Below are positions 1-64,000 of a DNA stretch of 64,000 bases, piece by piece (position 1 is the stretch's first letter; the number at the start of each line of letters is the position of its first letter). Origin of the DNA: Christensenellaceae bacterium (GTDB lineage Bacteria; Bacillota; Clostridia; Christensenellales; Borkfalkiaceae). Below the pieces are notes generated by a model. The model saw nothing but the letters and a program-made list of their open reading frames with translations, had not been told where the DNA came from and did no database searches. The position numbers and the translations under genes were made by a program. The stretch spans positions 6,012 to 70,011 of the forward strand of contig JAZNAX010000029.1 of NCBI GenBank assembly GCA_045586765.1, in the 5' to 3' direction.

Positions 1-222
1 CAAATTGCAACACAATACGTTGATGCTAGTGGCAAACCAACTTATGACATTAAGTTCAATCCAAATAACTCTTACTATGCTATCGAAGGTATCACTTCAC
101 CAGATGGCAGAGTATTCGGTAAGATGGGTCACTCTGAAAGAACAGGCAACGGCTTATATAAAAACGTTTATGGCGAATATGACATCAAGATGTTTGATAG
201 CGCTGTAAAATATTTCAAATAA
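1..222 (+). CDS. purL: phosphoribosylformylglycinamidine (FGAM) synthase, C-terminal end (5' part outside window)
   Basis: Frame 1 is open from nt 1 to TAA 220-222. It reads ...NSYYAIEGITSPDGRVFGKMGHSERTGNGLYKNVYGEYDIKMFDSAVKYFK, which is the glutaminase-domain tail (GKMGHSER) of large single-chain PurL. ORF-track entry 5..208 is in a different frame. Confidence 0.6.
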   Translation, partial: QIATQYVDASGKPTYDIKFNPNNSYYAIEGITSPDGRVFGKMGHSERTGNGLYKNVYGEYDIKMFDSAVKYFK

Positions 223-252
223 TAAAATCATTAACAATGTAGGAGAAATAAA

Positions 253-1926
253 ATGCAATACAAAAGTGATATTGAAATTGCGCAAAGCATAACCCCAAAA
301 CACATTTTAGAAGTTGCAAAAACAGCTGGCATTGATAATAACTACTTAGAACAATACGGCAACTATAAGGCAAAGATAGACCTTTCTATCTTAAATGAAA
401 CAAAAAGAGAAAATGGCAAACTTATTTTAGTTACTGCCATCACTCCAACCCCAGCCGGCGAAGGCAAAACAACAACTACTGTTGGTCTTGCTGACGGACT
501 TAAAAAAATAGGCAAAAACGTTATGGTTGCTTTAAGAGAACCATCTTTAGGTCCTGTTTTTGGTGTTAAGGGTGGTGCTGCTGGTGGTGGCTATGCTCAA
601 GTTGTGCCAATGGAAGATATTAACCTTCACTTTACAGGTGACTTCCATGCAATCGGTGCAGCAAACAACTTGCTCGCAGCAATGATTGATAACCATATTT
701 ATCAAGGCAATGAGCTCGGCATCGACCCAAGAAGAATTACTTGGCATAGATGCGTTGATATGAACGATAGACAACTTCGTTTTGTCGTTGATGGTTTAGG
801 TGGCAGAGTAAACGGCACTCCAAGAGAAGATAGTTATGATATAACTGTTGCTTCTGAAATCATGGCTGTATTATGTTTGTCTTCTTCTATCACGGACCTT
901 AAAAATAGAATTAAAAACATTATTATCGGTTACACTTATGACAACAAACCTGTAACGGCAGGTCAACTTAACGCTCAAGGCGCTATGACTGCACTATTAA
1001 AAGATGCGCTTAAGCCAAACCTTGTTCAAACTTTAGAAGCAACACCTGCAATCGTTCATGGTGGACCTTTTGCAGACATTGCACACGGTTGTAACTCAAT
1101 TATGGCAACAAAAATTGCCTTAAAACTTGGCGATTATGTTGTAACAGAAGCAGGCTTTGGTGCTGACCTTGGTGCTGAAAAGTTCCTTGACATTAAGTGT
1201 AGGGTTGCAGGTTTAAAACCTGATGCAGTTGTAATCGTTGCAACAATTAAGGCGTTAAAAATGCACGGTGGCTTGCCAAAGACAGAACTTGGCACTGAAA
1301 ACCTTGATGCACTTGAAAAAGGTATTCCAAACCTTCTTCGCCACGTTCATAACATTAAAGATGTTTATAAACTTCCATCAGTTGTTGCAGTTAACCGTTT
1401 CCCAACAGATACCGATGCTGAAATTGATTTAGTTATCAAAAAATGTAAAGAACTCGGCGTAAACGTTGTGCTTTCAACCGTTTGGGCAGAAGGTGGCAAG
1501 GGTGGCGAAGCCTTAGCACACGAAGTTGTTAGACTTTGCGAACTTGAAAATGACTTTACATTTAGTTATGAAGACAGCGATAGCATTGCAACAAAAATCG
1601 AAAAGGTTGCAACTAAGGTTTATGGTGGCGATGGCGTTATCTTTAGCGAAGAAGCATTAAAACAAATTAAAACGTTAGAAGAATTAGGCTTTGATAAAGT
1701 GCCTGTTTGTATTGCAAAAACACAATACTCTTTCTCTGACGATATGACAAAACTCGGCGCACCAACAGGATTTAAGATTACTGTTAGGTCACTTAAAATT
1801 TCAGCAGGCGCAGGCTTTATCGTTGTTTTAACAGGCAACATTATGACAATGCCAGGCTTACCTAAAGTTCCAGCAGCAGAAAAGATTGACGTTGATGAAA
1901 ACGGCAAAATTTCTGGTCTTTTCTAA
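253..1926 (+). CDS. fhs: formate-tetrahydrofolate ligase
   Basis: 557 aa. Carries the hallmark [16 protein letters not shown]-loop and is collinear with FTHFS over the full length. RBS GGAGAA lies upstream. Confidence 0.95.
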
Positions 1927-1948
1927 AATTTATTGTTAAATATGAATA

Positions 1949-1996
1949 AAAGCATTTATAAATTTGCCTTTTGGTTGACTTATAAATGCTTTTTTA
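1949..1996 (+). terminator. rho-independent terminator after fhs
   Basis: AAAGCATTTATAA (1949-1961) pairs with TTATAAATGCTTT (1980-1992) and is followed by a T run. Confidence 0.7.
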
Positions 1997-2007
1997 TGTG
2001 ATAATTT

Positions 2008-2700
2008 ATGAAACTAAAAAAATTAAAATACTTTACAAAAACTGAACTTGCCATTTGGATAGGTTCAATAATTTTAATCGTGTCTGCATTTTGCATTTTT
2101 GATGGCAAAAAATATCTAAACATGATTGCTTCGTTAGTGGGAACAACGGCTCTTATCTTTTGTGCAAAAGGAAATCCATTAGGGCAAGCGCTTATGATAG
2201 TCTTTGCTTCGCTTTATGCCTATATATCTTTATCGTTTAAGTATTATGGCGAAATGATGACGTATCTTGGCATGAGTTTGCCTATGTCTGTCGTGGCACT
2301 TATATCGTGGCTAAAAAATCCATCTAAAGAAAGCAAGGCAGAAGTTAAGGTTAACACGCTTTCAAAAAAAGAAATGCTTTTTGGCTTTATTGTTGCGCTT
2401 GTTGTGACAGGTATATTTTATTTTATAATGAGAGAATTAGGAACATCAAACTTAGTTATAAGCACTGTTTCTATCACAACAAGTTTTTTTGCAGCCTATT
2501 TAACTTTTAGAAGATGCGAATACTTTGCTTTAGCATATGCGCTTAACGATATCGTGCTTATTATTATGTGGATAATGGCAACTATAAAAAACATAAGTTA
2601 TATATCGGTTATAATTTGCTTTTTAGTTTTTTTAGTAAACGATACTTATAGCTATTTAAATTGGAAAAAAATGAAAGCACGCCAACGAGACGCCGAATAA
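2008..2700 (+). CDS. pnuC: PnuC-like nicotinamide riboside / NMN-family transporter
   Basis: 230 aa polytopic membrane protein. Size, about 7 TM layout and the C-terminal LVNDTYSYLNW motif resemble the PnuC family. Recognised by eye only. Confidence 0.5.
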   Translation: MKLKKLKYFTKTELAIWIGSIILIVSAFCIFDGKKYLNMIASLVGTTALIFCAKGNPLGQALMIVFASLYAYISLSFKYYGEMMTYLGMSLPMSVVALISWLKNPSKESKAEVKVNTLSKKEMLFGFIVALVVTGIFYFIMRELGTSNLVISTVSITTSFFAAYLTFRRCEYFALAYALNDIVLIIMWIMATIKNISYISVIICFLVFLVNDTYSYLNWKKMKARQRDAE

Positions 2701-2718
2701 AATTTATAAAATATGCAA

Positions 2719-2756
2719 CAAAAAACAACCTTTGAGTAGTTCAAAGGTTGTTTTTA
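2719..2756. terminator. bidirectional terminator shared by pnuC-like and XRE genes
   Basis: CAACCTTTGA (2726-2735) pairs with TCAAAGGTTG (2741-2750). An A run lies on the left and a T run on the right. Confidence 0.7.
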
Positions 2757-2966
2757 GTTTTCAAAGCCAAAAAATAAGTTTGGCGAAACATTAAAATTAA
2801 CACAAATAGAATAAATGCAGTCATAAGTAGGCTTTTTTCTTCCCAAAAGCCATTGGCTGACAGTCGTTTGATTTACACCTATAATAGATGCAAATTTTAA
2901 TTGACTTAAATCATAATCGTGCATTATTTGTTTAATTATTTCGATATAAGGCATTTCTTCTTTCAT
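2754..2966 (-). CDS. XRE-family helix-turn-helix transcriptional regulator (70 aa)
   Basis: LSQLKFASIIGVNQTTVSQWLLGRKKPTYD is a canonical Cro/C1-type HTH. The gene is transcribed away from the palindrome array. Confidence 0.75.
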   Translation of the reverse strand: MKEEMPYIEIIKQIMHDYDLSQLKFASIIGVNQTTVSQWLLGRKKPTYDCIYSICVNFNVSPNLFFGFEN

Positions 2967-3034
2967 AATAAATTCTCAAGGAAACTATATATTAAGCACC
3001 TTTTAACAAGGAACATAAAAATTATACCAGTCAA

Positions 3035-3381
3035 TAGGTCAAAAGTCTTGAAATAGGTCAAAAGACCTAAAACCAATATAAAATAAAACTACTAGTCGTG
3101 TAAATCAAAAAAATGGACTTATATAATGTAGGTGTAGGTCAAAAGACCTATATGCAAGTAGAATGAAGATAAATGCTGTTTTTTAATATGAGTACAGGTT
3201 AAATGACCTATAGAAAAGTTTGATGAAGAAAATGTGGCTTTGCAGAACATGGTTTTAAGGCAAAATGCCTTATATAATGTAGCAATAGGTTAAAAGACCT
3301 AGTCTTAATTTATCCTAAGTATACAAAGTCGATATTATAGTAAATATAGGTCAAAAGACATTATTTAGGTCATTTGACCTA
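3035..3381. repeat. array of eight 14-16 bp inverted-repeat sites, consensus TAGGTCA-NN-(T/A)GACCTA
   Basis: Copies: 3035-3049 (degenerate), 3054-3069 (TAGGTCAAAAGACCTA), 3135-3150 (TAGGTCAAAAGACCTA), 3195-3210 (CAGGTTAAATGACCTA), 3257-3272 (variant TAAGGCAAAATGCCTTA), 3286-3301 (TAGGTTAAAAGACCTA), 3347-3362 (right half degenerate) and 3366-3381 (TAGGTCATTTGACCTA). Two longer 33-nt repeats, 3118-3150 and 3269-3301, match at 29 of 33 positions. Confidence 0.85.
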
Positions 3382-3530
3382 TAGGTGAAAATAAAACAAT
3401 TTAGGTAAACTTATATTATAAAAGGGAGAGAAAGATAAGAATAAATATTTAGCAAGGAAAGAGAAGGGGCATAAACAAAGTCTTTAACAAAAAACAAGAA
3501 GAAAGGACATCCCTATTTGGCCACTAGACT

Positions 3531-3567
3531 ATCAATTGAAGCACATGGGTCAATTGATTGTCTTTTT
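3531..3567 (+). terminator. terminator-like hairpin downstream of the palindrome array
   Basis: ATCAATTG (3531-3538) pairs with CAATTGAT (3551-3558) across a 12-nt loop, followed by TGTCTTTTT. Confidence 0.45.
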
Positions 3568-3570
3568 CTA

Positions 3571-3599
3571 TTGTTTTAAATCAAAAAAAGTGATATAAT
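3571..3599 (+). promoter_or_regulatory. sigma-A type promoter (TTGTTT-17-TGaTATAAT)
   Basis: -35 TTGTTT at 3571-3576, 17-nt spacer, and an extended -10 TGATATAAT (TG 3591-3592, TATAAT 3594-3599). Confidence 0.55.
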
Positions 3600-3600
3600 T

Positions 3601-3617
3601 ATGACAAAAGATGTCAT
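3601..3617. promoter_or_regulatory. operator-like palindrome ATGACA-aaaga-TGTCAT at the predicted transcription start
   Basis: Perfect 6-bp arms immediately downstream of the -10 box. The layout (arms separated by an A-rich spacer) matches that of the array sites. Confidence 0.4.
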
Positions 3618-3654
3618 TATGCTTGTTTATAATAAAAGATAAAAGGAAAAGATT

Positions 3655-3942
3655 ATGGCTATTGGAATAGGAAAGAATTTCGCATATTCAGGTAAAGGTG
3701 GCAATATGCGCGCATATTGCTGACGTAAGGATATATATTTGGGAAAAGAAGAAATTGATTTGACAGGACCGGACGGAGATGGTGTGGTGTCGATTGGCCC
3801 AGATTGTTTTAATGGTTTTACCAATTTAAAGCATGTAAAATTGCCAAACACTATCGTAAGAATTTGCTCAATGGCTTTTTATTCATGTAAAAAATTAGAA
3901 GAAATAAATTTAAATGATGATATAACTAAAATAGGTGAGTAG
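3655..3942 (+). pseudogene. remnant of a BspA-type leucine-rich-repeat (LRR_5) protein gene, with an in-frame TGA and a 3' truncation
   Basis: ATG 3655 (RBS AAAAGGAAAAG) opens a frame that hits TGA at 3721-3723. The same frame then continues as ...GPDCFNGFTNLKHVKLPNTIVRICSMAFYSCKKLEEINL..., matching the LRR units of the intact genes at 22795 and 47701. Only about 2 repeats remain. Confidence 0.55.
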
Positions 3943-4051
3943 AAATGTGCGAAAGGACGCGAATGGCTACAATAGGTCAATCTTAATAATTATTTGAAAT
4001 AAGTAATGTACTGTATTAAAAATTGTGGTTGAAATTTTTACAAGGGGAATT

Positions 4052-7000
4052 ATGAAAACCTTAAACGAAGAAAGAAAAATTAAAGAATATTTAGCGGAAT
4101 ATAATTTACCATTAATAGTTAAAAAGACTAGCTGGTGGGGGGATTTTTGTTTTTCTATAGAAAAAGTTTCTAATAACGTTGCGTATGGTAAAAGATTAAA
4201 AAGTGGTGTTTTTTATGATGATTTTACTTGTAGCATAAATGAATTATATTTGTTGTATGGCAAAAACGAGAAGATTGTTGAAGAAAATTCATCTTCATTA
4301 CCGTTTGTTACAAAAGTGGAGCCAAATCCAAATAATTTAGAATTAGATAAGTCTAAGTATATTAGTGGTCGTACAACGCTTTTTGTAAAAGATGGTTCTA
4401 AAAATAAAAAAGTTGTTTTTTTACGGTTTGCAATTAAAAATGGTAAAGATGTTATATATGTAAAGAAAGGTGAAAAAACACTTTTTTATGCTTTTCCAAA
4501 TACAATATATCTTTTTCCTAACAAAGATGATGTTGAAGATGCAATATCAAAGGAAAATAGACAAAATACTAATAATAAACTGATTTTATCCATTTTATCG
4601 ACTTTTAATAAATTACCAAAAGCAACAAAAGCAAGTAAGTCCCAAGATGTTGAGAATAAAAAAGAAAGAACTTACCATAAAAAAGTTGACAATGAACTAA
4701 AAATCAAATTACAAGAACCTAAAAATAGATTGGCGATAGCAGAACATGATGCAAAATATGCAGAACAAGATTATGTAGAAGCAATAAGAAATGCGAGAGA
4801 AAATGGTGACGTCTTAGATTCGTTTTCTCAATCAAGTCATTATATAACTCTTCAAACCATACAACCAAGAATACAAAGCGCACAAGCTGAAATTAATAAA
4901 ATTAATGAAATTATATCAAAACCATATTTTGCAAGAATAGACTGTGGTTCAAATATAAATGACTTACATACAGCATATATTGGAGATAAGGATATACCAG
5001 GGTTTGTTGTAGATTGGCGTAATTCTGATGTGGGAAATGCATATTATCAATCCGCTTTTTTGATGAATAAAGACGGTATTTTATTGGTTTTAAAAAGATT
5101 GATAGAAATTCAACATGGCGTTTATAAAAAGTACAAGGATGAAATAAACTTGTATGGTTCTAATGAAATTATAAAAAATGATATGAAAAAAGCGACAGAT
5201 GATTTCTTAAATGAATTATTACAACAAAGCCGTCTTGATAAAAAGACCCATGATATAATTAAGACTATACAGTCAGAACAATATGAAATAATAACTTCAA
5301 ACTTTGAACAAAATGCGGTTGTTAATGGTTGTGCGGGTTCTGGTAAAACAATGATAATGTATCATAGATTATCGTATATTGCATACAACTATGAGAGTAA
5401 AACAGGGGAAAGCTTAAACCCAGAAAATATTTATGTAATTACACCTTCGGCGTATTTTAACATAAATAATATGGACTTGTTGGAAAAATTATCATTAAAT
5501 AAAATTAACCATATGCAATTTTCAGGGTTTATTGATGAGTTTATAAGATTATACTCAGTAAAATACAAAATTGCACCGCTGAATTATTTAATTGAAATTT
5601 CTAATTTTAATGACAATAATGAATGTTGTGATTTTTATAGTGAATCAACATATAATAAATTTGTTTGCCAATTAGAAGAGATAGATAAAAATGAAAAAAT
5701 TAAGAATAGTTATATTGAGTGGGTATTGAATCTAGTTAATAAGATATTGCTAGATGTGGGTTTTGAGCGACTAAATATAATAAATGACGAACTTGTTAAT
5801 ATGGTTGATATTTTATATAGCGATAAATATTATAGAAACCGTTGCTTTATAAAAAACGATTCTCTATTGGTTGATTTAGAAAATAAGTATTATCAAAAAT
5901 CTGCCATATGTGATTTTTCATATCAAAACATTATTGCGTCATTAAACGAAATGGATAAGACAAAAACTACATATAAAAAAAGGAAAAAGAGATTAGATAA
6001 AAGCGTGTCTATATTCAAGAGCTGTCTTTCACTTAAGACTTTAATGAATGATTATGGTGGGGTAGAGACGAATATAAAAAAGTTTTGGAATATTTTCGAA
6101 AAACCTGAAATTTTCAAGAAAATGCTTGCGCTAATTAACGTTGAAAACATCTTAAATTCTATAAAAAACAAAAGCTCTTCAAAAAAAGATTATTTGTTAA
6201 GAGGTGTTTTTGTCGCCTCTAACATGTTTAGCAGTTCGAATTTAAGAAACTTACCGTTATATTTTTTAAATGCTTTAACGAGAAAATATGGCTCATTAAT
6301 AGATAAAGAATCCTTTGTTTTTATAGATGAATTTCAAAATTTTTCTTCGTTTGAAATTAAAGTTTTAAAAAATGTTTTTTCAAATCCGGTTTTTAATTTA
6401 TATGGCGATTATGACCAGAGACTAGGAAGGAAAGGGGAAGATATAAAAGAAAATTTACATGCTTTGTTGTCTCCTAATATGTACAATCTTAATATAAATT
6501 ATCGTAATGCAAAACAAATTACAGAATATATTAACAAAATAGTTAATAAAAATATGCATCCTATTGGTGTTGATGGTGAAGTTAATGTTTGCAAACTCAA
6601 CGACTGTTCATTTGATATTGTTGATAGAACTGCTATAATTGTAAAGGAAGTTGAATTAAGTAAGGCAGTTTTATTATCTTGCTTTAAAAAAGATGAATTA
6701 AATTTTATTTATGAGTCGAATGAATTTGATTATAAAAAATACAACGTGCTAAGTGTCGACGATAGTAAAGGGCTTGAGTTTGACAATGTTTATGTGTTTA
6801 CCGCAAATATGAATGATAATGAAAAATACGTAGCGCTTACACGTGCTTTAGAGAAGTTAACGGTAATAGACGATGAGGTGTTTGAAGAAGTAGTAAACCT
6901 TAAAAAAAATGATAGTGTTAAAACAAAAGAACTGCCAGAAAAAGAGATTATTAATAAAGGCGAAGCTGTTGAAGTAATAAAAGAAAAAAAATATTTGGAT

Positions 7001-7264
7001 GATAACAATGCAGTGATAGGCGAACAATTCAAAACAAATAGTGTTGAATGTGTATATTTAATTAGTCAAGGTAATAAAGAAAAGAATAAAATAAAGGAAG
7101 GCAAACAAGAGATGGAAGAATTATTAAAAGAGCGAGAACATCTTATGTGTGAATTAAAATTAAATAAAGGAATATTTAAAACTAAAAAAAGAAGCGAAAT
7201 AGAAAAAGAAATAATTGACCTGGATGGTAAAATAATTAACAAGATGTATGAATTATTGTCATGA
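4052..7264 (+). CDS. HelD-like UvrD/Rep superfamily-1 helicase/ATPase with extra N- and C-terminal regions (1070 aa)
   Basis: Walker A GCAGSGKTM (about nt 5330-5350), motif II FVFIDEFQNF (about 6320-6340), NYRNAKQI, SKGLEFDNVYVF and YVALTRALEKL. The HelD-type N-terminal signature is KPYFARIDCG...YIGDKDIPGFVVDWRNSDVGNAYYQ (about 4921-5050). About 330 aa are inserted between Walker A and motif II. Start moved from GTG 4025 to ATG 4052, which sits behind RBS AAGGGGA. Confidence 0.8.
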   Translation: MKTLNEERKIKEYLAEYNLPLIVKKTSWWGDFCFSIEKVSNNVAYGKRLKSGVFYDDFTCSINELYLLYGKNEKIVEENSSSLPFVTKVEPNPNNLELDKSKYISGRTTLFVKDGSKNKKVVFLRFAIKNGKDVIYVKKGEKTLFYAFPNTIYLFPNKDDVEDAISKENRQNTNNKLILSILSTFNKLPKATKASKSQDVENKKERTYHKKVDNELKIKLQEPKNRLAIAEHDAKYAEQDYVEAIRNARENGDVLDSFSQSSHYITLQTIQPRIQSAQAEINKINEIISKPYFARIDCGSNINDLHTAYIGDKDIPGFVVDWRNSDVGNAYYQSAFLMNKDGILLVLKRLIEIQHGVYKKYKDEINLYGSNEIIKNDMKKATDDFLNELLQQSRLDKKTHDIIKTIQSEQYEIITSNFEQNAVVNGCAGSGKTMIMYHRLSYIAYNYESKTGESLNPENIYVITPSAYFNINNMDLLEKLSLNKINHMQFSGFIDEFIRLYSVKYKIAPLNYLIEISNFNDNNECCDFYSESTYNKFVCQLEEIDKNEKIKNSYIEWVLNLVNKILLDVGFERLNIINDELVNMVDILYSDKYYRNRCFIKNDSLLVDLENKYYQKSAICDFSYQNIIASLNEMDKTKTTYKKRKKRLDKSVSIFKSCLSLKTLMNDYGGVETNIKKFWNIFEKPEIFKKMLALINVENILNSIKNKSSSKKDYLLRGVFVASNMFSSSNLRNLPLYFLNALTRKYGSLIDKESFVFIDEFQNFSSFEIKVLKNVFSNPVFNLYGDYDQRLGRKGEDIKENLHALLSPNMYNLNINYRNAKQITEYINKIVNKNMHPIGVDGEVNVCKLNDCSFDIVDRTAIIVKEVELSKAVLLSCFKKDELNFIYESNEFDYKKYNVLSVDDSKGLEFDNVYVFTANMNDNEKYVALTRALEKLTVIDDEVFEEVVNLKKNDSVKTKELPEKEIINKGEAVEVIKEKKYLDDNNAVIGEQFKTNSVECVYLISQGNKEKNKIKEGKQEMEELLKEREHLMCELKLNKGIFKTKKRSEIEKEIIDLDGKIINKMYELLS

Positions 7265-7375
7265 TGTTCTTCGCTTAATATTTATTGTGAAATAGAAAGC
7301 GAACCAAAAAATGGCGACACGGGTGGAATGCTAGTTGTCATGTTGTTCAGGGATATAATGATAATATTAATTTAT

Positions 7376-7409
7376 GCAAAAGCGTTAGAAAGTTTCTAAC
7401 GCTTTTTTG
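7376..7409 (+). terminator. rho-independent terminator after the helicase gene
   Basis: AGCGTTAGAA-agt-TTCTAACGCT followed by TTTTTT. Confidence 0.75.
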
Positions 7410-7501
7410 ATTTTTGGTTCTTCTAGTTAGGCACACTTTTAACAACTTATTACCTAATTCGAAAAGCAATAGTATGTTTGTTTTTTATGAATATTTTAAA
7501 C

Positions 7502-7538
7502 AAAAAAATACCTTCCTAGGGAAATGCTTAGGAAGGTA
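7502..7538 (-). terminator. rho-independent terminator of the small minus-strand unit
   Basis: On the minus strand, TACCTTCCTAAG...CTAGGAAGGTA is followed by a T7 run (complement of 7502-7508). Confidence 0.7.
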
Positions 7539-7654
7539 TATCTATGTTATTTAGTTTTTTTCTGTGCCTTTAACTATAAAGATTTGATTTAAGCAACTGT
7601 GCGATTTAATCTTTTGCCTTCTTTAAGGGCAATTTAATTAAGAATTTTATCTTT

Positions 7655-7708
7655 TTATTTAGTCTGTTTAGGCACAGACTTTTGCTCTGCTTCTATTAAA
7701 CTGTTCAT
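7655..7708 (-). CDS. possible 17-aa ORF (MNSLIEAEQKSVPKQTK) inside the small transcript
   Basis: ATG lies 9 nt downstream of AAGGGGG. Hydrophilic, with no family assignable. May not be translated. Confidence 0.2.
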   Translation of the reverse strand: MNSLIEAEQKSVPKQTK

Positions 7709-7769
7709 TGGTCTGCACCCCCTTAAAAAGATTTTCTTCTTTTCACTCCTTATCTTTATTTTCACCTTG

Positions 7770-7798
7770 ATTGTATCACAAGCTTACTTAATTGTCAA
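7770..7798 (-). promoter_or_regulatory. consensus sigma-A promoter on the minus strand (TTGACA-17-TGaTACAAT)
   Basis: Complement of 7793-7798 is TTGACA and complement of 7770-7775 is TACAAT. The spacer is 17 nt with a TG extended -10. Confidence 0.7.
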
Positions 7799-7842
7799 TA
7801 TAGTTAGAAAAAATATAGTGATTTAAATTTTTAAAAACCTAC

Positions 7843-7871
7843 TTGACTGCAAGTGCTAATCATAGTATAAT
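7843..7871 (+). promoter_or_regulatory. sigma-A promoter TTGACT-17-TATAAT for the rimK-like gene
   Basis: TTGACT 7843-7848 and TATAAT 7866-7871. The ORF-track TTG start at 7843 is the -35 box itself. Confidence 0.65.
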
Positions 7872-7878
7872 TATATGT

Positions 7879-8757
7879 ATGGGGCAAGGAATTATAGTAA
7901 TAAATCCATATCAAATTCCAAAAGAAAGCGTGCATCAAGCAAATAGGCTTAAAGATGAACTTAACGCTTTAGGCGTGTCGGCAAGTATTGTAACCGACAC
8001 CTTTTTAACGAGCATAATTTTAGATAATAAAATAAAAACTGAGTTAAAAGATGTTGATTTTGTTATCTATTTGGATAAAGATAAATATCAGTCTGAAATC
8101 CTAGAAAGTTTAGGAATAAGGCTGTTTAATTCGCATAAAGCAGTTCGTGCTTGCGATGATAAGGGCACGACATATCTAGCATTATTAAATAGTGGGCTAA
8201 ATATCCCCAAAACTATTTTCGGTGCGTTATGCTATAATAAAGATATGCCTATTGACACCGAGTGGGCAAAAAAAATAGCAGAAAACTTAGGTTTTCCACT
8301 AATTATAAAAGAAAGTTTTGGCTCTATGGGTAAGGGCGTTTATCTAGCAAATAATTTAGATGAACTTATAGAAGTGATGGAAAAAGTTAAACTTAAACCA
8401 CACCTATTTCAAGAATATGTTGGCGAGCCTGGTGTTGATGTTAGGGTTATCGTTATCGGTGGAAAAGCCGTTTGCGCCATGGAAAGAAGAAACGACAGCG
8501 ATTTTCGTTCTAATGTTGCGCAAGGTGGTTATGGCAAGAAGATAACGCTAGATGATGAGTTTAAGAAAAGCGCCGAAAGGTGTGCTGAAATTTTGGGACT
8601 TGATTATTGTGGGGTTGACCTTCTTTATGGCAAAGATAAAAAGCCTTATGTTTGTGAAGTTAATTCAAACGCCTTTATTTCTGGTATAGAAAGTGTGACA
8701 GGCTTTAACGTCGCTAAAGCTTATGCAGAGCATATTATATCTTGCTTAAATAAATAA
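7879..8757 (+). CDS. rimK: RimK-family ATP-grasp ligase (alpha-L-glutamate ligase-like), 292 aa
   Basis: ATP-grasp layout with ...PLIIKESFGSMGKGVYL..., ...QEYV...GVDVRVIVIGGK..., RSNVAQGG and ...YCGVDLL...PYVCEVNSN. ATG 7879 is the only plausible start and has no SD. Confidence 0.8.
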   Translation: MGQGIIVINPYQIPKESVHQANRLKDELNALGVSASIVTDTFLTSIILDNKIKTELKDVDFVIYLDKDKYQSEILESLGIRLFNSHKAVRACDDKGTTYLALLNSGLNIPKTIFGALCYNKDMPIDTEWAKKIAENLGFPLIIKESFGSMGKGVYLANNLDELIEVMEKVKLKPHLFQEYVGEPGVDVRVIVIGGKAVCAMERRNDSDFRSNVAQGGYGKKITLDDEFKKSAERCAEILGLDYCGVDLLYGKDKKPYVCEVNSNAFISGIESVTGFNVAKAYAEHIISCLNK

Positions 8758-8779
8758 AAACTTAAAAATTATACAAACT

Positions 8780-8809
8780 AAGTGTGCTAATCTAGTGGCA
8801 CACTTTTTT
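8780..8809 (+). terminator. rho-independent terminator after rimK-like
   Basis: AAGTGTGC (8780-8787) pairs with GCACACTT (8798-8805), followed by a T run. Confidence 0.7.
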
Positions 8810-8860
8810 GTTTTTAATTTTTTGTTTTGAAATTTTTTGAAAATTTTTTTCATAAAACAC

Positions 8861-8888
8861 TTGACAAGCAAAAAAAACTGAATATAAT
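8861..8888 (+). promoter_or_regulatory. sigma-A promoter TTGACA-16-TATAAT for hsp20
   Basis: TTGACA 8861-8866 and TATAAT 8883-8888. Confidence 0.7.
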
Positions 8889-8899
8889 AATAATTGAAA

Positions 8900-8926
8900 T
8901 TAGCACTCGACACATGAGAGTGCTAA
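8900..8926. promoter_or_regulatory. CIRCE operator (HrcA binding site), perfect consensus
   Basis: TTAGCACTC-gacacatga-GAGTGCTAA. An extra right half-site GAGTACTAA lies at 8941-8949. Confidence 0.95.
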
Positions 8927-8979
8927 CAATTAAAACACGAGAGTACTAAAAATATAAATAATATAAAAGGAGATAAACT

Positions 8980-9399
8980 ATGAGAAACTATTTAACAAAC
9001 AGAAATTTTGAAGCATTTGACATTTTTGATGACATATTTGATAACTTTTTTAAGCCTGCAACCTTTTCAAACAAGGTTTCTAGTATGAGAGCCGACATTA
9101 AGGAAAGCGAAAAGGAATATGAACTTGCCGTTGACCTTCCTGGTTTTGATAAAAAGGACATCAATTTAACGCTTGATAACGGATATCTTACGATAAGCGC
9201 TAAAACCGAACAAAAAGAGCAAGATGATTCTAACTACATTAGAAGGGAAAGGGTATGCTCTTATCAAAGAAGTTTTTATGTGGGAGATGTAGTGACCGAA
9301 CAAGATATTAAGGCAAAATATAATAACGGCACATTAGTTCTTAATATTCCAAAACTTGAAAGAAAAGAAATTCCAGCAAAACATATAGAAATTGACTAA
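8980..9399 (+). CDS. hsp20: Hsp20/alpha-crystallin family small heat-shock protein
   Basis: 139 aa. Alpha-crystallin domain (YELAVDLPGFDKKDINLTLDNGYLTISA...GTLVLNIPK). CIRCE lies upstream. Confidence 0.9.
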   Translation: MRNYLTNRNFEAFDIFDDIFDNFFKPATFSNKVSSMRADIKESEKEYELAVDLPGFDKKDINLTLDNGYLTISAKTEQKEQDDSNYIRRERVCSYQRSFYVGDVVTEQDIKAKYNNGTLVLNIPKLERKEIPAKHIEID

Positions 9400-9404
9400 C
9401 ATCA

Positions 9405-9445
9405 AAAAACCTAAATGGCACGAAAGAGTGCCATTTAGGTTTTTA
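9405..9445 (+). terminator. rho-independent terminator after hsp20
   Basis: AAACCTAAATGGCAC-gaaaga-GTGCCATTTAGGTTT followed by a T run. Confidence 0.85.
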
Positions 9446-9459
9446 TTAGCAAAAAAAAG

Positions 9460-9487
9460 TTGACAAAACAAATTAACATTATATAAT
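9460..9487 (+). promoter_or_regulatory. sigma-A promoter TTGACA-16-TATAAT for htpG (no CIRCE)
   Basis: TTGACA 9460-9465 and TATAAT 9482-9487. Confidence 0.65.
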
Positions 9488-9530
9488 AAAATATAGCAAA
9501 AACAATTTAGCAAAATTTTGGAGACATAAT

Positions 9531-11402
9531 ATGAAACAATTTAAGACCGAATCTAAAAGAATACTCGACTTAATGATTAACTCAATTTACACAAATAAAG
9601 AAATATTTTTAAGAGAGTTAATTTCAAACGCAAGTGACGCTATTGATAAGTTAAAGTTTATATCGCTAACTGATAGCAGTGTTTCACAAGATTTTAAGAT
9701 TGCCATTAGCCTTGACAAAGAAAATAAGGTTATGACAATTGAAGATAACGGCATAGGTATGACCGATATCGACTTAGAAAAAAACCTTGGAACTATTGCT
9801 GAAAGTGGCACGCTTGCATTTAAGAAGGAAAACAACGACAAAACTGAAAATGAACTTATTGGTCAGTTTGGCGTTGGTTTTTACTCGGCGTTTATGGTGG
9901 CTGATAAAATTGTGGTTTATTCTAAAGCACACGGCAGTGACCTTGCTTATAAATGGGAAAGCAAAGGTGCAGAAGGCTATTCTATAGAGCAAACCGACAA
10001 ATCTCAAACGGGAACTAAAATTGAAATTTACTTAAAAGACGATACAGAAGATTATAAATACTCTGACTTTTTAGACGAATATAAAATTGCATCACTAATA
10101 AAACAATATTCTGACTATATTCGTTATCCTATTGAAATGATGATGCCAACTACAAAGATGAAAGAAGGCTCTAGCCCAGAAAAGCCAGAATATGAGCAAG
10201 TTTTTGAAAAACAAATACTTAATAGCATGGTTCCACTTTGGAAAAAACCAAAAGCGCAAGTTACAAGCGATAACTTAAACGAGTTTTATCAAAATGAATT
10301 CCACGATTATCAGTCGCCACTAAAGAGCATTTATGCAAAAATTGAAGGCTCTGTAACATACGACACACTTTTATTCGTGCCACAAAAAGCACCTTATGAC
10401 TATTTTTCAAAAGACTATAAAAAGGGTGTTAAACTTTACTGTAATGGCGTTATGATTATGGAAAAGTGCGAAGAACTTATTCCAGACTACTTTGGTTTTG
10501 TTAAAGGTATTGTGGATAGCAGTGATTTAAGCCTTAATATCTCTCGTGAAATTTTGCAACAAGACAGGCAAGTTAAGGCAATTGCCACGAGTTTAGAAAA
10601 GAAGATTTTAGCAGAACTTAAAAAGATGATGGAAGATGACAAAGCATCATACCAAAAACTCTTTGCTGAGTTTGGCTTATCTATTAAGTTCGGCGTGTAT
10701 GCTGGCTTTGGCATGAATAAAGATAAACTAAAAGACCTTTTGATGTTCTATTCTTCTAAAAAAGAGCAACTTGTGACTTTAAGCGAATATGTTAAAGATA
10801 TGCAAGATGGTCAAGAATTTATTTACTATGCTAGTGGCGAAAGTTATGAAAAGATTGGTTCTCTTCCTAACATAGAAAAACTTAAAAACAAGGGCTATGA
10901 AGTGTTATACTTTAAAGACGGCGTTGATGAGTTTGTTGCTAAAATTTTACTTGATTATGAAGGCAAGAAGTTTAAGTCGGTTGCAGAACAAGATTTTTCT
11001 GTTGACAGCCAAGATGAAAAGCAAGAGTTAGAGTCTAAAGAAAAGGAAAATAAACAACTTTTAGACGACATAACTGAAATGCTAAAAGATAAGGTTAAAC
11101 AAGTTAAATTAACTTCTAACTTCAAAAACTATCCTGTTGCCCTTTCTGCAAGTGGCGATGTTTCTATCGAAATGGAAAAAGTGTTCAGTTCAATGCCAAA
11201 CCAAGGTCAAAAGGTAAAGGCAGAAAAGGTTTTGGAAATTAGCCTTGAGCACGGCATTTTGGATAGATTAAAAAATGTTCAAGAAGATAAAGAAAAACTT
11301 AAAAAATACGCAACCGTATTATATGAACAAGCAAGACTTCTTGCTGGCTTAGATATAGAAAACCCAACAGAGTTTGTAAAGGCGTTTTCTGATATTATAT
11401 AG
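9531..11402 (+). CDS. htpG: molecular chaperone HtpG (Hsp90)
   Basis: 623 aa. GHKL ATPase motifs ELISNASDAIDKL and GQFGVGFYSAFMVA, collinear with HtpG. Confidence 0.95.
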   Translation: MKQFKTESKRILDLMINSIYTNKEIFLRELISNASDAIDKLKFISLTDSSVSQDFKIAISLDKENKVMTIEDNGIGMTDIDLEKNLGTIAESGTLAFKKENNDKTENELIGQFGVGFYSAFMVADKIVVYSKAHGSDLAYKWESKGAEGYSIEQTDKSQTGTKIEIYLKDDTEDYKYSDFLDEYKIASLIKQYSDYIRYPIEMMMPTTKMKEGSSPEKPEYEQVFEKQILNSMVPLWKKPKAQVTSDNLNEFYQNEFHDYQSPLKSIYAKIEGSVTYDTLLFVPQKAPYDYFSKDYKKGVKLYCNGVMIMEKCEELIPDYFGFVKGIVDSSDLSLNISREILQQDRQVKAIATSLEKKILAELKKMMEDDKASYQKLFAEFGLSIKFGVYAGFGMNKDKLKDLLMFYSSKKEQLVTLSEYVKDMQDGQEFIYYASGESYEKIGSLPNIEKLKNKGYEVLYFKDGVDEFVAKILLDYEGKKFKSVAEQDFSVDSQDEKQELESKEKENKQLLDDITEMLKDKVKQVKLTSNFKNYPVALSASGDVSIEMEKVFSSMPNQGQKVKAEKVLEISLEHGILDRLKNVQEDKEKLKKYATVLYEQARLLAGLDIENPTEFVKAFSDII

Positions 11403-11428
11403 TTCAAAATAGAATATAAACATAAATT

Positions 11429-11462
11429 AAACTTACCTATGAAAAAATAGGTAAGTTTTTTT
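11429..11462 (+). terminator. rho-independent terminator after htpG
   Basis: AAACTTACCTAT-gaaaaa-ATAGGTAAGTTT followed by a T run. Confidence 0.8.
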
Positions 11463-11583
11463 AAAAATTTTAAAAAAACTACAAAATTTTTAAGCATTTT
11501 TTAATAATTGTATGCTAGAATGTATGTAAATTGAGAAAATTTGCTTAAAAATCGACTAATAAATTACATTTTGAGGTAGCGTT

Positions 11584-14361
11584 ATGTTGCGTTTGCAAAA
11601 AATAACAAAAAATTATAAGGTTGCCGGTGGCGAAATAGAAGTTTTAAAGGGGCTTGACATCGCTTTTAGAAAAAACGAGTTCGTTTCTATTTTAGGGCCA
11701 TCTGGCTGTGGTAAAACAACCACTCTTAACATTATAGGTGGGCTTGATAAGTATACTACGGGTGACCTTGTTATTGCAGGAAAAAGTACAAAGAATTTTA
11801 CCGATAGGGACTGGGACGTTTATCGTAACCAAAGAATCGGTTTTGTTTTCCAAACTTATAACCTTATTCCACACCAAACTGTACTCGGAAACGTTGAACT
11901 CGCTTTAACAATTTCTGGTGTTACTAAAGAAGAAAGAATTAAAAGGGCAATGTCTGCCTTAGAAAAGGTGGGGCTTAAAGGGGAAGAATATAAACGCCCA
12001 AACCAACTTTCTGGTGGTCAATGCCAGCGTGTTGCAATTGCAAGGGCATTAGTAAACGAACCGGACATTTTGCTTGCCGATGAGCCAACGGGTGCGCTTG
12101 ATAGTAAAACGAGCGTGCAAATTATGGACCTTATTAAAGAAATCTCTAAAGATAAACTTGTAATAATGGTAACCCATAACGGCGAAATTGCCGAAGAGTA
12201 TTCTAATCGTATTATTAGGCTTGTTGACGGCGAAGTGGTTGAAGATACAAACCCTTATTCTATTGAGCAAGAAAATTTAGAAAGGGAAACTCAAGAAAAA
12301 GAAAATATTACCGATAAAGAAAAGAAAGAAAATAAAAAGGACAAAAAACCAAAAGCAAAAATGAGTCTTTGGACTGCATTTAAACTTTCTGCAAGAAACC
12401 TTTTGTCCAAAAGGGGTAGAACTCTTTTAACTTCTATAGCAGGTTCAATCGGTATCATAGGTATATCGGCAGTTATCGCTGTTTCAACAGGTGTTAAAAC
12501 ATACATAAACAATATGCAAGACGATATGCTTTCGGGTAACCCTATAACCATAAAAGAAACGACTTATGATATGAGTTCTATTATGAGCGATATGTCAACT
12601 TCTGAAAAAATAGACTTCCTTAAGAAAAAGGGGTATGTAAATGTTGACTCTACAATGGAACAACTTGCTCAAAGTTTTGAGAAAATGGATAAAATAACAG
12701 TCAAGAACAATATCACAAAAGATTATGTTGATTATGTTCTTGCTATGCCTGATAGTTATGCTGCGTTTAAGGTTGACTATGGCATTGATATAACAAACAA
12801 TATTTACACAGACTTTAGAAGAGATGCTAATTATAGCGAACAAGTGTCTATATCTGCAATAAAAGAAATCTACACTAGCATTATGAAAGGCACAGAGTTT
12901 AAAGAGCAAGCATCTTTAATAACTCAACTTGGCAAAACTTTCATGCAAGCACCATCTGACAGCGAATATATAAAAACTCAATATAACATCCTTGAAGGAA
13001 GGGTTGCTCAAGAAGCAAACGAACTTATGATTGTTGTAAATAAGGATAGGGCACTAACCGACCTTACCTTAGCACAAATAGGATATTATACTCAAGAAGA
13101 GTTTTTGAACATTGCTTATCGTGCAGTTAGTGGCGAAGGAAAGCCTGACGTGGGGTATAACCCAGATTTAGACAAAACCGAGTTTACCTATCAAGAACTT
13201 TTAGGCAAGACCTTTACCTATTATCCTAACGATGTGGTATTTGAACAAAAAGCAAGCCCTGTTAATCCTTTTAACTATAAGCATAAGGTTGATTCGACCT
13301 TTACAGGTGGCATGACTTTTGAAGTTGTTGGTATTTTAGAAACAAAAGAAAATATTAACTTTGGCTGTCTAAATGCTGGTATGTATTATACACAAGCACT
13401 TGCAGAAAGCATAATTGAAAGTGAAAAAGCAAACCCAAGTAAAATTTCAACCTTCCTTAATAATTATGCACAAGAAAACGATGGAAAAGGCTTTACAAGT
13501 ATGCTATATACCCAAAAGAACCCACAAACGGGTGAGAATATGGAAATTCCATATGGCATAACCTATGAATACACATATTTCCACGATGCTGACCCAACCG
13601 ACTCTGTAATTCCACCAGAACAAACTGCAATAGGCTTTGTTGGTTCAACAAGTTTTATGAGCAGTATGATGGGTATGATGGGCAACATGATGGGTGGCGC
13701 TATGGGTGCAATGGGCGATATGGGAGATACATATACGCTCTCTGCTCGCAATGTAGGTGGCGTTGCCGTTTCTAACGATATATCTATCTATCCAAAAGAC
13801 TTTACTATGAAAGATAAAGTTGTTGCATACCTTGATAAATGGAACGAAGACGGCGATATTATCGTTGGAGATAAAACGCTTACCAAAGCCGATAGAGAAG
13901 ACATTAAGTATACCGATAACCTATCTCTTATTATGGATATGATAGACTCTATGATAGACATTGTAACTATTGCACTTATTGCATTTACTTCGCTATCACT
14001 AGTGGTATCATGCGTTATGATTGCAATTATCACTTACGTATCAGTTGTTGAAAGAATTAAAGAAATTGGCGTTATTCGTTCACTCGGTGGCAGAAAGCGA
14101 GACGTTTCTAACCTATTTAATGCCGAAACGCTTATGATAGGCGCATCAAGTGGTTTAGTTGGTGTGGGCATAACTTATGTTATTTCTTTAATTGTAAACA
14201 TAATAGTAAACGGCGCAGCAGGTTTTTCTATCATGATTCTTCCTATATCTTCAGCGCTAATAATGGTTGGACTAAGCATTTTCTTAACCGTTATGTCAGG
14301 CTTAATCCCAGCAAGAAAAGCAGCGCACAAAGACCCTGTTGTTGCACTTAGAACCGAATAA
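11584..14361 (+). CDS. fused ABC transporter ATP-binding/permease protein, MacB/FtsX type (925 aa)
   Basis: N-terminal ATPase (GPSGCGKTT, LSGGQCQRVAIARAL, ILLADEPTGALD). This is followed by one TM, an extracytoplasmic domain of about 480 aa, and a C-terminal FtsX-like three-TM bundle. Confidence 0.85.
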   Translation: MLRLQKITKNYKVAGGEIEVLKGLDIAFRKNEFVSILGPSGCGKTTTLNIIGGLDKYTTGDLVIAGKSTKNFTDRDWDVYRNQRIGFVFQTYNLIPHQTVLGNVELALTISGVTKEERIKRAMSALEKVGLKGEEYKRPNQLSGGQCQRVAIARALVNEPDILLADEPTGALDSKTSVQIMDLIKEISKDKLVIMVTHNGEIAEEYSNRIIRLVDGEVVEDTNPYSIEQENLERETQEKENITDKEKKENKKDKKPKAKMSLWTAFKLSARNLLSKRGRTLLTSIAGSIGIIGISAVIAVSTGVKTYINNMQDDMLSGNPITIKETTYDMSSIMSDMSTSEKIDFLKKKGYVNVDSTMEQLAQSFEKMDKITVKNNITKDYVDYVLAMPDSYAAFKVDYGIDITNNIYTDFRRDANYSEQVSISAIKEIYTSIMKGTEFKEQASLITQLGKTFMQAPSDSEYIKTQYNILEGRVAQEANELMIVVNKDRALTDLTLAQIGYYTQEEFLNIAYRAVSGEGKPDVGYNPDLDKTEFTYQELLGKTFTYYPNDVVFEQKASPVNPFNYKHKVDSTFTGGMTFEVVGILETKENINFGCLNAGMYYTQALAESIIESEKANPSKISTFLNNYAQENDGKGFTSMLYTQKNPQTGENMEIPYGITYEYTYFHDADPTDSVIPPEQTAIGFVGSTSFMSSMMGMMGNMMGGAMGAMGDMGDTYTLSARNVGGVAVSNDISIYPKDFTMKDKVVAYLDKWNEDGDIIVGDKTLTKADREDIKYTDNLSLIMDMIDSMIDIVTIALIAFTSLSLVVSCVMIAIITYVSVVERIKEIGVIRSLGGRKRDVSNLFNAETLMIGASSGLVGVGITYVISLIVNIIVNGAAGFSIMILPISSALIMVGLSIFLTVMSGLIPARKAAHKDPVVALRTE

Positions 14362-14400
14362 TGATACATTAAATAAATTTCAATGAACAAAACAAAAAAG

Positions 14401-14434
14401 GACAAAGAAACACATATTCTTTGTTCTTTTTTTA
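14401..14434 (+). terminator. rho-independent terminator after the ABC gene
   Basis: GGACAAAGAA-acacata-TTCTTTGTTC followed by T7. Confidence 0.7.
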
Positions 14435-14505
14435 TGTATAGAAATTGTCGACTATTTATGGCTGAAAAATGAAAAAACTTTATTTTAAAAAAGTGGCGTA
14501 AACTC

Positions 14506-14534
14506 TTGACATTCGCACATAATAGTTTTATAAT
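14506..14534 (+). promoter_or_regulatory. sigma-A promoter TTGACA-17-TATAAT for the hrcA operon
   Basis: TTGACA 14506-14511 and TATAAT 14529-14534. Confidence 0.8.
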
Positions 14535-14545
14535 TATGTCACAAG

Positions 14546-14572
14546 TTAGCACTTTAAGAGAAAGAGTGCTAA
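14546..14572. promoter_or_regulatory. CIRCE operator upstream of hrcA
   Basis: TTAGCACTT-taagagaaa-GAGTGCTAA. An extra right half-site AAGTGCTAA lies at 14587-14595. Confidence 0.95.
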
Positions 14573-14606
14573 CAAAAAAACGTACAAAGTGCTAAAGGGG
14601 AAGTAA

Positions 14607-15632
14607 ATGAAACTTTCTGAGAGAAAGAAAAAGATTTTGCAAATTGTTGTAGATGACTATATAGCAACGGCGCAACCTGTTTCTAGCAAAAGCATAACTG
14701 AAAAATATATGAAAGACGTTAGTTCTGCAACAGTTAGAAGTGAACTTGCAGGGCTAGAAGAACTTGGGTTTTTAACTCAACTTCACACGAGTAGTGGTAG
14801 GGTGCCATCAATTGAAGCATATAAGATGTATGTTGCTGAACTTATGGAAAAAAGCAATCTTTCCTTAAAAGATGTTGGAACAATTAAAGAGGCTTTCCAA
14901 AATCATGCAGACAACTTGGAATCGGTTGTTCAAAACACCGTTAAGGTTATAAGTGATTTAACAGACTACACATCGATTGCATACACTTCTCACAGTGCAG
15001 AAGATAAAATTGTTAAACTTGAAATTTTTAGATATAAACAGCAACAAGCATTGCTTTTGATTGTTACTGAAAACACGCTAATTAGGGATAGATTTATTGA
15101 TATTCCGTTAGAGATGACCGATGAACAAATTGCAGAAGCAAGCAGAGTTATTTCAAAACTATTCGTTGGAAAAAAACTTAAAGAAATTAATTCGCTTGGA
15201 AGTGCCTTTGAAAGTGAGTTTAACGCATATCGCTCTATATTCGACAGCGTTATGTGGGCGATAGAAGATTACATTGTAAACCATAACTCAAAAGTTTTGC
15301 TTGAAGGCGAAAACAAAATCTTAAACCACCCAGAATATACCGATGCTGAAAAGGTTAAAAACTTTTTAACCGTTGTATCAAGCAAAAACAAACTTGCATC
15401 GCTTCTTAGTGAAGAAAACGACGATATTGAAATAAGCATAAAAATCGGTGGAGAAGAAGGCAAGGATATGCCAAAAGATTGCTCGCTAGTTACTGCAAGT
15501 TATTCGGTAAGTGGCGTTAAACTTGGAACTTACGGCGTTATCGGGCCACTAAGAATGGACTATCAAAAGGTAGTTTCAGTTTTAGAAGGCGTTGGCCAAA
15601 TTTTAGAAGATTTAATCAAAAACAAAAAATAA
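14607..15632 (+). CDS. hrcA: heat-inducible transcription repressor HrcA
   Basis: 341 aa. N-terminal winged-HTH (RKKKILQIVVDDYIATAQPVSSKSI). First gene of the hrcA-grpE-dnaK operon, behind CIRCE. Confidence 0.95.
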   Translation: MKLSERKKKILQIVVDDYIATAQPVSSKSITEKYMKDVSSATVRSELAGLEELGFLTQLHTSSGRVPSIEAYKMYVAELMEKSNLSLKDVGTIKEAFQNHADNLESVVQNTVKVISDLTDYTSIAYTSHSAEDKIVKLEIFRYKQQQALLLIVTENTLIRDRFIDIPLEMTDEQIAEASRVISKLFVGKKLKEINSLGSAFESEFNAYRSIFDSVMWAIEDYIVNHNSKVLLEGENKILNHPEYTDAEKVKNFLTVVSSKNKLASLLSEENDDIEISIKIGGEEGKDMPKDCSLVTASYSVSGVKLGTYGVIGPLRMDYQKVVSVLEGVGQILEDLIKNKK

Positions 15633-15645
15633 AGGTAAAAGGCTT

Positions 15646-16182
15646 ATGGAAGACAATAAAAAGAAGGGCAAATGCCTTGAAGAAGAAACAGAAAATGCTC
15701 AAGAAAATGAGCAAGTGGAAGTTCAAGATGTAAACGAACTTTTATTAGAAAATGAAAAACTTAAAAAACAAGTAGAAGAATTTAAGGACAAGTGGATGAG
15801 AAACGTTGCCGAGTTCGACAACTACAAAAAGCGTACTGCAAGTCAATGGGCAGAAGCCTTTAATGAAGGCATTGCAAGTGTAATTATCAAAATCTTGCCT
15901 GTTGGCGACAATCTTGACTGGGCACTTTCACTTGGACTTGACCCAAAGACAGAAGAAGGCATTATCAAAATAAGAAACAAGTTTGATGAAACCTTAAAAT
16001 CACTTGAGATAGAAGAAATCAACCCTGTTGGCGAAGTGTTTGACCCACAAATTGCAGAAGCAGTTATGCAAGTTCCTGCTGGTGATGGGGAAGAAGTGGA
16101 TACAGTTAAACAAGTATTCCAAAAAGGGTATAGAAAAAAAGATAAAATTATAAGATACGCTACAGTTAGCGTTATAAAATAA
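15646..16182 (+). CDS. grpE: nucleotide exchange factor GrpE
   Basis: 178 aa. Coiled-coil N-terminus, then RNVAEFDNYKKR and a C-terminal beta domain. Operon position fits. Confidence 0.93.
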   Translation: MEDNKKKGKCLEEETENAQENEQVEVQDVNELLLENEKLKKQVEEFKDKWMRNVAEFDNYKKRTASQWAEAFNEGIASVIIKILPVGDNLDWALSLGLDPKTEEGIIKIRNKFDETLKSLEIEEINPVGEVFDPQIAEAVMQVPAGDGEEVDTVKQVFQKGYRKKDKIIRYATVSVIK

Positions 16183-16211
16183 AATTTTAGTATAAGGAGA
16201 AATAGATTATT

Positions 16212-18011
16212 ATGAAAACAATAGGTATTGACTTAGGCACAACAAACTCTTGTGTCGCAGTTATGGAAAATGGCGAACCAGTAGTTATCGCAAATGCAGA
16301 AGGTTCAAGAACAACACCTTCTGTTGTAGGCTTTCAAAAGGACGGAGAAAGACTCGTAGGTCAAGTTGCAAAGCGTCAGGCTGTTTCTAACCCTGATAGA
16401 ACTGTTGCATCAATCAAAAGACATATGGGTTCAGATTATAAAGTTGCTATCGATGATAAAAAATACACACCACAAGAAATTTCAGCAATGGTCTTAACAA
16501 AACTTAAAAAAGATGCTGAAAGTTATCTTGGAACTACTGTAACAGATGCAGTTATCACTGTTCCAGCATACTTCTCTGACAGCCAAAGACAAGCAACTAA
16601 AGACGCAGGTAAAATCGCAGGTCTTAATGTCTTAAGAATTATCAACGAACCAACAGCTGCTGCACTATCATATGGTCTTGACAAAGAAGGCAAAACACAA
16701 AAGGTTATTATTTATGACCTTGGTGGTGGTACGTTTGACGTTTCTGTTATGGAAATTGGCGATGGCGTGTTTGAAGTTTTAGCAACACACGGCAACAACA
16801 TGCTCGGTGGTGATGACTTCGATAAGAGAGTTATGGACTATTTAATCGCTGAGTTTAAGGCTAAAGAAGGCATTGACCTTTCTAACGATAAACTCGCTAT
16901 GCAAAGACTAAAAGAAGCTGCTGAAAAGGCTAAGATTGAACTTTCTGGCATGACAAAGACAAATGTAAACTTGCCATTTATCACAGCAGATGCAACAGGT
17001 CCAAAACACTTAGACGTTGATATTACAAAACAAAAATTCGATGCTTTAACAGAAGACTTAGTTCAAGCAACAGTTGTTCCAATGCAAAACGCAATGAAAG
17101 ATGCAGGACTTTCTTTCTCTGATGTTGACAAGGTAATCTTAGTTGGTGGTTCAACAAGAATTCCAGCAGTTATCGATGAAGTTAGAAAGGTTACAGGTAA
17201 AGAACCATTTAAGGGTATCAACCCAGACGAATGCGTTGCTATCGGTGCTGCAATTCAAGGTGGCGTTTTATCTGGCGAAGTTAAAGACGTGTTGCTTTTA
17301 GACGTTACACCACTTTCACTCGGTATTGAAACACTCGGTGGCGTTTGCACAAAACTCATCGAAAGAAACACAACAATCCCTGTAAAGAAATCACAAGTAT
17401 TCTCAACTGCTGCTGACAACCAAACAGCCGTTGATATTCATATCTTGCAAGGTGAAAGAGAGTTCGCAAAAGACAACAAAACTCTTGGCAACTTCCAACT
17501 TTCAGGCATTGCACCAGCACCTAGAGGCGTGCCACAAATCGAAGTTACTTTTGATATTGACGCAAATGGTATCGTTAACGTTTCTGCAAAAGACTTAGGC
17601 ACAGGTGCATCACAAAACATCACAATCACTTCTTCATCAAACCTTTCTGATGCTGATATCGACAAGGCTGTTAACGAAGCAAAACAATATGAAGAAGAAG
17701 ATAAAAAGAGAAAGCAAGTTGTTGAAAACCACAACAAACTAGATGGACTTATCTTTGCTGTTGAAAAGTCAATTAAAGACCTTGGTGATAAGATTGATGG
17801 AAGCGATAAGGCTAAACTTGAAGAAGAAGTTAAACTTGCTAAAACTGAACTTGAAAGCAACGACGATGATAGAATTGTAAAGGCAACAGAACAACTATCT
17901 AATGTATCACAAGAAATTTTTGGAAAAGTTTATCAACAAGCAAACCCTAATGGCGCAGACCCTAACGCAAATGGTGGTGCTGAAGGGGATACAGAATTCC
18001 ATCAAAACTAA
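16212..18011 (+). CDS. dnaK: molecular chaperone DnaK (Hsp70)
   Basis: 599 aa. [24 protein letters not shown] and [13 protein letters not shown]. Confidence 0.97.
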
Positions 18012-18040
18012 AAAATTAAGTAAATAACCAAAAAAACTAA

Positions 18041-18078
18041 TGCAAACTGAAAGGCAAAAGTGCCTTTCAGTTTGTGCA
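18041..18078. terminator. strong hairpin after dnaK (no downstream T run on the plus strand)
   Basis: CAAACTGAAAGGCA (18043-18056) pairs with TGCCTTTCAGTTTG (18061-18074). An A run lies upstream only, so terminator function on the plus strand is uncertain. Confidence 0.4.
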
Positions 18079-18145
18079 TAAATAAAGAAACAAAAAATAT
18101 TTAAGCATATAATTTTAGTTTTAGCTAGATAAAAAAGGTTTTACA

Positions 18146-18742
18146 ATGGATAAACTCATACAATTTATATCTACGTCATTTGGTATTTGGTCGGTTTTTG
18201 GAATCCTTGCAATTATCATTAAGATTTGCGAATATCAATTTAAAAACAGAACTGTAAGAATATCTTTTTATGCTTTGGCAAGTTTAGGTTGGGCAACCTA
18301 TTTCTTGCTTAAGGGCTCGGTTGTTAGTGGTGTTGCAAATATTGTGGGCATTGCTCAATCTTTGGTGTTTATGCAAAGAGAAAATCATAAATGGGCAAAA
18401 AGTTATCTTTGGCTTGTTTTATTTATTGGTCTTCAAATTGCAAACTGCGCTATAGGATTTAGTGCTTGGCACGATGTTTTTCCTGTGCTTGCCAGCGTAC
18501 TTGGTGGCGTTGCTTACTTTATTATTGATGAAGAAAAATATAGATACATTGCGCTTATAAGTTGTGTATTTTGGTTATGCAACAGCATTTCAAAAGTGGC
18601 AATTTTGGCACTTGTTTGTGATGTGTCTTGCACAATTTCTGGCTTTATCGGACTTGTTAGATTTTATAGAAGAAGAAAAAGAGAAAAATCTTTGGCTCAT
18701 AAAGAAGATAAGCTTGAAATTAATAATACTATAAGTGCTTAA
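18146..18742 (+). CDS. YgjV-like inner-membrane protein (hypothetical)
   Basis: 198 aa with about 5-6 TM segments. Its overall pattern resembles the YgjV family, judged by eye. It sits between dnaK and dnaJ. Confidence 0.4.
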   Translation: MDKLIQFISTSFGIWSVFGILAIIIKICEYQFKNRTVRISFYALASLGWATYFLLKGSVVSGVANIVGIAQSLVFMQRENHKWAKSYLWLVLFIGLQIANCAIGFSAWHDVFPVLASVLGGVAYFIIDEEKYRYIALISCVFWLCNSISKVAILALVCDVSCTISGFIGLVRFYRRRKREKSLAHKEDKLEINNTISA

Positions 18743-18797
18743 ATAAAAATGCTATTCAATCAAAAAATATTAGACTTTATAACTTTAAGGAATTATT

Positions 18798-19940
18798 ATG
18801 GCAAAAGATTATTATGAAACTCTTGGGGTTAGCAAAGATGCAACCCAAGACGAAATAAAAAAGGCATATAGAACGCTGGTTAAAAAATATCACCCAGACC
18901 TTCACCCAAACGACAACGCCGCTGCAGAAAAGTTTAAGGAAATTAACGAAGCGCACGAAGTTTTATCCGATGAAAAGAAAAGAAAAAATTATGACGCTTT
19001 CGGCGACCCTAATGGCAATATGGGTGGCTTTGGTGGTTTCGGCGGTGGTGCCGGTGGCTTCGGTGGTTTTAGCGACTTAGGGGATATCTTTGGCGATATC
19101 TTCGGTGGCTTTGGTGGAAGTAGAACTCGTGCCCAAACAAAAACTAAGGGCGATGATATTACCATTGAACTTTCAATGAGTTTTTTAGATGCTGCTAAAG
19201 GTTGCCGTAGAGAAATCGCTTATACTAGAAACGAGCCTTGTAAGGCTTGTAGTGGCACTGGTGCAAATGGTGGCACGGCTTATAAAACTTGCCCTAAGTG
19301 TGGTGGCACAGGTCAAGTTCAATATACTTCGAGCAATGGCTTTTTCCGTTCGGTAAATGTTAGACCTTGTGATGAGTGTAAGGGGACGGGTAAAAAGATT
19401 ATAGAGCCATGCAAAGAGTGTAATGGAAAAGGTTATGTTCGTGCTCAAACAAAACTTACTCTCGATATACCAGCAGGTGCTGATACAGGCAGTTATATAA
19501 AGAAGGTGGGCTTTGGTCAAGCAAGCACAAACGGTGGTCCTGCAGGCGACCTTATTATAGTTATCAAGGTAGAAGGTAGCAAGATTTTTGCACGCAAGCA
19601 CTTTGATTTATTTGTGACGGTGCCTATCAGTTACAAAACGGCAGTTCTCGGTGGCAAGGTTAAAGTTCCACTAATCGACGATACCTTTGAATACACTATT
19701 CCAGAAGGCACACAAAGTGGCAAGAGATTTTTTGTGCGTGGCAAGGGTATTAAGACAAACCGTGGCACAGGCGACCTTTATATTGACGTTTTGGTTGAAG
19801 TGCCAAGCAAAATCACAAAAGAACAAAAGAAGATTTTAGAAGAATTAGAAAAGAATACGGATATTAAACAATGCCCTAATATGAAACAATATAAGGACAA
19901 TTTGGAAACAATGTATGGCAAAAACCCATACGAAAAATAG
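18798..19940 (+). CDS. dnaJ: co-chaperone DnaJ
   Basis: J domain with HPD (KKYHPDLHP), a G/F-rich linker, and four CxxCxGxG zinc-finger repeats. Confidence 0.96.
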
Positions 19941-19941
19941 T

Positions 19942-20880
19942 ATGAATAATTTTATTGAACTAACAATTTCAACAACTCATATCGGTGGCGATATAATTAG
20001 TGACCTGCTTTGGGAATATACCGATAGTGGGGTTGTAATAAGCGATATAGAAGACGTTATAGCCCTTGCTAAAGACGGCAGGGCATGGGACTATGCTGAT
20101 AGCAGTATTTTTAGTGCTGATAAAACGGTGCTTGTAAAGGCATACTTCCCAAAAGAAAGTGCAAGTGAAACAATAAAACAAGTGGAACAAAGACTTATTC
20201 AAATGAAAAAGGAAAGTCCACTTGACCTTGGCAGTTTAGAAACTGTTAAAAGGGATATCGATGGCGACCTTTGGCGTGAGCAATGGAAGGAACACTTTAA
20301 GCCTATAAAAATAGGTAAAATCGTTATCGTTCCAGAGTGGATAGAATATAAAAAGCAAGATGATGAAATAGTTGTTCTTCTTGACAGCAATATGGCGTTT
20401 GGCACAGGTGAACACGAAACGACATCTATGTGCGTGGGATTTTTGGGAAAATACGTAAATAAGAGCGACATAGTTTTAGACGTTGGTTGTGGTAGTGGTA
20501 TACTTGGCATCTCAGCAAGTAAACTTGGTGCAAAACAAGTTGTAATGACGGATATTGATGAGTGTGCAATAGTTGCAACAGAACACAATATGAAGTTAAA
20601 CAATATTACAAACGGCAAAGTCTTGCTTAAAAACTTGCTTGATGACACCACCGTTAAAGGCAACGTTATAGTGTGCAACATAATGGCAGAAGTTTTAATT
20701 GCCTTTAGTCCATACATAGCAAACAACTTGCTTGATAATGGCATTATAATACTTAGTGGTATTTTGGTTGAAAGGTTGGATGCTGTAAAAAGCGCATATG
20801 AATCGGCTGGGTTTGAAATGTTAGAACAAAGCATTAAAGGGGAGTGGTCGGCTCTTGCTTTAAGAAAGGGTGACAAATAA
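19942..20880 (+). CDS. prmA: ribosomal protein L11 methyltransferase
   Basis: SAM motif VLDVGCGSGILGI. The N-terminus MNNFIELTISTT fits the PrmA start, so ATG 19942 is preferred over the ORF-track start 19915 inside dnaJ. Confidence 0.88.
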   Translation: MNNFIELTISTTHIGGDIISDLLWEYTDSGVVISDIEDVIALAKDGRAWDYADSSIFSADKTVLVKAYFPKESASETIKQVEQRLIQMKKESPLDLGSLETVKRDIDGDLWREQWKEHFKPIKIGKIVIVPEWIEYKKQDDEIVVLLDSNMAFGTGEHETTSMCVGFLGKYVNKSDIVLDVGCGSGILGISASKLGAKQVVMTDIDECAIVATEHNMKLNNITNGKVLLKNLLDDTTVKGNVIVCNIMAEVLIAFSPYIANNLLDNGIIILSGILVERLDAVKSAYESAGFEMLEQSIKGEWSALALRKGDK

Positions 20881-22127
20881 TGAAGGCAGTTGTCTTTACG
20901 CTAGGCTGTAAGGTGAACGAGTGCGAAAGCGATTCGCTTATAACAGGCTTAGAAAACTTAGGCTATGAAGTTAGCGATAAACTCGTGCCAGCCGACCTAT
21001 ACATAGTAAATACTTGTGCCGTTACAAACGAAGCCGAAAAGAAATCTCGCCAAATGGCAAGCAGAATAAAAAAACTTTCTAAAGATGCAAAGATAATTTT
21101 CACAGGCTGTGCTGTCCAAAAGAATCCAGAGCAATTTATGACAAAGTCAAACGACTTTTTGTTAACAGGCGTGTTCAATAAAAATGAAATTTTGTCACTG
21201 CTTAATGAAAGTGGAAACCATATTAGTGCGCCTTGCACGGAGTTTGAAGAACTTTTTTTGACAAAGTCTTTAAGGACTAGGGCGTACGTTAAAGTTCAAG
21301 ATGGTTGCAACAACTTTTGTTCTTATTGCATTATTCCATACCTTAGGGGAAGAAATCGTGCAAGAAACCCAGAGAGCGTGAAAAAAGAAATTTTATCGCT
21401 CGGTGCTAAAGAAGTTGTTATAAACGGCATAAACCTATCGGCTTACGACTATAACGGGATAAATTTGACAGGTTTAATAAAAAGTTTAAAAGACTTGCCT
21501 ATAAGAATTAGACTTGGCTCTTTAGAAGTTAACATCATCGACAGGGAATTTTTGTCAGCACTAAAAGAATTAAAAGATTTTGCACCACATTTTCACCTTT
21601 CTTTGCAGTCGGGGTGTGATGGCGTTCTAAAAAAGATGAACAGGCACTACACCACTAAAGAATATTTAGAAAAGGTGAATTTAATAAGAGAATTTTTTGC
21701 TGATGCAGGCATTACAACCGATATTATCGTTGGTTTTCCAACAGAGAGCGAAAACGACTTTTTGGATACTGTTGAGTTTGTTAAAAGCGTTGGGTTTAGC
21801 GATATTCACCCATTTCCGTTCAGTTCAAGAAGTGGCACGGTTGCAAGCAAAATGAAAGATTTGCCAGCAGATGTTAAAAAGCAAAGGCTTGACAAACTTG
21901 TTGAAATAAAAAAAGAGTGCAAAAAGGATTTTGCATTAAAAATGAAAGGCAAAGAGTTAGACTTTTTGTTTGAAGAATTTAAAGATGGCTATGCTGTTGG
22001 TTACACGCAAAACTATCTTAGAATATACATAAAAAATTACAAGAAAATAAGTCAAAACCAAATAGAAAAAGTTATAGTTTTAGAGCCTTATTTAGAAGGC
22101 GCTATTGCTGAGCAAAAAGGAGAATAA
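20880..22127 (+). CDS. mtaB: MiaB-like radical-SAM tRNA methylthiotransferase, probably MtaB
   Basis: 415 aa. Radical SAM CNNFCSYC, an N-terminal UPF0004 Cys residues and a TRAM-like C-terminus. Its position after dnaJ-prmA matches the B. subtilis yqeV arrangement. Confidence 0.85.
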   Translation: MKAVVFTLGCKVNECESDSLITGLENLGYEVSDKLVPADLYIVNTCAVTNEAEKKSRQMASRIKKLSKDAKIIFTGCAVQKNPEQFMTKSNDFLLTGVFNKNEILSLLNESGNHISAPCTEFEELFLTKSLRTRAYVKVQDGCNNFCSYCIIPYLRGRNRARNPESVKKEILSLGAKEVVINGINLSAYDYNGINLTGLIKSLKDLPIRIRLGSLEVNIIDREFLSALKELKDFAPHFHLSLQSGCDGVLKKMNRHYTTKEYLEKVNLIREFFADAGITTDIIVGFPTESENDFLDTVEFVKSVGFSDIHPFPFSSRSGTVASKMKDLPADVKKQRLDKLVEIKKECKKDFALKMKGKELDFLFEEFKDGYAVGYTQNYLRIYIKNYKKISQNQIEKVIVLEPYLEGAIAEQKGE

Positions 22128-22128
22128 T

Positions 22129-22470
22129 ATGGAAAATTGTTTGTTTTGTAAAATAATTAAAGGCGAAATTCCTGCAACAAAAATGTATGAAGATGAAAAC
22201 ATGATTATCATTAAAGACATTGACCCAAAAGCAAAAAATCACTTTTTGTGTATTCCAAAAAGCCACTTTAAATTACTTGCTGATATGACCGACAAGCAAA
22301 GTGAAATGCTAAAAGAGTGCTTTAAGAAAATTCCAACACTTGAAAAGGAACTTGGCTTAGAAAATGGTTATCGTTTGGTAATAAATCAAGGCGAAGATGC
22401 AGGTCAAACTGTTTTCCATTTGCATATTCACATTTTATCAGGTCAAAAAATGGGCTGGACACCAGCATAA
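22129..22470 (+). CDS. HIT-family (histidine triad) nucleotide hydrolase
   Basis: 113 aa. CLFCKII...HLHIHIL histidine triad. ATG 22129 sits behind AAAGGAGAA and is preferred over 22105. Confidence 0.88.
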   Translation: MENCLFCKIIKGEIPATKMYEDENMIIIKDIDPKAKNHFLCIPKSHFKLLADMTDKQSEMLKECFKKIPTLEKELGLENGYRLVINQGEDAGQTVFHLHIHILSGQKMGWTPA

Positions 22471-22492
22471 ATTAAGCAAAAATCACAAATAT

Positions 22493-22524
22493 AAACTCGG
22501 CTTTAGTTATAGCCGAGTTTTTTT
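22493..22524 (+). terminator. rho-independent terminator after the HIT gene
   Basis: AAACTCGGCT...AGCCGAGTTT followed by a T run. Confidence 0.8.
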
Positions 22525-22573
22525 GTGCCTTAAAATGCTTGACAAAAAATATTATATGTGCAAAAATATCTAT

Positions 22574-22722
22574 GCCAAACAAATTTAATATTTTTAGTGG
22601 GTATTATTTAACTTTTAGTATATTTTTCTTGTTATTTTACCACAATCATTGTAGGTGTTTGTTAAAAATGCAAAGTCCGTTTAAATGATTGTGGTAATAC
22701 CATTTATTTAAATTTGTTTGGC
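22574..22722 (+). promoter_or_regulatory. long nested inverted repeat (candidate structured leader RNA or MITE-like insert)
   Basis: Outer 15-bp arms are GCCAAACAAATTTAA (22574-22588) and TTAAATTTGTTTGGC (22708-22722). Inner 14-bp arms are TTACCACAATCATT (22637-22650) and AATGATTGTGGTAA (22684-22697). Confidence 0.5.
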
Positions 22723-22745
22723 GACAGTCGGGGTTTGCGTTTTCG

Positions 22746-22782
22746 GTGCGCTCACTTCGGTTGGCGCACTTTTTATTTTTTT
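22746..22782 (+). terminator. intrinsic terminator immediately upstream of the LRR gene RBS (attenuator-like)
   Basis: GTGCGC (22746-22751) pairs with GCGCAC (22764-22769), followed by TTTTTATTTTTTT. RBS GGGAGAGG starts at 22784. Confidence 0.6.
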
Positions 22783-22794
22783 AGGGAGAGGCTT

Positions 22795-23532
22795 ATGAAT
22801 AAATCTTTTTTGCTAGAAACAGTAGAAATCCCAAAAAATACGGCAATAATCGATGATTATCAATTTTCTGGATACACATCGTTAAAATATTTAATTTTGC
22901 CAAACAGCATAACGAGCATTGGGGACTCAGCATTTGAAGGCTGTTATTCGTTAGAAAAAATAGAAATTCCAGAAGGGGTGACAAGTATTGGTGAAGATGC
23001 TTTTTCTGGTTGCACTTCACTAAAAGAAATAGTTTTACCAAGTAGTCTTGAGAGCATAGGTGACTATGCTTTTGAAGGTTGCTCTAACTTAGAGAGAGTG
23101 GTTATTCCAGAAGGGGTTAAAGAAATTGCCAATTTAATGTTTTTCAATTGCAAAAACTTAAAAGAAGTTGTTTTGCCTAATAGTATTACAAGTGTTGGCT
23201 ATGCATCTTTTCGCAATTGTCCATTATTAAAAGAAGTAATTTTACCAAACGGCACCACGAGCATTGGGGATTTTGCTTTTGCAGGCTGTCTTTCATTAGA
23301 AAGGATTGTTCTTCCAAAAAGTTTGAAAAATATAGGATATGCAGCCTTTCGTGATTGCGCATTACTTTCAAACATAATTATACCAAAAGATGTTATGACT
23401 ATGGGCGATTATACTTTTGAAGGTTGCGATATGCTAACTATTTATTGCGAAGCCAAAATAGAGCCAAAAATTTGGGGTTTGTGTTGGAACTATAATTGCC
23501 CTGTTTTTTGGGGATATAAAAAAGAAAAATAA
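22795..23532 (+). CDS. BspA-type leucine-rich repeat (LRR_5) protein with no signal peptide (245 aa)
   Basis: About nine tandem units of about 23 aa (LPNSITSIGDSAFEGCYSLEKIEIPEGVTSIGEDAFSGCTSLKEIV...). ATG 22795 behind GGGAGAGG is preferred over TTG 22714, which lies inside the leader. Confidence 0.8.
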   Translation: MNKSFLLETVEIPKNTAIIDDYQFSGYTSLKYLILPNSITSIGDSAFEGCYSLEKIEIPEGVTSIGEDAFSGCTSLKEIVLPSSLESIGDYAFEGCSNLERVVIPEGVKEIANLMFFNCKNLKEVVLPNSITSVGYASFRNCPLLKEVILPNGTTSIGDFAFAGCLSLERIVLPKSLKNIGYAAFRDCALLSNIIIPKDVMTMGDYTFEGCDMLTIYCEAKIEPKIWGLCWNYNCPVFWGYKKEK

Positions 23533-23550
23533 TATGAAGATAAGAATAAA

Positions 23551-23578
23551 AAAGCGAGTTAAAATTAACTCGCTTTTT
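23551..23578. terminator. bidirectional terminator between the LRR gene and ispDF
   Basis: GCGAGTT-aaaatt-AACTCGC flanked by A and T runs. Confidence 0.6.
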
Positions 23579-23636
23579 AGTTTTTGTCAATACTATACGT
23601 TGCTTTTTAATATTGTATATTGTTTACCATTATATA

Positions 23637-24752
23637 TTATATTTTAACTAAGGTTGCTGTGGCGTGTGTGCAAATGCCTTCTTCTCTGCCAACAAAACCT
23701 AAGCCTTCTAAGGTGGTTGCACCTATTCCCACAAACTCTGGGGCAAGGCTAAGGGCAGTGGACAGCGATTTTGTTATTTCAGGTATGTAGCCAAGAAGTT
23801 TTGGCTTTTCTGCCATAATGGTTGCCGAAATGCTTTCAACCATATATCCCTTATCCTTAATCATGCCTAAAACAACTTCAAGAAGTTTCATGCTATCAGC
23901 ATCTTTATATTTTGGGTCTTTATCCGAAAAATGATAGCCAATATCTCTAAGCGAAAGGGCAGATAAAATAGCATCCATAATAGCGTGGGCAAGTACATCG
24001 GCATCAGAGTGGCCTAAAAGCCCTTTATCGTGGGGGATAATAACGCCACCTAAAATAAGTTTTCTATTTTCAACTAACTTGTGACAATCAAAACCTGTTC
24101 CAAAACGATACATAGGTTTTTTATCCAAACTAAAGTCTTTTTTATAGGTAAGTTTAATATTGTCTATATCGCCATCGAAGTAATTTAAACTTCCAGCATA
24201 ATTTAGATACATTTCGCCATCATCATTAAATGCCTTTTCACCAAGTTCTCGATAGGCTTTTTTTATAGTGCTTGTCAAAAAGCCTTGTGGGGTTTGGATA
24301 TTTGCAAGGCTGTCTTTCCCTAAATATTCGGTTATATTATTATCCTTAATCTTTGCTATAGTGTCACGGCTTTTTATTATAGGAATAGCACTGCCATATT
24401 CTTTAGCCGTGTTTATACAATCTTCAATAAGCTTTTTGCTAACATAAGGTCTTGCACCATCGTGAATTAAAACTATATCGCCATCAACCTTTTCAAGTGC
24501 ATTTTTTATAGACTCTGTTCTAGTGTCGCCACCCAAAACAACGGTGGCTTTATCTAAAACTAAATTTTTAACAAAATCAAAATCTTTTTTACTTGCAGTA
24601 ATTACTATTTGGTCAATTAGTCCACTTGTAGTAAAAGCATTTAATGTTTGCTCTAAAATTGTGGAGTCACCACTCTTTACTAAAAGTTTATTTTGATTAA
24701 AGCCTGCACGCACTCCTTTTCCAGCACAGGCAAGAACTAAACTCGTTTTCAT
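23637..24752 (-). CDS. ispDF: bifunctional 2-C-methyl-D-erythritol 4-phosphate cytidylyltransferase / MEcPP synthase (IspD-IspF fusion)
   Basis: 371 aa. N-terminal IspD (LACAGKGVRAG...IHDGARP). C-terminal IspF (FGTGFDCHKL...GHSDADVLAHAIMDA...ATTLEGLGFVGREEGI). Confidence 0.9.
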   Translation of the reverse strand: MKTSLVLACAGKGVRAGFNQNKLLVKSGDSTILEQTLNAFTTSGLIDQIVITASKKDFDFVKNLVLDKATVVLGGDTRTESIKNALEKVDGDIVLIHDGARPYVSKKLIEDCINTAKEYGSAIPIIKSRDTIAKIKDNNITEYLGKDSLANIQTPQGFLTSTIKKAYRELGEKAFNDDGEMYLNYAGSLNYFDGDIDNIKLTYKKDFSLDKKPMYRFGTGFDCHKLVENRKLILGGVIIPHDKGLLGHSDADVLAHAIMDAILSALSLRDIGYHFSDKDPKYKDADSMKLLEVVLGMIKDKGYMVESISATIMAEKPKLLGYIPEITKSLSTALSLAPEFVGIGATTLEGLGFVGREEGICTHATATLVKI

Positions 24753-24761
24753 CTAATATAC

Positions 24762-25007
24762 CTACTCAAAAATAATTTCGTACATTTGTTCTGCTTCTTC
24801 TTTTCTAACGGTTTCTTTTATAAAAAGCACCTTAAATTTAACCGTGCCACTATTAAAGCCGATTTCCACGATGTCGCCTTCTTTAATTTGGTGCGAAGGC
24901 TTAACTGAGCGCCCGTTTACGCTAACTCTTCCACCATCGCACGCTTGTTGGGCAACCGTTCTGCGTTTAAGTAGCCTAGAAACCTTCAAAAACTTATCAA
25001 TTCTCAT
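24762..25007 (-). CDS. S4-domain RNA-binding protein (Hsp15/YabO-RqcP-like)
   Basis: 81 aa. MRIDKFLKVSRLLKRRTVAQQACDGGRVSVNG is an S4 alpha-L motif. Confidence 0.7.
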   Translation of the reverse strand: MRIDKFLKVSRLLKRRTVAQQACDGGRVSVNGRSVKPSHQIKEGDIVEIGFNSGTVKFKVLFIKETVRKEEAEQMYEIIFE

Positions 25008-25327
25008 AAAAAAATTACACCTTAAATTACTATATATATTGTAGAAAAAATCAAAAAATAAAAATATTTTTAAAATCTTTTAAAAACGCTTGACAATCTT
25101 GATTTTATAGGTTAACATAATATAATGTATTATGATAGGTTATTATCGAGTTTTGTCGCCTTTTTGCAAAAAAACGACTAAAAAATAAGGATTTTTTCGT
25201 GCTTTTTTGACAAAAAAATCGCTTTTTGATACTAACTTTTCTCGACAAGGTTTATTATACAACATTTTCAATGTTTTGTAAACCTATCGGCCCAAAATTT
25301 AAAATTTTTTTTAAGGAGTGTGTTTTG

Positions 25328-28300
25328 ATGACACGAATTTTACCTGAAATTGAATGTGGCAAGGTTAAAAGAAGAACTTTTAGCAAAATTAAAGAAGCAA
25401 TCGAACTTCCTTATCTTGTCAAAATTCAAAAAGACTCTTATGACGCTTTTATTAAAGATGGCATAGGCGAGGTCTTAGAAGATTTTTCACCAATCACAGA
25501 CTATTCTGACCACTTTGAACTCTATTTCTTAGATTACAACCTTGATGGTAAGCCAAAGTACGATGAAAAAGAGTGCAGGGATAGAGATGCTACTTACGCT
25601 CGCCCACTTAAAGTTAAAGTTAGACTTGTTAATAAGGTGACTGATGAAGTTATCGACCAAGAAGTTTTCATGGGCGATTTCCCACTTATGACAGACAACG
25701 GCTCGTTTATTATCAACGGTGCTGAAAGAGTTATCGTTTCTCAACTCGTTCGTTCTCCAGGCGTTTATAACGGCTCTGAAATGGACAAGTCTGGTAGACG
25801 CCTTTTCGACACTACTGTTATCCCTTCAAGGGGTGCTTGGCTTGAGTTTGAACAAGATTCACAAAACGTTTTGTGGGTGCATGTTGATAGAACGAGAAAA
25901 CTTACTGCTACAGTTCTTTTAAGGGCTTTAGGTTTTGGTAGCGATGATGCCCTAAACGAACTCTTTGAAGGCAACAAGATGATTTTAGATACTGCTGAAA
26001 AGGATACTTCTAAATCTGAAAGCGATGGCCTTATCGAGTTATATCGCCGTTTGCGTCCAGGTGAAATACCAACAGAAGAGGCAGTTAAGCAACATCTTAA
26101 AAACTTGTTCTTCGATGCAAGAAGATATGACCTTGCAAGAGTTGGTAGATATAAATTTAACAGAAGATTAAGGCTCGGCGCAAGAATCGTTGGCTTAGTT
26201 AGTGCAGACGACATCATTACAAGTGATGGCGAAGTTTTGGCTACAAAAGGTCAAAAGATTTCAAAGCCTATTGCAGAACAAATCCAAAACGCTGGTATTA
26301 GCACTTTCGTTGCTGATGTTAATGGCGAAAGACATAAAATCATTTCTAACAACGTTGTAAACTACAAAGAAGTTACAGGACTTAACCCAGACTGCTTTGG
26401 TTTATTAAAGTACGTTTATTTCCCAACCCTAGAATTTTCTAAGGTTGTATATCAAACTGCAAAAGAAAACGGCGTTGAAAAAACTGCTGAAATCTTAAAA
26501 GAGCAAATCAACGCAATGTTCTATCTTGAAGAAAAGCAAATTCCAAGTGGGGAAGAAAAGCCAGAAGACAAGAAGAACGAAGAAAAGGCACTTGAAATTA
26601 GAACTAAGTTCATCAATGCTTGTCTTTGCTATTATGATATTATCGAAAGTGGAGTTGTTCCAGAAAGATTAGATGCTGAAACAAGAAAGACAATCCGTCC
26701 ACTTGTTGAAAAATTAAATCATAAACACATCACTGTTGATGATATCGTTGCTTCAGTTTCTGTAAACTTAGACTTAGCATTTGATATCAACACAGTTGAC
26801 AATATCGACCACTTAGGTAACCGTCGTGTTCGTTCAGTTGGCGAATTACTTCAAAACCAATTTAGAATCGGTATTGCAAGACTTGAAAGAGTTATCAAAG
26901 AAAGAATGGCAACTCAAGACCCTAAAGATGTTTCACCACAAGGTTTAATCAACGTGCGTCCTGTAAGTTCTGCTATTAAGGAATTCTTTGGTTCATCACA
27001 ATTATCACAATTTATGGACCAAACAAACCCAATCGCTGAACTCACACACAAGAGAAAACTTTCTGCTCTCGGCCCTGGTGGTTTGAATAGAGATAGAGCA
27101 ACATTTGACGTTCGTGACGTTCACCACTCTCATTATGGTAGAATGTGTCCTATCGAAACACCTGAAGGACAAAACATCGGTCTTATCTCATCACTCGCTG
27201 CTTATGCTAAGGTAAACGAATTCGGCTTTATCGAATCACCTTATAGAAAGGTTGAGCACGTGCTTGATGAAAATGGCAATATGCAAACTATCGTTACAGA
27301 ACAAGTTGAATACTTGACTGCTGACGAAGAAGATAACTACATCGTTGCACAAGCAAACGAACCACTTATCGATAACAAATACTTCGCTAATGACCGTGTT
27401 TCATGCAGACACAGAGATGAAATTACCGAAGATGTTAAAGAAAAGATGGATTATATGGATGTTTCACCAAAACAACTTATATCTGTCGCAACAGCACTTA
27501 TTCCGTTCTTAGAAAACGACGATACCAACCGTGCACTCATGGGCTCTAACATGCAACGTCAAGCCGTTCCACTACTTTGCCCAGAAAATGCTATAGTTGC
27601 AACCGGTATTGAAAGAAGAATCGCATACGACTCAGGCGTTATGGTAAACGCAGCCAACGCCGGTGTTGTTGAAAGCGTTGCAAGTGACCTTATCGTTATT
27701 AAGGAAGATGACGGAAACTTAAGACAATATACACTCAAGAAATTTGAGCGTTCTAACCAAGGAACTTGCCTAAATCAAAGACCAATCGTTGATAAGGGCG
27801 AAAGAATTGAAAAAGGACAAACTATCGCAGACGGCCCATCAACTAAAAACGGCGAACTTGCGCTCGGTCGTAACATCTTAGTCGGCTTTATGAGTTGGGA
27901 AGGTTATAACTACGAAGATGCTATCTTGCTTTCAGAAAAACTCGTTCGTGAAGACGTGTTTACAACAATTCACATCGAAGAACACGAAATCGAAGCGAGA
28001 GATACTCGTCTTGGTGAAGAAGAAATTACAAGAGATATTCCAAACGTTGGCGAAGATGCACTTAAAGACTTAGATGAAAACGGTATCGTTAGAATCGGTG
28101 CAGAAGTTAACAGTGGCGATATTCTCGTTGGTAAGGTTACACCTAAGGGCGAAACCGAACTCACACCAGAAGAAAGACTATTAAGAGCAATCTTTGGTGA
28201 AAAGGCAAGAGAAGTTAGAGATACATCTCTAAAAGTTCCACATGGTGAAGGTGGTATCGTTGTAGACGTTAAAATCTTTACTCGTGCAAATAAAGATGAA

Positions 28301-29335
28301 TTATCTCCAGGTGTAAACAAACTCGTTAGAGTATATATCGCTCAAAAGAGAAAGATTAGCATCGGTGACAAGATGGCTGGTCGTCACGGAAACAAGGGTG
28401 TTATCTCAAGGATTTTACCAGAATCAGATATGCCATTTATGGCTGATGGCACACCACTTCAAATCGTACTTAACCCACTCGGCGTTCCATCTCGTATGAA
28501 CATCGGTCAAGTTCTTGAAGTGCACTTAGGTTTAGTATGTAAACAACTCGGCTGGAAGATTGCAACACCTGTATTCGATGGTGCAACTGAAAGCGATATT
28601 AGAGAATTATTAAAAGAAAACAATATAGTTAACCCAGACGGCGAAGTTGATGGTAAGATTCAACTTTACGATGGTAGAACGGGCGAACCATTTGAAAACA
28701 GAGTTACTGTTGGTCAAATGTATATGATTAAGCTTATCCACTTAGTTGACGATAAGATTCACGCACGTTCAACAGGTCCATACAGCCTTGTTACACAACA
28801 ACCTTTAGGTGGTAAGGCACAATTCGGTGGACAACGTTTCGGTGAAATGGAAATTTGGGCGCTTGAAGCATACGGCGCAGCGCACATCTTGCAAGAAATC
28901 TTAACCGTTAAGTCTGACGATATCGTTGGTAGGGTTAAGACATACGAATCAATCGTTAAAGGAACAAATATCAGCGAACCTGGTATCCCAGAAGCATTTA
29001 AGGTATTATTAAAAGAATTGCAAAGTTTGGCACTCGATATGAAAGTGCTCACAGAAAACAAAGAAGAACTTGCGCTTAAAGACCTTATCGAAGGGGATAT
29101 CGATGATATGCCTTATGTTCGTGAAAAAGATACTCGTGAAGAAGTTGAACTTGATGAAATCGAAGGCGATATTCCTGAAACAATCTTCGAAGATAGCGAA
29201 TCTGTTGAAATTGATGATGAATTTAATTTCACTAAAGATATGTTTGAAGATGACGATGATGAAATAGACACAACAATTCCAGATGATGATATGTTCGACG
29301 ATGATGAAGAACTTGAATTTGAGGATGAGGAATAA
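25328..29335 (+). CDS. rpoB: DNA-directed RNA polymerase subunit beta
   Basis: 1335 aa with conserved RpoB blocks throughout. ATG 25328 behind AAGGAG is preferred over the ORF-track start 25226. The C-terminal tail is acidic. Confidence 0.97.
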
Positions 29336-29354
29336 TAAAGGGGGATAGAGTAAT

Positions 29355-32300
29355 ATGTTTGAACTTAACAATTTTGATTCTATACAAATAGGAGTAGCTT
29401 CTCCCGAAAAAATTAGAGAATGGTCTTATGGCGAAGTAACAAAGCCAGAAACTATCAACTATAGAACACAAAAACCAGAAATGGGTGGACTATTTTGCGA
29501 AAGAATCTTTGGACCTACAAAGGACTGGGAATGTCACTGTGGTAAATATAAACGCATTAGATATAAAGGCGTTATTTGCGACAAGTGTGGCGTTGAAATC
29601 ACAAAGTCTAAAGTTCGCCGTGATAGATTAGGTCACATCGAACTTGCAGCACCTGTTTCACACATTTGGTATTTCAAGGGCGTTCCATCAAGAATAGGTC
29701 TTATGCTCGATATGAGCCCTAAGGCTTTGGAACAAGTTTTATACTTTGCTTGCCACGTGGTTTTAGACCCAGGTACAACACCACTAACATACAAGCAAGT
29801 TATTAACGACAGAGAAAAACTTGAAATGGAAGAACAATACGGCTATAATTCTTTCAAAACAGGTATGGGTGCAGAAGCCATTAAAGAACTTTTGATGGCT
29901 ATCGACCTTGAAAAAGAAAGCGCTGAAACAAAGAAAGAAATTGCTGAAAACGCTTCTGGTCAAAAGAGAATTAGAGCAGTTAAAAGGATAGAAATTATCG
30001 AATCATTTAGAAAGAGTGGCAATCGCCCAGAATGGATGATTTTAGACGTTCTTCCTGTAATCCCACCAGAACTTCGCCCAATGGTGCAACTCGATGGTGG
30101 TAGATTCGCAACGAGTGACTTAAACGACTTATATAGAAGGGTTATCAACAGAAATAACCGTTTGAAAAAGTTAATGGAACTTGGCGCTCCTGAAATCATT
30201 ATTAGAAACGAAAAGCGTATGCTTCAAGAAGCAGTTGACGCTCTCATAGACAATGGTCGTCGTGGCAAAGCTATTAGTGGCGCTGGCAACCGTGAATTAA
30301 AATCACTTTCTGGTATGCTTCGTGGTAAGCAAGGTCGTTTCCGTCAAAACCTTCTCGGTAAGCGTGTTGACTACTCAGGCCGTTCAGTTATCGTTGTAGG
30401 ACCAGAACTTAAACTTTATCAATGTGGTTTGCCAAAAGAAATGGCTATTGAACTTTTCAAGCCTTTCGTTATGAAAAAACTCGTTGAAACTAACGTTTGC
30501 CACAACATTAAAAACGCAAAACGTACAGTAGAGCGTGGTAAGGCAGTAGTTTGGGATGTTTTAGAAGAAGTTATCAAAGACCACCCAGTTATGCTCAACC
30601 GTGCGCCTACACTTCACAGATTATCAATCCAAGCATTTGAACCTGTTCTTATCGAAGGTAGAGCAATCAAGCTTCACCCACTCGTTTGTGGCGCATTCAA
30701 CGCCGACTTCGACGGTGACCAAATGGCTGTTCACGTTCCACTTTCAGTTGAAGCACAAGCAGAAGCAAGGTTTTTGATGCTTGCATCAAACAATATCTTA
30801 AAACTTTCTGACGGTAAGCCTGTTATGTCACCATCACAAGACATGGTTATGGGTGCATACTACTTGACTATCTTAAGAAAGAAAATCGGTGAAAAGTATA
30901 ACGAAAAGGGTAGACCTGATGAAAACGGCACAGTTTATGGCGTTCCAGAATATACCGTTTCTTATGCATCACCAGAAGAAGCACAAATGGCTTATCAAAC
31001 AGGTAAGATTGGGCTTCAAGACGAAATCTATGTTCGTAGACAAGTGGAAATTGATGGCGAAGTAATCACAGGCAGAGTTAAGACATCTGTTGGTAAGATT
31101 ATCTTCAACGAAGCAATCCCACAAAACTTAGGCTTTGTTCAAAGAAAGACTAAAGAAGATTACCTTAAATATGAAATCGACAAGTTGACAGGTAAAAAAG
31201 ACCTTCAAAAGATTGTCGGTGCTTGCTTTAAGCGTCATGGCGCAAGTTGTGCTGCTGACGTTCTTGACAAGGTTAAGGCTCTCGGATTTAAATATTCAAC
31301 AATCGGTGCTATTACAACTAGCGTATTCGATATGCACATGCCAAAAGATAAGGCTGTTATCCTTGGCGAAGCAGAAGAACACGTATTAAAGATTGAAAAC
31401 CTTTATAAGAAAGGCTTTATCACTGATGATGAAAGATATAAAAAGGTTGTTAACATTTGGAAACAAGCAACAGAAGATGTTACAGATAAACTTATGGATT
31501 CACTCGATGAATTCAACCCAATCTTGATGATGGCTAACTCTGGTGCCCGTGGTTCTAAAGACCAAATTAAACAACTTGCTGGTATGCGTGGTCTTATGAC
31601 CGATACTAATGGTAAAACTATCGAAATTCCTGTTAAGTCATGCTTTAGGGAAGGTCTTTCAGTTTTGGAATACTTCATTTCATCACACGGTGGTCGTAAA
31701 GGTCTTGCCGATACAGCGCTTAAAACTGCCGACTCTGGTTACTTAACTCGTCGTTTGGTTGACGTTTCTCAAGAAGTAATCATTAAAGAAGACGACTGTT
31801 TCGCAAGCACAGGCGATGCTGTTAAGGGTGTTGTCGTTAGTGCAATTAAGGGCTCTAAGGGCGAAATTATCGAAGGTCTCCGTGATAGAATCGCAGGTAG
31901 ATTTACTGTTAAAGATATCATAAACCCAACAAACGGCGAAGTTATGGTTAAAGCTAACGAAATGATTGATGAAGATATGGCTGATGAAATCGTTAAAGTT
32001 GGCATTGAACAAGTAGAAATTAGAAGTATATTCACTTGTAAGTCAAAGACTGGCGTTTGTGCTAAGTGTTATGGTAAGAACATGTCAAACAACAATCCTG
32101 TTCAAATTGGTGAAGCAGTTGGTATTATCGCTGCTCAATCAATCGGTGAACCAGGTACACAGCTCACCATGAGAACATTCCACACCGGTGGTATTGCAAG
32201 TACAGGCGATATTACACAAGGTCTTCCAAGAGTTGAAGAATTATTCGAAGCTCGTAGACCAAAACACGCTGCAATCGTTTGCGAACACAGTGGAACGGTT

Positions 32301-32960
32301 GAAATTGAAGAAAAAGATAAGATTATTCACGTTATCGTTAAGCCAGATGATGGTTCTAAGAGCGAAGATTATACAATTCCTTTCGGAACAGGCGTTATCG
32401 TTAAGACGGGTGATAGAGTTGAACCAGGTTCAGTTTTAACAAATGGTTCAGTATATCCACAAGACATTTTGAAGACAAAGGGTATCAAGGGCGTACAAGA
32501 CTATATCCTTAAAGAAATTCAAAGTGTTTACCGTTCACAAGGCGTTGACATCAACGATAAGCACGTAGAAATCATCGTTCGTCAAATGATGAAGAAAGTT
32601 CAAGTTGAAAACCCAGGTGGAGCAGATATTCTCCCAGGCGAAAAACTTGACGTTCATAGGTTTGAAGAAGAAACAATCAATGCTCTTGAAAATGGTCTTG
32701 AACCACCACAAGGTAAGAGAATTCTTCTTGGTATCACAAAGGCTGCACTCGCAAAAGAAAGCTTCCTTTCTGCAGCATCATTCCAAGAAACAGCAAGAGT
32801 ATTAACAGAAGCCGCAATCAAGAATAAGATTGACCCACTTGTAGGCTTAAAAGAAAACGTAATTATCGGTAAACTTATTCCAGCAGGTACAGGAATTAAG
32901 AATTACAAAAACGTGTCACCACAAACAGTAATTCAAAGACCTGTGCAAGATGTAGAATAA
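29355..32960 (+). CDS. rpoC: DNA-directed RNA polymerase subunit beta'
   Basis: 1201 aa. Zn-binding [22 protein letters not shown] and the catalytic NADFDGDQM. Confidence 0.97.
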
Positions 32961-33014
32961 TAGATAATTATTAAGGTTTTCAAATAAAAAAGCCAAGAAA
33001 ATGGTACATTTTAT

Positions 33015-33043
33015 TTGACTAAACCGACAATAAATGGTAAAAT
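33015..33043 (+). promoter_or_regulatory. sigma-A promoter TTGACT-17-TGgTAAAAT upstream of rpsL
   Basis: TTGACT 33015-33020 and TAAAAT 33038-33043, with an extended -10 TG. The 5' UTR holds two hairpins: CAGTGGGC...GCCCACTG and AAACGGA...TCCGTTT. Confidence 0.6.
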
Positions 33044-33157
33044 AATAATTCAGTGGGCAAAATAAAAACGCCCACTGAAAAAAGCAAAATTTGTTTCATA
33101 AACGGAAGTTTCCGAATCCGTTTTCTGAATATCCGAAATAATTTAAGGAGGTGCGAT

Positions 33158-33529
33158 ATGCCAACAATTCAACAGTTAATCAGACAAGGTAGAAAGAACA
33201 TTACTTACAAGTCAAAGTCACCAGCTCTCGACGAATGTCCACAAAAGCGTGGTGTTTGTTTGTCAGTAACAACAACAACTCCAAAGAAGCCTAACTCAGC
33301 GCTTCGTAAGATTGCTCGTGTTCGTTTGACTAATAAAGCTGAAGGTATTGTTTATATCCCAGGTGAAGGCCACAACCTTCAAGAACACAGCTCTGTTCTT
33401 ATCCGTGGTGGAAGGGTTAAAGACTTACCAGGTGTAAGATACCACATTATCCGTGGCGCTCTTGACACAGCAGGCGTTGCAAAGCGTCGTCAAGCAAGGT
33501 CAAAATACGGCGCAAAGAGACCTAAATAA
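33158..33529 (+). CDS. rpsL: 30S ribosomal protein S12
   Basis: [13 protein letters not shown]...KKPNSALRK...; 123 aa. ATG 33158 sits behind AAGGAGG, and the ORF-track start 33053 lies in the leader. Confidence 0.97.
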
Positions 33530-33741
33530 GTAAAAAACAAATAAAGAAAAAACTTATTTAATTTAAGACACCTACTTATAATCGGAATTCGGAAAATTAG
33601 CCCGATTTGGTAGGCAGTATGTCGAAAGACAGAAGGTTCGCTACCTTAAATTTGATAAGGCAAGCGATAGCTGTACTAAACTAAGGGTTTACCCTTAAAG
33701 GCACTAAGAAAAGTGCAAAAAATTTAAAGGAGGATTTAATT
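33530..33741 (+). promoter_or_regulatory. 212-nt structured rpsL-rpsG intercistronic spacer (candidate r-protein regulatory leader)
   Basis: Five consecutive hairpins visible by eye: CCTAC/GTAGG enclosing ATCGG/CCGAT, TGTC-GAAA-GACA, CGCTACCTT/AAGGCAAGCG, TAAGGG-TTTA-CCCTTA and GCACT/AGTGC. Confidence 0.45.
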
Positions 33742-34212
33742 ATGCCAAGAAGAGGCAATATTGCAAAAAGAGATGTTTTGCCAGACCCAATGTATAATGA
33801 TAAGGTTGTAACAAAACTTATCAACCAAGTTATGCTTGATGGTAAAAAGGGCATTGCACAAGGCATTGTTTATGAAGCATTTGAAGTGGCTGCTGAAAAA
33901 GTAGGCCAAGACGCAAGGGAAATGTTTGCTCAAGCGCTTAACAACATTATGCCTTTAGTAGAAGTAAAAGCAAGGAGAGTTGGTGGTGCTAACTATCAAG
34001 TTCCAATCGAAATCCGTGCTGAAAGAAGACAAACACTTGCAATCAGATGGTTGGTTGCAGCAGCAAGAAAGAGAGGCGAAAGAGAAATGGCTTCTAGACT
34101 TGCAGCAGAACTCGTAGACGCTTTCAACAACACAGGTAGTGCTGTTAAGAAGAAAGAAGATACACATAGAATGGCTGAAGCAAACAAGGCTTTTGCACAT
34201 TATAGATTCTAA
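33742..34212 (+). CDS. rpsG: 30S ribosomal protein S7
   Basis: [19 protein letters not shown]...; 156 aa. Confidence 0.97.
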
Positions 34213-34227
34213 TTTTGGAGAACAAAT

Positions 34228-36297
34228 ATGGCAAGAGATTTTGATTTAGGTGTGACAAGAAATATAGGTATTATGGCGCACATCGATGCTGGTAAAACAA
34301 CAACTACTGAAAGAATTTTGTTTTACACAAGTAAGACACATAAGCTCGGCGAAACCCACGAAGGTGGCGCTACTATGGACTGGATGGTTCAAGAACAAGA
34401 GCGTGGTATTACAATCACAAGTGCTGCTACAACATGCTATTGGAAAAATCACCGTATAAATATTATTGATACCCCTGGCCACGTTGACTTTACTGTAGAA
34501 GTTGAAAGGTCACTCCGTATTCTTGACGGCGCAGTTGCAACATTCTGTGCTAAGGGTGGCGTTGAACCTCAAAGTGAAACTGTTTGGAGACAAGCAGATA
34601 AGTATAAAGTTCCAAGAATCGCTTATGTAAATAAGATGGATATCAACGGCGCTAACTATGATAACGCTATCAAAATGATGAAGGAAAGACTTCATACAAA
34701 TGCTCTTCCAATCATCCTTCCTATCGGTAAAGAAGATACATTTAAGGGTATCGTTGATGTAATCACAAGAAAAGCATATATTTATCTTGATGATTTAGGA
34801 AGAGAAATCAGCGTTGAAGACGTTCCAAGTGATATGGCAGACTTAGTTGAAGAAGCAAGAGCACAAGTTGTTGAAATTGCTGCTGAATCTGATGATGCAT
34901 TGATGGAAAAATATTTTGAAGAAGGCGACCTTCCTGTTGAAGAAATTAAAAAGGGCTTACGTGCTGCAACTCTCGCTATGAAAGTTACACCAGTTCTTTG
35001 TGGTTCTTCATACAGAAACAAGGGTGTTCAAAACCTTCTCGACGCTATCGTTGATTACTTACCAAGCCCACTTGACGTTGGTGCTGTAAGTGGTGTTAAC
35101 GATAAGGGCGAAGAATTAAAGAGAGAACCAAAAGACGACGAAGCGTTCAGTGGTCTTGCATTTAAGATTATGACAGACCCATTCGTTGGTAAACTTGCTT
35201 TCTTCCGTGCTTACTCTGGTGTGCTTAAGACAGGTTCTTATGTATATAACAGTGTTAAGGGCAAAAAGGAAAGAGTTGCTCGTATTCTTAGAATGCACGC
35301 TAACCACAGAGAAGAAGTTGATGCAGTTTACTCAGGTGAAATTTGTGCGTTAGTAGGTTTAAAAGATACAACAACAGGTGATACTTTGTGTGATGAAAGC
35401 AAACCAATCATCCTAGAACAAATGGAATTCCCAGACCCAGTTATCCAAGTTGCTATCGAACCAAAAACAAAACAAGGTCAAGAAAAGATGGGCTTTGCAC
35501 TTGCAAAACTTGCAGAAGAAGACCCAACATTCAAGACATATACAGATGGCGAAACAGGTCAAACAATCATCGCTGGTATGGGCGAACTTCACCTTGAAAT
35601 TATCGTAGATAGACTCTTAAGAGAATTCAGAGTAGAAGCAAACGTTGGTAAGCCACAAGTTTCTTATAAGGAAACAATTAGACAAGCAGTTGAAGCAGAA
35701 GGTATGTTCAAGCGTCAATCTGGTGGTCACGGTCAATATGGTCACTGTAAGATTCGTCTTGAACCACAAGAAGCAGGCAAGGGCTATGAATTCGTTGATG
35801 AAACAGTTGGTGGTTCTATTCCTAAGGAATTTATCCAACCTATCAACAAGGGTATTATGGAAGCATCTAAGAACGGTATCTTAGCTGGCTACGAAGTAGT
35901 TGACTTTAAGGTTACAGTTTACGATGGTAGCTACCACGATGTTGACTCATCAGAAATGGCGTTTAAGATTGCTGGTTCTATGGCTCTTAAAGATGGCTTA
36001 GCAAAAGCTAAGAGTGTTCTTCTTGAACCTGTTATGAAGGTTGAAATCGTAACACCAGATGACTACTTTGGTGACCTTATGGGTAACGTTACTGCTCGTC
36101 GTGGTATTATCCAAGGTACTGATGATAGAAATGGCGTTAAGGTTATCGATGCACATATCCCACTAGCAGAAATGTTCGGTTATGCAACAGACCTTCGTTC
36201 AAGAACACAAGGTAGAGGCAACTACACAATGCAATTCTCTCACTATGCAGAAGTTCCAAAGTCAGTTGCTGAAAAGATTATGGGTAAAAAAGCATAA
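34228..36297 (+). CDS. fusA: translation elongation factor G
   Basis: 689 aa. [20 protein letters not shown] and NKMD GTPase motifs. Confidence 0.97.
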
Positions 36298-36304
36298 TTA
36301 ACTG

Positions 36305-36333
36305 TTGACAATTATATAAAATTATTGTAAAAT
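36305..36333 (+). promoter_or_regulatory. internal sigma-A promoter TTGACA-17-TGTAAAAT for tuf
   Basis: TTGACA 36305-36310 and TAAAAT 36328-36333, with a TG extension. Confidence 0.6.
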
Positions 36334-36425
36334 AGAATTATACTTAGGTAAAAACCCTAAAAACTAATAAAAAACAAATAAAAATTAAAAAAATATAATT
36401 ATTGAAAAATTTGGAGGAAACCAAA

Positions 36426-37643
36426 ATGGCAAAGGCTAAATTCGAAAGAAACAAACCGCACATTAACATTGGTACTATCGGCCACGTTGACCACGGCAAA
36501 ACAACTCTTACTGCTGCTATCACTATGACAATGGCTGCTAAGGGTCAAGCTAAGAAAATGAAATACGATGAAATCGATAAGGCACCAGAAGAAAAGGCAA
36601 GAGGTATTACAATTAATACTTCACACGTAGAATATGAAACAGACAACCGTCACTATGCACACGTTGACTGTCCAGGCCACGCAGACTATGTAAAGAACAT
36701 GATTACAGGTGCTGCTCAAATGGACGGTGCTATCCTCGTTGTTGCTGCAACTGATGGTCCAATGCCACAAACAAGAGAACACATCCTTCTTGCTCGTCAA
36801 GTAGGCGTTCCTTACATTGTAGTATTTATGAACAAATGTGACCAACTCGACGACCCAGAACTTTTGGAACTCGTTGAAATGGAAATCAGAGAACTTCTCT
36901 CTGAATATGGCTTCCCAGGCGATGATACACCAATCATCAAGGGTTCAGCTTTAAAAGCTCTTGAATGCGCTCAAGCTAACGAAGGCGACGCTGTTACAAA
37001 CGCTGCTGAAACACAATGCATTAAAGAACTTATGGACGCTGTTGACTCTTATATCCCAGCTCCAGAAAGAGACGATGCTAAACCATTCTTACTTCCTGTA
37101 GAAGACGTATTCACAATCTCTGGTCGTGGTACAGTTGCTACTGGTAGAGTAGAAAGAGGTGTTGCACACGTTAACGACCCAGCTGAAATCGTTGGTTTAC
37201 AAGAAGAATCAAGAAACACAGTTATCACAGGTCTTGAAATGTTCAGAAAACTTCTTGACGAAGCTCAAGCAGGTGACAACGTTGGTGCTCTTCTTCGTGG
37301 TATCGACAAGAAAGATATCGAACGTGGTCAAGTTATTGCTAAACCAGGCACAGTTAAACCACACACAGCTTTCGAAGGTCAAGTGTATATCTTAACTAAA
37401 GAAGAAGGTGGCCGTCATACTCCATTCTTCAACAACTATCGTCCACAATTCTATTTCAGAACAACAGACGTTACAGGTTCAATCAAATTACCTGAAGGTG
37501 TTGAAATGGTTATGCCAGGCGACAACATCAAAATGGACGTTGAACTTATCACACCTATCGCTATGGAAGAAGGTTTAAGATTCGCTATCCGTGAAGGTGG
37601 CAGAACTGTAGGTTCAGGCGTTGTTTCTAAAATCGTTAAGTAA
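36426..37643 (+). CDS. tuf: translation elongation factor Tu
   Basis: [27 protein letters not shown]...; 405 aa. ATG 36426 sits behind GGAGGAAA, and the ORF-track TTG 36402 is rejected. Confidence 0.97.
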
Positions 37644-37674
37644 TTAACCCTTTTAAGAATAAAACCAAATAATT

Positions 37675-37711
37675 AAAGGTGCAGAAAATTCTGCACCTTT
37701 TCTATTTTTTT
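37675..37711 (+). terminator. rho-independent terminator after tuf
   Basis: AAAGGTGCAGAAA-att-CTGCACCTTTT followed by CTATTTTTTT. Confidence 0.85.
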
Positions 37712-37723
37712 GTTGATAATAAT

Positions 37724-37754
37724 CGTCACGCTAAAGAAAGGTGTGGCGTTTTTT
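37724..37754 (+). terminator. second, weaker terminator-like hairpin
   Basis: CGTCAC...GTGGCG (one G-U pair) followed by T6. Confidence 0.35.
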
Positions 37755-37768
37755 ATTTTAAAAGCACA

Positions 37769-37797
37769 TTGACAATTTTTTGCTATTATTATATAAT
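37769..37797 (+). promoter_or_regulatory. perfect consensus sigma-A promoter TTGACA-17-TATAAT for the orphan/LemA cassette
   Basis: TTGACA 37769-37774 and TATAAT 37792-37797. Confidence 0.8.
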
Positions 37798-37826
37798 GTA
37801 TATATAAAAGAGTTTGGGGTTTTACT

Positions 37827-39629
37827 ATGGAAAACTTAATGCTTGAGCCCTTAAAATTTTATGAAAACACGGCAAAAGCACTTCACGATAAAAACACGAA
37901 AGAATATTTTGATGATTTAGTCAAAAAATCAGGCGTTGATGCTGAAGAAAATAGAAAAACTGTTATAAAATATAAAAAGCAAAAGAAAATTGTTGACCAT
38001 TTAGAAGGCAGGCTGTCTAAATACAAAATCTTGAAAGGCTTTTTAATTTTCTTTATAATCGTTAGCATTTTAACGGCTATTATCGGCTTAGCAGTAGGCG
38101 AAGGCTTGGCACAAATCTTATGTCCTGTTATCGGCACGATATTAACTATTGTTTTTATCCTTTTAATAACTAAAAAAATAAACATCATTATTAAACAAAT
38201 AAAAGGGCAAAAGGATATAGAAAATCAAAAGGCTTTGGCAATTTTAGAAGAAGCACAAGGTCAAATGGCACCACTTAATGCACTATTTACCGAGTACGAC
38301 ACCTTTAACCTTATAGAAAAAACAATGCCAAACATAAAGTTTAACAAACATTATGATGGCAAAATTCACGCTGATTTTAGTAAAAATTACGATTTTATTG
38401 ACCAAATAGACCAAAATCGTTCGGTTGTTGATACGGTTTCTGGAAGGCTTTTTGAAAACCCTTTCGTTTTCTATCGATACTTAAATCATTATATGGGTAC
38501 AAAACCTTATGTAGGTAGTCTTGTTATTCATTGGACCACTGTGGAAAGGGATAGTGATGGAAGAATTAGAAGGGTGCATCATACTGACACCTTGCACGCA
38601 ACCGTTATAAAGCCTTATCCCGAATATAATTATGGAACGGGGTTAAGTTTCGGAAGTCAAAGTGCGCCCGACTTAAACTTTTCAAGAAAATATGAGCATG
38701 TGGAAAGGCTTACTGAAAAGGAAATTGAAAAAAAGGTTAGAAAGGGCGAAAAGAAACTAAAGAAAAAGTCCGAAAAAGCCACCAAAACGGGAAGTGAGTT
38801 TACCGAAATGACCAACTCAGAGTTTGATGTTTTGTTCGGCGCAACAGACAGAGATAACGAAGTTCAGTTTAGATATCTATTCTCGCCACTCGCACAAGTT
38901 AATATGGTTAACCTTTTGCGTTCAAATGTGGGGTATGGCGATGATTTTTATTTCACCAAAAGGGGAAAGCACAACTACATAGAAAGCGAACACGCACAAA
39001 TGTGGGATATGAACACCGATGGCGAAAATTATGCTTCATATGATATCGATGATGCTAAACAAAAGTTTATAAATAGAAACAACAACTTTTTTAAGAGCAT
39101 ATACTTTGATTTTGCACCACTTCTTACAATTCCAACCTATCAGCAAGAGCCAAGCATGGTGTTTGAGCCGTTAGATAGATACCATGCAAATTATTCTAAT
39201 TATGAGCACGAAGTTTTGGCAAATGCCATAGGCACGCATCATTTTGCGCCACAGGGAAGTGCAACTAGCGTTATGCTAAAGGCAAGTTTAGTAAAAACCA
39301 AAAACGACACCGATATCGTTATGATAAATGCTAGTTCTTATGAAGCACACCACAGAGTAGATTTTATCCCTGTGTTTGGTGGAGATGGAAAAACCCACTT
39401 AGTGCCTGTTCCTTGGATAGAGTATTTACCTATCGAAAAGAACACGCCTATTGCAGTTAAGTCGACAGGACAAAACAAAAGAGACTTTATTGTTAAGGCA
39501 TATAATCAAAAAATTGATAGTGAACTTTTTGACTCGCCATCGGCATACTTGCACGGATTATTTGCAAAGATAATCGATAATGCAGATGCAAGTGGTATTG
39601 ATTCAGTATTAAATAAAATTGATAAATAA
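37827..39629 (+). CDS. hypothetical two-TM membrane protein with a large C-terminal domain (600 aa)
   Basis: Long ORF with RBS-like GGGG. Two adjacent hydrophobic helices (ILKGFLIFFIIVSILTAIIGLAV and ILCPVIGTILTIVFILLIT) follow a soluble N-terminus of about 65 aa. I recognise no family. Confidence 0.6.
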   Translation: MENLMLEPLKFYENTAKALHDKNTKEYFDDLVKKSGVDAEENRKTVIKYKKQKKIVDHLEGRLSKYKILKGFLIFFIIVSILTAIIGLAVGEGLAQILCPVIGTILTIVFILLITKKINIIIKQIKGQKDIENQKALAILEEAQGQMAPLNALFTEYDTFNLIEKTMPNIKFNKHYDGKIHADFSKNYDFIDQIDQNRSVVDTVSGRLFENPFVFYRYLNHYMGTKPYVGSLVIHWTTVERDSDGRIRRVHHTDTLHATVIKPYPEYNYGTGLSFGSQSAPDLNFSRKYEHVERLTEKEIEKKVRKGEKKLKKKSEKATKTGSEFTEMTNSEFDVLFGATDRDNEVQFRYLFSPLAQVNMVNLLRSNVGYGDDFYFTKRGKHNYIESEHAQMWDMNTDGENYASYDIDDAKQKFINRNNNFFKSIYFDFAPLLTIPTYQQEPSMVFEPLDRYHANYSNYEHEVLANAIGTHHFAPQGSATSVMLKASLVKTKNDTDIVMINASSYEAHHRVDFIPVFGGDGKTHLVPVPWIEYLPIEKNTPIAVKSTGQNKRDFIVKAYNQKIDSELFDSPSAYLHGLFAKIIDNADASGIDSVLNKIDK

Positions 39630-39656
39630 TAAAATAAGACAAAGGAGAAAACTAAT

Positions 39657-40319
39657 ATGTCAATTCAATTAGATGAAAACAACGTAAACTTAGAAGGCAA
39701 AGACGTAAACGTCATTAACCAAACCATCACGGCAAAAGTTGGCTTTGGCTCTAAACTTTTTGAAGTTCTTTTGTGGGTGCTATTTATAATCCCAGGCGTG
39801 ATATTCTTGTTTAAGAAAATTAAAGCCGACAATTATTTCCAACAACTTCAACAAAAAATCCAAAAGAACGCATCTCAAATCGATAACTATATGGAACAAC
39901 GTGTAGTTGTGCTTAAAAACTGTGCAAAAATTTTGGATAAGCAAGCAGAGTTTGAAAAGGGCGTTTTTGAAAATATTGCTAAATATCGTTCAGGTAATGG
40001 CGATAATGATGACCAAAAGAGAAACGAAGTTGCAAGCCAAATTGAAGATTTATCAAAGAGCATCAATATCGCTTTTGAAAATTACCCAGACCTAAAAGCA
40101 CACGAATCATTTGAAAACGCAATGAGACAAAACTATCAACTTCAACTTGAAATCACTGCTGCTCGTGAACTTTATAACGACACAATTAACACTTGGAACA
40201 GAGACATCTTTGCATGGCCAGCAAAAATGATAGTTGCAGCAAAACACGGCTATAAAACAAGAATACCTTTCTCTATTTCTTCATCAGTTAAAGAAGAAGC
40301 AAGGGGAACATTTTTCTAA
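39657..40319 (+). CDS. lemA: LemA-family protein
   Basis: 220 aa. One N-terminal TM, then ENYPDLKAHESFENAMRQNYQLQLEITAARELYNDTINTWNRDIFAWPAKMIVAAKHGY, the LemA signature. RBS AAGGAG. Confidence 0.8.
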   Translation: MSIQLDENNVNLEGKDVNVINQTITAKVGFGSKLFEVLLWVLFIIPGVIFLFKKIKADNYFQQLQQKIQKNASQIDNYMEQRVVVLKNCAKILDKQAEFEKGVFENIAKYRSGNGDNDDQKRNEVASQIEDLSKSINIAFENYPDLKAHESFENAMRQNYQLQLEITAARELYNDTINTWNRDIFAWPAKMIVAAKHGYKTRIPFSISSSVKEEARGTFF

Positions 40320-40330
40320 AAACTAAAATA

Positions 40331-40369
40331 AAAGGTGCAGAAACTTTTAACTGCACCTTTTTTATTTTT
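40331..40369 (+). terminator. rho-independent terminator after lemA, near-identical to the tuf terminator
   Basis: AAAGGTGCAGAAA-cttttaa-CTGCACCTTTT followed by TTATTTTTC. Confidence 0.85.
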
Positions 40370-40379
40370 CTAAAAATGT

Positions 40380-40408
40380 TTGACCGAACTTAAAAAATGT
40401 TATATAAT
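40380..40408 (+). promoter_or_regulatory. sigma-A promoter TTGACC-17-TATAAT for copA
   Basis: TTGACC 40380-40385 and TATAAT 40403-40408. Palindrome TAACA-T-TGTTA at 40417-40427 lies just downstream. Confidence 0.7.
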
Positions 40409-40439
40409 TTTAAAAGTAACATTGTTAAGGAAACAAAGC

Positions 40440-42905
40440 ATGAGAAAATTTACCATAATAGGCATGAGTTGTGCTGCTTGCTCTGCAAGGGTGGAAAGTG
40501 CAGTTAAAAAGGTTGATGGCGTTGATAAAGTTGCCGTGAACCTTCTTCTTGGCAGTATGTCCGTTGAAGGAACTGCAAGCGATGAGATAATAATTAAAGC
40601 CGTTCAAAACGCAGGGTATAACGCACTTGTCAACGAAAATACAATATGTGCCGACAAAAAACAGAATAGCGAAACCATTACTTTAAGAAACAGGCTATTA
40701 CTTTCGCTTGGCTTTCTTGTTGTTTTGATGTATATTTCTATGGGGCACAATATGCTTTCTTTGCCCTTACCTTTGTTTTTATATAAAAATCCATTATTAG
40801 TGGCTATCACCCAAATGGTGCTTGCGCTAACGATTATAATTATAAACAGAAAGTTTTATATAAATGGCGCTAAAGGTTTATTTAAGGGTGCACCAAATAT
40901 GGATACCCTTGTTTCAATGGGCTCTTTTGCAGGTTTTGTTTATAGTTTTGTTAACCTTGTTTTAATAGGCATAGCAGTTAGTTCTAATAATATGGTTTTA
41001 GCGAGAAGTTATCTTCACGATTTATACTTTGAATCTTCTGCAATGATTTTAGCGCTTATAACTTTGGGAAAGATGCTAGAGTCTTATTCTAAAGGCAAAA
41101 CCACAAATGCCCTAAAGAGTTTAATGGCACTTTCGCCTAAGTCTGCAACAATAATTGTCGATGGCAAAGAAAGTGTGGTTTTAATTGACCAAGTTAAAGT
41201 TGGTGATATTTTTGTTGTTAGACCGGGGGAATGCATTCCTGCCGATGGAACTATTCTAGAAGGGCATAGCGCAATCGATGAATCTTCTATAACGGGCGAA
41301 TCTATCCCTGTTGATAAAACGGTTGGCGACAATGTAAAAGCAGGCACAATAAACGAGTTTGGGTTCATTAAGTGCATTGCCACCTTTGTTGGAGAAGATA
41401 CTTCTTTAAGCAAAATTATAAAAATGGTTAGCGATGTGTCGCTCACAAAAGCGCCTATTGCTAAAATAGCCGATAAGGTTTCTGGGATATTTGTGCCTAT
41501 CGTTATGGGTATTGCCCTTGTTACCTTTATTGTTTGGCTAATTATATCAAGCCAAGTGGGATATTCGCTTGCAAGAGGAATTTCGGTTTTAGTTATAAGT
41601 TGCCCTTGTGCTTTGGGGCTTGCAACACCTATCGCAATAATGGTGGGCAGTGGTTTAGGTGCTAAGGCTGGCGTACTATTTAAAAATGCTGAGGCTTTAG
41701 AGCAAACGGGCAAGGCAACCATAATTGCACTTGATAAAACGGGAACTATTACTTTAGGAAAACCTATAGTAACCGACATAGTTGCATTTAATGAGTTTGA
41801 TGAAAACAAACTTTTAAGCCTTGCATATAGTTTAGAAGTTAAAAGCGAGCACCCACTAGCAAAAGCCATTGTTGAAAAAGCAAATGAACTAAGCCTAACT
41901 GCTAATGAAATACAAGATTTTAGAATTTATGCAGGTGGTGGAGTTTTTGGAAAACTTAATGGCAAACACCTTTGTGGTGGCAATCATAAGTTTATAAGCG
42001 AATATACTCTATTAGGTCAAGATGCCAAAAGCATTTCTAATAATCTTGCTATGCAAGGGAAAACCCCTATTTACTTTGCGTTTGATGGGGAGTTAATTGG
42101 CATTATTGCCGTTGCTGATGAAATTAAAAAAGATAGCATTTTTGCTATAAAAGAACTAAAAAAACTTGGGCTTAAAGTTGTTATGCTAACGGGCGATAAC
42201 GAGCAAACGGCAAACGCTATCGGTAAAAAAATTGGCATCGATGAAATTTATCATAGTTTATTGCCAGAAAACAAGGCAGAGTTAATAAACAAACTTAAAA
42301 ATCAAGGCAAGGTTATAATGGTTGGCGATGGAATAAACGATGCCATTTCATTAACCACTGCTGATATTGGCATGGCAATCGGTCAAGGCACAGATGTGGC
42401 AATAGATGCTGCCGATGTAGTTTTAATGAAAAATGACCTTGTTTCCACAGCAAATGCAATAAGTTTAAGTAAAAATGTTATAAAAAATATAAAACAAAAC
42501 TTGTTCTGGGCATTTTTTTATAATATGATATGCATACCACTAGCAGCAGGGGTGTTTATTCCAATATTTAATTGGACGCTAAATCCTATGATTGGCGCTG
42601 GGGCTATGAGCATATCAAGTTTGTTTGTGGTGGGCAATTCATTAAGGCTTAACCTATTTAAACCAAAAAGATTAAGTTCAAACGAAATAACGGTTAAGTT
42701 AAAGGGTATGATGTGTAATCACTGCGAAAAGAGAGTGGAAACTGCATTAAAGAAACTGCCATTTGTTTTAACTGCCACTGCCGATTATAAAAAAGGTGTT
42801 GTGAATATTGCTTTTGACGGCGAGTATGATAAAGAAAAGATTAAAGAGACAATAAATAACGAGCATTATAAATTTATAAAAATTAAGGAGAGAATAAATG
42901 ATTAA
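40440..42905 (+). CDS. copA: copper-translocating P1B-type ATPase with N- and C-terminal HMA domains
   Basis: 821 aa. N-terminal GMSCAACSARVE, CPC (VISCPCALGLA), DKTGTIT, GDGINDA, and a second HMA GMMCNHCEKRVE at the C-terminus. ATG 40440 is preferred over TTG 40380, which is the -35 box. Confidence 0.92.
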   Translation: MRKFTIIGMSCAACSARVESAVKKVDGVDKVAVNLLLGSMSVEGTASDEIIIKAVQNAGYNALVNENTICADKKQNSETITLRNRLLLSLGFLVVLMYISMGHNMLSLPLPLFLYKNPLLVAITQMVLALTIIIINRKFYINGAKGLFKGAPNMDTLVSMGSFAGFVYSFVNLVLIGIAVSSNNMVLARSYLHDLYFESSAMILALITLGKMLESYSKGKTTNALKSLMALSPKSATIIVDGKESVVLIDQVKVGDIFVVRPGECIPADGTILEGHSAIDESSITGESIPVDKTVGDNVKAGTINEFGFIKCIATFVGEDTSLSKIIKMVSDVSLTKAPIAKIADKVSGIFVPIVMGIALVTFIVWLIISSQVGYSLARGISVLVISCPCALGLATPIAIMVGSGLGAKAGVLFKNAEALEQTGKATIIALDKTGTITLGKPIVTDIVAFNEFDENKLLSLAYSLEVKSEHPLAKAIVEKANELSLTANEIQDFRIYAGGGVFGKLNGKHLCGGNHKFISEYTLLGQDAKSISNNLAMQGKTPIYFAFDGELIGIIAVADEIKKDSIFAIKELKKLGLKVVMLTGDNEQTANAIGKKIGIDEIYHSLLPENKAELINKLKNQGKVIMVGDGINDAISLTTADIGMAIGQGTDVAIDAADVVLMKNDLVSTANAISLSKNVIKNIKQNLFWAFFYNMICIPLAAGVFIPIFNWTLNPMIGAGAMSISSLFVVGNSLRLNLFKPKRLSSNEITVKLKGMMCNHCEKRVETALKKLPFVLTATADYKKGVVNIAFDGEYDKEKIKETINNEHYKFIKIKERIND

Positions 42906-43161
42906 GATTGTTTTATCAGTTGATGGTATGATGTGCAAAATGTGCGAAGCACACGTTAATGATGCAATAAAAAGAGAATTTTTAAATGTAAAGGTAAGTT
43001 CATCTCACCAAGATGGGCAAACTATTATACTAACGAAAACCGAAGTTGACACAGAAAAACTAAAAGAGATTGTTGAAAAAGAAGGCTTTAAGGTATTAGA
43101 TATAAAAGTAGAAGAGCAAAAGAAAAAAGGCTTATTTGGCTTTTTGAAAAAGCAAGGCTAA
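42898..43161 (+). CDS. copZ: CopZ-like heavy-metal-associated (HMA) domain protein
   Basis: 87 aa. VDGMMCKMCEAHVNDAI (GMxCxxC). Overlaps the copA stop by 8 nt. Confidence 0.75.
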   Translation: MIKIVLSVDGMMCKMCEAHVNDAIKREFLNVKVSSSHQDGQTIILTKTEVDTEKLKEIVEKEGFKVLDIKVEEQKKKGLFGFLKKQG

Positions 43162-43187
43162 AAAGAAATAAAAAATATCAACAAAAT

Positions 43188-43222
43188 AAAAATCACACTG
43201 CTTAAAAAGCAGTGTGATTTAT
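43188..43222. terminator. bidirectional terminator between copZ and hup
   Basis: AATCACACTGCTT-aaa-AAGCAGTGTGATT flanked by A and T runs. Confidence 0.8.
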
Positions 43223-43236
43223 TATATATCTTAATT

Positions 43237-43509
43237 TTAGTTGAAAGAATCTTTGTAAGCTTTACCGAATTTAAATGTAGGAATCTTTGTTTCTGAGATG
43301 CTAATTTTTTCTTGTGTTTTTGGATTAATTCCTTCTCTTGCTGGTTTAACCTTTAATTCGAAAGTTCCAAAGCCAGAAATTTGAACTTTTTCTCCTTCAT
43401 TAAGACCATCAGTGATAGCGCCGATAACGCCATCAAGTACTAAATTTGCATCTTTTAGTGTGATGCCTACTTTGTTTGCGATTGCCCTTACTAATTCGTT
43501 CTTATTCAT
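43237..43509 (-). CDS. hup: DNA-binding protein HU
   Basis: MNKNELVRAIANKVG...GFGTFELKVKPAREGINPKTQEKI...; 90 aa. ATG at 43509 sits behind GGAGGAC, and ORF-track start 43551 is rejected. Confidence 0.93.
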   Translation of the reverse strand: MNKNELVRAIANKVGITLKDANLVLDGVIGAITDGLNEGEKVQISGFGTFELKVKPAREGINPKTQEKISISETKIPTFKFGKAYKDSFN

Positions 43510-43539
43510 AAAATAAGTCCTCCATATATTATTGTAAAT

Positions 43540-43567
43540 ATTATACCACAAATAAAAATTTTTTCAA
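43540..43567 (-). promoter_or_regulatory. sigma-A promoter TTGAAA-16-TGgTATAAT for hup
   Basis: Complement of 43562-43567 is TTGAAA and complement of 43540-43545 is TATAAT. Confidence 0.65.
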
Positions 43568-43645
43568 TAGTTTTTTTAAAAAAATTGTCATTTTTGACAA
43601 AAAAATGCCCATTTTTGCCACTTTTTTAAAAAATTAAGCATTTTG

Positions 43646-43674
43646 TTGACATGAAATAAAGTATTTTTTAAAAT
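43646..43674 (+). promoter_or_regulatory. sigma-A promoter TTGACA-17-TAAAAT for the 43745 gene
   Basis: TTGACA 43646-43651 and TAAAAT 43669-43674. Confidence 0.6.
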
Positions 43675-43744
43675 ATAGCCTATTAAATATAGATTTTTGG
43701 CTCTCTAAAGGCTTAAAAATTTATTAAACGAAGTGGGTTAAAAT

Positions 43745-44821
43745 ATGGAAATTGTGTTTGATTTTAACGATTTTACGCATAAAATATGCCAAAAATTACC
43801 ATTTTCTAACATTTTGCTTTTAATGAGCGATAGCGAATATTTTGAGTTTGGAAACACTATTTTTAATCAATTTTTAAATAAAGGTGCAAAAGTACATGTC
43901 GCTTTAATAAAAGAAGATAATTTTAATCAACTAGATGACCTTTTAAGCCAAAAAAACCTTCTTTTAGACTTTCGTGGAGTCGTTATTTTTAACAAACAAA
44001 TATTGTGCCATATATTAGGTGGTTTAACAAAAATTCCTAAAGTTTTTTACCTTCAACTTTCAAGCGATATTTATGGAATATTCGATAATGGAAAAAGTCA
44101 ATTAGAAGTGGAAAGATATTTTTATCCGCCAAATAAAAATGTTTGCGAAATACTTAAAATCTTTGCTGTTAGAACGCTTTATTTAATTGACTATATATTT
44201 TGTCAAGCCTTAAATAAAAGCCCATTAGACAGCCAATTTTTTAGCAGGGTGAAAAGATTGATAGTTAGCGCTGTTACAAATATAAATGATTGTGAAAAAA
44301 ATTTAGATGAAATTTTTGATGTTTTGATTAAACTAGAAAATCTGTCCACTCAAAAAGAAAAAAGTAAGTATTTTTCGGCTAGCGTAACTTGTTATTTAAT
44401 GCAAAACAATTTTTATCATTTGCAAACTAATTATTTGGCATCAAAGAAAATAGTTAAAGCGTATAAAAATTTGCTACTAAACAAAAAGCAAGAAAAAATT
44501 GATTTATCTACTAGGGCAAGGCTAGTTAGTTATTTTAGCAGGCAACAAATAAATAGTTGTTTAATGACGCTATGTAATCAAATGGAGAAAATAGATAGCG
44601 ACATAAGTTTAATAGATAAACGAGAAATTATAACACTACTTAATATTTACAATAAGTTTGTTTGCAAAATAGAAAAAGGCTTGACTATAAATCCTGCTAG
44701 AAAGGATATCAAAAGCAAGTTGTTTGGCCATAAACTCGACATGTGCATTAGTGTTTGTGGAGACACTATGCTAAGCATAAACGGCATGACTTTTGCTAGA
44801 CAAAATAGTTTGATATTTTAA
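43745..44821 (+). CDS. hypothetical protein (358 aa)
   Basis: Long, A+T-rich ORF with no recognisable catalytic motif. There is only a vague resemblance in layout to DHQS/glycerol-phosphate dehydrogenase-like folds, which is not enough to call. Confidence 0.5.
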   Translation: MEIVFDFNDFTHKICQKLPFSNILLLMSDSEYFEFGNTIFNQFLNKGAKVHVALIKEDNFNQLDDLLSQKNLLLDFRGVVIFNKQILCHILGGLTKIPKVFYLQLSSDIYGIFDNGKSQLEVERYFYPPNKNVCEILKIFAVRTLYLIDYIFCQALNKSPLDSQFFSRVKRLIVSAVTNINDCEKNLDEIFDVLIKLENLSTQKEKSKYFSASVTCYLMQNNFYHLQTNYLASKKIVKAYKNLLLNKKQEKIDLSTRARLVSYFSRQQINSCLMTLCNQMEKIDSDISLIDKREIITLLNIYNKFVCKIEKGLTINPARKDIKSKLFGHKLDMCISVCGDTMLSINGMTFARQNSLIF

Positions 44822-44846
44822 TGTATAAAACAAAATAAAAGTGGCA

Positions 44847-44878
44847 ATACTCCCTTCGAGCAGAAGGGGGTATTTTTT
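44847..44878 (+). terminator. terminator-like hairpin whose 3' arm doubles as the RBS of the next gene
   Basis: ATACTCCCTT-cgagcag-AAGGGGGTAT followed by TTTTT, then GTG at 44879. Confidence 0.5.
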
Positions 44879-45292
44879 GTGCTTAAAAAGGTCAGCGTTA
44901 TTATTGCATCACTGCTTCTAGTTATATGCCTATTTATAGTTAATAGAGTGCCTGTATTAGACAGGGCAAACGAGTATGAAATTTACCTTGAAAGTTATTC
45001 AACGACTGAGCAAATAAAAAAGGTGGAAAAAGAAGAGTATAAGTTTATTCTTGGTGTAAAGGGAGAAAGTTTTAGCCTTAAAAATGAAAACTTTTGTTTA
45101 GATGAGTTTGTTAAAGAGTTAGATTTAGATATGGTTTATGAAGAAAATCTTGGCGAAGTCGTTTGCTATTATGGATACTCTAAAAAGGTAAAGTATTTAG
45201 AAACGATAGATGGCAACCTGATAAATGTCCATATTGCTGTAAAAAAAGAGTGTGTCAAAATAGGTTTTCCAATAATTTATGGAAGTTTTTAA
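44879..45292 (+). CDS. hypothetical membrane-anchored protein (137 aa)
   Basis: GTG start, N-terminal hydrophobic helix (VSVIIASLLLVICLFIV). No family recognised. Confidence 0.5.
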   Translation: MLKKVSVIIASLLLVICLFIVNRVPVLDRANEYEIYLESYSTTEQIKKVEKEEYKFILGVKGESFSLKNENFCLDEFVKELDLDMVYEENLGEVVCYYGYSKKVKYLETIDGNLINVHIAVKKECVKIGFPIIYGSF

Positions 45293-45360
45293 TTTTTAGG
45301 TATAAAAATTTTTAATCGGTCAATAATCGATGTGACAATAGTAAAAGGAGAAATAAAATA

Positions 45361-45993
45361 ATGAAAGAGAAAAGAAGAAATGTGTTATTTTTCTTAAAAA
45401 GGAACGCAGTTTATATCGTGCTTGTGCTATGTATTTTAGCAGTTAGTTTTTCAATTGCTTTTATGGTTGCAAATCAAAAGAGCGAGTTGGAGTTAAATAA
45501 TAAACCACCAATTCACGCACCGAACGATAGCCCAACGACTTCGCCAGATGATGAAAACGTGCCTGTCGTTAAACCTGTAGAATTTATCATGCCTGTTATG
45601 AGCCCAACAGCAATAGGCGAATATGGTGAGACTATGGTGTTTAATAGCACGCTAAATAGATATACGGCGCATCTTGCTATGGACTTTTATGCACCAGAAG
45701 GAAGTAGTGTATATGCCGTTTATGACGGAACAGTTGTGAGCATTGAAAACACATTTTTACAAGGCACAACTATAACCATTGATCATGGCAACGGCTTGTT
45801 TTCAATATATAACTCGCTTGCTGACGGCGAAAGCGTAAGCGTTGGTCAAACGGTTAAGCAAGGCGACGAAATAGGTCAAGTTTCTGTAACTAATAGACAA
45901 GAATATAAGGCTGGCGCACACCTTCATTTTGAAGTTAAAGAAAATGGTCAGTTTATCGACCCTGCCAAGTATTTAGAAGCACAAGAAAAATAA
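45361..45993 (+). CDS. M23-family metallopeptidase with an N-terminal TM anchor
   Basis: HLAMDF (HxxxD), ITIDHGNGLFSIYNSL and GAHLHFEV (HxH). Confidence 0.85.
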   Translation: MKEKRRNVLFFLKRNAVYIVLVLCILAVSFSIAFMVANQKSELELNNKPPIHAPNDSPTTSPDDENVPVVKPVEFIMPVMSPTAIGEYGETMVFNSTLNRYTAHLAMDFYAPEGSSVYAVYDGTVVSIENTFLQGTTITIDHGNGLFSIYNSLADGESVSVGQTVKQGDEIGQVSVTNRQEYKAGAHLHFEVKENGQFIDPAKYLEAQEK

Positions 45994-46023
45994 GCATAAA
46001 ATAAGTTTAGGTATATTTTAATT

Positions 46024-46068
46024 AAACCCCGAATAAGATATGATAAAGTATCTTGTTTGGGGTTTTTT
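46024..46068 (+). terminator. terminator-like hairpin after the M23 gene
   Basis: AAACCCCGAATAAGATA pairs imperfectly with TATCTTGTTTGGGGTTT, followed by a T run. Confidence 0.55.
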
Positions 46069-47526
46069 ATGAGAAAAACAGCACTTTTTGTTTGCACTTT
46101 AATTTTATCAATATGTTCTATCTATATGGGTGGGTGCATTGATAAAGAAAAGGCCAATTTAACAGAGTATAATATTGAGTGTACGCTTGATGGCTATAAT
46201 TTAAGCGCAACTGAGAGTGTGGACTTTATAAATAATACCGACAGCGTGCTAACTGAGTTAAAGTTCAATCTTTTTGCAAATGCTTTTAGAAAAGATGCTT
46301 TGTTTTCGCCTATTTCAGCGCAATATTTATCTAGGGCATACCCTAATGGCATGAGTTATGGCGAAATGAGTATAAGTAAGGTAGAAGTTGATGGAAAAGA
46401 TGCTGAGTTTGATATTTGTGGGCAGGACAAAAACATTTTATCAGTTAAACTAGGAAAAACCATTTACCCTGATGAAAGGGTAAAAGTGACAATAAAGTTT
46501 AGCGTTTCACTAGCAAACGTTGTTGCAAGAACAGGCTATAACAACAAAACGATAAATCTTGCAAACTTTTATCCAATTTTATGCGTGTATGAAAACGGCG
46601 AATTTTATGAGTGCGTTTATTATGATAAGGGCGACCCTTTTTATAGCGAGTGCGCAAACTATCAAGTAAAAATAACTTGTGATAGCGAGTATTTAGTTGC
46701 ATCGAGTGGGGCGCAGATTGATAAAACTAAGAGTGGAAATACACAAACCTTAACATATAAAGTAGATAGCGCACGCTCTTTTTCTTTTGTTTTAAGCAAA
46801 AACTTTTCTGTTTTAACCGATAAAACGACAGGCGTAGATATAAATTACTATTATTATCAAGATGAAAATCCAACTCAGTCACTTGAGTATGCCGTAAAAT
46901 CCGTAAAACTATTTAAGAGCATGTTTGGTGCTTTCCCTTATAAAACCTATTCTGTTGTACAAACAAAGTTTGTGCAAGGTGGCATGGAGTTTCCTGCACT
47001 GGTTATGATAAGTGATGAACTTTCTGGGCTTTCTTATGGCGAAGTTATCGTGCACGAAACGGCGCATCAATATTGGCAGTCGGCAGTTGGAAACAACGAG
47101 ATAGAGCACGCATTTTTAGATGAAGGGCTTGCTGAATATTCGGTTGTTTTGTTTTATGAAAATTATAGTGAGTATGGCTATACTCGTAAAAACTTAATTA
47201 AGGCAAGCGAGCAAACCTATAAGGTGTTTTGTTCTGTCAGCGATAAACTTTTTGGCAAGGTAAACACCGTTATGCTTAGGGGACTAAAAGATTTTTCAAG
47301 CGAATATGAGTATGTAAATATAGCATACATTAAGCCTTGCATAATGTACGATAATTTAAGAACGACTATAGGTGATGGAAGATTTTTTAGTGGGCTAAAA
47401 AGGTATTATAGTAACTATAAATATAAAATTGCAAAGCCTGATGATATGGTGGGTGCGTTTGAAAAAATAGGGGCAGGCACTAACGGGTTCTTTCAAAGTT
47501 TTTTTGACGGAAAGGTTATAATTTAA
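46069..47526 (+). CDS. M1-family (gluzincin) metallopeptidase lipoprotein
   Basis: Lipobox YMGGC after MRKTALFVCTLILSICSI, with HETAHQYW (HExxH) plus LDEGLAEY. ATG 46069 is preferred over 46057. Confidence 0.8.
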   Translation: MRKTALFVCTLILSICSIYMGGCIDKEKANLTEYNIECTLDGYNLSATESVDFINNTDSVLTELKFNLFANAFRKDALFSPISAQYLSRAYPNGMSYGEMSISKVEVDGKDAEFDICGQDKNILSVKLGKTIYPDERVKVTIKFSVSLANVVARTGYNNKTINLANFYPILCVYENGEFYECVYYDKGDPFYSECANYQVKITCDSEYLVASSGAQIDKTKSGNTQTLTYKVDSARSFSFVLSKNFSVLTDKTTGVDINYYYYQDENPTQSLEYAVKSVKLFKSMFGAFPYKTYSVVQTKFVQGGMEFPALVMISDELSGLSYGEVIVHETAHQYWQSAVGNNEIEHAFLDEGLAEYSVVLFYENYSEYGYTRKNLIKASEQTYKVFCSVSDKLFGKVNTVMLRGLKDFSSEYEYVNIAYIKPCIMYDNLRTTIGDGRFFSGLKRYYSNYKYKIAKPDDMVGAFEKIGAGTNGFFQSFFDGKVII

Positions 47527-47629
47527 TATAAGATTAACAAAAATCTATTTGAAAATTATTTTTCAGGTAGGTTTTTTATTTATTAGTCAAAAAAATTACA
47601 TTTTATGCCAACTAAATAAATGTTATTCA

Positions 47630-47658
47630 TTGACAAAAAGAACATAAAATGATAAACT
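47630..47658 (+). promoter_or_regulatory. sigma-A promoter TTGACA-17-TAAACT
   Basis: TTGACA 47630-47635 and TAAACT 47653-47658. Confidence 0.5.
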
Positions 47659-47700
47659 TATAAAGAATAAGATTATACTTAGGGATTTTAGGGAGATTTT

Positions 47701-48717
47701 ATGAAAAAACTTTTTAATATATTGCTTGCAGTTATGCTAATTATAGTTTGCGCTTTTTCTCTTACTGCTTGTGCTGTAGATGATGATGGCACAACTAATA
47801 AGACAGGGCTTATTATCAGCAAAAATAGCAAAGGCGAATTTGTAGTTAGAGACTTTGTTTATGTTGATAACTATTTAGATAACGGCACACTTGATATCGG
47901 TGCTATCTTAGAAGAAAAGGGCATTTCATCAGCAAAAATTTCAGCAGGTGCTTTCGATGGCGATGATAAGATTAAAACACTTATCGTTTCTGACAAAATT
48001 GTTGAAATTGAACAAGGTGCATTTAGAAACATGAAAAGCCTTGAAACATTAGAAATTCCTTTTGTTGGAAAAAATGCAAAAGCAGATGCTAAATATGACC
48101 AAACCTTAGAAACAGAAGGCAAGGCTATAAATAAGGCAAGAACATTTTCACATTTCTTTGGCACAACCGAATATGAAAAGGGTAGAAAAATGAACAATGG
48201 ATTTGGCGATGTTTACGTGCCATATACATTGAAAAACGTTATAGTAAATGCAACATCAAACGTTGATTATACTGTTGCTGGTAAAAAAGAAGGTTATGCA
48301 ATCGGTTATGAAGCGTTTAAGGATGCAAGAATTTTACAAACCATAACACTTAAAGGTGATAATCTTAAAGAAATCGGTAAAGATGCGTTCAGTGGTTGTA
48401 CAGAACTTAAATCAGTTACATTACCAAGCACAATAGTAACCGTTTATGACAATGCTTTTAGTGGTTGCACAAAGTTAACAGACGTTACTGTTTTAGGAAC
48501 AAACGTAACACTTAAAAACAATGTGTTTAGTGGTTGTACAGCAATGAATAAAATCAATAGCGGAGTAAACCTAACAATTGACCTAGCAAACTTTGTTAAC
48601 ATAGGTGACGGTGCATTTGATTTTGGCAGACAAGTTGAATTTAATGTTCGTAATAGTGGCACATTTAACCTTGATAGCATTTTTGGCACAACAACATATA
48701 AAACAATCTTAGGTTAA
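47701..48717 (+). CDS. lipoprotein with BspA-type LRR (LRR_5) repeats
   Basis: Signal peptide with lipobox SLTAC. Repeats include IEQGAFRNMKSLETLEIP, IGKDAFSGCTELKSVTLPSTIVTVYDNAFSGCTKLTDV. Confidence 0.8.
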   Translation: MKKLFNILLAVMLIIVCAFSLTACAVDDDGTTNKTGLIISKNSKGEFVVRDFVYVDNYLDNGTLDIGAILEEKGISSAKISAGAFDGDDKIKTLIVSDKIVEIEQGAFRNMKSLETLEIPFVGKNAKADAKYDQTLETEGKAINKARTFSHFFGTTEYEKGRKMNNGFGDVYVPYTLKNVIVNATSNVDYTVAGKKEGYAIGYEAFKDARILQTITLKGDNLKEIGKDAFSGCTELKSVTLPSTIVTVYDNAFSGCTKLTDVTVLGTNVTLKNNVFSGCTAMNKINSGVNLTIDLANFVNIGDGAFDFGRQVEFNVRNSGTFNLDSIFGTTTYKTILG

Positions 48718-48740
48718 AAACTAACAAAACATTATAGTAA

Positions 48741-48777
48741 AAATAATAGGTAGCGATTAAATCGCTACCTATTTTTA
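48741..48777. terminator. bidirectional terminator between convergent lipoprotein genes
   Basis: AATAGGTAGCGAT-taa-ATCGCTACCTATT. The outer arms AAACTAACAAA and TTTGTTAGTTT extend the hairpin. Confidence 0.8.
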
Positions 48778-48795
48778 TTTGTTAGTTTGAGTTTA

Positions 48796-49902
48796 TTACT
48801 TATAAGATAAGTTTACATTATTTAACCTAAACACTAAAGCGCCTAAACAATTATATGATGCAGTTGTTAATGCTTCTGCATATTCAACAATTAAACTATT
48901 ATTTGCAATATTTGTTTCATCTGCAGTGTTGTTTTGAACTGACACATACTTTGGCATACCTAAGTAATTGGTACCACTAAGTGTAATTTTAAGGTTTTTA
49001 ACAGGAATTGCAAGTTCGCCTTCACTATAACTCTTATTAAATGTAGGGCTAGAATAATTAAATGATTGTTCAATATTAAGTGTTGAGTGCGATGTGTTTA
49101 TCAATTGTAAATTGCTTATATTAGAATACATATAATTTATAATTGGCAAAATCGAACTATTTCCTTTTGATATGTCTAAGTTTCTAGTTGCAAAAATCAA
49201 TAAGTTATTATCTAAAACATGTCTAAATTCATATTCGTAAGACTTTCCATCGCCTTTAATAGAAACAAATTTTTGTGCAACTAAATTATCAAAGTTGATA
49301 TAGCCTGTTATATCTTCGCCGTCATCTTCAGCATAATATTTCTTGGTCATAACATAACTACTTTTTTTATAAGTCGTTGTATATTGATAAATCTTATGAG
49401 CGAACTCTATTTGGTTACCATCAATACCGATATAAGTGTTCTTTACGGTCGTTTTAGAATAGATAGGTGCATAAGACCACTCGCTACCATAAAACCACAC
49501 TTCGCTAATAATTTGGTCGTTATAAGTTTTATCATCGCTAACATCGGTGTTTCTTTTAGTGTCAACAACATCAATTTCAAATGTCGTTTTCAAGTGGTTA
49601 ATAACGCCCCTTGGGTTATCTCCGTCAATATTATTAACGGGTGCTAAAACACCTGTTTCATATTCGGTGACGTATAAACCATTTATATAATTAGGCAAGA
49701 TGTTGTCACTTATTTCACTAGACCTTTTAATTTCTTTATAATTTTTATCTAAAGAGACGCTATAGGTAAGTGTTTCTTTTTTGATATCTTTTATATTAGA
49801 ACTATTAAACTCTAATATGGTGTCTCCCGTGCAACTACAGCCCGAAAGGGTAAACAATACACTAAGACACACGGCTAAAATTAAAAAAATAAATCTTTTC
49901 AT
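48796..49902 (-). CDS. hypothetical lipoprotein (368 aa)
   Basis: MKRFIFLILAVCLSVLFTLSGC lipobox. No family recognised. Confidence 0.6.
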   Translation of the reverse strand: MKRFIFLILAVCLSVLFTLSGCSCTGDTILEFNSSNIKDIKKETLTYSVSLDKNYKEIKRSSEISDNILPNYINGLYVTEYETGVLAPVNNIDGDNPRGVINHLKTTFEIDVVDTKRNTDVSDDKTYNDQIISEVWFYGSEWSYAPIYSKTTVKNTYIGIDGNQIEFAHKIYQYTTTYKKSSYVMTKKYYAEDDGEDITGYINFDNLVAQKFVSIKGDGKSYEYEFRHVLDNNLLIFATRNLDISKGNSSILPIINYMYSNISNLQLINTSHSTLNIEQSFNYSSPTFNKSYSEGELAIPVKNLKITLSGTNYLGMPKYVSVQNNTADETNIANNSLIVEYAEALTTASYNCLGALVFRLNNVNLSYK

Positions 49903-50010
49903 TGTTTGCTCCTATTCAATTTCTATACTATGATAACACAAATTAAAAAAAATGTAAAACATCTATCTAAAAAACACAAAAAAAACCATAAAATATGATA
50001 CAATGTAAGT

Positions 50011-53000
50011 ATGGTAAATCTTATTACAACAGATTCATACTTTAATATGTTTGAATTGCTTTTGCAATCTTTAGAAAAAAACACAAAAAGTATCGAACAA
50101 AAAAACATAATATTTTGTGAAGAAAAAGTTTCGCTTATGATAGAGCGACTTATTTGTTATAAGTTTGGTGGAACGTTTAGCACTCAGGTGTTTTCGTTTG
50201 GCAACTTTTTGCGTGCCCAAAAACCTATGGATAACCTTTTAACGATAGAAGGCTCTTCTATGGCTGTTAAAAAGATTTTATCAAGCGTAAAACTTAACTG
50301 CTTTAAGGCAAGTAAAACGACTATTGCGCCAACGCTATATAACTTAATAATACAACTAAAAAGTGCCAAGGTTACCCCAAACGATATAAAGGTCGCTATA
50401 GAGAATACCGATGGTGTTTTGAAAAACAAACTTATAGACATTTATGAAGTTTATAGTGCCTATGAAGATTTTGTTCAAAAGAACGGTTTTTTAGACCAGT
50501 CTTCATACCTTTCGCACCTAAATGAAGTTATAGAAAACGCAGAGATTTTAAGTGGCGCTAATATTTACCTTGTTGGATTTAATGGTTTTACAGCGCAAAT
50601 GCGTCAGGCAGTAGATTCGCTTATAAAACGCACAAACAATTTGACGGCGTTTTTATGTGAAGGGGATAACCCACTTGTGTTTGTAAACGAAAGTGCTTAT
50701 TTTATTAAGCAGTTATGTCAAGAGCAAAATTATCCATTATTATATAAAACAGAAAAGAGCAAATACTCAAAAAATGCAAGGATTATAATCGACAGCATTT
50801 ATAATCCGTTTGCCTTAAACAAGGATAGTTATAAAGGTCAAGAGTTTGAGAGCGAGGGGGACGTATTTTGTTATTTTGCACCTAACCCTATTAAAGAAGT
50901 TGAAAGGGTGGCGCAAATCATAAAGCAAAAAGTATTAAATGGCGAGTGCAGGTATAAGGATATGACTATTGCACTTCCAACCAACGAATATGTGCCTATT
51001 ATCCAAAAGGTTTTTGATAATTTACAAGTACCTTATTTTATCGATGAGCGTAAAAAGGCAGAGCATCACCCACTTATCAAGTTGATTATTTCTTATATCG
51101 ATGTTATAAGAAAGAATTTTAACACAAAATCTTTAATCGCTTTTGCAAAAAATCCATATTTTTGCACAGAGCAAAGCCTTGCTGAAAACTTTGAAAATTA
51201 TTTGATTAAATATAACGTAACGGGCTATAAAGTAAAACAACCTTTCACGCTTAAATCTAATGGTGAAGACCTTGATATGCTTAATGCTTTTAGAGAAAGT
51301 TTAATAAGCCATTTTGAAAAGTTTGATGTTTTAGGTTTATTAGAAAGGCTTGACGTCAAGAATAAAAACCAAGAATACGCTGATAAACTCATTGCACTTG
51401 GCGAGATAGAAGAAGGTGCAATATGTGCACAAATGTATGATTCTGCCATAAATCTTTTGTCGCAAATGCAATTATTGCTTGGCGACTTAAAACTTTCTAT
51501 TAAAGAATATAGGTCAATTTTTGTCAGTGGCATTTCTGCACTTGAAATGTCTATTATTCCACAATATAACGATGCCGTGTTTATAGGCAATTATAAACAA
51601 ACGGCGCTTGGAAAGGCAAAGCACTTGTTTGCAATAGGTTTAACAAACGCCGTTCCTAACGTTCAAACGGATATGTCACTTCTTAGCGATGATGATATTA
51701 CCATGCTTGAAGAGATAAAAGTTTTAGTTGAGCCAAAAATCAACATTGTAAACCATAGGAACAGGGAAAACTTTGCTTTAGGTTTAACGGCTTTTAAGGA
51801 TAGTTTATATTTAAGTTATCCTGTATGCGCAATAGATGGCACTAAAATGTTCAAAAGCGAAGTGTTAGAAGAGATATTTAATCTTGTAGAATATAAGCCT
51901 TTTGAAAACGAAAATGGATACTTAACGGCAAAACAAGGGCTAAAGACATTTGCAAAAGAGTGTGGCGAATTTTCTGATGGAAAAATAATAGACATAACTA
52001 AAGCAAGTTCTTTTTACAAAACGGGCATTTCGCCTATTGCAAAAAGAATTATAGAAAAGGCAAATACAAGTCTTCAAGAAAAATTAGAGTCATCAAAAGA
52101 AATACTTATTTCTAACGAGATTTCGCCAACGACCATTGAAGATTATTATAAATGCCCATATAAGTCGTTTTTATCGCATGCGTTAAGGGTGACAAAAAGA
52201 GAGCAGGGCGATGTTGACAGCCTTTCTGTCGGTAATTTAATGCACCAAATTTTTGATGGCTTTATTCGTGAAATGGATGAAGTAGCCGATGAAGAAAGTT
52301 CAAATGCGCTTTTTGATAAAATTAGTAAAAGCGTGCTAGAAAGGGAAGAATACAAAAAGTTCTTAAGTGAAAGTCGTTCTAGTATGACTATTAAAAGGGT
52401 GCTTAATGAAAGCAAAAATTATTGCTTTAAGACTTATATGTCCTTTAAGAGTAGTTCGTTTAAGGTTGCCAAAAGCGAAGCAAGGTTTGGCGAAAATGGT
52501 GACTATCCACCGATAAACTTGCTTAACGGACAAGTTAAAATGAAAGGTAAAATCGATAGGGTTGACCAGACTGACGATTATGTTAGGGTTATAGACTATA
52601 AAACAGGCTCTACCGATTCAACCAAAAAATCTCTATTTGCAGGCGTAAAACTACAACTCTTTTTGTATGGATATGCAGTAAGCCAAAAAGATAATGGTGA
52701 AAAGCAGGTCGCTGGCTTATATTACTTGCCTATTTCGGATAAATATGTAGATGAAAAGGGTGTGGAATCGGCTATGTCAGATGGGCATACGTTAAATGAA
52801 AGTGAAGCAATCATTGCCCAAGACCAAACTTTTTATCAAAGTGGAAAAAGCGAGTTTATGCCTATAACGCTTTCTGATAAGGGCGAACTAAAAAGTGCAA
52901 TGTCAAGAGATGAGATAAACAGGTTTATGGACTATGCCGTAAACATAAGCGAACTTGCAACAAGTCAATTAAAAGAGGGGGTTATAGTGCCTTCGCCTTA

Positions 53001-53115
53001 TGAAAAGGTTTGTGAATATTGCGAGTTTAAGGGTATATGCAAGCAAGAAAAGCAATTGGAAAGAAAGATAAAATCGGTTAGCGCCCAAACAATTGTAGAG
53101 GCGCAAAAGGAATAA
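50011..53115 (+). CDS. addB: helicase-nuclease complex subunit AddB (RexB-type, no N-terminal P-loop)
   Basis: 1034 aa. QVFSFGNF block, C-terminal nuclease/Fe-S Cys cluster (YYKCPYKSF ... CEYCEFKGIC) and DYKTG. The usual GxxGxGKT is absent at the N-terminus, as in RexB. Confidence 0.88.
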   Translation: MVNLITTDSYFNMFELLLQSLEKNTKSIEQKNIIFCEEKVSLMIERLICYKFGGTFSTQVFSFGNFLRAQKPMDNLLTIEGSSMAVKKILSSVKLNCFKASKTTIAPTLYNLIIQLKSAKVTPNDIKVAIENTDGVLKNKLIDIYEVYSAYEDFVQKNGFLDQSSYLSHLNEVIENAEILSGANIYLVGFNGFTAQMRQAVDSLIKRTNNLTAFLCEGDNPLVFVNESAYFIKQLCQEQNYPLLYKTEKSKYSKNARIIIDSIYNPFALNKDSYKGQEFESEGDVFCYFAPNPIKEVERVAQIIKQKVLNGECRYKDMTIALPTNEYVPIIQKVFDNLQVPYFIDERKKAEHHPLIKLIISYIDVIRKNFNTKSLIAFAKNPYFCTEQSLAENFENYLIKYNVTGYKVKQPFTLKSNGEDLDMLNAFRESLISHFEKFDVLGLLERLDVKNKNQEYADKLIALGEIEEGAICAQMYDSAINLLSQMQLLLGDLKLSIKEYRSIFVSGISALEMSIIPQYNDAVFIGNYKQTALGKAKHLFAIGLTNAVPNVQTDMSLLSDDDITMLEEIKVLVEPKINIVNHRNRENFALGLTAFKDSLYLSYPVCAIDGTKMFKSEVLEEIFNLVEYKPFENENGYLTAKQGLKTFAKECGEFSDGKIIDITKASSFYKTGISPIAKRIIEKANTSLQEKLESSKEILISNEISPTTIEDYYKCPYKSFLSHALRVTKREQGDVDSLSVGNLMHQIFDGFIREMDEVADEESSNALFDKISKSVLEREEYKKFLSESRSSMTIKRVLNESKNYCFKTYMSFKSSSFKVAKSEARFGENGDYPPINLLNGQVKMKGKIDRVDQTDDYVRVIDYKTGSTDSTKKSLFAGVKLQLFLYGYAVSQKDNGEKQVAGLYYLPISDKYVDEKGVESAMSDGHTLNESEAIIAQDQTFYQSGKSEFMPITLSDKGELKSAMSRDEINRFMDYAVNISELATSQLKEGVIVPSPYEKVCEYCEFKGICKQEKQLERKIKSVSAQTIVEAQKE

Positions 53116-53117
53116 AA

Positions 53118-56100
53118 ATGTCTAAGTTTACTAAAGAACAACTTCAAGCAGTTGAACATGAAAGTGGCAACATATTGATTTCAGCATCGGCAGGCAGTGG
53201 CAAAACTCATACTATGATAAGCAGGCTTGTAAGACTTGTCATGCACCAAAACGTCGATGTAAATCAAATTCTTGCTGTAACTTTTACCGAAAAATCTGCT
53301 ATAGACATGAAGGAAAAACTTAAAAGTACATTGATGAAATCGCAAGATGTGGATAGAAAAAGGCTATATAAACAAATAGCCCTTATTCCAACTTGTGATA
53401 TTTCCACTTTGCACGCATTTTGCGCAAGGCTTATTCGCCATTATTTTTATGAAGTGGGGCTTTCTCCTGACTTTAGCGTTGCAGAAGATGCTTTAGTAAA
53501 AACTATGCAAAGTGAGTGCGTAGACAAAACTTTTAAGGAGTTTTATGAGTCGGGGGAAGACTGGTTTTATACGCTTATAGACAGGCACGCCGTTAGTAGA
53601 AACGATAGTGCATTAAAGCAACTCGTTATAACGGCATATTTGTTTGCTAATTCCGAGCAAAATCCAGACTTGATTTTAGATAAGTATAAAAGCGAATACC
53701 AAAAAGAAAATTTTGAAAACTTACTAAATAAATATTTAGAAATGTTAAAAAGTCAAGTCAGTTTGCTTTATAAAGATGTGCTAAATGCATATACTTATCT
53801 AACTAATAATGGGCTTGAAAAGGGCATAGCCTTTACAAAAATGGTTGTTGCCGACATGCAAATAGTTCTAAATGCAAAAGACGTGTATGTTGTAAAAAGC
53901 AAGTTTGAAGGTTGCTATGCAAGGCTTAGTTTTGATAGTAAATTAACAGAAGAACAAAAACAAGTTAAAGAAACGGTGGACGCTTGCCGTAAAAAGTTTA
54001 GAAAAATTATAGAAAGATATAATGCACATTTATCGGATAAAGAAAGCGACTTTATGGCGATAGAAAGCCTTTCAAAACACACCGAGCATTTTATAAGCGT
54101 TGTAAAAAGGTTTGCAGAAATTTATGATGCTGAAAAGCGTGATGAAAACGTTTTAGACTTTGCTGACTTAGAGCATTTTGCACTTAAGATTTTAAGAAAC
54201 GATAACATTTTAGATGAAGTAAGAAAAAAATATAAATACGTTTTTGTCGATGAATATCAAGACATAAACGGCGTTCAAGAAAGCATAATAAACCTTATTG
54301 CAAACGATAACTTGTTTATGGTTGGCGATATTAAGCAAAGCATTTATGGTTTTAGGGGTTGTAGACCAGACTTTTTTGCAAGCAAGTTCGAATCAATGCA
54401 AAAAAACGGACAAAAAGTGCTTTCTCTTAACCATAACTTCCGTTCAGCAAAAGCAATTATCGACGTGGTCAATCAAGTTTTTTGTTATTCTATGACAAAA
54501 GAGTTTTTTGAAAGTGAATATAAAGGCAATGCCGAACTCGTTAGTGGTGGGGTATACCCACAGGACAAGACAGGCAGGGCAATACTGCACGTTCTTGAAA
54601 AGGAAAAAGGAAGGGACACCCAAAAGGAAAGCCCAAGAGTTTATAACATTTTACAAGAAATAAAAAAAGAAGTTGATTTTAAGGATAATCACACGGCATC
54701 GCTAATTACCGAGATTATAAACGAAGAACTTAAAAAGACCTATTATGACTTCAAAAATAATTGCGACAGGCAAATAACATATAGCGACATTGCAATTTTA
54801 ACAAGAAATAAAGACAATTCTTATGTGCAAGGCATTGTAAAGGGCTTAATGATGCACGGCGTGCCGGTTATTTCTGAAGTTAAAGAAAATATCTGCGATT
54901 ATCCAGAAATACAAATGGTTATAAACGTGCTTAGGCTGGTTGATAACTTCAGTCAAGAAATTCCACTTGCAAGCACTCTCCTTAGCCCTATTGCAGACTT
55001 TACTAACGATGATTTGGCTCAAATAGTATGTGCGTTTTCGCATACGGAAGACGCAAAAAATAACAAAAAATGGTCGTTTATTCACGCATATAAATATTAT
55101 CTTGAAAACGTTACAGATGACCTATCTTCAAGGCTAAAAGAATTTAATAGGTATATAGAAGAACTAACATTTGTCTCTAAGTTTATAGGCGCACAAGGTG
55201 TGCTTAATAAGATTATTGATGAAAAAGATATAGAAAGTTATTTGTTTGCTGGGCATAATGGCACAAAGAAAGTTGCCCTATTAGATAGGCTAGTTTGGGC
55301 TTCTATCGATGGGGATAAAAAACTAACCGTTCAAGAATTTTTAGACAAGGTTGACAATTCGCCAGAGAGTTTTGCTTTTGCAGATAGTCAAAAGGAAGAT
55401 GCTATAAGTTTTATGACAATTCACGCATCAAAGGGCTTAGAATTCCCTGTGGTTATCGTGTGTGGATTAGAACAAAACATGAAGTTAAGCGAAAAGAAAA
55501 ACGACGTAATATTTAGTCGTGAGCACGGCTTGGCGTTTATGGACTTTGATGACCAAAATAGAAAAAAGAAAGAAACGCTTTTGCGAGCAGTTATCAAAGA
55601 AGAGACTAGAACAAATAGCGTTAAAGAAGAATTAAGGCTCTTGTATGTTGCACTAACTAGGGCCACCTATTCGCTTCATATGATTTATGAAGGGGAATAC
55701 ACCACGAGAAAAGATGTTTTTACAGGTGCAGAAAAGTATATTGATTATATTCCTAATTCGGTGCCATATAGCGAGCATTTTATAAGCGACCTTGGTTTTA
55801 TAGAACTAAAAAGCGACACACGAAAGATTATCATAGGTCAAAGTGATGAAAAGATTATAAGCGATATGAAAGATAGGTTTTCTAAAAAATATCCTTTTGA
55901 ATTAGACACCACTTTGCCGTTAAAATTAAGTGTAACTAAGGTTAATAATGATGAAGAAAAATCTGAACTCGTACATTTAATTTTTGATGAGCAAACTCCT
56001 GATATAGAAAGGGGTAATATTGCGCATAAAATTATGGAGCATTTTGACTTCGATAGCACGCTTGACTTACATGCACAAGTTTTAAAAATGATAGAAAACA

Positions 56101-56483
56101 AGATTTTATCAACAGGGCAAGTCGAAAAGGTTAATTTACAGCGCATACAAAACGCCATAAATAGTGGTGCATTTAACGAAGTTAAAGGCACAAAACTTTA
56201 TCGAGAAAAAATGTTCTTAACTTTGGTTGACGCTGGCATGGTGCTAGACACCTTAAGCAAAGAACAAGTGGTTTTGCAAGGCGTTATAGACCTTCTTTCT
56301 ATCGCTAGTGACGGCGCTATTATCATTGACTATAAGTATTCATCTTTAGATAACGAAAGCCTTAAAAAGCAATATCATAAGCAGTTAGAACTATATGCTA
56401 TAGCAACAAAAAAAGTGCTTAACCTAGACATAAAAAAGATGGTAATAGTAAATTTGTTTACAGGCGAAACGGTTGAAATTTAA
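53118..56483 (+). CDS. addA: ATP-dependent helicase/nuclease subunit AddA
   Basis: 1121 aa. SASAGSGKTHTM, VFVDEYQDING, TIHASKGLEFPVV, YVALTRA and a C-terminal RecB-type nuclease (GVIDLL...IIDYKY). Confidence 0.95.
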   Translation: MSKFTKEQLQAVEHESGNILISASAGSGKTHTMISRLVRLVMHQNVDVNQILAVTFTEKSAIDMKEKLKSTLMKSQDVDRKRLYKQIALIPTCDISTLHAFCARLIRHYFYEVGLSPDFSVAEDALVKTMQSECVDKTFKEFYESGEDWFYTLIDRHAVSRNDSALKQLVITAYLFANSEQNPDLILDKYKSEYQKENFENLLNKYLEMLKSQVSLLYKDVLNAYTYLTNNGLEKGIAFTKMVVADMQIVLNAKDVYVVKSKFEGCYARLSFDSKLTEEQKQVKETVDACRKKFRKIIERYNAHLSDKESDFMAIESLSKHTEHFISVVKRFAEIYDAEKRDENVLDFADLEHFALKILRNDNILDEVRKKYKYVFVDEYQDINGVQESIINLIANDNLFMVGDIKQSIYGFRGCRPDFFASKFESMQKNGQKVLSLNHNFRSAKAIIDVVNQVFCYSMTKEFFESEYKGNAELVSGGVYPQDKTGRAILHVLEKEKGRDTQKESPRVYNILQEIKKEVDFKDNHTASLITEIINEELKKTYYDFKNNCDRQITYSDIAILTRNKDNSYVQGIVKGLMMHGVPVISEVKENICDYPEIQMVINVLRLVDNFSQEIPLASTLLSPIADFTNDDLAQIVCAFSHTEDAKNNKKWSFIHAYKYYLENVTDDLSSRLKEFNRYIEELTFVSKFIGAQGVLNKIIDEKDIESYLFAGHNGTKKVALLDRLVWASIDGDKKLTVQEFLDKVDNSPESFAFADSQKEDAISFMTIHASKGLEFPVVIVCGLEQNMKLSEKKNDVIFSREHGLAFMDFDDQNRKKKETLLRAVIKEETRTNSVKEELRLLYVALTRATYSLHMIYEGEYTTRKDVFTGAEKYIDYIPNSVPYSEHFISDLGFIELKSDTRKIIIGQSDEKIISDMKDRFSKKYPFELDTTLPLKLSVTKVNNDEEKSELVHLIFDEQTPDIERGNIAHKIMEHFDFDSTLDLHAQVLKMIENKILSTGQVEKVNLQRIQNAINSGAFNEVKGTKLYREKMFLTLVDAGMVLDTLSKEQVVLQGVIDLLSIASDGAIIIDYKYSSLDNESLKKQYHKQLELYAIATKKVLNLDIKKMVIVNLFTGETVEI

Positions 56484-56573
56484 TTTTATTAAATTTGACA
56501 AAAAAAGTTATTAAATATCAAAAAGTTCGGTTTTATTATCCCTTATATATTTTAATATTAAAAGGGGGATAAT

Positions 56574-57296
56574 ATGAACGGACTTTTTTCACTTTTTATG
56601 AATAGTTTTTTTGACCTTTTTTATCAAAATTTAAGCCCTTCTACCTTGGCAATTGTCTTAAATGGTTTAGTGTGGCTCTTAACGATATTTTGCATGATTA
56701 TTTGTTTATCTAAAAGGCAATACGGCTTAATAAAAAGGCTGTGGATAGTGTTTGATTTTGTGGGAATTTGTTTAATAGAGTTCTGGTTCGAAATTAAAAA
56801 TAATGGGCAAATAACATTTGCCGTATATACTGTGGCAAGTTGCATTTTAGGACTTTCAATATGTTTATTTTTGCCAAAAAAACAAATGAAAATAAGTGAT
56901 GAAAAACGCTCTCTCGCTCAGTTTTTAGATAGGTGTGCAAATAGTCAAAATAGCCAGCAGAGTTATAAAAAAAATGCTTTAAATTATGCTGATGGTGGGG
57001 AATATAAGCCATCTAAAGTGTTTTCTTCGCCTATTATTAGCACAAACAATGTTGAATTTAATGGTCAAGAAAAAACTATAAACAAAAAAGATGAAGAAAT
57101 AGATTTTTCGCACATAAAAAACATATTAAGTAGGCTTGAGTATTATCCACTTAAAGAGCAAGATAAAAAAAGTGCCCTTGAACTTGAAAAAGCCATATTA
57201 GAAGCAGAAGAAAACGGACTCGACAAAAACTTAAAGCAAAACATTAACGAAGGGCTTGGTGCTCTACTTAAAATAATGGCAAAATATGCCGTGTAA
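56574..57296 (+). CDS. hypothetical membrane protein (240 aa)
   Basis: About four N-terminal TM helices, then a soluble helical C-terminus. No family recognised. Confidence 0.55.
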   Translation: MNGLFSLFMNSFFDLFYQNLSPSTLAIVLNGLVWLLTIFCMIICLSKRQYGLIKRLWIVFDFVGICLIEFWFEIKNNGQITFAVYTVASCILGLSICLFLPKKQMKISDEKRSLAQFLDRCANSQNSQQSYKKNALNYADGGEYKPSKVFSSPIISTNNVEFNGQEKTINKKDEEIDFSHIKNILSRLEYYPLKEQDKKSALELEKAILEAEENGLDKNLKQNINEGLGALLKIMAKYAV

Positions 57297-57346
57297 TAGG
57301 ATAATGAAATAGCCCATATAAATTTAGCCCTAATTTTGTAGTTATG

Positions 57347-57376
57347 TTGACATGTTGCCTTTTTATATAGTATAAT
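57347..57376 (+). promoter_or_regulatory. sigma-A promoter TTGACA-18-TATAAT
   Basis: TTGACA 57347-57352 and TATAAT 57371-57376. Confidence 0.6.
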
Positions 57377-57410
57377 AATTAAAATTATTAAGAAAGGGGG
57401 CATAACTGCT

Positions 57411-58934
57411 TTGTATAAAAGAATACTCGTAATAGTTTTATGTATAGCGTTATGCTTTTCAACGCTCAGTTTTATCAGTTGTAAAAAAGACCAATCTTTT
57501 ACCGTTACTTTTACAAGTGGGCATCAAGATGCAACCCTTTACTATGGCGATGAAGTTCAAAAGGTAACTAGTTCCAAGCAAATCGTAGAGCCTATTTATG
57601 TTAGAGAAGGCTATAACTTTGCAGGCTGGAACGTGTCTATTTCAAGAATAAAATCAAGTACAACCGTTGTCGCTCAATGGACAAGGTATGACATGAGCAT
57701 TATTTTTTATGCAAATGGTGGTAAAGATGATTCTGGCAATCGAATTGTAAGCATCATAGCAAACAGCGCATATGAGATAATGGAAAAAGCCCCTGAGTTT
57801 AAGAAAAAGGGATACGCACTTTCTTGGTCAAAACCACTTGAAACAATTACAAAAAGTTGCGAAATACATGCCCAATGGACATTGAACGAATATGACTTTA
57901 CTTTTAAGGATATAAACGGCAATGATTTTGATAAAAACACGCTAAGGGTAAAGTATAATGACACGCTTGATTTTGACTCTATTCAACCACCGATAGAGCC
58001 TGACAAAAAGTTCGCTTATTGGACTGATGAAGATGGTGTTCCTATCGATAAAGGCATAGTTTGGGATAATGATAATGGCGCAGAACTTAGCAGTGTGTAT
58101 GTGTCAAGTCAAGATTACGTTATAAGTTATGACCTTAATGGTGGCGATAGACAGCAAACTAATATTCAGCGTTCATTTAACCAAAACACGCCGATAGAAT
58201 TAACTAATCCGATGCGCAAAGGGTATAGTTTTGATGGTTGGCAAATAAATGGAAATAGTGAAAAATATTTTGCAAACGAAATCACTCTTGAGCATTTTAA
58301 GGTTAATGGAAACCTTGCTGATGTGAACTTAAAAGCCACTTGGGAAAAGAGCCCTTATACAGCAACCTTTGATGCCGATGGTGGAGAAATTATAGGTCAA
58401 AACCAAACTGAATTTTATTTTGGCTATGAAATAGAAAACTTGCCTATCGCTCAAAAAGAAAACTATGAGTTTGTGGGCTGGTTTTATGATGACGATGAAA
58501 TTAAAAATGGTGGCGTTTGGGAACATGCACAAAATATTACCGTAAAGGCAGTGTATAGGGCAAAATATAAGGTTAAGTTTAGCCTTTCTAGTAGCGTTGG
58601 AGTAAATAACACACAAGTAGTTTGCAAGGTCGTTAAGTGGGGGGATATAGTTAAAACAACATCGCTTGAAGATGTTGAAATTGAACTGCTTGAAGGTCAG
58701 TCACTTTTCTCTGCAAAAGAAATAGGAATATTGCCTGTTGTTGACCCAATTGAAGAGCCTAAGGTAAACGAATATGTGTTTGGCAATTATTGGAAGTATA
58801 TAGATAGTTCTAACATAAGCCATAAAGTTATGGTAAGCACAATTTTTAATCAAGAAAATTTACCAGATATAAAGGCTGGCGACACCATAGTGTTAGTTCC
58901 ACATATAAAAATTGTGTGGTCGCCACATTATTAA
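57411..58934 (+). CDS. lipoprotein with Listeria-Bacteroides (InlB B-type) repeats
   Basis: TTG start behind AAAGGGGG and lipobox LSFISC. Repeated G(Y/F)xFxGW units: GYNFAGWN, GYALSWS, KFAYWTDEDG, GYSFDGWQ and YEFVGWF. Confidence 0.8.
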   Translation: MYKRILVIVLCIALCFSTLSFISCKKDQSFTVTFTSGHQDATLYYGDEVQKVTSSKQIVEPIYVREGYNFAGWNVSISRIKSSTTVVAQWTRYDMSIIFYANGGKDDSGNRIVSIIANSAYEIMEKAPEFKKKGYALSWSKPLETITKSCEIHAQWTLNEYDFTFKDINGNDFDKNTLRVKYNDTLDFDSIQPPIEPDKKFAYWTDEDGVPIDKGIVWDNDNGAELSSVYVSSQDYVISYDLNGGDRQQTNIQRSFNQNTPIELTNPMRKGYSFDGWQINGNSEKYFANEITLEHFKVNGNLADVNLKATWEKSPYTATFDADGGEIIGQNQTEFYFGYEIENLPIAQKENYEFVGWFYDDDEIKNGGVWEHAQNITVKAVYRAKYKVKFSLSSSVGVNNTQVVCKVVKWGDIVKTTSLEDVEIELLEGQSLFSAKEIGILPVVDPIEEPKVNEYVFGNYWKYIDSSNISHKVMVSTIFNQENLPDIKAGDTIVLVPHIKIVWSPHY

Positions 58935-58946
58935 AATTTAATTATT

Positions 58947-58986
58947 AAAAAACCATACTCATAATAGAGTGTGGTTTTATTTTTAT
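58947..58986 (+). terminator. rho-independent terminator
   Basis: AAAACCATACTC-ataata-GAGTGTGGTTTT followed by a T-rich tail. Confidence 0.7.
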
Positions 58987-59040
58987 TTAAAGTAAACAAC
59001 AAAGCATAGATAAACATATAATGCACAAGGGGAGTGCGTT

Positions 59041-59526
59041 ATGGAAGAAAAGGATAATATTTACATATGCGATTATATAAATAAAAAACTTCAAAAAAAG
59101 ATTTCAATGCTAAAAGACGATTCTTGTTTTGGCTGTCACGGGGTGCTAAGTGTTTTGCTAAAAAACGTTAAGTTTTATTTTGATGTAAAACCAAAAAATC
59201 CAAAACTTGCCGATGCCGTTTTGCAGGTGATTTTGTGCAACATAAAGCACCTTGTTGAACTATGTAGTTTAAGTAATGAAAGTTTATCTATGTCAAAACT
59301 ATTAAATCACGAAAAGAACACTTGGCAATATTATAGCGATATTAAAGCACCAAAAAAAGCCAAGCAACTATATTTAGAAGTGGCACTAAACGAGTATTTA
59401 ATTATAGAAAACTACGAAAAACTAAGTAAAAGTTTCCAAAACTTGCAAAATGCTAGGTTTGAAAAACTTATAACCGAAAGCAAAGAGTGTTTGTTAAATT
59501 TACATGAAATAGCACAAAGTTCGTAA
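59041..59526 (+). CDS. hypothetical soluble protein (161 aa)
   Basis: ORF with RBS GGGGAG. No TM segment and no recognised motif. It occupies the slot upstream of the BY-kinase. Confidence 0.55.
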   Translation: MEEKDNIYICDYINKKLQKKISMLKDDSCFGCHGVLSVLLKNVKFYFDVKPKNPKLADAVLQVILCNIKHLVELCSLSNESLSMSKLLNHEKNTWQYYSDIKAPKKAKQLYLEVALNEYLIIENYEKLSKSFQNLQNARFEKLITESKECLLNLHEIAQSS

Positions 59527-59636
59527 AGTATAATATAATTTAAATATATTGTAAGGTAAATTATACACATTTTTATTGCAATTTATAAACTTTTGTTGTA
59601 TAATGGTATCGACAAAAGACTGTTGGAGGAAAAACA

Positions 59637-60413
59637 ATGGCTTTATTTAAGAAAAAAACACAAGCAGACGAATTAGGAAGAATCTTCATTGATGAAAACA
59701 CAAAGAGTAGTGATTTTGAAGATTATAACAGATTAAAGGATAACCTTTTATATATCAATGCCGATGGAAAGCATAAGATTATTCAAATAGAATCATCAAT
59801 CATGTCAGAAGGAAAGACTACACTTCTTGGCAACCTTGCTGTAACCATTGGTCAAACGAACAAAAAGGTTCTTATAATCGATTTAGATTTCCGTCGCCCA
59901 AGACTACACAGACTTTTTTCTTTTAGTAAAGATTGTGGGCTTTCTGACTATTTTATGGACAAAAAGACCAAGCAAGATATAATTAAAAATACAGCGTATA
60001 AAAACGTTGATATTATAACAACGGGCGCTCCTGTTTATAATCCATCACTTTTACTTTTGTCAGACAAGTTCAAAAATCTCCTTAACGAATTTAGAAACGA
60101 ATATGACTTTATCTTCTTAGATTGTGCACCTGTACTCCAAGTTTCAGATTATATTCATGTTTCAAAAGTTTCAGATGGAATTTTGTTTGTGGTTGCTTAT
60201 GCCTCAACAACAAAAGGACAAGTTATGGAAGCCGTAAAAGAGTTGAAGAAAACTGGGGCAGAACTTCTCGGCTCTGTATTTACAATGTATGATAAGAATA
60301 ATGACAAGAGTTTTTACAACGGACATTATTATAAATATAAAACATATGCTGAGCAAGCGTATGTTGATGACGAAGATGATGAAGGACTAGAAGAAGGGAC
60401 AGACGTAAAATAA
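59637..60413 (+). CDS. CpsD/CapB/YwqD-type bacterial tyrosine kinase (cytoplasmic BY-kinase)
   Basis: Walker A SEGKTT, A' VLIIDLDFRRP, B FIFLDCAPV, and a C-terminal Tyr cluster YNGHYYKYKTYAEQAY. Confidence 0.88.
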   Translation: MALFKKKTQADELGRIFIDENTKSSDFEDYNRLKDNLLYINADGKHKIIQIESSIMSEGKTTLLGNLAVTIGQTNKKVLIIDLDFRRPRLHRLFSFSKDCGLSDYFMDKKTKQDIIKNTAYKNVDIITTGAPVYNPSLLLLSDKFKNLLNEFRNEYDFIFLDCAPVLQVSDYIHVSKVSDGILFVVAYASTTKGQVMEAVKELKKTGAELLGSVFTMYDKNNDKSFYNGHYYKYKTYAEQAYVDDEDDEGLEEGTDVK

Positions 60414-60415
60414 TA

Positions 60416-61105
60416 ATGATTGATATACATACACACATTTTGCCTTTTGTAGACGACGGGAGTTTGGACAATAATATTTCTATTGATATGCTAAAAGAGT
60501 GTGTTAATCAAGGAATAACAGATATAATTTTAACACCACATTATAGAAAGATATACAAACTTCCACCAAATGTATTAAAGGGTGAGTTTGAAAAATTCAA
60601 GAAAATTGTTAGCGATGAAAATTTGCCTGTAAACTTATATTTAGGTCAAGAAATTTTTATTGATGAACATTATAAAAGGGCGTTTGCTAATAAAAAAGTT
60701 CTATCTATGAACGATAGCAAGTTTGTTTTGTTAGAATTTGATTATGATAAATACGTGGATATGACAGAAATAGTTTATGAACTAAAAGTTCTTGGCTATA
60801 TACCTATCATTGCGCACTATGAAAGATACTTAAATTCTGACCTTAAAACTGCGTTTGAAATTAAATCGCTCGGTGGACTTATTCAAGTTAACGCAGAATC
60901 CATAGTTGGAAAATTTAAAAGAAGATATTACGGATTAGTTAAAAAACTTTTCAAAGAAAATTTAATAGATTTTGTTTCAAGCGATGTGCATCATAACAGA
61001 GAGAATCTTTTGCTTGAAGCAAATAAATTTGTTGAAAAAAAGTTTGGAGTAGACACTGCAAATAAAGTATTTACTCTTAATGCTAAAAAAATTATTAAAG
61101 GTTAG
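60416..61105 (+). CDS. CpsB/YwqE-type PHP-domain protein-tyrosine phosphatase
   Basis: MIDIHTHILPFVDDGS..., TPHY, AHYERY and SDVHH metal-binding motifs. Confidence 0.9.
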   Translation: MIDIHTHILPFVDDGSLDNNISIDMLKECVNQGITDIILTPHYRKIYKLPPNVLKGEFEKFKKIVSDENLPVNLYLGQEIFIDEHYKRAFANKKVLSMNDSKFVLLEFDYDKYVDMTEIVYELKVLGYIPIIAHYERYLNSDLKTAFEIKSLGGLIQVNAESIVGKFKRRYYGLVKKLFKENLIDFVSSDVHHNRENLLLEANKFVEKKFGVDTANKVFTLNAKKIIKG

Positions 61106-61126
61106 ATATTTTTTCTAACCTTTTTT
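61097..61126 (+). terminator. terminator overlapping the phosphatase stop codon
   Basis: AAAGGTTAGA...TCTAACCTTT followed by a T run. Confidence 0.65.
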
Positions 61127-61136
61127 ATAAGGGATT

Positions 61137-61835
61137 ATGCAAAAAAGAATTATAGCAATCGGTGGTGGAGAAATAAAGAACAAAACCACCTTAGAAATTG
61201 ATAGATATATAGCAAGCCTTGCAAAAGAACATGCTGGTGAAAATAGGGCAAATGCTCTTTTTATTGGCACGGCTTCTCACGATAGTATGCCATATTTTAA
61301 TAGTTTTAGAAAAACCTATACTTCGGTGTTTGATATTAAGGCAGAAGTGGCGCTAATCGTTTATGGCGAAATGGACAAACAAAAAATTGCCGAAAAAATC
61401 GACAAGGCAGACTGCATTTATATCGGTGGGGGCGACACTCTTTTTATGCTTGAAAAGTGGAAAGAGTTTGGCTTAGATAAACTCATCATCGATGCCTATA
61501 ATAATGGGAAAATTATTTGTGGGCTTTCTGCCGGTGCTATTTGCTGGTTTAAGGATATGTACACCGACTATGAAATAATGCGTGGCGAAAGTGCTGACTA
61601 TGTATTAAAGAAAGGCCTTGGTATTCTAGATGGGTGCATGTGCCCACACTTTGATGATAGGGAACAAGATTTTCTTGAAGCATTAAAGAAAGGGGATATA
61701 AAGAGTTGCTATTGCGTGGAGAATAACTCGGCTATTGAGTTTGTCGATGGAAAGTTTACAAAATCAATCAGCAGTGGTGGAAAGGCATACTTTATTACCT
61801 ATGATGGCGAAAATATTGCCAAAAAGGAAATTTAA
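61137..61835 (+). CDS. peptidase S51 (dipeptidase E-like) family protein
   Basis: 232 aa. IYIGGGDTLFML...GLSAGAICWF is typical of S51 / class I GATase-like peptidase E. Confidence 0.75.
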   Translation: MQKRIIAIGGGEIKNKTTLEIDRYIASLAKEHAGENRANALFIGTASHDSMPYFNSFRKTYTSVFDIKAEVALIVYGEMDKQKIAEKIDKADCIYIGGGDTLFMLEKWKEFGLDKLIIDAYNNGKIICGLSAGAICWFKDMYTDYEIMRGESADYVLKKGLGILDGCMCPHFDDREQDFLEALKKGDIKSCYCVENNSAIEFVDGKFTKSISSGGKAYFITYDGENIAKKEI

Positions 61836-62446
61836 TGAATAAAATAGATTATAATAAAGCCATGCTCGAAATTATAAAATCAAATGGTGGGCAAAAGCAA
61901 AAACTTTTACTTCACTCTTGCTGTGCACCTTGCTCAACTGCGTGCATAGAAAGACTAATTGATTATTTTGATATCACCATTTTTTATTATAATCCTAATA
62001 TAGACACCTTAGATGAATTTAATTTAAGGGCAACAGAGCAAGAAAGATACTCTAAGAGTTTGGGGATAGATTGCATTGTTGCTGATTATGATAAGCAAAG
62101 TTTTTTAAGTCAAGCAAAAGGCTTAGAAAATGAAAGAGAAGGTGGGGCAAGGTGTGAAAAGTGTTTTAATTTAAGATTAGAAAAAACTGCTTTAAAGTGC
62201 AAAGAATTAGGATTTGACTATTTTGCAACTACTTTAACCGTTAGTCCACTTAAAAATGCCAAACTTATAAACGAGATAGGCTTTAATTTAGAAAAGAGTT
62301 TGGGTGCAAAATATTTGCCATCAGACTTTAAAAAACAAAACGGATATCTTAACTCGATAAGATTAAGTAAAGAGAATAATTTATATCGCCAAAACTATTG
62401 TGGCTGTGAATTTTCAAAAATAAAACAACAAGAAGGAAGTGTTTAA
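61835..62446 (+). CDS. queH: epoxyqueuosine reductase QueH (DUF208)
   Basis: LLLHSCCAPCS, CEKCF and NYCGCEFS Cys motifs; 203 aa. Confidence 0.85.
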   Translation: MNKIDYNKAMLEIIKSNGGQKQKLLLHSCCAPCSTACIERLIDYFDITIFYYNPNIDTLDEFNLRATEQERYSKSLGIDCIVADYDKQSFLSQAKGLENEREGGARCEKCFNLRLEKTALKCKELGFDYFATTLTVSPLKNAKLINEIGFNLEKSLGAKYLPSDFKKQNGYLNSIRLSKENNLYRQNYCGCEFSKIKQQEGSV

Positions 62447-62448
62447 CT

Positions 62449-63408
62449 ATGGACGAATTTAAATTTATGCTAGTGAAAGTTATTATGTTTGTGCTCTTAG
62501 CAATACCTGGCTATTTGTTAGTAAAAACTAAAAAGCTAAAGAGTTCAGACTCACACAGCCTATCAACAATATTACTTTATATTGGTTTGCCTTTTATGAT
62601 TTTAGTTAGTACATTAGGCTTAACACTAACAACTCAAACAATTGTTGATATATTGTTGTTGGCGCTCATCTTTGTGCTTGCAGAAATTGCACTTTCTTTG
62701 ATTTCTAAAATTTTCACAAAGTTTGAACCAATAGATGGACAAAGAAACATGGCAAGATTTTGTATGCTTTTTCCAAACAACGGATTTATTGGCATACCAC
62801 TCGCCGCAGCACTATTCCCACTGGGGCATCCATTTTTTGCCGTTGTTGCGTATTCAGGCGTACTTAACGTTTTAACAAACGTAACTTGGCCAACTTATGG
62901 CAACTATATGGTAACAGGGGATAAAAAACACATCTCTGCAAAAGGGCTACTCACAAACTTTGTTTTAATAGCATTTATTTTAGGAATTATCTTAAATCTA
63001 TTAGGTGTCACAGCAAAAGTTCCGGAAATTTTAGAGTATTCAAATCACTTTAAGGGAATTGTAGTTGCGCTTTCAATGACCGTTTTAGGTATGAAGTTTG
63101 CAGATATTCAAATGACAAAACTTTTTACAAGTATAAAAACATATTATGTAAGTTTTGTAAGACTTATCATATCTCCTGTGCTTATCGTTGGCGTGTTACT
63201 TATAGTAAGATATTTTGCATATATAAGTGATGAAGTTGTTATTGCTGTATACATTGCTTTTGCAATGCCAACTGCAGCAATGGCACCAACTGTTTCTGAT
63301 AAGTTTGGTATTGATAGCGAAAACACTGTTCTTTATACATTAGGAACAACACTTTTCTCAGTTATAACAATTCCTGTTTTCTATCTACTATTAAACTTAG
63401 TAATTTAA
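62449..63408 (+). CDS. AEC (auxin efflux carrier) family transporter
   Basis: 319 aa with about 10 TM. FPNNGFIGIPL motif. Confidence 0.75.
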   Translation: MDEFKFMLVKVIMFVLLAIPGYLLVKTKKLKSSDSHSLSTILLYIGLPFMILVSTLGLTLTTQTIVDILLLALIFVLAEIALSLISKIFTKFEPIDGQRNMARFCMLFPNNGFIGIPLAAALFPLGHPFFAVVAYSGVLNVLTNVTWPTYGNYMVTGDKKHISAKGLLTNFVLIAFILGIILNLLGVTAKVPEILEYSNHFKGIVVALSMTVLGMKFADIQMTKLFTSIKTYYVSFVRLIISPVLIVGVLLIVRYFAYISDEVVIAVYIAFAMPTAAMAPTVSDKFGIDSENTVLYTLGTTLFSVITIPVFYLLLNLVI

Positions 63409-63420
63409 TTATAAAAACCA

Positions 63421-63456
63421 AAAAAATTGCCGTGACCAACAGGTCACGGCTTTTTG
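63421..63456. terminator. bidirectional terminator between the AEC transporter gene and nagA
   Basis: GCCGTGACC-aaca-GGTCACGGC flanked by A and T runs. Confidence 0.85.
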
Positions 63457-63475
63457 TTTTATCTTTTAGGCTTAA

Positions 63476-64000
63476 TTATTTAGAATAAATGATATTTCCA
63501 TTTCTAATTGTTAATGCAACTGAAAAGTCTTCATTTAGAACTGCAAAGTCTGCATTTTTGCCTTCTTTAATAGAGCCTGCTCTATCATAAATGCCAAGAT
63601 TTTTTGCTGGGTTTATGGTTGCATAATCAATAGCATCGGTAAACTTAACATCGCATTTAGTAACTAAGTTTTTAATAGCATCGTTCATCTTTAATATGCT
63701 TCCAGCGAGTGCGCCATTTTCAAGCCTTGCTTCGCCATTTTTAACGATAACCTTTTGACCACCAAGTTCGCTTATTCCATCGCAAAGGTGTTTTGCACGC
63801 ATAGAGTCGGTTATAAGTGTGAACTTTTCGTGTGGTTTATTCTTTATTAAAAGTTTAATTGCTGGGATAGATAGGTGAATTGTGTCGCAAATTGCTTCAC
63901 AGTTAAGGCTGTCAAATAACATTGCGCTTCCAACAGTGCCTATTTCTCTGTGGTGGAGTGGCTTTTGTGCATTGTATGTATGAGTAATGTTTTTTAAGCC
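63476..64000 (-). CDS. nagA: N-acetylglucosamine-6-phosphate deacetylase, C-terminal part (5' end outside window)
   Basis: The frame stays open to nt 64000: ...THTYNAQKPLHHREIGTVGSAMLFD...ITDSMRA...GSIKEGKNADFAVL... matches NagA. Confidence 0.85.
   Translation of the reverse strand, partial: GLKNITHTYNAQKPLHHREIGTVGSAMLFDSLNCEAICDTIHLSIPAIKLLIKNKPHEKFTLITDSMRAKHLCDGISELGGQKVIVKNGEARLENGALAGSILKMNDAIKNLVTKCDVKFTDAIDYATINPAKNLGIYDRAGSIKEGKNADFAVLNEDFSVALTIRNGNIIYSK

Follow-up and report, generated by a model that had tools for sequence, protein, structure and literature searches.

A probable operator cluster, amplified and decayed, next to a small XRE-family gene, likely derived from a conserved bidirectional promoter switch of gut Clostridia

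The array at positions 3035-3381 of the window (the entire 64-kb stretch of DNA analyzed here, which was also the scope of the motif search within the source genome) raises the question of why eight short palindromes are crowded next to the gene for a small XRE-family protein. The array consists of seven matches to TAGGTCAAAAGACCTA with at most 3 mismatches, starting at 3035, 3054, 3135, 3195, 3286, 3347, and 3366, and one 15-bp variant. The sole match elsewhere in the 64 kb, at 56603, has 3 mismatches, and none of the ten further TAGGTCA heptamers in the window forms a palindrome. Shuffled sequences had a mean of 0.70 matches per 64 kb (maximum, 4), and 0 of 100 shuffles reached 9; set against this expectation, the cluster is real. 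The center-to-center spacings of 19, 81, 60, 61.5, 29.5, 61, and 19 bp agree to ~1 bp with those of the preliminary description, which was also right about the exact copies at 3054-3069 and 3135-3150, the TAGGTCATTTGACCTA copy at 3366-3381, and the two 33-nt units at 3118-3150 and 3269-3301 (29 of 33 positions equal, with TATAAT at 3122-3127 and 3273-3278). Its dismissal of a CRISPR array holds as well: the repeats are degenerate, the spacing is irregular, and the spacers are mutually homologous. Two details had to be corrected. The variant AAGGCAAAATGCCTT exists, but it is 15 nt long, extending from 3257 to 3271 rather than to 3272, and the copy at 3195-3210 (CAGGTTAAATGACCTA), for which a single mismatch was claimed, has two half-site mismatches. 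No paper was found in the literature for the motif string.

Very probably, the eight palindromes are bound by the adjacent small XRE repressor. The reading that we favor, with a probability of about 0.78, is that the array represents an operator cluster for this 70-aa protein that would have arisen by repeated unequal recombination in a conserved bidirectional promoter switch. Of the explanations offered in the preliminary description, a multi-operator array for the XRE protein is thus strongly supported by comparative genomics, whereas iterons or a centromere-like site and a connection to the helicase gene are not. The locus is very probably a regulatory element of an ordinary kind whose present state, scarred by recombination, is unusual: a conserved switch with two or three sites that has been duplicated, has partly decayed, and has been cut off from its target; it reveals no new regulatory principle.

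A near-invariant cassette, AGGTCAAAAGTC-TTGACA-TAGGTCAAAAGACCTnn-TATAAT, is found in 48 species-level MAGs of Christensenellaceae, Borkfalkia, Scatosoma, and others, and a scan of the genome collection detected exactly one such O1-(-35)-O2 cassette in the genome of each of these 48 species. In 47 of the 48, the cassette lies beside a divergent XRE homologue with 52 to 97% identity whose start is 20 to 40 nt away. Conservation within the 26-nt search pattern is circular, and the flanking positions alone serve as independent evidence: TATAAT is located exactly 17 nt past the -35 in 42 of 47 species, the right half of O2 reads AGACCT in 37 of 47, and the start codon of XRE lies between -24 and -26 in 44 of 47 species. 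Of the -35 elements, 44 of 47 read TTGACA, with TTGAAA restricted to the array alleles. The operator itself is TAGGTC-N4-GACCTA, and its second copy, O2, sits exactly between TTGACA and TATAAT in 42 to 45 of the 47 species. The inferred divergent start sites are ~70 bp apart, the promoters themselves being assigned by consensus. Within 464 kb of sequence from 61 related loci, 63 palindromes lie inside XRE cassettes, and the 2 that were counted as “outside” are cassettes missed by the search expression.

The consensus promoter of the cassette is directed away from XRE, toward envelope-protein genes that are unrelated to one another. The same cassette precedes genes for SHOCT, TM2, bPH_2, and zinc-ribbon membrane proteins, lipoproteins, and BspA-LRR and Flg_new surface proteins; an HTH is present in 4 of 38 predicted targets, all four of them membrane-anchored. 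In loci of close relatives (L001, L029-34, L041, L042, L084, L090-97, L099, and L108-109), whose XRE proteins are 96 to 100% identical to that of the window, a three-operator cassette is combined with a gene for a 200- to 221-aa membrane protein, and the operators O1, O2, and O3 of these canonical alleles are 19 and 30 bp apart. An operator and a full predicted promoter architecture can thereby be assigned to a previously uncharacterized small XRE repressor with very wide conservation among uncultured gut Christensenellales and related Clostridia, organisms whose regulatory biology is, to our knowledge, almost unstudied. With its perfect consensus promoter and an operator in the spacer, the 45-bp cassette is also a candidate repressible promoter part for use in these bacteria.

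The XRE gene of the window (2754..2966, minus strand) encodes 70 aa with a Pfam match to HTH_3 (PF01381; 30.1 bits against a cutoff of 23, residues 12 to 64). There are 395 homologues of 65 to 70 aa in Clostridia MAGs, and the best PDB matches are XRE-fold proteins, namely, 2p5t (the N-terminal domain of PezA, E = 4e-5) and 3cec (a HigA-like antidote). Codon differences from the homologue at L029 comprise 23 synonymous and 3 non-synonymous changes, and the gene is clearly under purifying selection. The -10 box of its promoter (TGGTATAAT; 3021..3029, minus strand) lies 10 nt from O1 at a position that is conserved across species, with ATTATA or ATTTTA at this minus-strand offset in 39 of 47. 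The XRE ATG follows this -10 at a distance of only 6 to 8 nt in 44 of 47 species, so that the mRNA would be leaderless; in the clade of the window, it lies 55 nt further on. A consensus scan revealed a second leftward promoter-like site, TTTACA-18-TATATT (3075..3104, minus strand; 10 of 12 positions), which is kept in the array alleles L075, L101, and L106. A transcript from this site would begin at about O2 and head toward XRE.

The canonical switch, as the comparison of species shows, combines a TTGACA-17-TATAAT consensus promoter facing away from XRE, in which O1 overlaps the -35, O2 fills the spacer, and, in the clade of the window, O3 covers +1, with a back-to-back XRE promoter whose -10 is 10 nt from O1 and whose mRNA would be leaderless in most species. 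XRE dimers seated on the 16-bp palindromes, in which the TAGGTC half-sites have their centers 10 bp apart, would keep RNA polymerase from the target promoter, and XRE would feed back on its own promoter, much like lambda CI at OR. We infer repression, autoregulation, and leaderless translation from the positions of these elements. In the window allele, the core of the target promoter is broken, with TTGAAA as the -35 and no -10 at 17 nt; amplification has left four decaying copies of the 46-nt O2/-10/O3 block; the gene for the native membrane protein is gone; and a terminator-like hairpin insulates the array from the cargo behind it. Given this broken promoter, lost gene, and insulated array, autoregulation of XRE is the most likely present role of the locus. 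XRE probably continues to occupy the surplus sites, which no longer control the original target.

The derivation of the window allele can be followed site by site. Operator O1 (TAGGTCAAAAGTCTTG; 3035..3050), recovered in the TAGGTCAAAAGACCTA search, overlaps with its right half the former -35, which reads TTGAAA at 3048-3053. Operator O2 (3054..3069), recovered in the same search, is a perfect palindrome; the canonical O2 occupies the 17-bp spacer between the -35 and the -10, whereas that of the window is not followed by a -10. Synteny with the canonical loci breaks right after O2 (at 3068 for both L001 and L029) and resumes at 7498. The -10 may have been lost either through fusion of O2 with O3 or through an insertion between O2 and the -10. 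Farther along, units B to E all align gap-free to the canonical 46-nt block. Unit B (3105..3150, plus strand), which carries TATAAT at 3122-3127 and an operator at 3135-3150, is a decayed copy of the O2/-10/O3 block and aligns without gaps to those of L029, L001, and L041. The more decayed unit C (3166..3210, plus strand), recognized by alignment and as repeat family D2, has TAATAT at 3185-3190 and the operator CAGGTTAAATGACCTA at 3195-3210. Unit D (3257..3301, plus strand), which aligns over the O2 variant AAGGCAAAATGCCTT at 3257-3271, TATAAT at 3273-3278, and an operator at 3286-3301, is kept in L075, L100, and L106; unit E (3318..3362, plus strand), aligned as a decayed -10 followed by the operator TAGGTCAAAAGACATT at 3347-3362, falls within an 80-nt segment that is missing from L075 and L106. 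The terminal operator, TAGGTCATTTGACCTA (3366..3381), is identical in L075 and L106 and is located 19 bp from the preceding operator, as in the O1-O2 pair; repeat family D1 is here 78% identical to 3034-3069. Judged by these alignments, the TATAAT boxes in the array are real -10 elements of the canonical promoter, surviving as duplicated relics. Compared with L075, the window is 94% identical in the operators and 80% in the spacers (p = 0.005), a difference to which alignment anchoring or gene conversion between repeats may contribute. The aligned non-coding array as a whole is 86% identical to that of L106, close to the 82% at four-fold degenerate sites of FTHFS, so that neutral drift of the whole array is possible. 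The window also illustrates how such a switch decays, with internal repeats driving both deletions and amplifications, while the repressor remains under strong selection despite the loss of its target gene.

The array is followed by a purine-rich non-coding leader (3382..3525, plus strand) that is common to the array alleles and 81 to 86% identical to those of L075 and L106. It contains no conserved ORF, and no small ORF on either strand is common to the window and L075. The leader may be a relic of the 5' UTR, ribosome-binding site, and first codons of the target gene. It resembles the canonical leader GAAAAGGAGAAGGCTATGAAATTTAACAAAACAAAAAGAGG by eye, a likeness that is not statistically secured, and homology to the 5' UTR and start of the canonical gene can be proposed only tentatively because the MAFFT alignment of this A-rich sequence is ambiguous. 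Array and leader are closed by a terminator-like hairpin with a T-run (3526..3579, plus strand; arms 3526-3539 and 3550-3563; inverted repeat I21), whose ~15-bp stem is kept in the window, L075, L106, and L102, with G-U pairs and one compensatory change. Outside the array, an extended -10 promoter (TGATATAAT; 3591..3599, plus strand) marks the start of a swappable cargo; it is shared with L102 and L106, where it also follows the hairpin but has different genes behind it.

The cargo past the terminator is a helicase gene in the window and an exonuclease or small membrane protein gene in other strains, and the native membrane-protein gene is absent from the window. The native envelope gene has been replaced by alternative cargo, some of it apparently defense-related. 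The link between array and helicase implied in the preliminary description is not supported: the helicase gene belongs to a set of at least three exchangeable cargos, has its own promoter behind a conserved terminator, and is absent from canonical alleles. In the favored reading, the helicase is not part of the system. An exact look-up returned no identical record for the helicase protein. PADLOC yielded weak UvrD-motif matches to GajB alone, because of which the helicase is not assigned to a defense system. Two scans of JGI metagenomes, one for the leader of the array alleles and one for the TTGAAA variant of the cassette, gave no match. The isolated half-site TAGGTCA at 3973 is present as described earlier but reads TAGGACAA in L102, a 94%-identical strain, and is therefore probably due to chance or decay; the idea that it marks a decayed cassette before the helicase gene was dropped as unsupported because of the same lack of conservation.

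Could the array still be a working control region for rightward transcription? The surviving TATAAT boxes at 3122 and 3273, each with an operator 7 nt later, might act as XRE-repressed tandem promoters for an ncRNA of ~290 to 440 nt ending at the hairpin 3526-3579 or, by read-through, for an operon of the LRR fragment and the helicase. Both boxes are perfect and retain the canonical -10-N7-operator geometry, the operators are better kept than the spacers, and the leader and its terminator hairpin have been kept in four alleles that differ in their cargos. However, neither box has a -35 (TGTAAA matches at 3/6 positions and TGGTTT at 2/6) or a TG extension, the consensus scan is silent on them, and the counterparts of units B and D in L075 and L106 have, respectively, no TATAAT and TAAAAT. 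Apart from the terminator hairpin, the leader shows no conserved RNA structure (z = -1.77 for the whole leader, not significant), and an Rfam 15 scan of 2000-5000 found nothing in 2967-4051 even at E <= 1. In every allele, the cargo is served by a TGATATAAT promoter of its own that lies past the terminator. We judge the rightward promoters distinctly unlikely. A different proposal is that the array is a contingency locus or recombination hotspot, in which exchange between O1, O2, and O3 or between 95-nt units would delete or duplicate core promoter elements, unequal exchange would switch the envelope-gene promoter heritably on or off and help to swap the gene cassette downstream, and copy number would be the selected variable. 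Array sites do vary among strains, with 3 in L100, 5 in L075, L106, and L107, and 8 in the window, and all the expected types of repeat-mediated rearrangement occur among relatives: fusion of O1 with O2 and deletion of the -35 in L092, a 95-nt tandem duplication in L101 (2.0 copies at 96%, reaching the contig end), loss of one unit in L100, and amplification in the window. Moreover, at least four different genes are found in the downstream slot, the targets are surface or membrane proteins, which phase variation typically affects, and canonical and array alleles occur within one MAG, GCA_045587245.1 (contig 16 versus contig 10), although the latter may reflect a strain mixture. On the other hand, deletions between 19- to 30-bp repeats are hard to reverse, no recombinase is encoded nearby, and the cargo boundaries (3588 and ~7377) fall outside the operators. 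In the window, the majority of copies are old and have diverged too far for TRF, which found no tandem repeat. We regard such a hotspot as unlikely, and the same grade applies to the notion that the operators double as recombination substrates that generate ON, OFF, and re-wired alleles of the envelope locus together with a slot for cargo exchange. If true, a near-invariant XRE switch in at least 48 species of gut Clostridia would be a portable “regulated expression socket” that is structurally unstable.

Explanations that detach the palindromes from the XRE gene fare worse. An origin as iterons, a parS-like centromere, or the replication origin of a plasmid, ICE, or prophage that has since decayed might be suggested by the abundance of short repeats in this AT-rich kilobase of non-coding DNA, by the pseudogene fragments and helicase gene nearby, and by the segment 3069-7497 being an indel relative to close relatives, but it is very improbable. 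The motif lies in the promoter beside XRE at 47 of 48 chromosomal loci that lack Rep, Par, and integrase genes, and the sites are palindromic and irregularly spaced rather than regular direct repeats. The array itself lies at a syntenic chromosomal locus (FTHFS-PnuC-XRE...RimK-HSP20-HSP90) that has no Rep, Par, or integrase genes and is flanked by these core genes, with rpoBC and EF-G/Tu further along. A blastn search with 2754-3600 found no match among 72,556 plasmids and 50,697 phages; the exact 16-mer had 27 matches in viral contigs, which are uninformative, being single in each contig, unclustered, and never in arrays. For a genome-wide dispersed REP-like palindrome clustered here by chance, a reading that could appeal to the short, imperfect, multicopy nature of the motif, the probability is negligible: there is no other palindromic copy in the 64-kb window, each species genome has one cassette, and no copy lies outside cassettes in the 464 kb from relatives. 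The dispersal that the preliminary description named as evidence against its own reading was thus seen neither in the window nor in the 61 related loci.

An operator cluster for the XRE protein, the reading preferred here, has several counterparts among known systems. As in the lambda CI/OR region, the gene for a small HTH repressor and a strong promoter lie back-to-back, the -35, spacer, and +1 of this promoter are overlapped by two or three palindromic operators of ~16 to 17 bp, the repressor mRNA is apparently leaderless, as is that of cI from PRM, and the operators adjoin the repressor's own -10, which makes autoregulation possible. In contrast to lambda, there is no Cro-like second regulator, since the divergent genes encode membrane, surface, and lipoproteins, and no prophage; XRE would control a single envelope-protein gene that varies between species; the 70-aa protein has no C-terminal oligomerization or cleavage domain; and the switch of the window has grown to eight sites and lost its target. 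The C proteins of restriction-modification systems and their C-boxes are similar in the very small XRE-fold HTH and, as predicted for XRE, in autoregulation through binding to paired palindromes immediately upstream. C proteins share a transcript with the nuclease gene that they regulate, whereas the XRE target is divergent and unrelated to restriction-modification, and no methyltransferase or endonuclease gene is adjacent. The likeness to the PezA and HigA antitoxins is limited to the generic XRE fold, with no toxin gene beside XRE.

Rco(LS20) of the Bacillus plasmid pLS20 is an XRE-type regulator with overlapping divergent promoters of unequal strength, multiple sites grouped in separate operators, one of them downstream of the strong promoter, and demonstrated autoregulation and DNA looping (PMC4207663). 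That system is plasmid-borne, controls a conjugation operon, and relies on an Rco tetramer with an anti-repressor (Rap/Phr), and no sequence similarity was found between it and the system of the window. The window likewise has clusters of sites at both ends of the array, in the form of close operator pairs (3035-3069 and 3347-3381) that are 312 bp apart, a layout that bridging by an oligomeric repressor, as in lac, gal, or lambda OL-OR, might explain but for which the history of duplication would account equally well.

The consensus palindrome TAGGTCAAAAGACCTA matches seven sites at up to three mismatches (3035, 3054, 3135, 3195, 3286, 3347 and 3366), all in the non-coding stretch between the gene for the 70-aa putative repressor XRE and position 3381, and the variant AAGGCAAAATGCCTT (15 bp; 3257-3271) makes an eighth. 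The rest of the 64-kb window contains only one weak match to TAGGTCAAAAGACCTA; in 100 dinucleotide-preserving shuffles, the mean number of matches was 0.70, and nine were never reached (0/100). The array is a real, non-random feature, and the preliminary description of it holds after minor corrections to coordinates and mismatch counts, including the heptamer at 3973 and the two TATAAT-bearing 33-nt units (3118-3150 and 3269-3301), which agree at 29 of 33 positions.

The whole window belongs to the core chromosome. Genes for FTHFS (253-1926) and a PnuC-type transporter (2008-2700) are followed by the XRE gene on the minus strand (2754-2966; HTH_3, 30.1 bits) and then by ~1 kb of non-coding DNA, which has no match in Rfam. 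Next come BspA-type LRR pseudogene fragments (3657-3942; LRR_5, E = 1e-12), the frameshifted remnants of a surface-protein gene, and a gene for a 1070-aa UvrD/helicase-IV-like protein (4052-7264), with RimK-type ATP-grasp, HSP20 and HSP90 genes beyond it and the rpoBC and EF-G/EF-Tu region further along. The PnuC and XRE genes converge on a 19-bp hairpin (2717-2759; 95% complementary), probably a bidirectional terminator; its sub-threshold matches to the Rfam sRNAs psRNA14 and ncr1015 are most likely terminator look-alikes.

We read the feature, with a probability of about 0.78, as an amplified and partly vestigial operator array of the XRE repressor, a reading under which its nature appears largely resolved. 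The XRE protein of the metagenome contig L001 does not differ from that of the window, yet only three sites are present, arranged as TAGGTCAAAAGTC-TTGACA-TAGGTCAAATGACCTT-G-TATAAT-GCTAGTA-TAGGTCAAATGACCTA. The arrangement forms a perfect TTGACA-17-TATAAT promoter directed away from XRE, in which the first palindrome (predicted operator O1) overlaps the -35, the second (O2) fills the spacer, and the third (O3) lies at +1; a leader of ~150 nt and a gene for a 200-aa membrane protein follow. The same layout is found in the related loci L029-L034 (XRE identity 96%), L041 (99%), L042 and L084 (97%), as well as L090-L097, L099 and L108-109. In blastn comparisons, the collinearity of L001 and L029 with the window extends to 3068, the penultimate base of O2, and resumes at 7498; the 4.4 kb in between stands where these relatives have ~800 bp, consisting of the -10, O3, leader and membrane-protein gene. 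The canonical XRE 5' UTR carries 3-4 direct repeats of ~20 nt (CTATACNGTTTATCAAAAA-like) from the XRE -10 box to the ATG (L090, 5717-6000; also L099 and L108), with two copies in L001 and none in the window or the other array alleles.

A scan of 185,579 species genomes with the pattern GGTCAAAAGTCTTGANATAGGTCAAA recovered 48 MAGs with one cassette apiece, from human, ruminant, rabbit and chicken gut, belonging to Christensenellaceae, Candidatus Borkfalkia, Candidatus Scatosoma, Pumilibacteraceae and other Clostridia. In 47 of the 48, the gene directly upstream on the opposite strand encodes an XRE homologue (52-97% identity); the exception is at a contig end. Conservation inside the 26-nt search pattern is circular and was left out of the evidence. 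Outside it, TATAAT is found exactly 17 nt past the -35 in 42/47 cassettes, AGACCT forms the right half of O2 in 37/47, TATAAT or TAAAAT is present on the minus strand, 10 nt to the left of O1, in 39/47, and the XRE start codon is 6-8 nt past this minus-strand -10 box in 44/47. From these distances, we infer that XRE mRNA is leaderless and starts at a promoter back-to-back with the target promoter. Mutually unrelated genes lie behind the strong promoter, encoding SHOCT, TM2, bPH_2 and zinc-ribbon membrane proteins, lipoproteins and an HTH-membrane protein, along with two large targets, a 942-aa BspA-LRR surface protein (intact in L044, from another species, where the XRE cassette targets it directly) and a 993-aa Flg_new protein. 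This putative repressor is hitherto uncharacterised and very widespread, and a near-invariant portable cassette in at least 48 species is of interest in its own right.

A dispersed REP-like element unrelated to the adjacent genes, which would have undone the operator reading, is excluded as far as these data reach: in 464 kb of cassette loci, the palindrome (at most one half-site mismatch) has 63 copies inside cassettes, and the two scored outside are cassettes overlooked by the search expression. The motif is therefore tied to XRE, as the divergent homologue at 47 of 48 cassettes also suggests, and sequence comparison identifies it as a conserved, promoter-embedded palindrome. The alternative of iterons or a centromere-like site was not borne out, with no Rep or Par genes and a core-chromosome setting. 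Domain and operator features place the protein in the XRE family; a CI/Cro assignment lacks a Cro-like partner, an antitoxin a toxin, and a C-protein the R-M genes. The best solved-structure matches of XRE (PezA, prophage Lp1 protein 11 and a HigA-like antidote) reflect a shared fold only, and a literature search for the motif string found no paper containing it. In function, the system comes closest to the lambda CI/OR and pLS20 Rco switches; in the latter, the divergent promoters overlap, several sites are grouped into two operators, and looping occurs (PMC4207663).

By analogy with established XRE/Cro-C1 repressors and sigma-70-type promoters, XRE dimers would bind TAGGTC-N4-GACCTA, repress sterically at the spacer and +1, and autoregulate their own leaderlessly translated gene. 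At 70 aa, XRE has no sensor domain, so that induction would need an anti-repressor, proteolysis or titration.

Within the array, unit A (3035-3069) corresponds to the cassette's O1/-35/O2 part; its -35 is TTGAAA and the hexamer 17 nt further is AACCAA, and the core promoter is therefore broken. Units B (3105-3150), C (3166-3210), D (3257-3301) and E (3318-3362) give an essentially gap-free alignment with the 46-nt O2/-10/O3 block of the canonical L029, L001 and L041 (mean column identity 80%). All four keep O3, and the O2 part and -10 have decayed to a degree that varies by unit, TATAAT being intact in B and D and not in C and E. A predicted terminal operator (3366-3381) lies 19 bp past that of unit E, repeating the O1-O2 spacing. 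Of the eight palindromes, two are thus O1 and O2 and four are copies of O3; the other two are a recognisable copy of O2 and the terminal copy. The units all point the same way, and their comparison with the canonical block shows that the array arose by its duplication.

Other array alleles differ in copy number and in cargo, the gene or genes behind a terminator hairpin (3526-3579; conserved 15-bp stem and T-run). L075 (= L098), a 2.6-kb contig of MAG GCA_045587245.1, is 82-83% identical to window positions 2308-3301 and 3427-3587 and has five operators, with TTGAAA, leader and hairpin as in the window; a DEDDh exonuclease-BRCT gene replaces the LRR fragments and helicase, and homology returns at 7377-7634. 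This gene (1176-2423) encodes 415 aa with RNase_T and BRCT domains, and its nuclease part resembles the PADLOC candidate defence family PDC-S48 (E = 1e-22). Five operators are also present in L106 and L107, together with the hairpin and TGATATAAT box of the window and a small membrane protein as cargo; L100 is missing one unit and has three operators. L101 carries 2.0 tandem copies (96% identity) of a 95-nt unit [O1-TTGAAA-O2-60 nt] up to the contig end, and L092, which is canonical and comes from the MAG assembly that also contains L075, has an O1-O2 fusion with the -35 deleted. L102 and L103 share the hairpin, the TGATATAAT box and a helicase (91% amino-acid, 94% DNA identity) with the window, have TAGGACAA at the position of its isolated half-site, and carry a DUF4379 fragment (a zinc finger in L102) in place of the LRR fragments. 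The longest array among the alleles seen is that of the window. These variants are the products expected of unequal recombination between short direct repeats, and the comparisons show target-gene loss, cargo variability and copy-number polymorphism. At FTHFS four-fold degenerate sites, the window is ~82% identical to both canonical L090 and array-bearing L106, and both allele types therefore segregate in one species complex. Also of interest are the cargo slot and the structural instability driven by the repeats.

Evidence on whether the array is still in use points both ways. In favor, operators are 94% and spacers 80% identical between the window and L075 (Fisher p = 0.005), and the XRE -10 box TGGTATAAT (minus strand, 3029-3021) is retained. 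The intact XRE gene is under purifying selection, with synonymous:non-synonymous codon differences of 6:0 (L001), 17:2 (L041), 20:2 (L042) and 23:3 (L029). A leftward promoter-like site, TTTACA-18-TATATT (3104-3075), is kept in all array alleles, and a transcript from it would begin at O2. Against use, the whole aligned non-coding region is 86% identical to that of L106, no better than the FTHFS four-fold sites (82%); the rightward -10 boxes lack a -35 partner and went uncalled in a consensus scan; and every cargo starts 3' of the hairpin with its own extended -10. The leader contains no conserved ORF and no significant structure beyond the hairpin. We conclude that XRE most probably still occupies the sites, for its own autoregulation, and that the original target is no longer under control. 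Control of the helicase by the array is unlikely, since cargo varies between alleles and is always preceded by the terminator and its own promoter.

In the window clade, a 55-nt leader (2966-3020, minus strand) and an N-terminal MKEE extension replace the ancestral leaderless arrangement. A 17-codon ORF begins 4 nt past the XRE -10 box, and its TGA stop overlaps the XRE ATG (ATGA); it is probably accidental, because the frame relation is not kept in L075. The XRE gene is 98.6% identical to that of L090 at the DNA level, compared with 94.5% for PnuC and FTHFS, and L106 has a strongly divergent PnuC allele (four-fold sites 48%, versus 82% in FTHFS), which suggests recombination mosaicism around the locus. 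In L037 (892-1190), a SHOCT membrane-protein gene is paired divergently with a second small HTH gene, an unrelated one, and the TTGACA-17-TATAAT promoter there has a different palindrome, CACTAAGTATTCTTAGTG, in the spacer; these genomes therefore use the design with an operator inside the spacer repeatedly, with other specificities.

Directly 3' of the extended -10 promoter TGATATAAT (3591-3599) is another palindrome, ATGACAAAAGATGTCAT (3601-3617), distinct from those of the array, which may be an operator of another regulator before the cargo operon; it is found in L102 and not in L106, which keeps the promoter. Apart from one 91% relative, homologues of the window helicase are at most 44% identical, and PADLOC gave only weak GajB-type UvrD matches. 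A 40% homologue, P0163 (L104, 4001-7573), lies among HEPN_Swt1-SNF2, sacsin-like ATPase, Macro, NYN and ADP-ribosylglycohydrolase genes, in what looks like a defence island.

Follow-up and report, generated by a model that had tools for sequence, protein, structure and literature searches.

A rare HelD-superfamily ATPase with a predicted N-terminal double barrel, acquired horizontally by a Christensenellaceae bacterium

Results

Gene, reading frame and flanking elements

The 64,000-nucleotide stretch of Christensenellaceae DNA analyzed here (the window) carries a gene, P0001, encoding a HelD-like superfamily 1 (SF1) ATPase (Table 1). The reading frame of 1070 amino acids is free of stops as initially claimed, and its translation contains all the motifs quoted in the original prediction, namely GCAGSGKT (residues 426-433), FIDEFQNF (757-764), NYRNAKQI (816-823), SKGLEFDNVYVF (905-916), YVALTRA (926-932), KPYFARIDCG (290-299) and YIGDKDIPGFVVDWRNSDVGNAYYQ (309-333). 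A GTG at position 4025 represents a possible alternative start that would add nine codons upstream, yet we favour the ATG at 4052, as AAGGGGA lies just 5' of it and the relatives of P0001 begin at the same methionine. The whole gene displays a dN/dS of 0.28 when compared to a 94.6%-identical copy, with a value of 0.18 for the N-terminal domain and of 0.18-0.23 across this domain and the core. The N-terminal domain and the motor remain under purifying selection.

Table 1. Annotated features of P0001 and its flanking DNA (positions in the window).
Feature	Position	Strand	Residues	Description and basis
Terminator-like hairpin	3526..3569	+		14-nt arms, one mismatch, then T-run; upstream edge of the conserved cassette; sequence
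Promoter-like element	3571..3599	+		TTGTTT-17-TGaTATAAT; consensus match
Palindrome, candidate operator	3601..3617	+		ATGACAAAAGATGTCAT, directly after the -10 box; sequence
Conserved leader	3945..4051	+		3' end of a DUF4379-type gene remnant and RBS AAGGGGA (4042-4048); L058/L059 alignment, L058 gene calls
HelD-like SF1 ATPase gene P0001	4052..7264	+	1-1070	1070 codons plus stop
N-terminal beta-barrel 1	4073..4255	+	8-68	SH3/Tudor/KOW-like; predicted structure
N-terminal beta-barrel 2	4349..4516	+	100-155	Tudor/chromo-like, then linker helices (158-186); model
Antiparallel helical hairpin	4643..4918	+	198-289	Counterpart of the HelD secondary-channel arm; model, alignment
HelD-specific beta domain	4919..5149	+		PYFARID 291-297, YIG 309-311, DWR Trp-cage 321-323; model, alignments
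Domain 1A, first half	5273..5566	+		Walker A GCAGSGKT (426-433); profile, alignment, model
Mostly helical insertion in 1A	5567..6298	+	506-749	Counterpart of the HelD clamp arm; model
Domain 1A, second half	6299..6442	+		Motif II DEFQN 759-763, GDYDQ 785-789; alignment, model
Domain 2A, continuous	6443..6874	+	798-941	Sequence, model, profile alignment
Lys/Glu-rich C-terminal tail	6875..7261	+	942-1070	Degenerate counterpart of the relatives' linker and C4 zinc ribbon
Intrinsic-terminator-like hairpin	7378..7406	+		13 pairs and T-run, 114 nt past the stop; sequence

The hairpin at the upstream edge of the cassette would, judging from its sequence, insulate it from upstream transcription, and the corresponding stretch is kept upstream of a 91%-identical gene in the metagenomic contig L058. 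The promoter-like element that follows is probably the promoter of the HelD-like cassette. Together with the palindrome (3571-3617) it also accompanies the gene in the metagenomic contigs L058 and L059: the -10 part is identical in both, the -35 part is also found in L058, and the palindrome is invariant in all three loci, whereas the DNA from the promoter to the gene is not the same. The gene had been proposed to be controlled by a regulator from its position behind an XRE/operator array. This position is correct, but control by the XRE regulator is at most putative. P0001 has its own promoter and a palindrome that differs in sequence from the XRE-type ones.

Core architecture of a HelD-type motor

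Both profile and fold searches agree with the HelD-like nature initially attributed to P0001. The best NCBIfam model is NF041464 (HelD_BACSU; E 9e-21), which aligns residues 201-941 to profile positions 7-764 out of 779, with a score of 73.4 bits that does not reach its curated cut-off of 419 bits. A phmmer search against the PDB retrieved HelD chains only (6wvk_H with E 2.6e-14 and 6yxu_H with E 3.2e-6). When the full-length model (pLDDT 78.6, pTM 0.63) was submitted to Foldseek, the best seven matches were HelD chains from RNA polymerase (RNAP) complexes (E 4.5e-21 to 8e-14), led by 6wvk_H (E 4.5e-21 over an 836-column alignment), and UvrD/PcrA appeared from 2e-8 only. Residues 198-941 match B. 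subtilis HelD almost end to end.

The hallmarks of HelD proteins are a helical hairpin, a DWR motif, a split domain 1A and the lack of a 2B domain (PMC8655204, PMC7749167), the extended form of the motif being DWR[A/S]P in classes I and II, and DWRX[A/S]P in class III (PMC7749167, PMC8655204). P0001 has an N-terminal arm before the motor, the DWR motif, a split 1A, a continuous 2A and intact Walker A and B motifs. The arm is modelled as two helices (198-250 and 257-289, pLDDT 82-94) that align to residues 4-100 of B. subtilis HelD and are also covered by the Foldseek alignment to 6wvk_H. Its tip, A248-R249-E250-N-G...D256, is acidic and conserved in 27-31 of 33 family members, ARExG...DD being the most conserved portion of the arm in the family. 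The absolutely conserved DWR of HelD is present as D321-W322-R323, with W322 and R323 invariant among the 33 members. The extended motif is absent: P0001 has DWRNSD, the family consensus is DWRHPE and some members have SWR, versus DWR[A/S]P in 15 of the 16 bona fide class I proteins at the same alignment columns.

Every ATPase motif is invariant across the 33 relatives, including K432, D759 and E760, as are G785, D786, Q789, Y817, R818, G907, E909, T930 and R931. The distance between Walker A and motif II, estimated at about 330 residues in the original prediction, amounts to 323, a close agreement; this spacing of some 325 residues corresponds to the ordinary clamp-arm arrangement of HelD rather than to an added feature, and the alignments to the HelD profile and to 6wvk_H run across the whole 1A insertion (∼245 residues). 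Residues 798-941 are modelled as a single alpha/beta domain, and the ∼86 residues between NYRN (816-819) and KGLEFD (906-911) leave no space for a 2B domain.

Terminal regions

As the HelD profile begins at residue 201 and the PDB HelD alignment at residue 198, the additional N-terminal region measures about 197 residues, not far from the 210 initially claimed. This extension is conserved across the family and is predicted with confidence to consist of two Tudor/SH3-like barrels. The first is modelled with a pLDDT of about 85-93 over most of its length in two models (md5272357f082 and mb066abbcac23), with structural matches of Z 4.8-6.7, and other HelD-like ATPases, as well as SNF2 ATPases, begin with the same module. 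The region of the second displays family-conserved residues (NPNxL, F123, F126, F148-P149 and K158-D159-D160). No motif had been recognised in either terminus beforehand, and our Pfam scan likewise returned no family that explains them; an Atlas cluster with PF02559 matches the N-terminal domain at a TM of 0.26-0.28 only, with no Pfam match. The barrels can be superposed on RNAP-interacting Tudor-like domains (CarD, Z 5.4; Mfd, Z 5.0; UvrD C-terminal domain, Z 4.8; PcrA Tudor, Z 4.7). Yet the matches of the N-terminal domain are middling overall (Z 4.6-6.7) and many equal ones come from chromatin Tudor/chromo and ribosomal SH3-like domains, so that it does not single out an RNAP-binding role.

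The C-terminal tail turned out shorter than the ∼180 residues first given. It comprises about 129, since the HelD match reaches residue 941 and motifs V and VI are already found at 905-932. It consists of 19% Lys and 18% Glu, and the model places helices at 942-957, 1008-1037 and 1047-1069 that flank a low-confidence stretch (958-1007; pLDDT below 50 over 951-1009), making a coiled coil plausible rather than established. The tail is also not a new module but a degenerate remnant: 26 of 33 relatives terminate in a linker and C4 zinc ribbon (CQxCGGxFKGxFxKxCxxCGxKKDY), whose counterpart in P0001, MCELKLNKGIFKTKKRS, retains a single Cys. Its dN/dS is 1.13 (23.5 non-synonymous and 4.5 synonymous changes), and this zinc-ribbon tail is degenerating.

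A lineage apart from bona fide HelD

In two trees, obtained from quick searches and with HelD references of class I only, the P0001 family groups apart from every one of the 16 bona fide class I proteins. Support is 95-100 for the family clade and 84-85 for class I, and the larger sister clade of 36 rows in which the family lies receives 99 in one of the trees. Bona fide members of NF041464 occur in 42 of 201 Bacillota genomes with scores of 420-1163 bits. The HelR models NF041254 and NF041258 match P0001 partially, around residues 312-470, with 58.0 and 55.4 bits that do not reach their respective cut-offs of 750 and 1100 bits. We conclude that P0001 belongs to an uncharacterised and rare branch of the HelD superfamily rather than being an ordinary HelD; given its place outside class I, it may have diverged in function.

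Two other identities do not fit. A UvrD/PcrA/Rep DNA helicase would have four subdomains, with 1B and 2B inserts, and a curated full-length family score. P0001 has no 2B domain, Pfam UvrD-helicase matches it with 25.1 bits, barely over its cut-off of 23 bits, and no uvrD, rep or pcrA model is among the NCBIfam matches. A Gabija GajB would match over its full length and adjoin a GajA (OLD-family nuclease) gene, whereas the best GajB match is 25 bits over ∼48 residues and P0001 has an XRE gene, an LRR remnant and a rimK-like gene as neighbours.

Accessory status and genomic contexts of relatives

The accessory context claimed for P0001 is confirmed by its absence from congeners, its low GC content and its location in a variable slot. 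None of 24 congeneric species has P0001 or any HelD-like match, and a search of 399 genomes from the class found the N-terminal domain in only one. The gene occupies a variable slot between fhs and rimK, which are separated by 5.95 kb here versus 1.1-1.6 kb in three congeners, and its GC content is 27% versus 33-38% in the surroundings. P0001 was acquired horizontally, and is the sole HelD-like gene found in its 93%-complete genome. Scars are visible around it: an LRR gene is dead, a DUF4379 gene is reduced to a remnant and the operator array is orphaned.

The relatives of P0001 have DrmD-like, TmtA-like, DruE-like and GajB-like genes as neighbours, and also lie near McrBC, methylases, resolvases, an integrase and a relaxase; this residence in defence islands is an association only. 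In one subclade a Macro-domain gene directly follows the HelD-like gene, with ADP-ribosyl-glycohydrolase genes nearby, and in three contexts only 3-14 nt separate a relative from an orthologous Macro gene downstream. No single neighbour is conserved across all the relatives' contexts examined. The Macro partner is absent from the 64-kb window, where P0001 stands alone behind a promoter of its own.

Discussion

Proposed role and alternative explanations

We propose that P0001 is a horizontally acquired, RNAP-directed motor carried as conflict cargo, a reading to which we assign a probability of roughly 0.6 and in which RNAP binding is inferred by homology. By analogy with the solved HelD-RNAP complexes, the protein would dock on RNAP, its acid-tipped hairpin (residues 198-289) entering the secondary channel and its helical arm (506-749) the main channel. 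Fuelled by ATP, the Walker A/B motor (K432, D759/E760) would force the clamp open and drive out DNA and RNA or some other ligand, and the tandem Tudor/SH3-like barrels (8-155) would provide an additional hold, either on RNAP or on nucleic acid. The lineage is cargo of mobile elements and defence islands, with Macro and ADP-ribosyl-glycohydrolase genes nearby in one subclade, which suggests a role in phage or mobile-element conflict through the transcription machinery. Such a role is the most likely one for the lineage, rather than housekeeping.

A motor of the HelD type could also serve the host itself, P0001 being a very divergent housekeeping recycling factor that removes stalled transcription complexes. 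One or more HelD genes are present in many Bacillota (PMC8655204), and P0001 is intact, under purifying selection and without a HelD-like companion in its genome. But a factor of this kind would hardly be missing from all congeners, have an N-terminal domain so rare in the class, sit in a low-GC insertion between core genes and have relatives on mobile elements and in defence islands, and we regard this explanation as quite improbable. P0001 might instead be an RNAP-protection factor of the HelR type, dislodging a small-molecule or protein inhibitor of RNAP, for instance a drug similar to rifamycin or an inhibitor encoded by a phage; resistance genes are often accessory and mobile like the P0001 family. 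There is a precedent in HelR, a class II HelD reported in two preprints to shield RNAP from rifamycins (bioRxiv 10.1101/2021.05.10.443488, 10.1101/2021.05.10.443476). However, the scores of the HelR models are far below their cut-offs, the best alignment is with class I and not class II, and we saw no adjoining resistance genes, the neighbours being of the restriction and defence type; this makes the HelR-type reading very unlikely.

Action independent of RNAP appears improbable as well. In that case P0001 would be a defence-type SF1 helicase or translocase on nucleic acid, similar to GajB, UvrD or Nhi, with its HelD-like arms reused elsewhere. Weak PADLOC matches to GajB and NERD+UvrD at Walker A and the C-terminal motifs (E 1e-6 to 1e-7), the Pfam matches to UvrD-helicase and Viral_helicase1, and the residence in defence islands are consistent with it. 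Yet these PADLOC matches cover 40-90 residues versus ∼740 for HelD, HelD surpasses UvrD/PcrA by six to thirteen orders of magnitude in Foldseek E-value, P0001 has neither a 2B nor a nuclease domain, no GajA-type partner was found in the contexts examined, and conservation extends to the hairpin and DWR Trp-cage that are specific to HelD. As for a decaying, functionless remnant stranded as cargo in a recombination-scarred island, the dead and orphaned elements around the gene (LRR gene, DUF4379 remnant, operator array), the loss of the zinc ribbon with a tail dN/dS of ∼1.1 and the absent Macro partner would fit. But the 1070-codon frame stays open at 27% GC, dN/dS is 0.18-0.23 in the N-terminal domain and core, the catalytic motifs are all intact, and predicted promoter, RBS and terminator are all present, so that we deem this extremely unlikely.

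The RNAP-directed conflict motor that we prefer might be extended into a more specific, admittedly speculative picture, which we hold unlikely as it stands: the family would be the motor of an undescribed RNAP guard or counter-guard module, a barrel-targeted HelD-type ATPase, often accompanied by a Macro protein and an ADP-ribosyl-glycohydrolase, that recognises phage- or plasmid-hijacked or ADP-ribosylated RNAP and then strips or resets it.

HelD is a motor that pries RNAP off DNA, and its architecture is met here in a different setting, fused to a putative new targeting domain and travelling as a rare passenger of mobile DNA in the company of restriction, DISARM-like and Druantia-like genes, in a lineage repeatedly coupled to enzymes that reverse ADP-ribosylation. 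Given the extra double-barrel domain and the relatives lying among anti-phage genes on mobile elements, this lineage may represent a so far undescribed mode of action on the transcription machinery in genetic conflict. If the proposed RNAP binding is true, it would offer a concrete and testable entry point to the question of whether bacteria or their mobile elements employ RNAP-directed motors as immune or counter-immune tools, as well as a new RNAP-binding scaffold for structural work; if the guard-module picture is also true, the transcription machinery itself would be a monitored hub of bacterial immunity. For annotation, the labels "UvrD-helicase domain protein" and "DNA helicase IV" are unsuitable for these genes.

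Comparison with known systems

Known HelD proteins are chromosomal factors of 650-870 residues that form three classes. Class I (B. subtilis YvgS/HelD; PDB 6WVK, 6ZCA, 6ZFB) is the best match of P0001 in both sequence and structure, with the same order of parts from residue 198 on: hairpin, PYF.RID/YIG/DWR beta domain, Walker A, helical arm in 1A, motif II, and 2A without 2B. The identity in the structural alignment is nevertheless only 18%, and P0001 differs by adding the two-barrel N-terminal domain (∼197 residues) and a tail of ∼129 residues, by having DWRNSD (DWRHPE in the family) in place of DWR[A/S]P, and by belonging to a mobile and accessory family in a sister clade. The HelD arms have been reported as the least conserved regions (PMC7749167), whereas the hairpin tip is conserved in the P0001 family. 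Class II/HelR (M. smegmatis MSMEG_2174, PDB 6YXU/6YYS/8QU6; HelR of Streptomyces and M. abscessus) belongs to the same superfamily, shares the overall fold (Foldseek E ∼1e-14 to 1e-15) and includes, in HelR, an earlier example of an accessory HelD protein that protects. The sequence match is far weaker (48-58 bits, partial), the class II primary-channel loop was not identified in P0001, and no link to rifamycin-resistance genes was seen.

GajB and other UvrD-like ATPases of defence islands have SF1 motifs and genomic residence in common with the P0001 family, but their matches to P0001 are short and at motif level only, and P0001 has no 2B domain and no OLD-nuclease partner, and carries the HelD-specific elements. 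The small five-stranded barrels of CarD, Mfd and PcrA/UvrD superpose on each barrel of P0001 (Z 4.7-5.4 with rmsd 1.8-3.4 Å over 48-52 residues for 4L5G, 7EGS and 5DMA; Z 5.0 with rmsd 8.0 Å over 87 residues for Mfd 6AC6) and are appended to motors or factors that work on RNAP, an arrangement to which we liken P0001. No sequence similarity to them was detected, however, the Z-scores equal those of chromatin Tudor/chromo and ribosomal SH3-like domains, and P0001 has two barrels in tandem, at its N-terminus. Finally, a set of oversized, uncharacterised HelD-like ATPases of Clostridia (the group of the 1229-residue "DNA helicase IV" P0042, as well as P0144 and P0146) resembles P0001 over part of the protein only, at 30-40% identity and with different terminal domains, but these proteins fall into the same sister clade to class I, have HelD as their best NCBIfam model and, for P0144 and P0146, possess the first N-terminal barrel.

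HelD Identity of the Core

The reading frame of P0001, the HelD-like SF1 ATPase, runs at 4052-7264 (+) through 1070 codons without a stop in translation, and all the motifs quoted in the original prediction are present in the sequence where expected. Pfam gave nothing stronger than weak SF1 matches to this protein, and PADLOC matched it to GajB/NERD+UvrD at motif level only, on which ground membership in Gabija was rejected. The top NCBIfam model is HelD_BACSU, with aa 201-941 lying on profile positions 7-764 of 779 (E 9e-21) and a score of 73 bits where the cut-off is 419. A phmmer search against all PDB chains matched HelD alone (B. subtilis 6wvk_H, E 2.6e-14; M. smegmatis 6yxu_H, E 3.2e-6). 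The AlphaFold2 model of the full-length protein, based on 33 relatives (pLDDT 78.6, pTM 0.63), displays a long antiparallel hairpin (helices 198-250 and 257-289), a beta domain bearing the DWR tryptophan, a domain 1A interrupted by an insertion of mostly helical structure (506-749) and an uninterrupted domain 2A (798-941). When this model was compared to the PDB with Foldseek, the top seven matches were HelD chains from RNAP complexes (E 4.5e-21 to 8e-14), followed by UvrD and PcrA at 2e-8. The predicted likeness to HelD holds, with sequence profiles and the structure model alike ranking HelD first.

HelD proteins are defined by a secondary-channel arm, an absolutely conserved DWR Trp-cage, a clamp arm within 1A and the lack of a 2B domain (PMC8655204, PMC7749167). 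P0001 resembles them in its hairpin arm, its DWR tryptophan, its helical arm in 1A and the lack of 2B. Since a clamp arm within 1A is itself a HelD-defining feature, the ~325 aa between Walker A and motif II, noted at the outset as an insertion, represent ordinary HelD spacing and nothing additional.

Features of the P0001 gene and protein, and Macro-domain genes found with its relatives
Feature	Position	Strand	Remarks
Hairpin, promoter-like site and ATGACAAAAGATGTCAT palindrome	window 3526-3650		kept 5' of the twin gene in L058, L059
Ribosome-binding site AAGGGGA	window 4042-4048	+	just 5' of ATG 4052; sequence
Terminator-like hairpin	window 7378-7406	+	sequence
PYFARID	aa 291-297 of P0001		
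DWR	aa 321-323 of P0001		
Walker A	aa 426-433 of P0001		
Motif II	aa 757-764 of P0001		
NYRN	aa 816-819 of P0001		
KGLEFD	aa 906-911 of P0001		
VALTRA	aa 927-932 of P0001		
Macro-domain gene	L010:13586-14617		
Macro-domain gene	L012:5309-6523		
Macro-domain gene	L060:11717-12769		
Macro-domain gene	L062:8955-10001		

The Terminal Extensions

Both extra terminal regions of the original prediction exist, the N-terminal one at ~197 aa (for ~210 proposed) and the C-terminal one at ~129 aa rather than ~180, because the HelD match and motifs V/VI reach residue 941. Among all segments, the N-terminal region shows the lowest dN/dS (0.18), and its conservation is family-wide. It is confidently modeled, at pLDDT 81, as a pair of small beta-barrels (8-68; 100-155) with linker helices. 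In an exhaustive structural comparison, its matches are to Tudor, chromo and SH3-like folds, with Z from 4.6 to 6.7. They include barrels that interact with RNAP, namely those of CarD at Z 5.4, Mfd at 5.0, the C-terminal domain of UvrD in its beta-lobe-bound form at 4.8 and the Tudor domain of PcrA at 4.7. Chromatin readers of eukaryotes and SH3-like proteins of the ribosome reach Z values equal to those of the RNAP-interacting barrels, so the fold class is clear and no partner is singled out. Complex prediction of the barrels (aa 1-160) with the first 560 residues of RpoB from the window's genome (25328-27007) scored 0.02, which carries no weight either way.

Searched against 1.84 billion representative proteins, the N-domain profile gave 67 matches only, the strong ones being the P0001 family and its fragments. 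The shape search of the ESM Atlas retrieved small unnamed proteins, whose match-based TM was at most 0.69, and one cluster of CarD_TRCF_RID type at TM 0.26-0.28; the Atlas feature search with residues 1-160 peaked at 0.77, under any useful level, and the BFVD viral fold search gave no match at E <= 0.001. Pfam scans of the N-domain alone and of the tail alone yielded chance-level matches only (Ski7_3rd, Anth_Ig). Barrel 1 alone lies N-terminally in other HelD-like ATPases as well as in SNF2 ATPases, and a DuOB protein contains it too. Its recurrence ahead of both SF1 and SNF2 motors suggests that it is a portable targeting module common to SF1 and SF2 nucleic-acid motors. The SNF2 ATPases P0150, P0151 and P0152 (920-1039 aa) carry it ahead of the motor at residues ~118-200, and NCBIfam rules them out as RapA; the dual-OB protein P0135 contains it three times. 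Two members of the P0001 family, P0031 and P0033, contain a short repeat of the G[FY][DN]xxG[FY][ND] type (e.g., GFNRDGFNIHGYSREGYNIQGFDRDGF) in long arrays, which are inserted either inside the barrel region or in front of it (alignment A1, columns ~150-400).

At the other end, 26 of the 33 relatives have a variable Lys/Glu-rich linker followed by a terminal C4 zinc ribbon (CQxCGGxFKGxFxKxCxxCGxKKDY), for which Pfam gave sub-threshold DZR matches only. P0001 and a 91%-identical twin encoded on the metagenomic contig L058 have MCELKLNKGIFKTKKRS in its place, with the KGxF core kept and one cysteine left. These two genes are 94.6% identical at the nucleotide level, and the dN/dS between them is 0.28 for the whole gene, 0.23 in the core and 1.13 in the tail (small counts). 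The tail is a decaying zinc-ribbon remnant and not a new module.

A Mobile Gene in a Variable Slot

ATG 4052 was preferred over GTG 4025 as the start codon because of the position of the ribosome-binding site and the N-termini of the relatives. Upstream lie three blocks that two further metagenomic contigs, L058 and L059, conserve 5' of the twin gene: a promoter-like site (3571-3599), a palindrome (3601-3617) and the leader (3945-4051). Between these blocks the sequence differs, with an LRR remnant in the window versus a DUF4379 remnant in L058/L059, and the window retains the final ~25 nt of the latter (about 3945-3968). It follows that the HelD-like gene moves together with expression signals of its own. 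The signals at 3526-3650, earlier read as drivers of the dead LRR gene, precede the twin gene, where a DUF4379 remnant takes the place of the LRR remnant.

The source genome is an uncultured Clostridia MAG of 1.35 Mb, 93% complete, in which no second HelD-like gene was found. The protein was found in none of the 24 species searched of the same genus, and of the 399 genomes scored in the class, this genome alone matched the N-domain profile. The interval from fhs to a rimK-like gene (window 1926-7879) measures 5.95 kb here versus 1.1-1.6 kb in three congeners, and the inserted DNA has 27-30% GC versus 33-38% nearby. The interval is thus a variable slot in this genus, and the accessory placement proposed for the gene is borne out. 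It also holds a pnuC-like gene, without tblastn match in the compared regions of the three congeners (L022, L023, L025), one of which has a small XRE-like gene there. The rpoB gene of this genome lies within the same window (25328-29335), in an open frame running 34 codons 5' of the likely ATG, and encodes a protein with a Lys/Glu-rich insertion, specific to the lineage, at residues ~400-480.

The relatives are about 30 metagenomic proteins of 970-1320 aa with 40-45% identity over ~80-95% of P0001, one of them a named entry (hypothetical protein of a Ruminiclostridium MAG). Trees of 631 core columns, obtained by quick tree searches and rooted on other SF1 helicases of the window's genome, compared these sequences to 16 Bacillota HelD of class I, bona fide in that each scores above the NCBIfam cut-off. 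Within this sampling, confined to class I among known HelD, all 16 of these group in a single clade (support 84-85), and the P0001 family falls in a separate sister clade together with other oversized HelD-like proteins (36 rows, support 99 with LG+G4). The family itself is supported at 95-100 with LG+G4 and the C20 mixture model. Placement of P0001 in the HelD superfamily, within a mobile lineage of its own that is extended by extra domains, is firmly supported.

Genomic Contexts and Possible Role

We surveyed nine distinct places around relatives, picked for long contigs and counted without a matched background. One relative lies between TmtA-like and Macro genes, just downstream of a DrmD-like SNF2 gene (PADLOC 200 and 349 bits), and another 3' of McrBC. 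Others adjoin a type II methylase with resolvase and integrase; RepA_N, relaxase and NikA genes; or Schlafen-like and WHH genes. In L060, DruE-like and GajB-like genes are directly 5' of the HelD-like gene and its Macro gene, and these may constitute a four-gene Druantia-like variant. The upstream products (L060:1-7882) are a 2110-aa DEAD/MZB protein, DruE-like with 106 bits over the final 933 residues, and a GajB-like UvrD helicase of 694 aa (137 bits).

An orthologous Macro-domain protein of ~345 aa (49-73% identity), with a Macro domain at its N-terminus and a conserved ~110-aa domain at its C-terminus, starts 3-14 nt 3' of the HelD-like gene in three contexts and is encoded nearby in a fourth. 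The two genes look like a module whose second member is missing in the window copy; the query used found no Macro partner in the window's genome. Four of the surveyed contexts contain ADP-ribosyl-glycohydrolase genes. The island in L010 that combines HelD-like, Macro and ADP-ribosyl-glycohydrolase genes also encodes a free-standing 125-aa protein (L010:19621-19998) that matches only the RNAP alpha C-terminal domain (E ~1e-14 to 1e-15). As phage ADP-ribosyltransferases have the alpha-CTD among their classical targets, this protein could be a decoy or sensor.

By homology to solved complexes, P0001 would insert its hairpin into the RNAP secondary channel and its helical arm into the main channel, and ATP would power the opening of the clamp. 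The recurrent residence in defence islands and mobile elements, together with the linkage to Macro and ADP-ribosyl-glycohydrolase genes, points to a role of this lineage in genetic conflict via the transcription machinery, be it defence, counter-defence or RNAP protection alike. We regard four other readings as less likely: a housekeeping recycler (intact gene, not found in 24 congeneric species), a drug-protection factor resembling HelR, a helicase acting independently of RNAP (SF1 motifs, structural matches led by RNAP-bound HelD), and a dead remnant (tail decaying, frame open throughout).

Comparison to Known HelD Proteins

A literature search on HelD-like proteins returned canonical HelD/HelR papers only, a full-text search for HelD in anti-phage defence matched nothing but the English word 'held', and no description of the P0001 family was found. 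The DWR motif is kept as in HelD, whereas its usual extension DWR[A/S]P reads DWRNSD in P0001 and DWRHPE in the family. The tip of the hairpin is the best-conserved part of the arm, with A248, R249 and E250 found in 27-31 of the 33 sequences, D256 in 29 and D257 in 22. Class I HelD and Gre factors use acidic tips as specific probes, and the conserved tip of P0001 would fit a specific acidic probe of the same kind.
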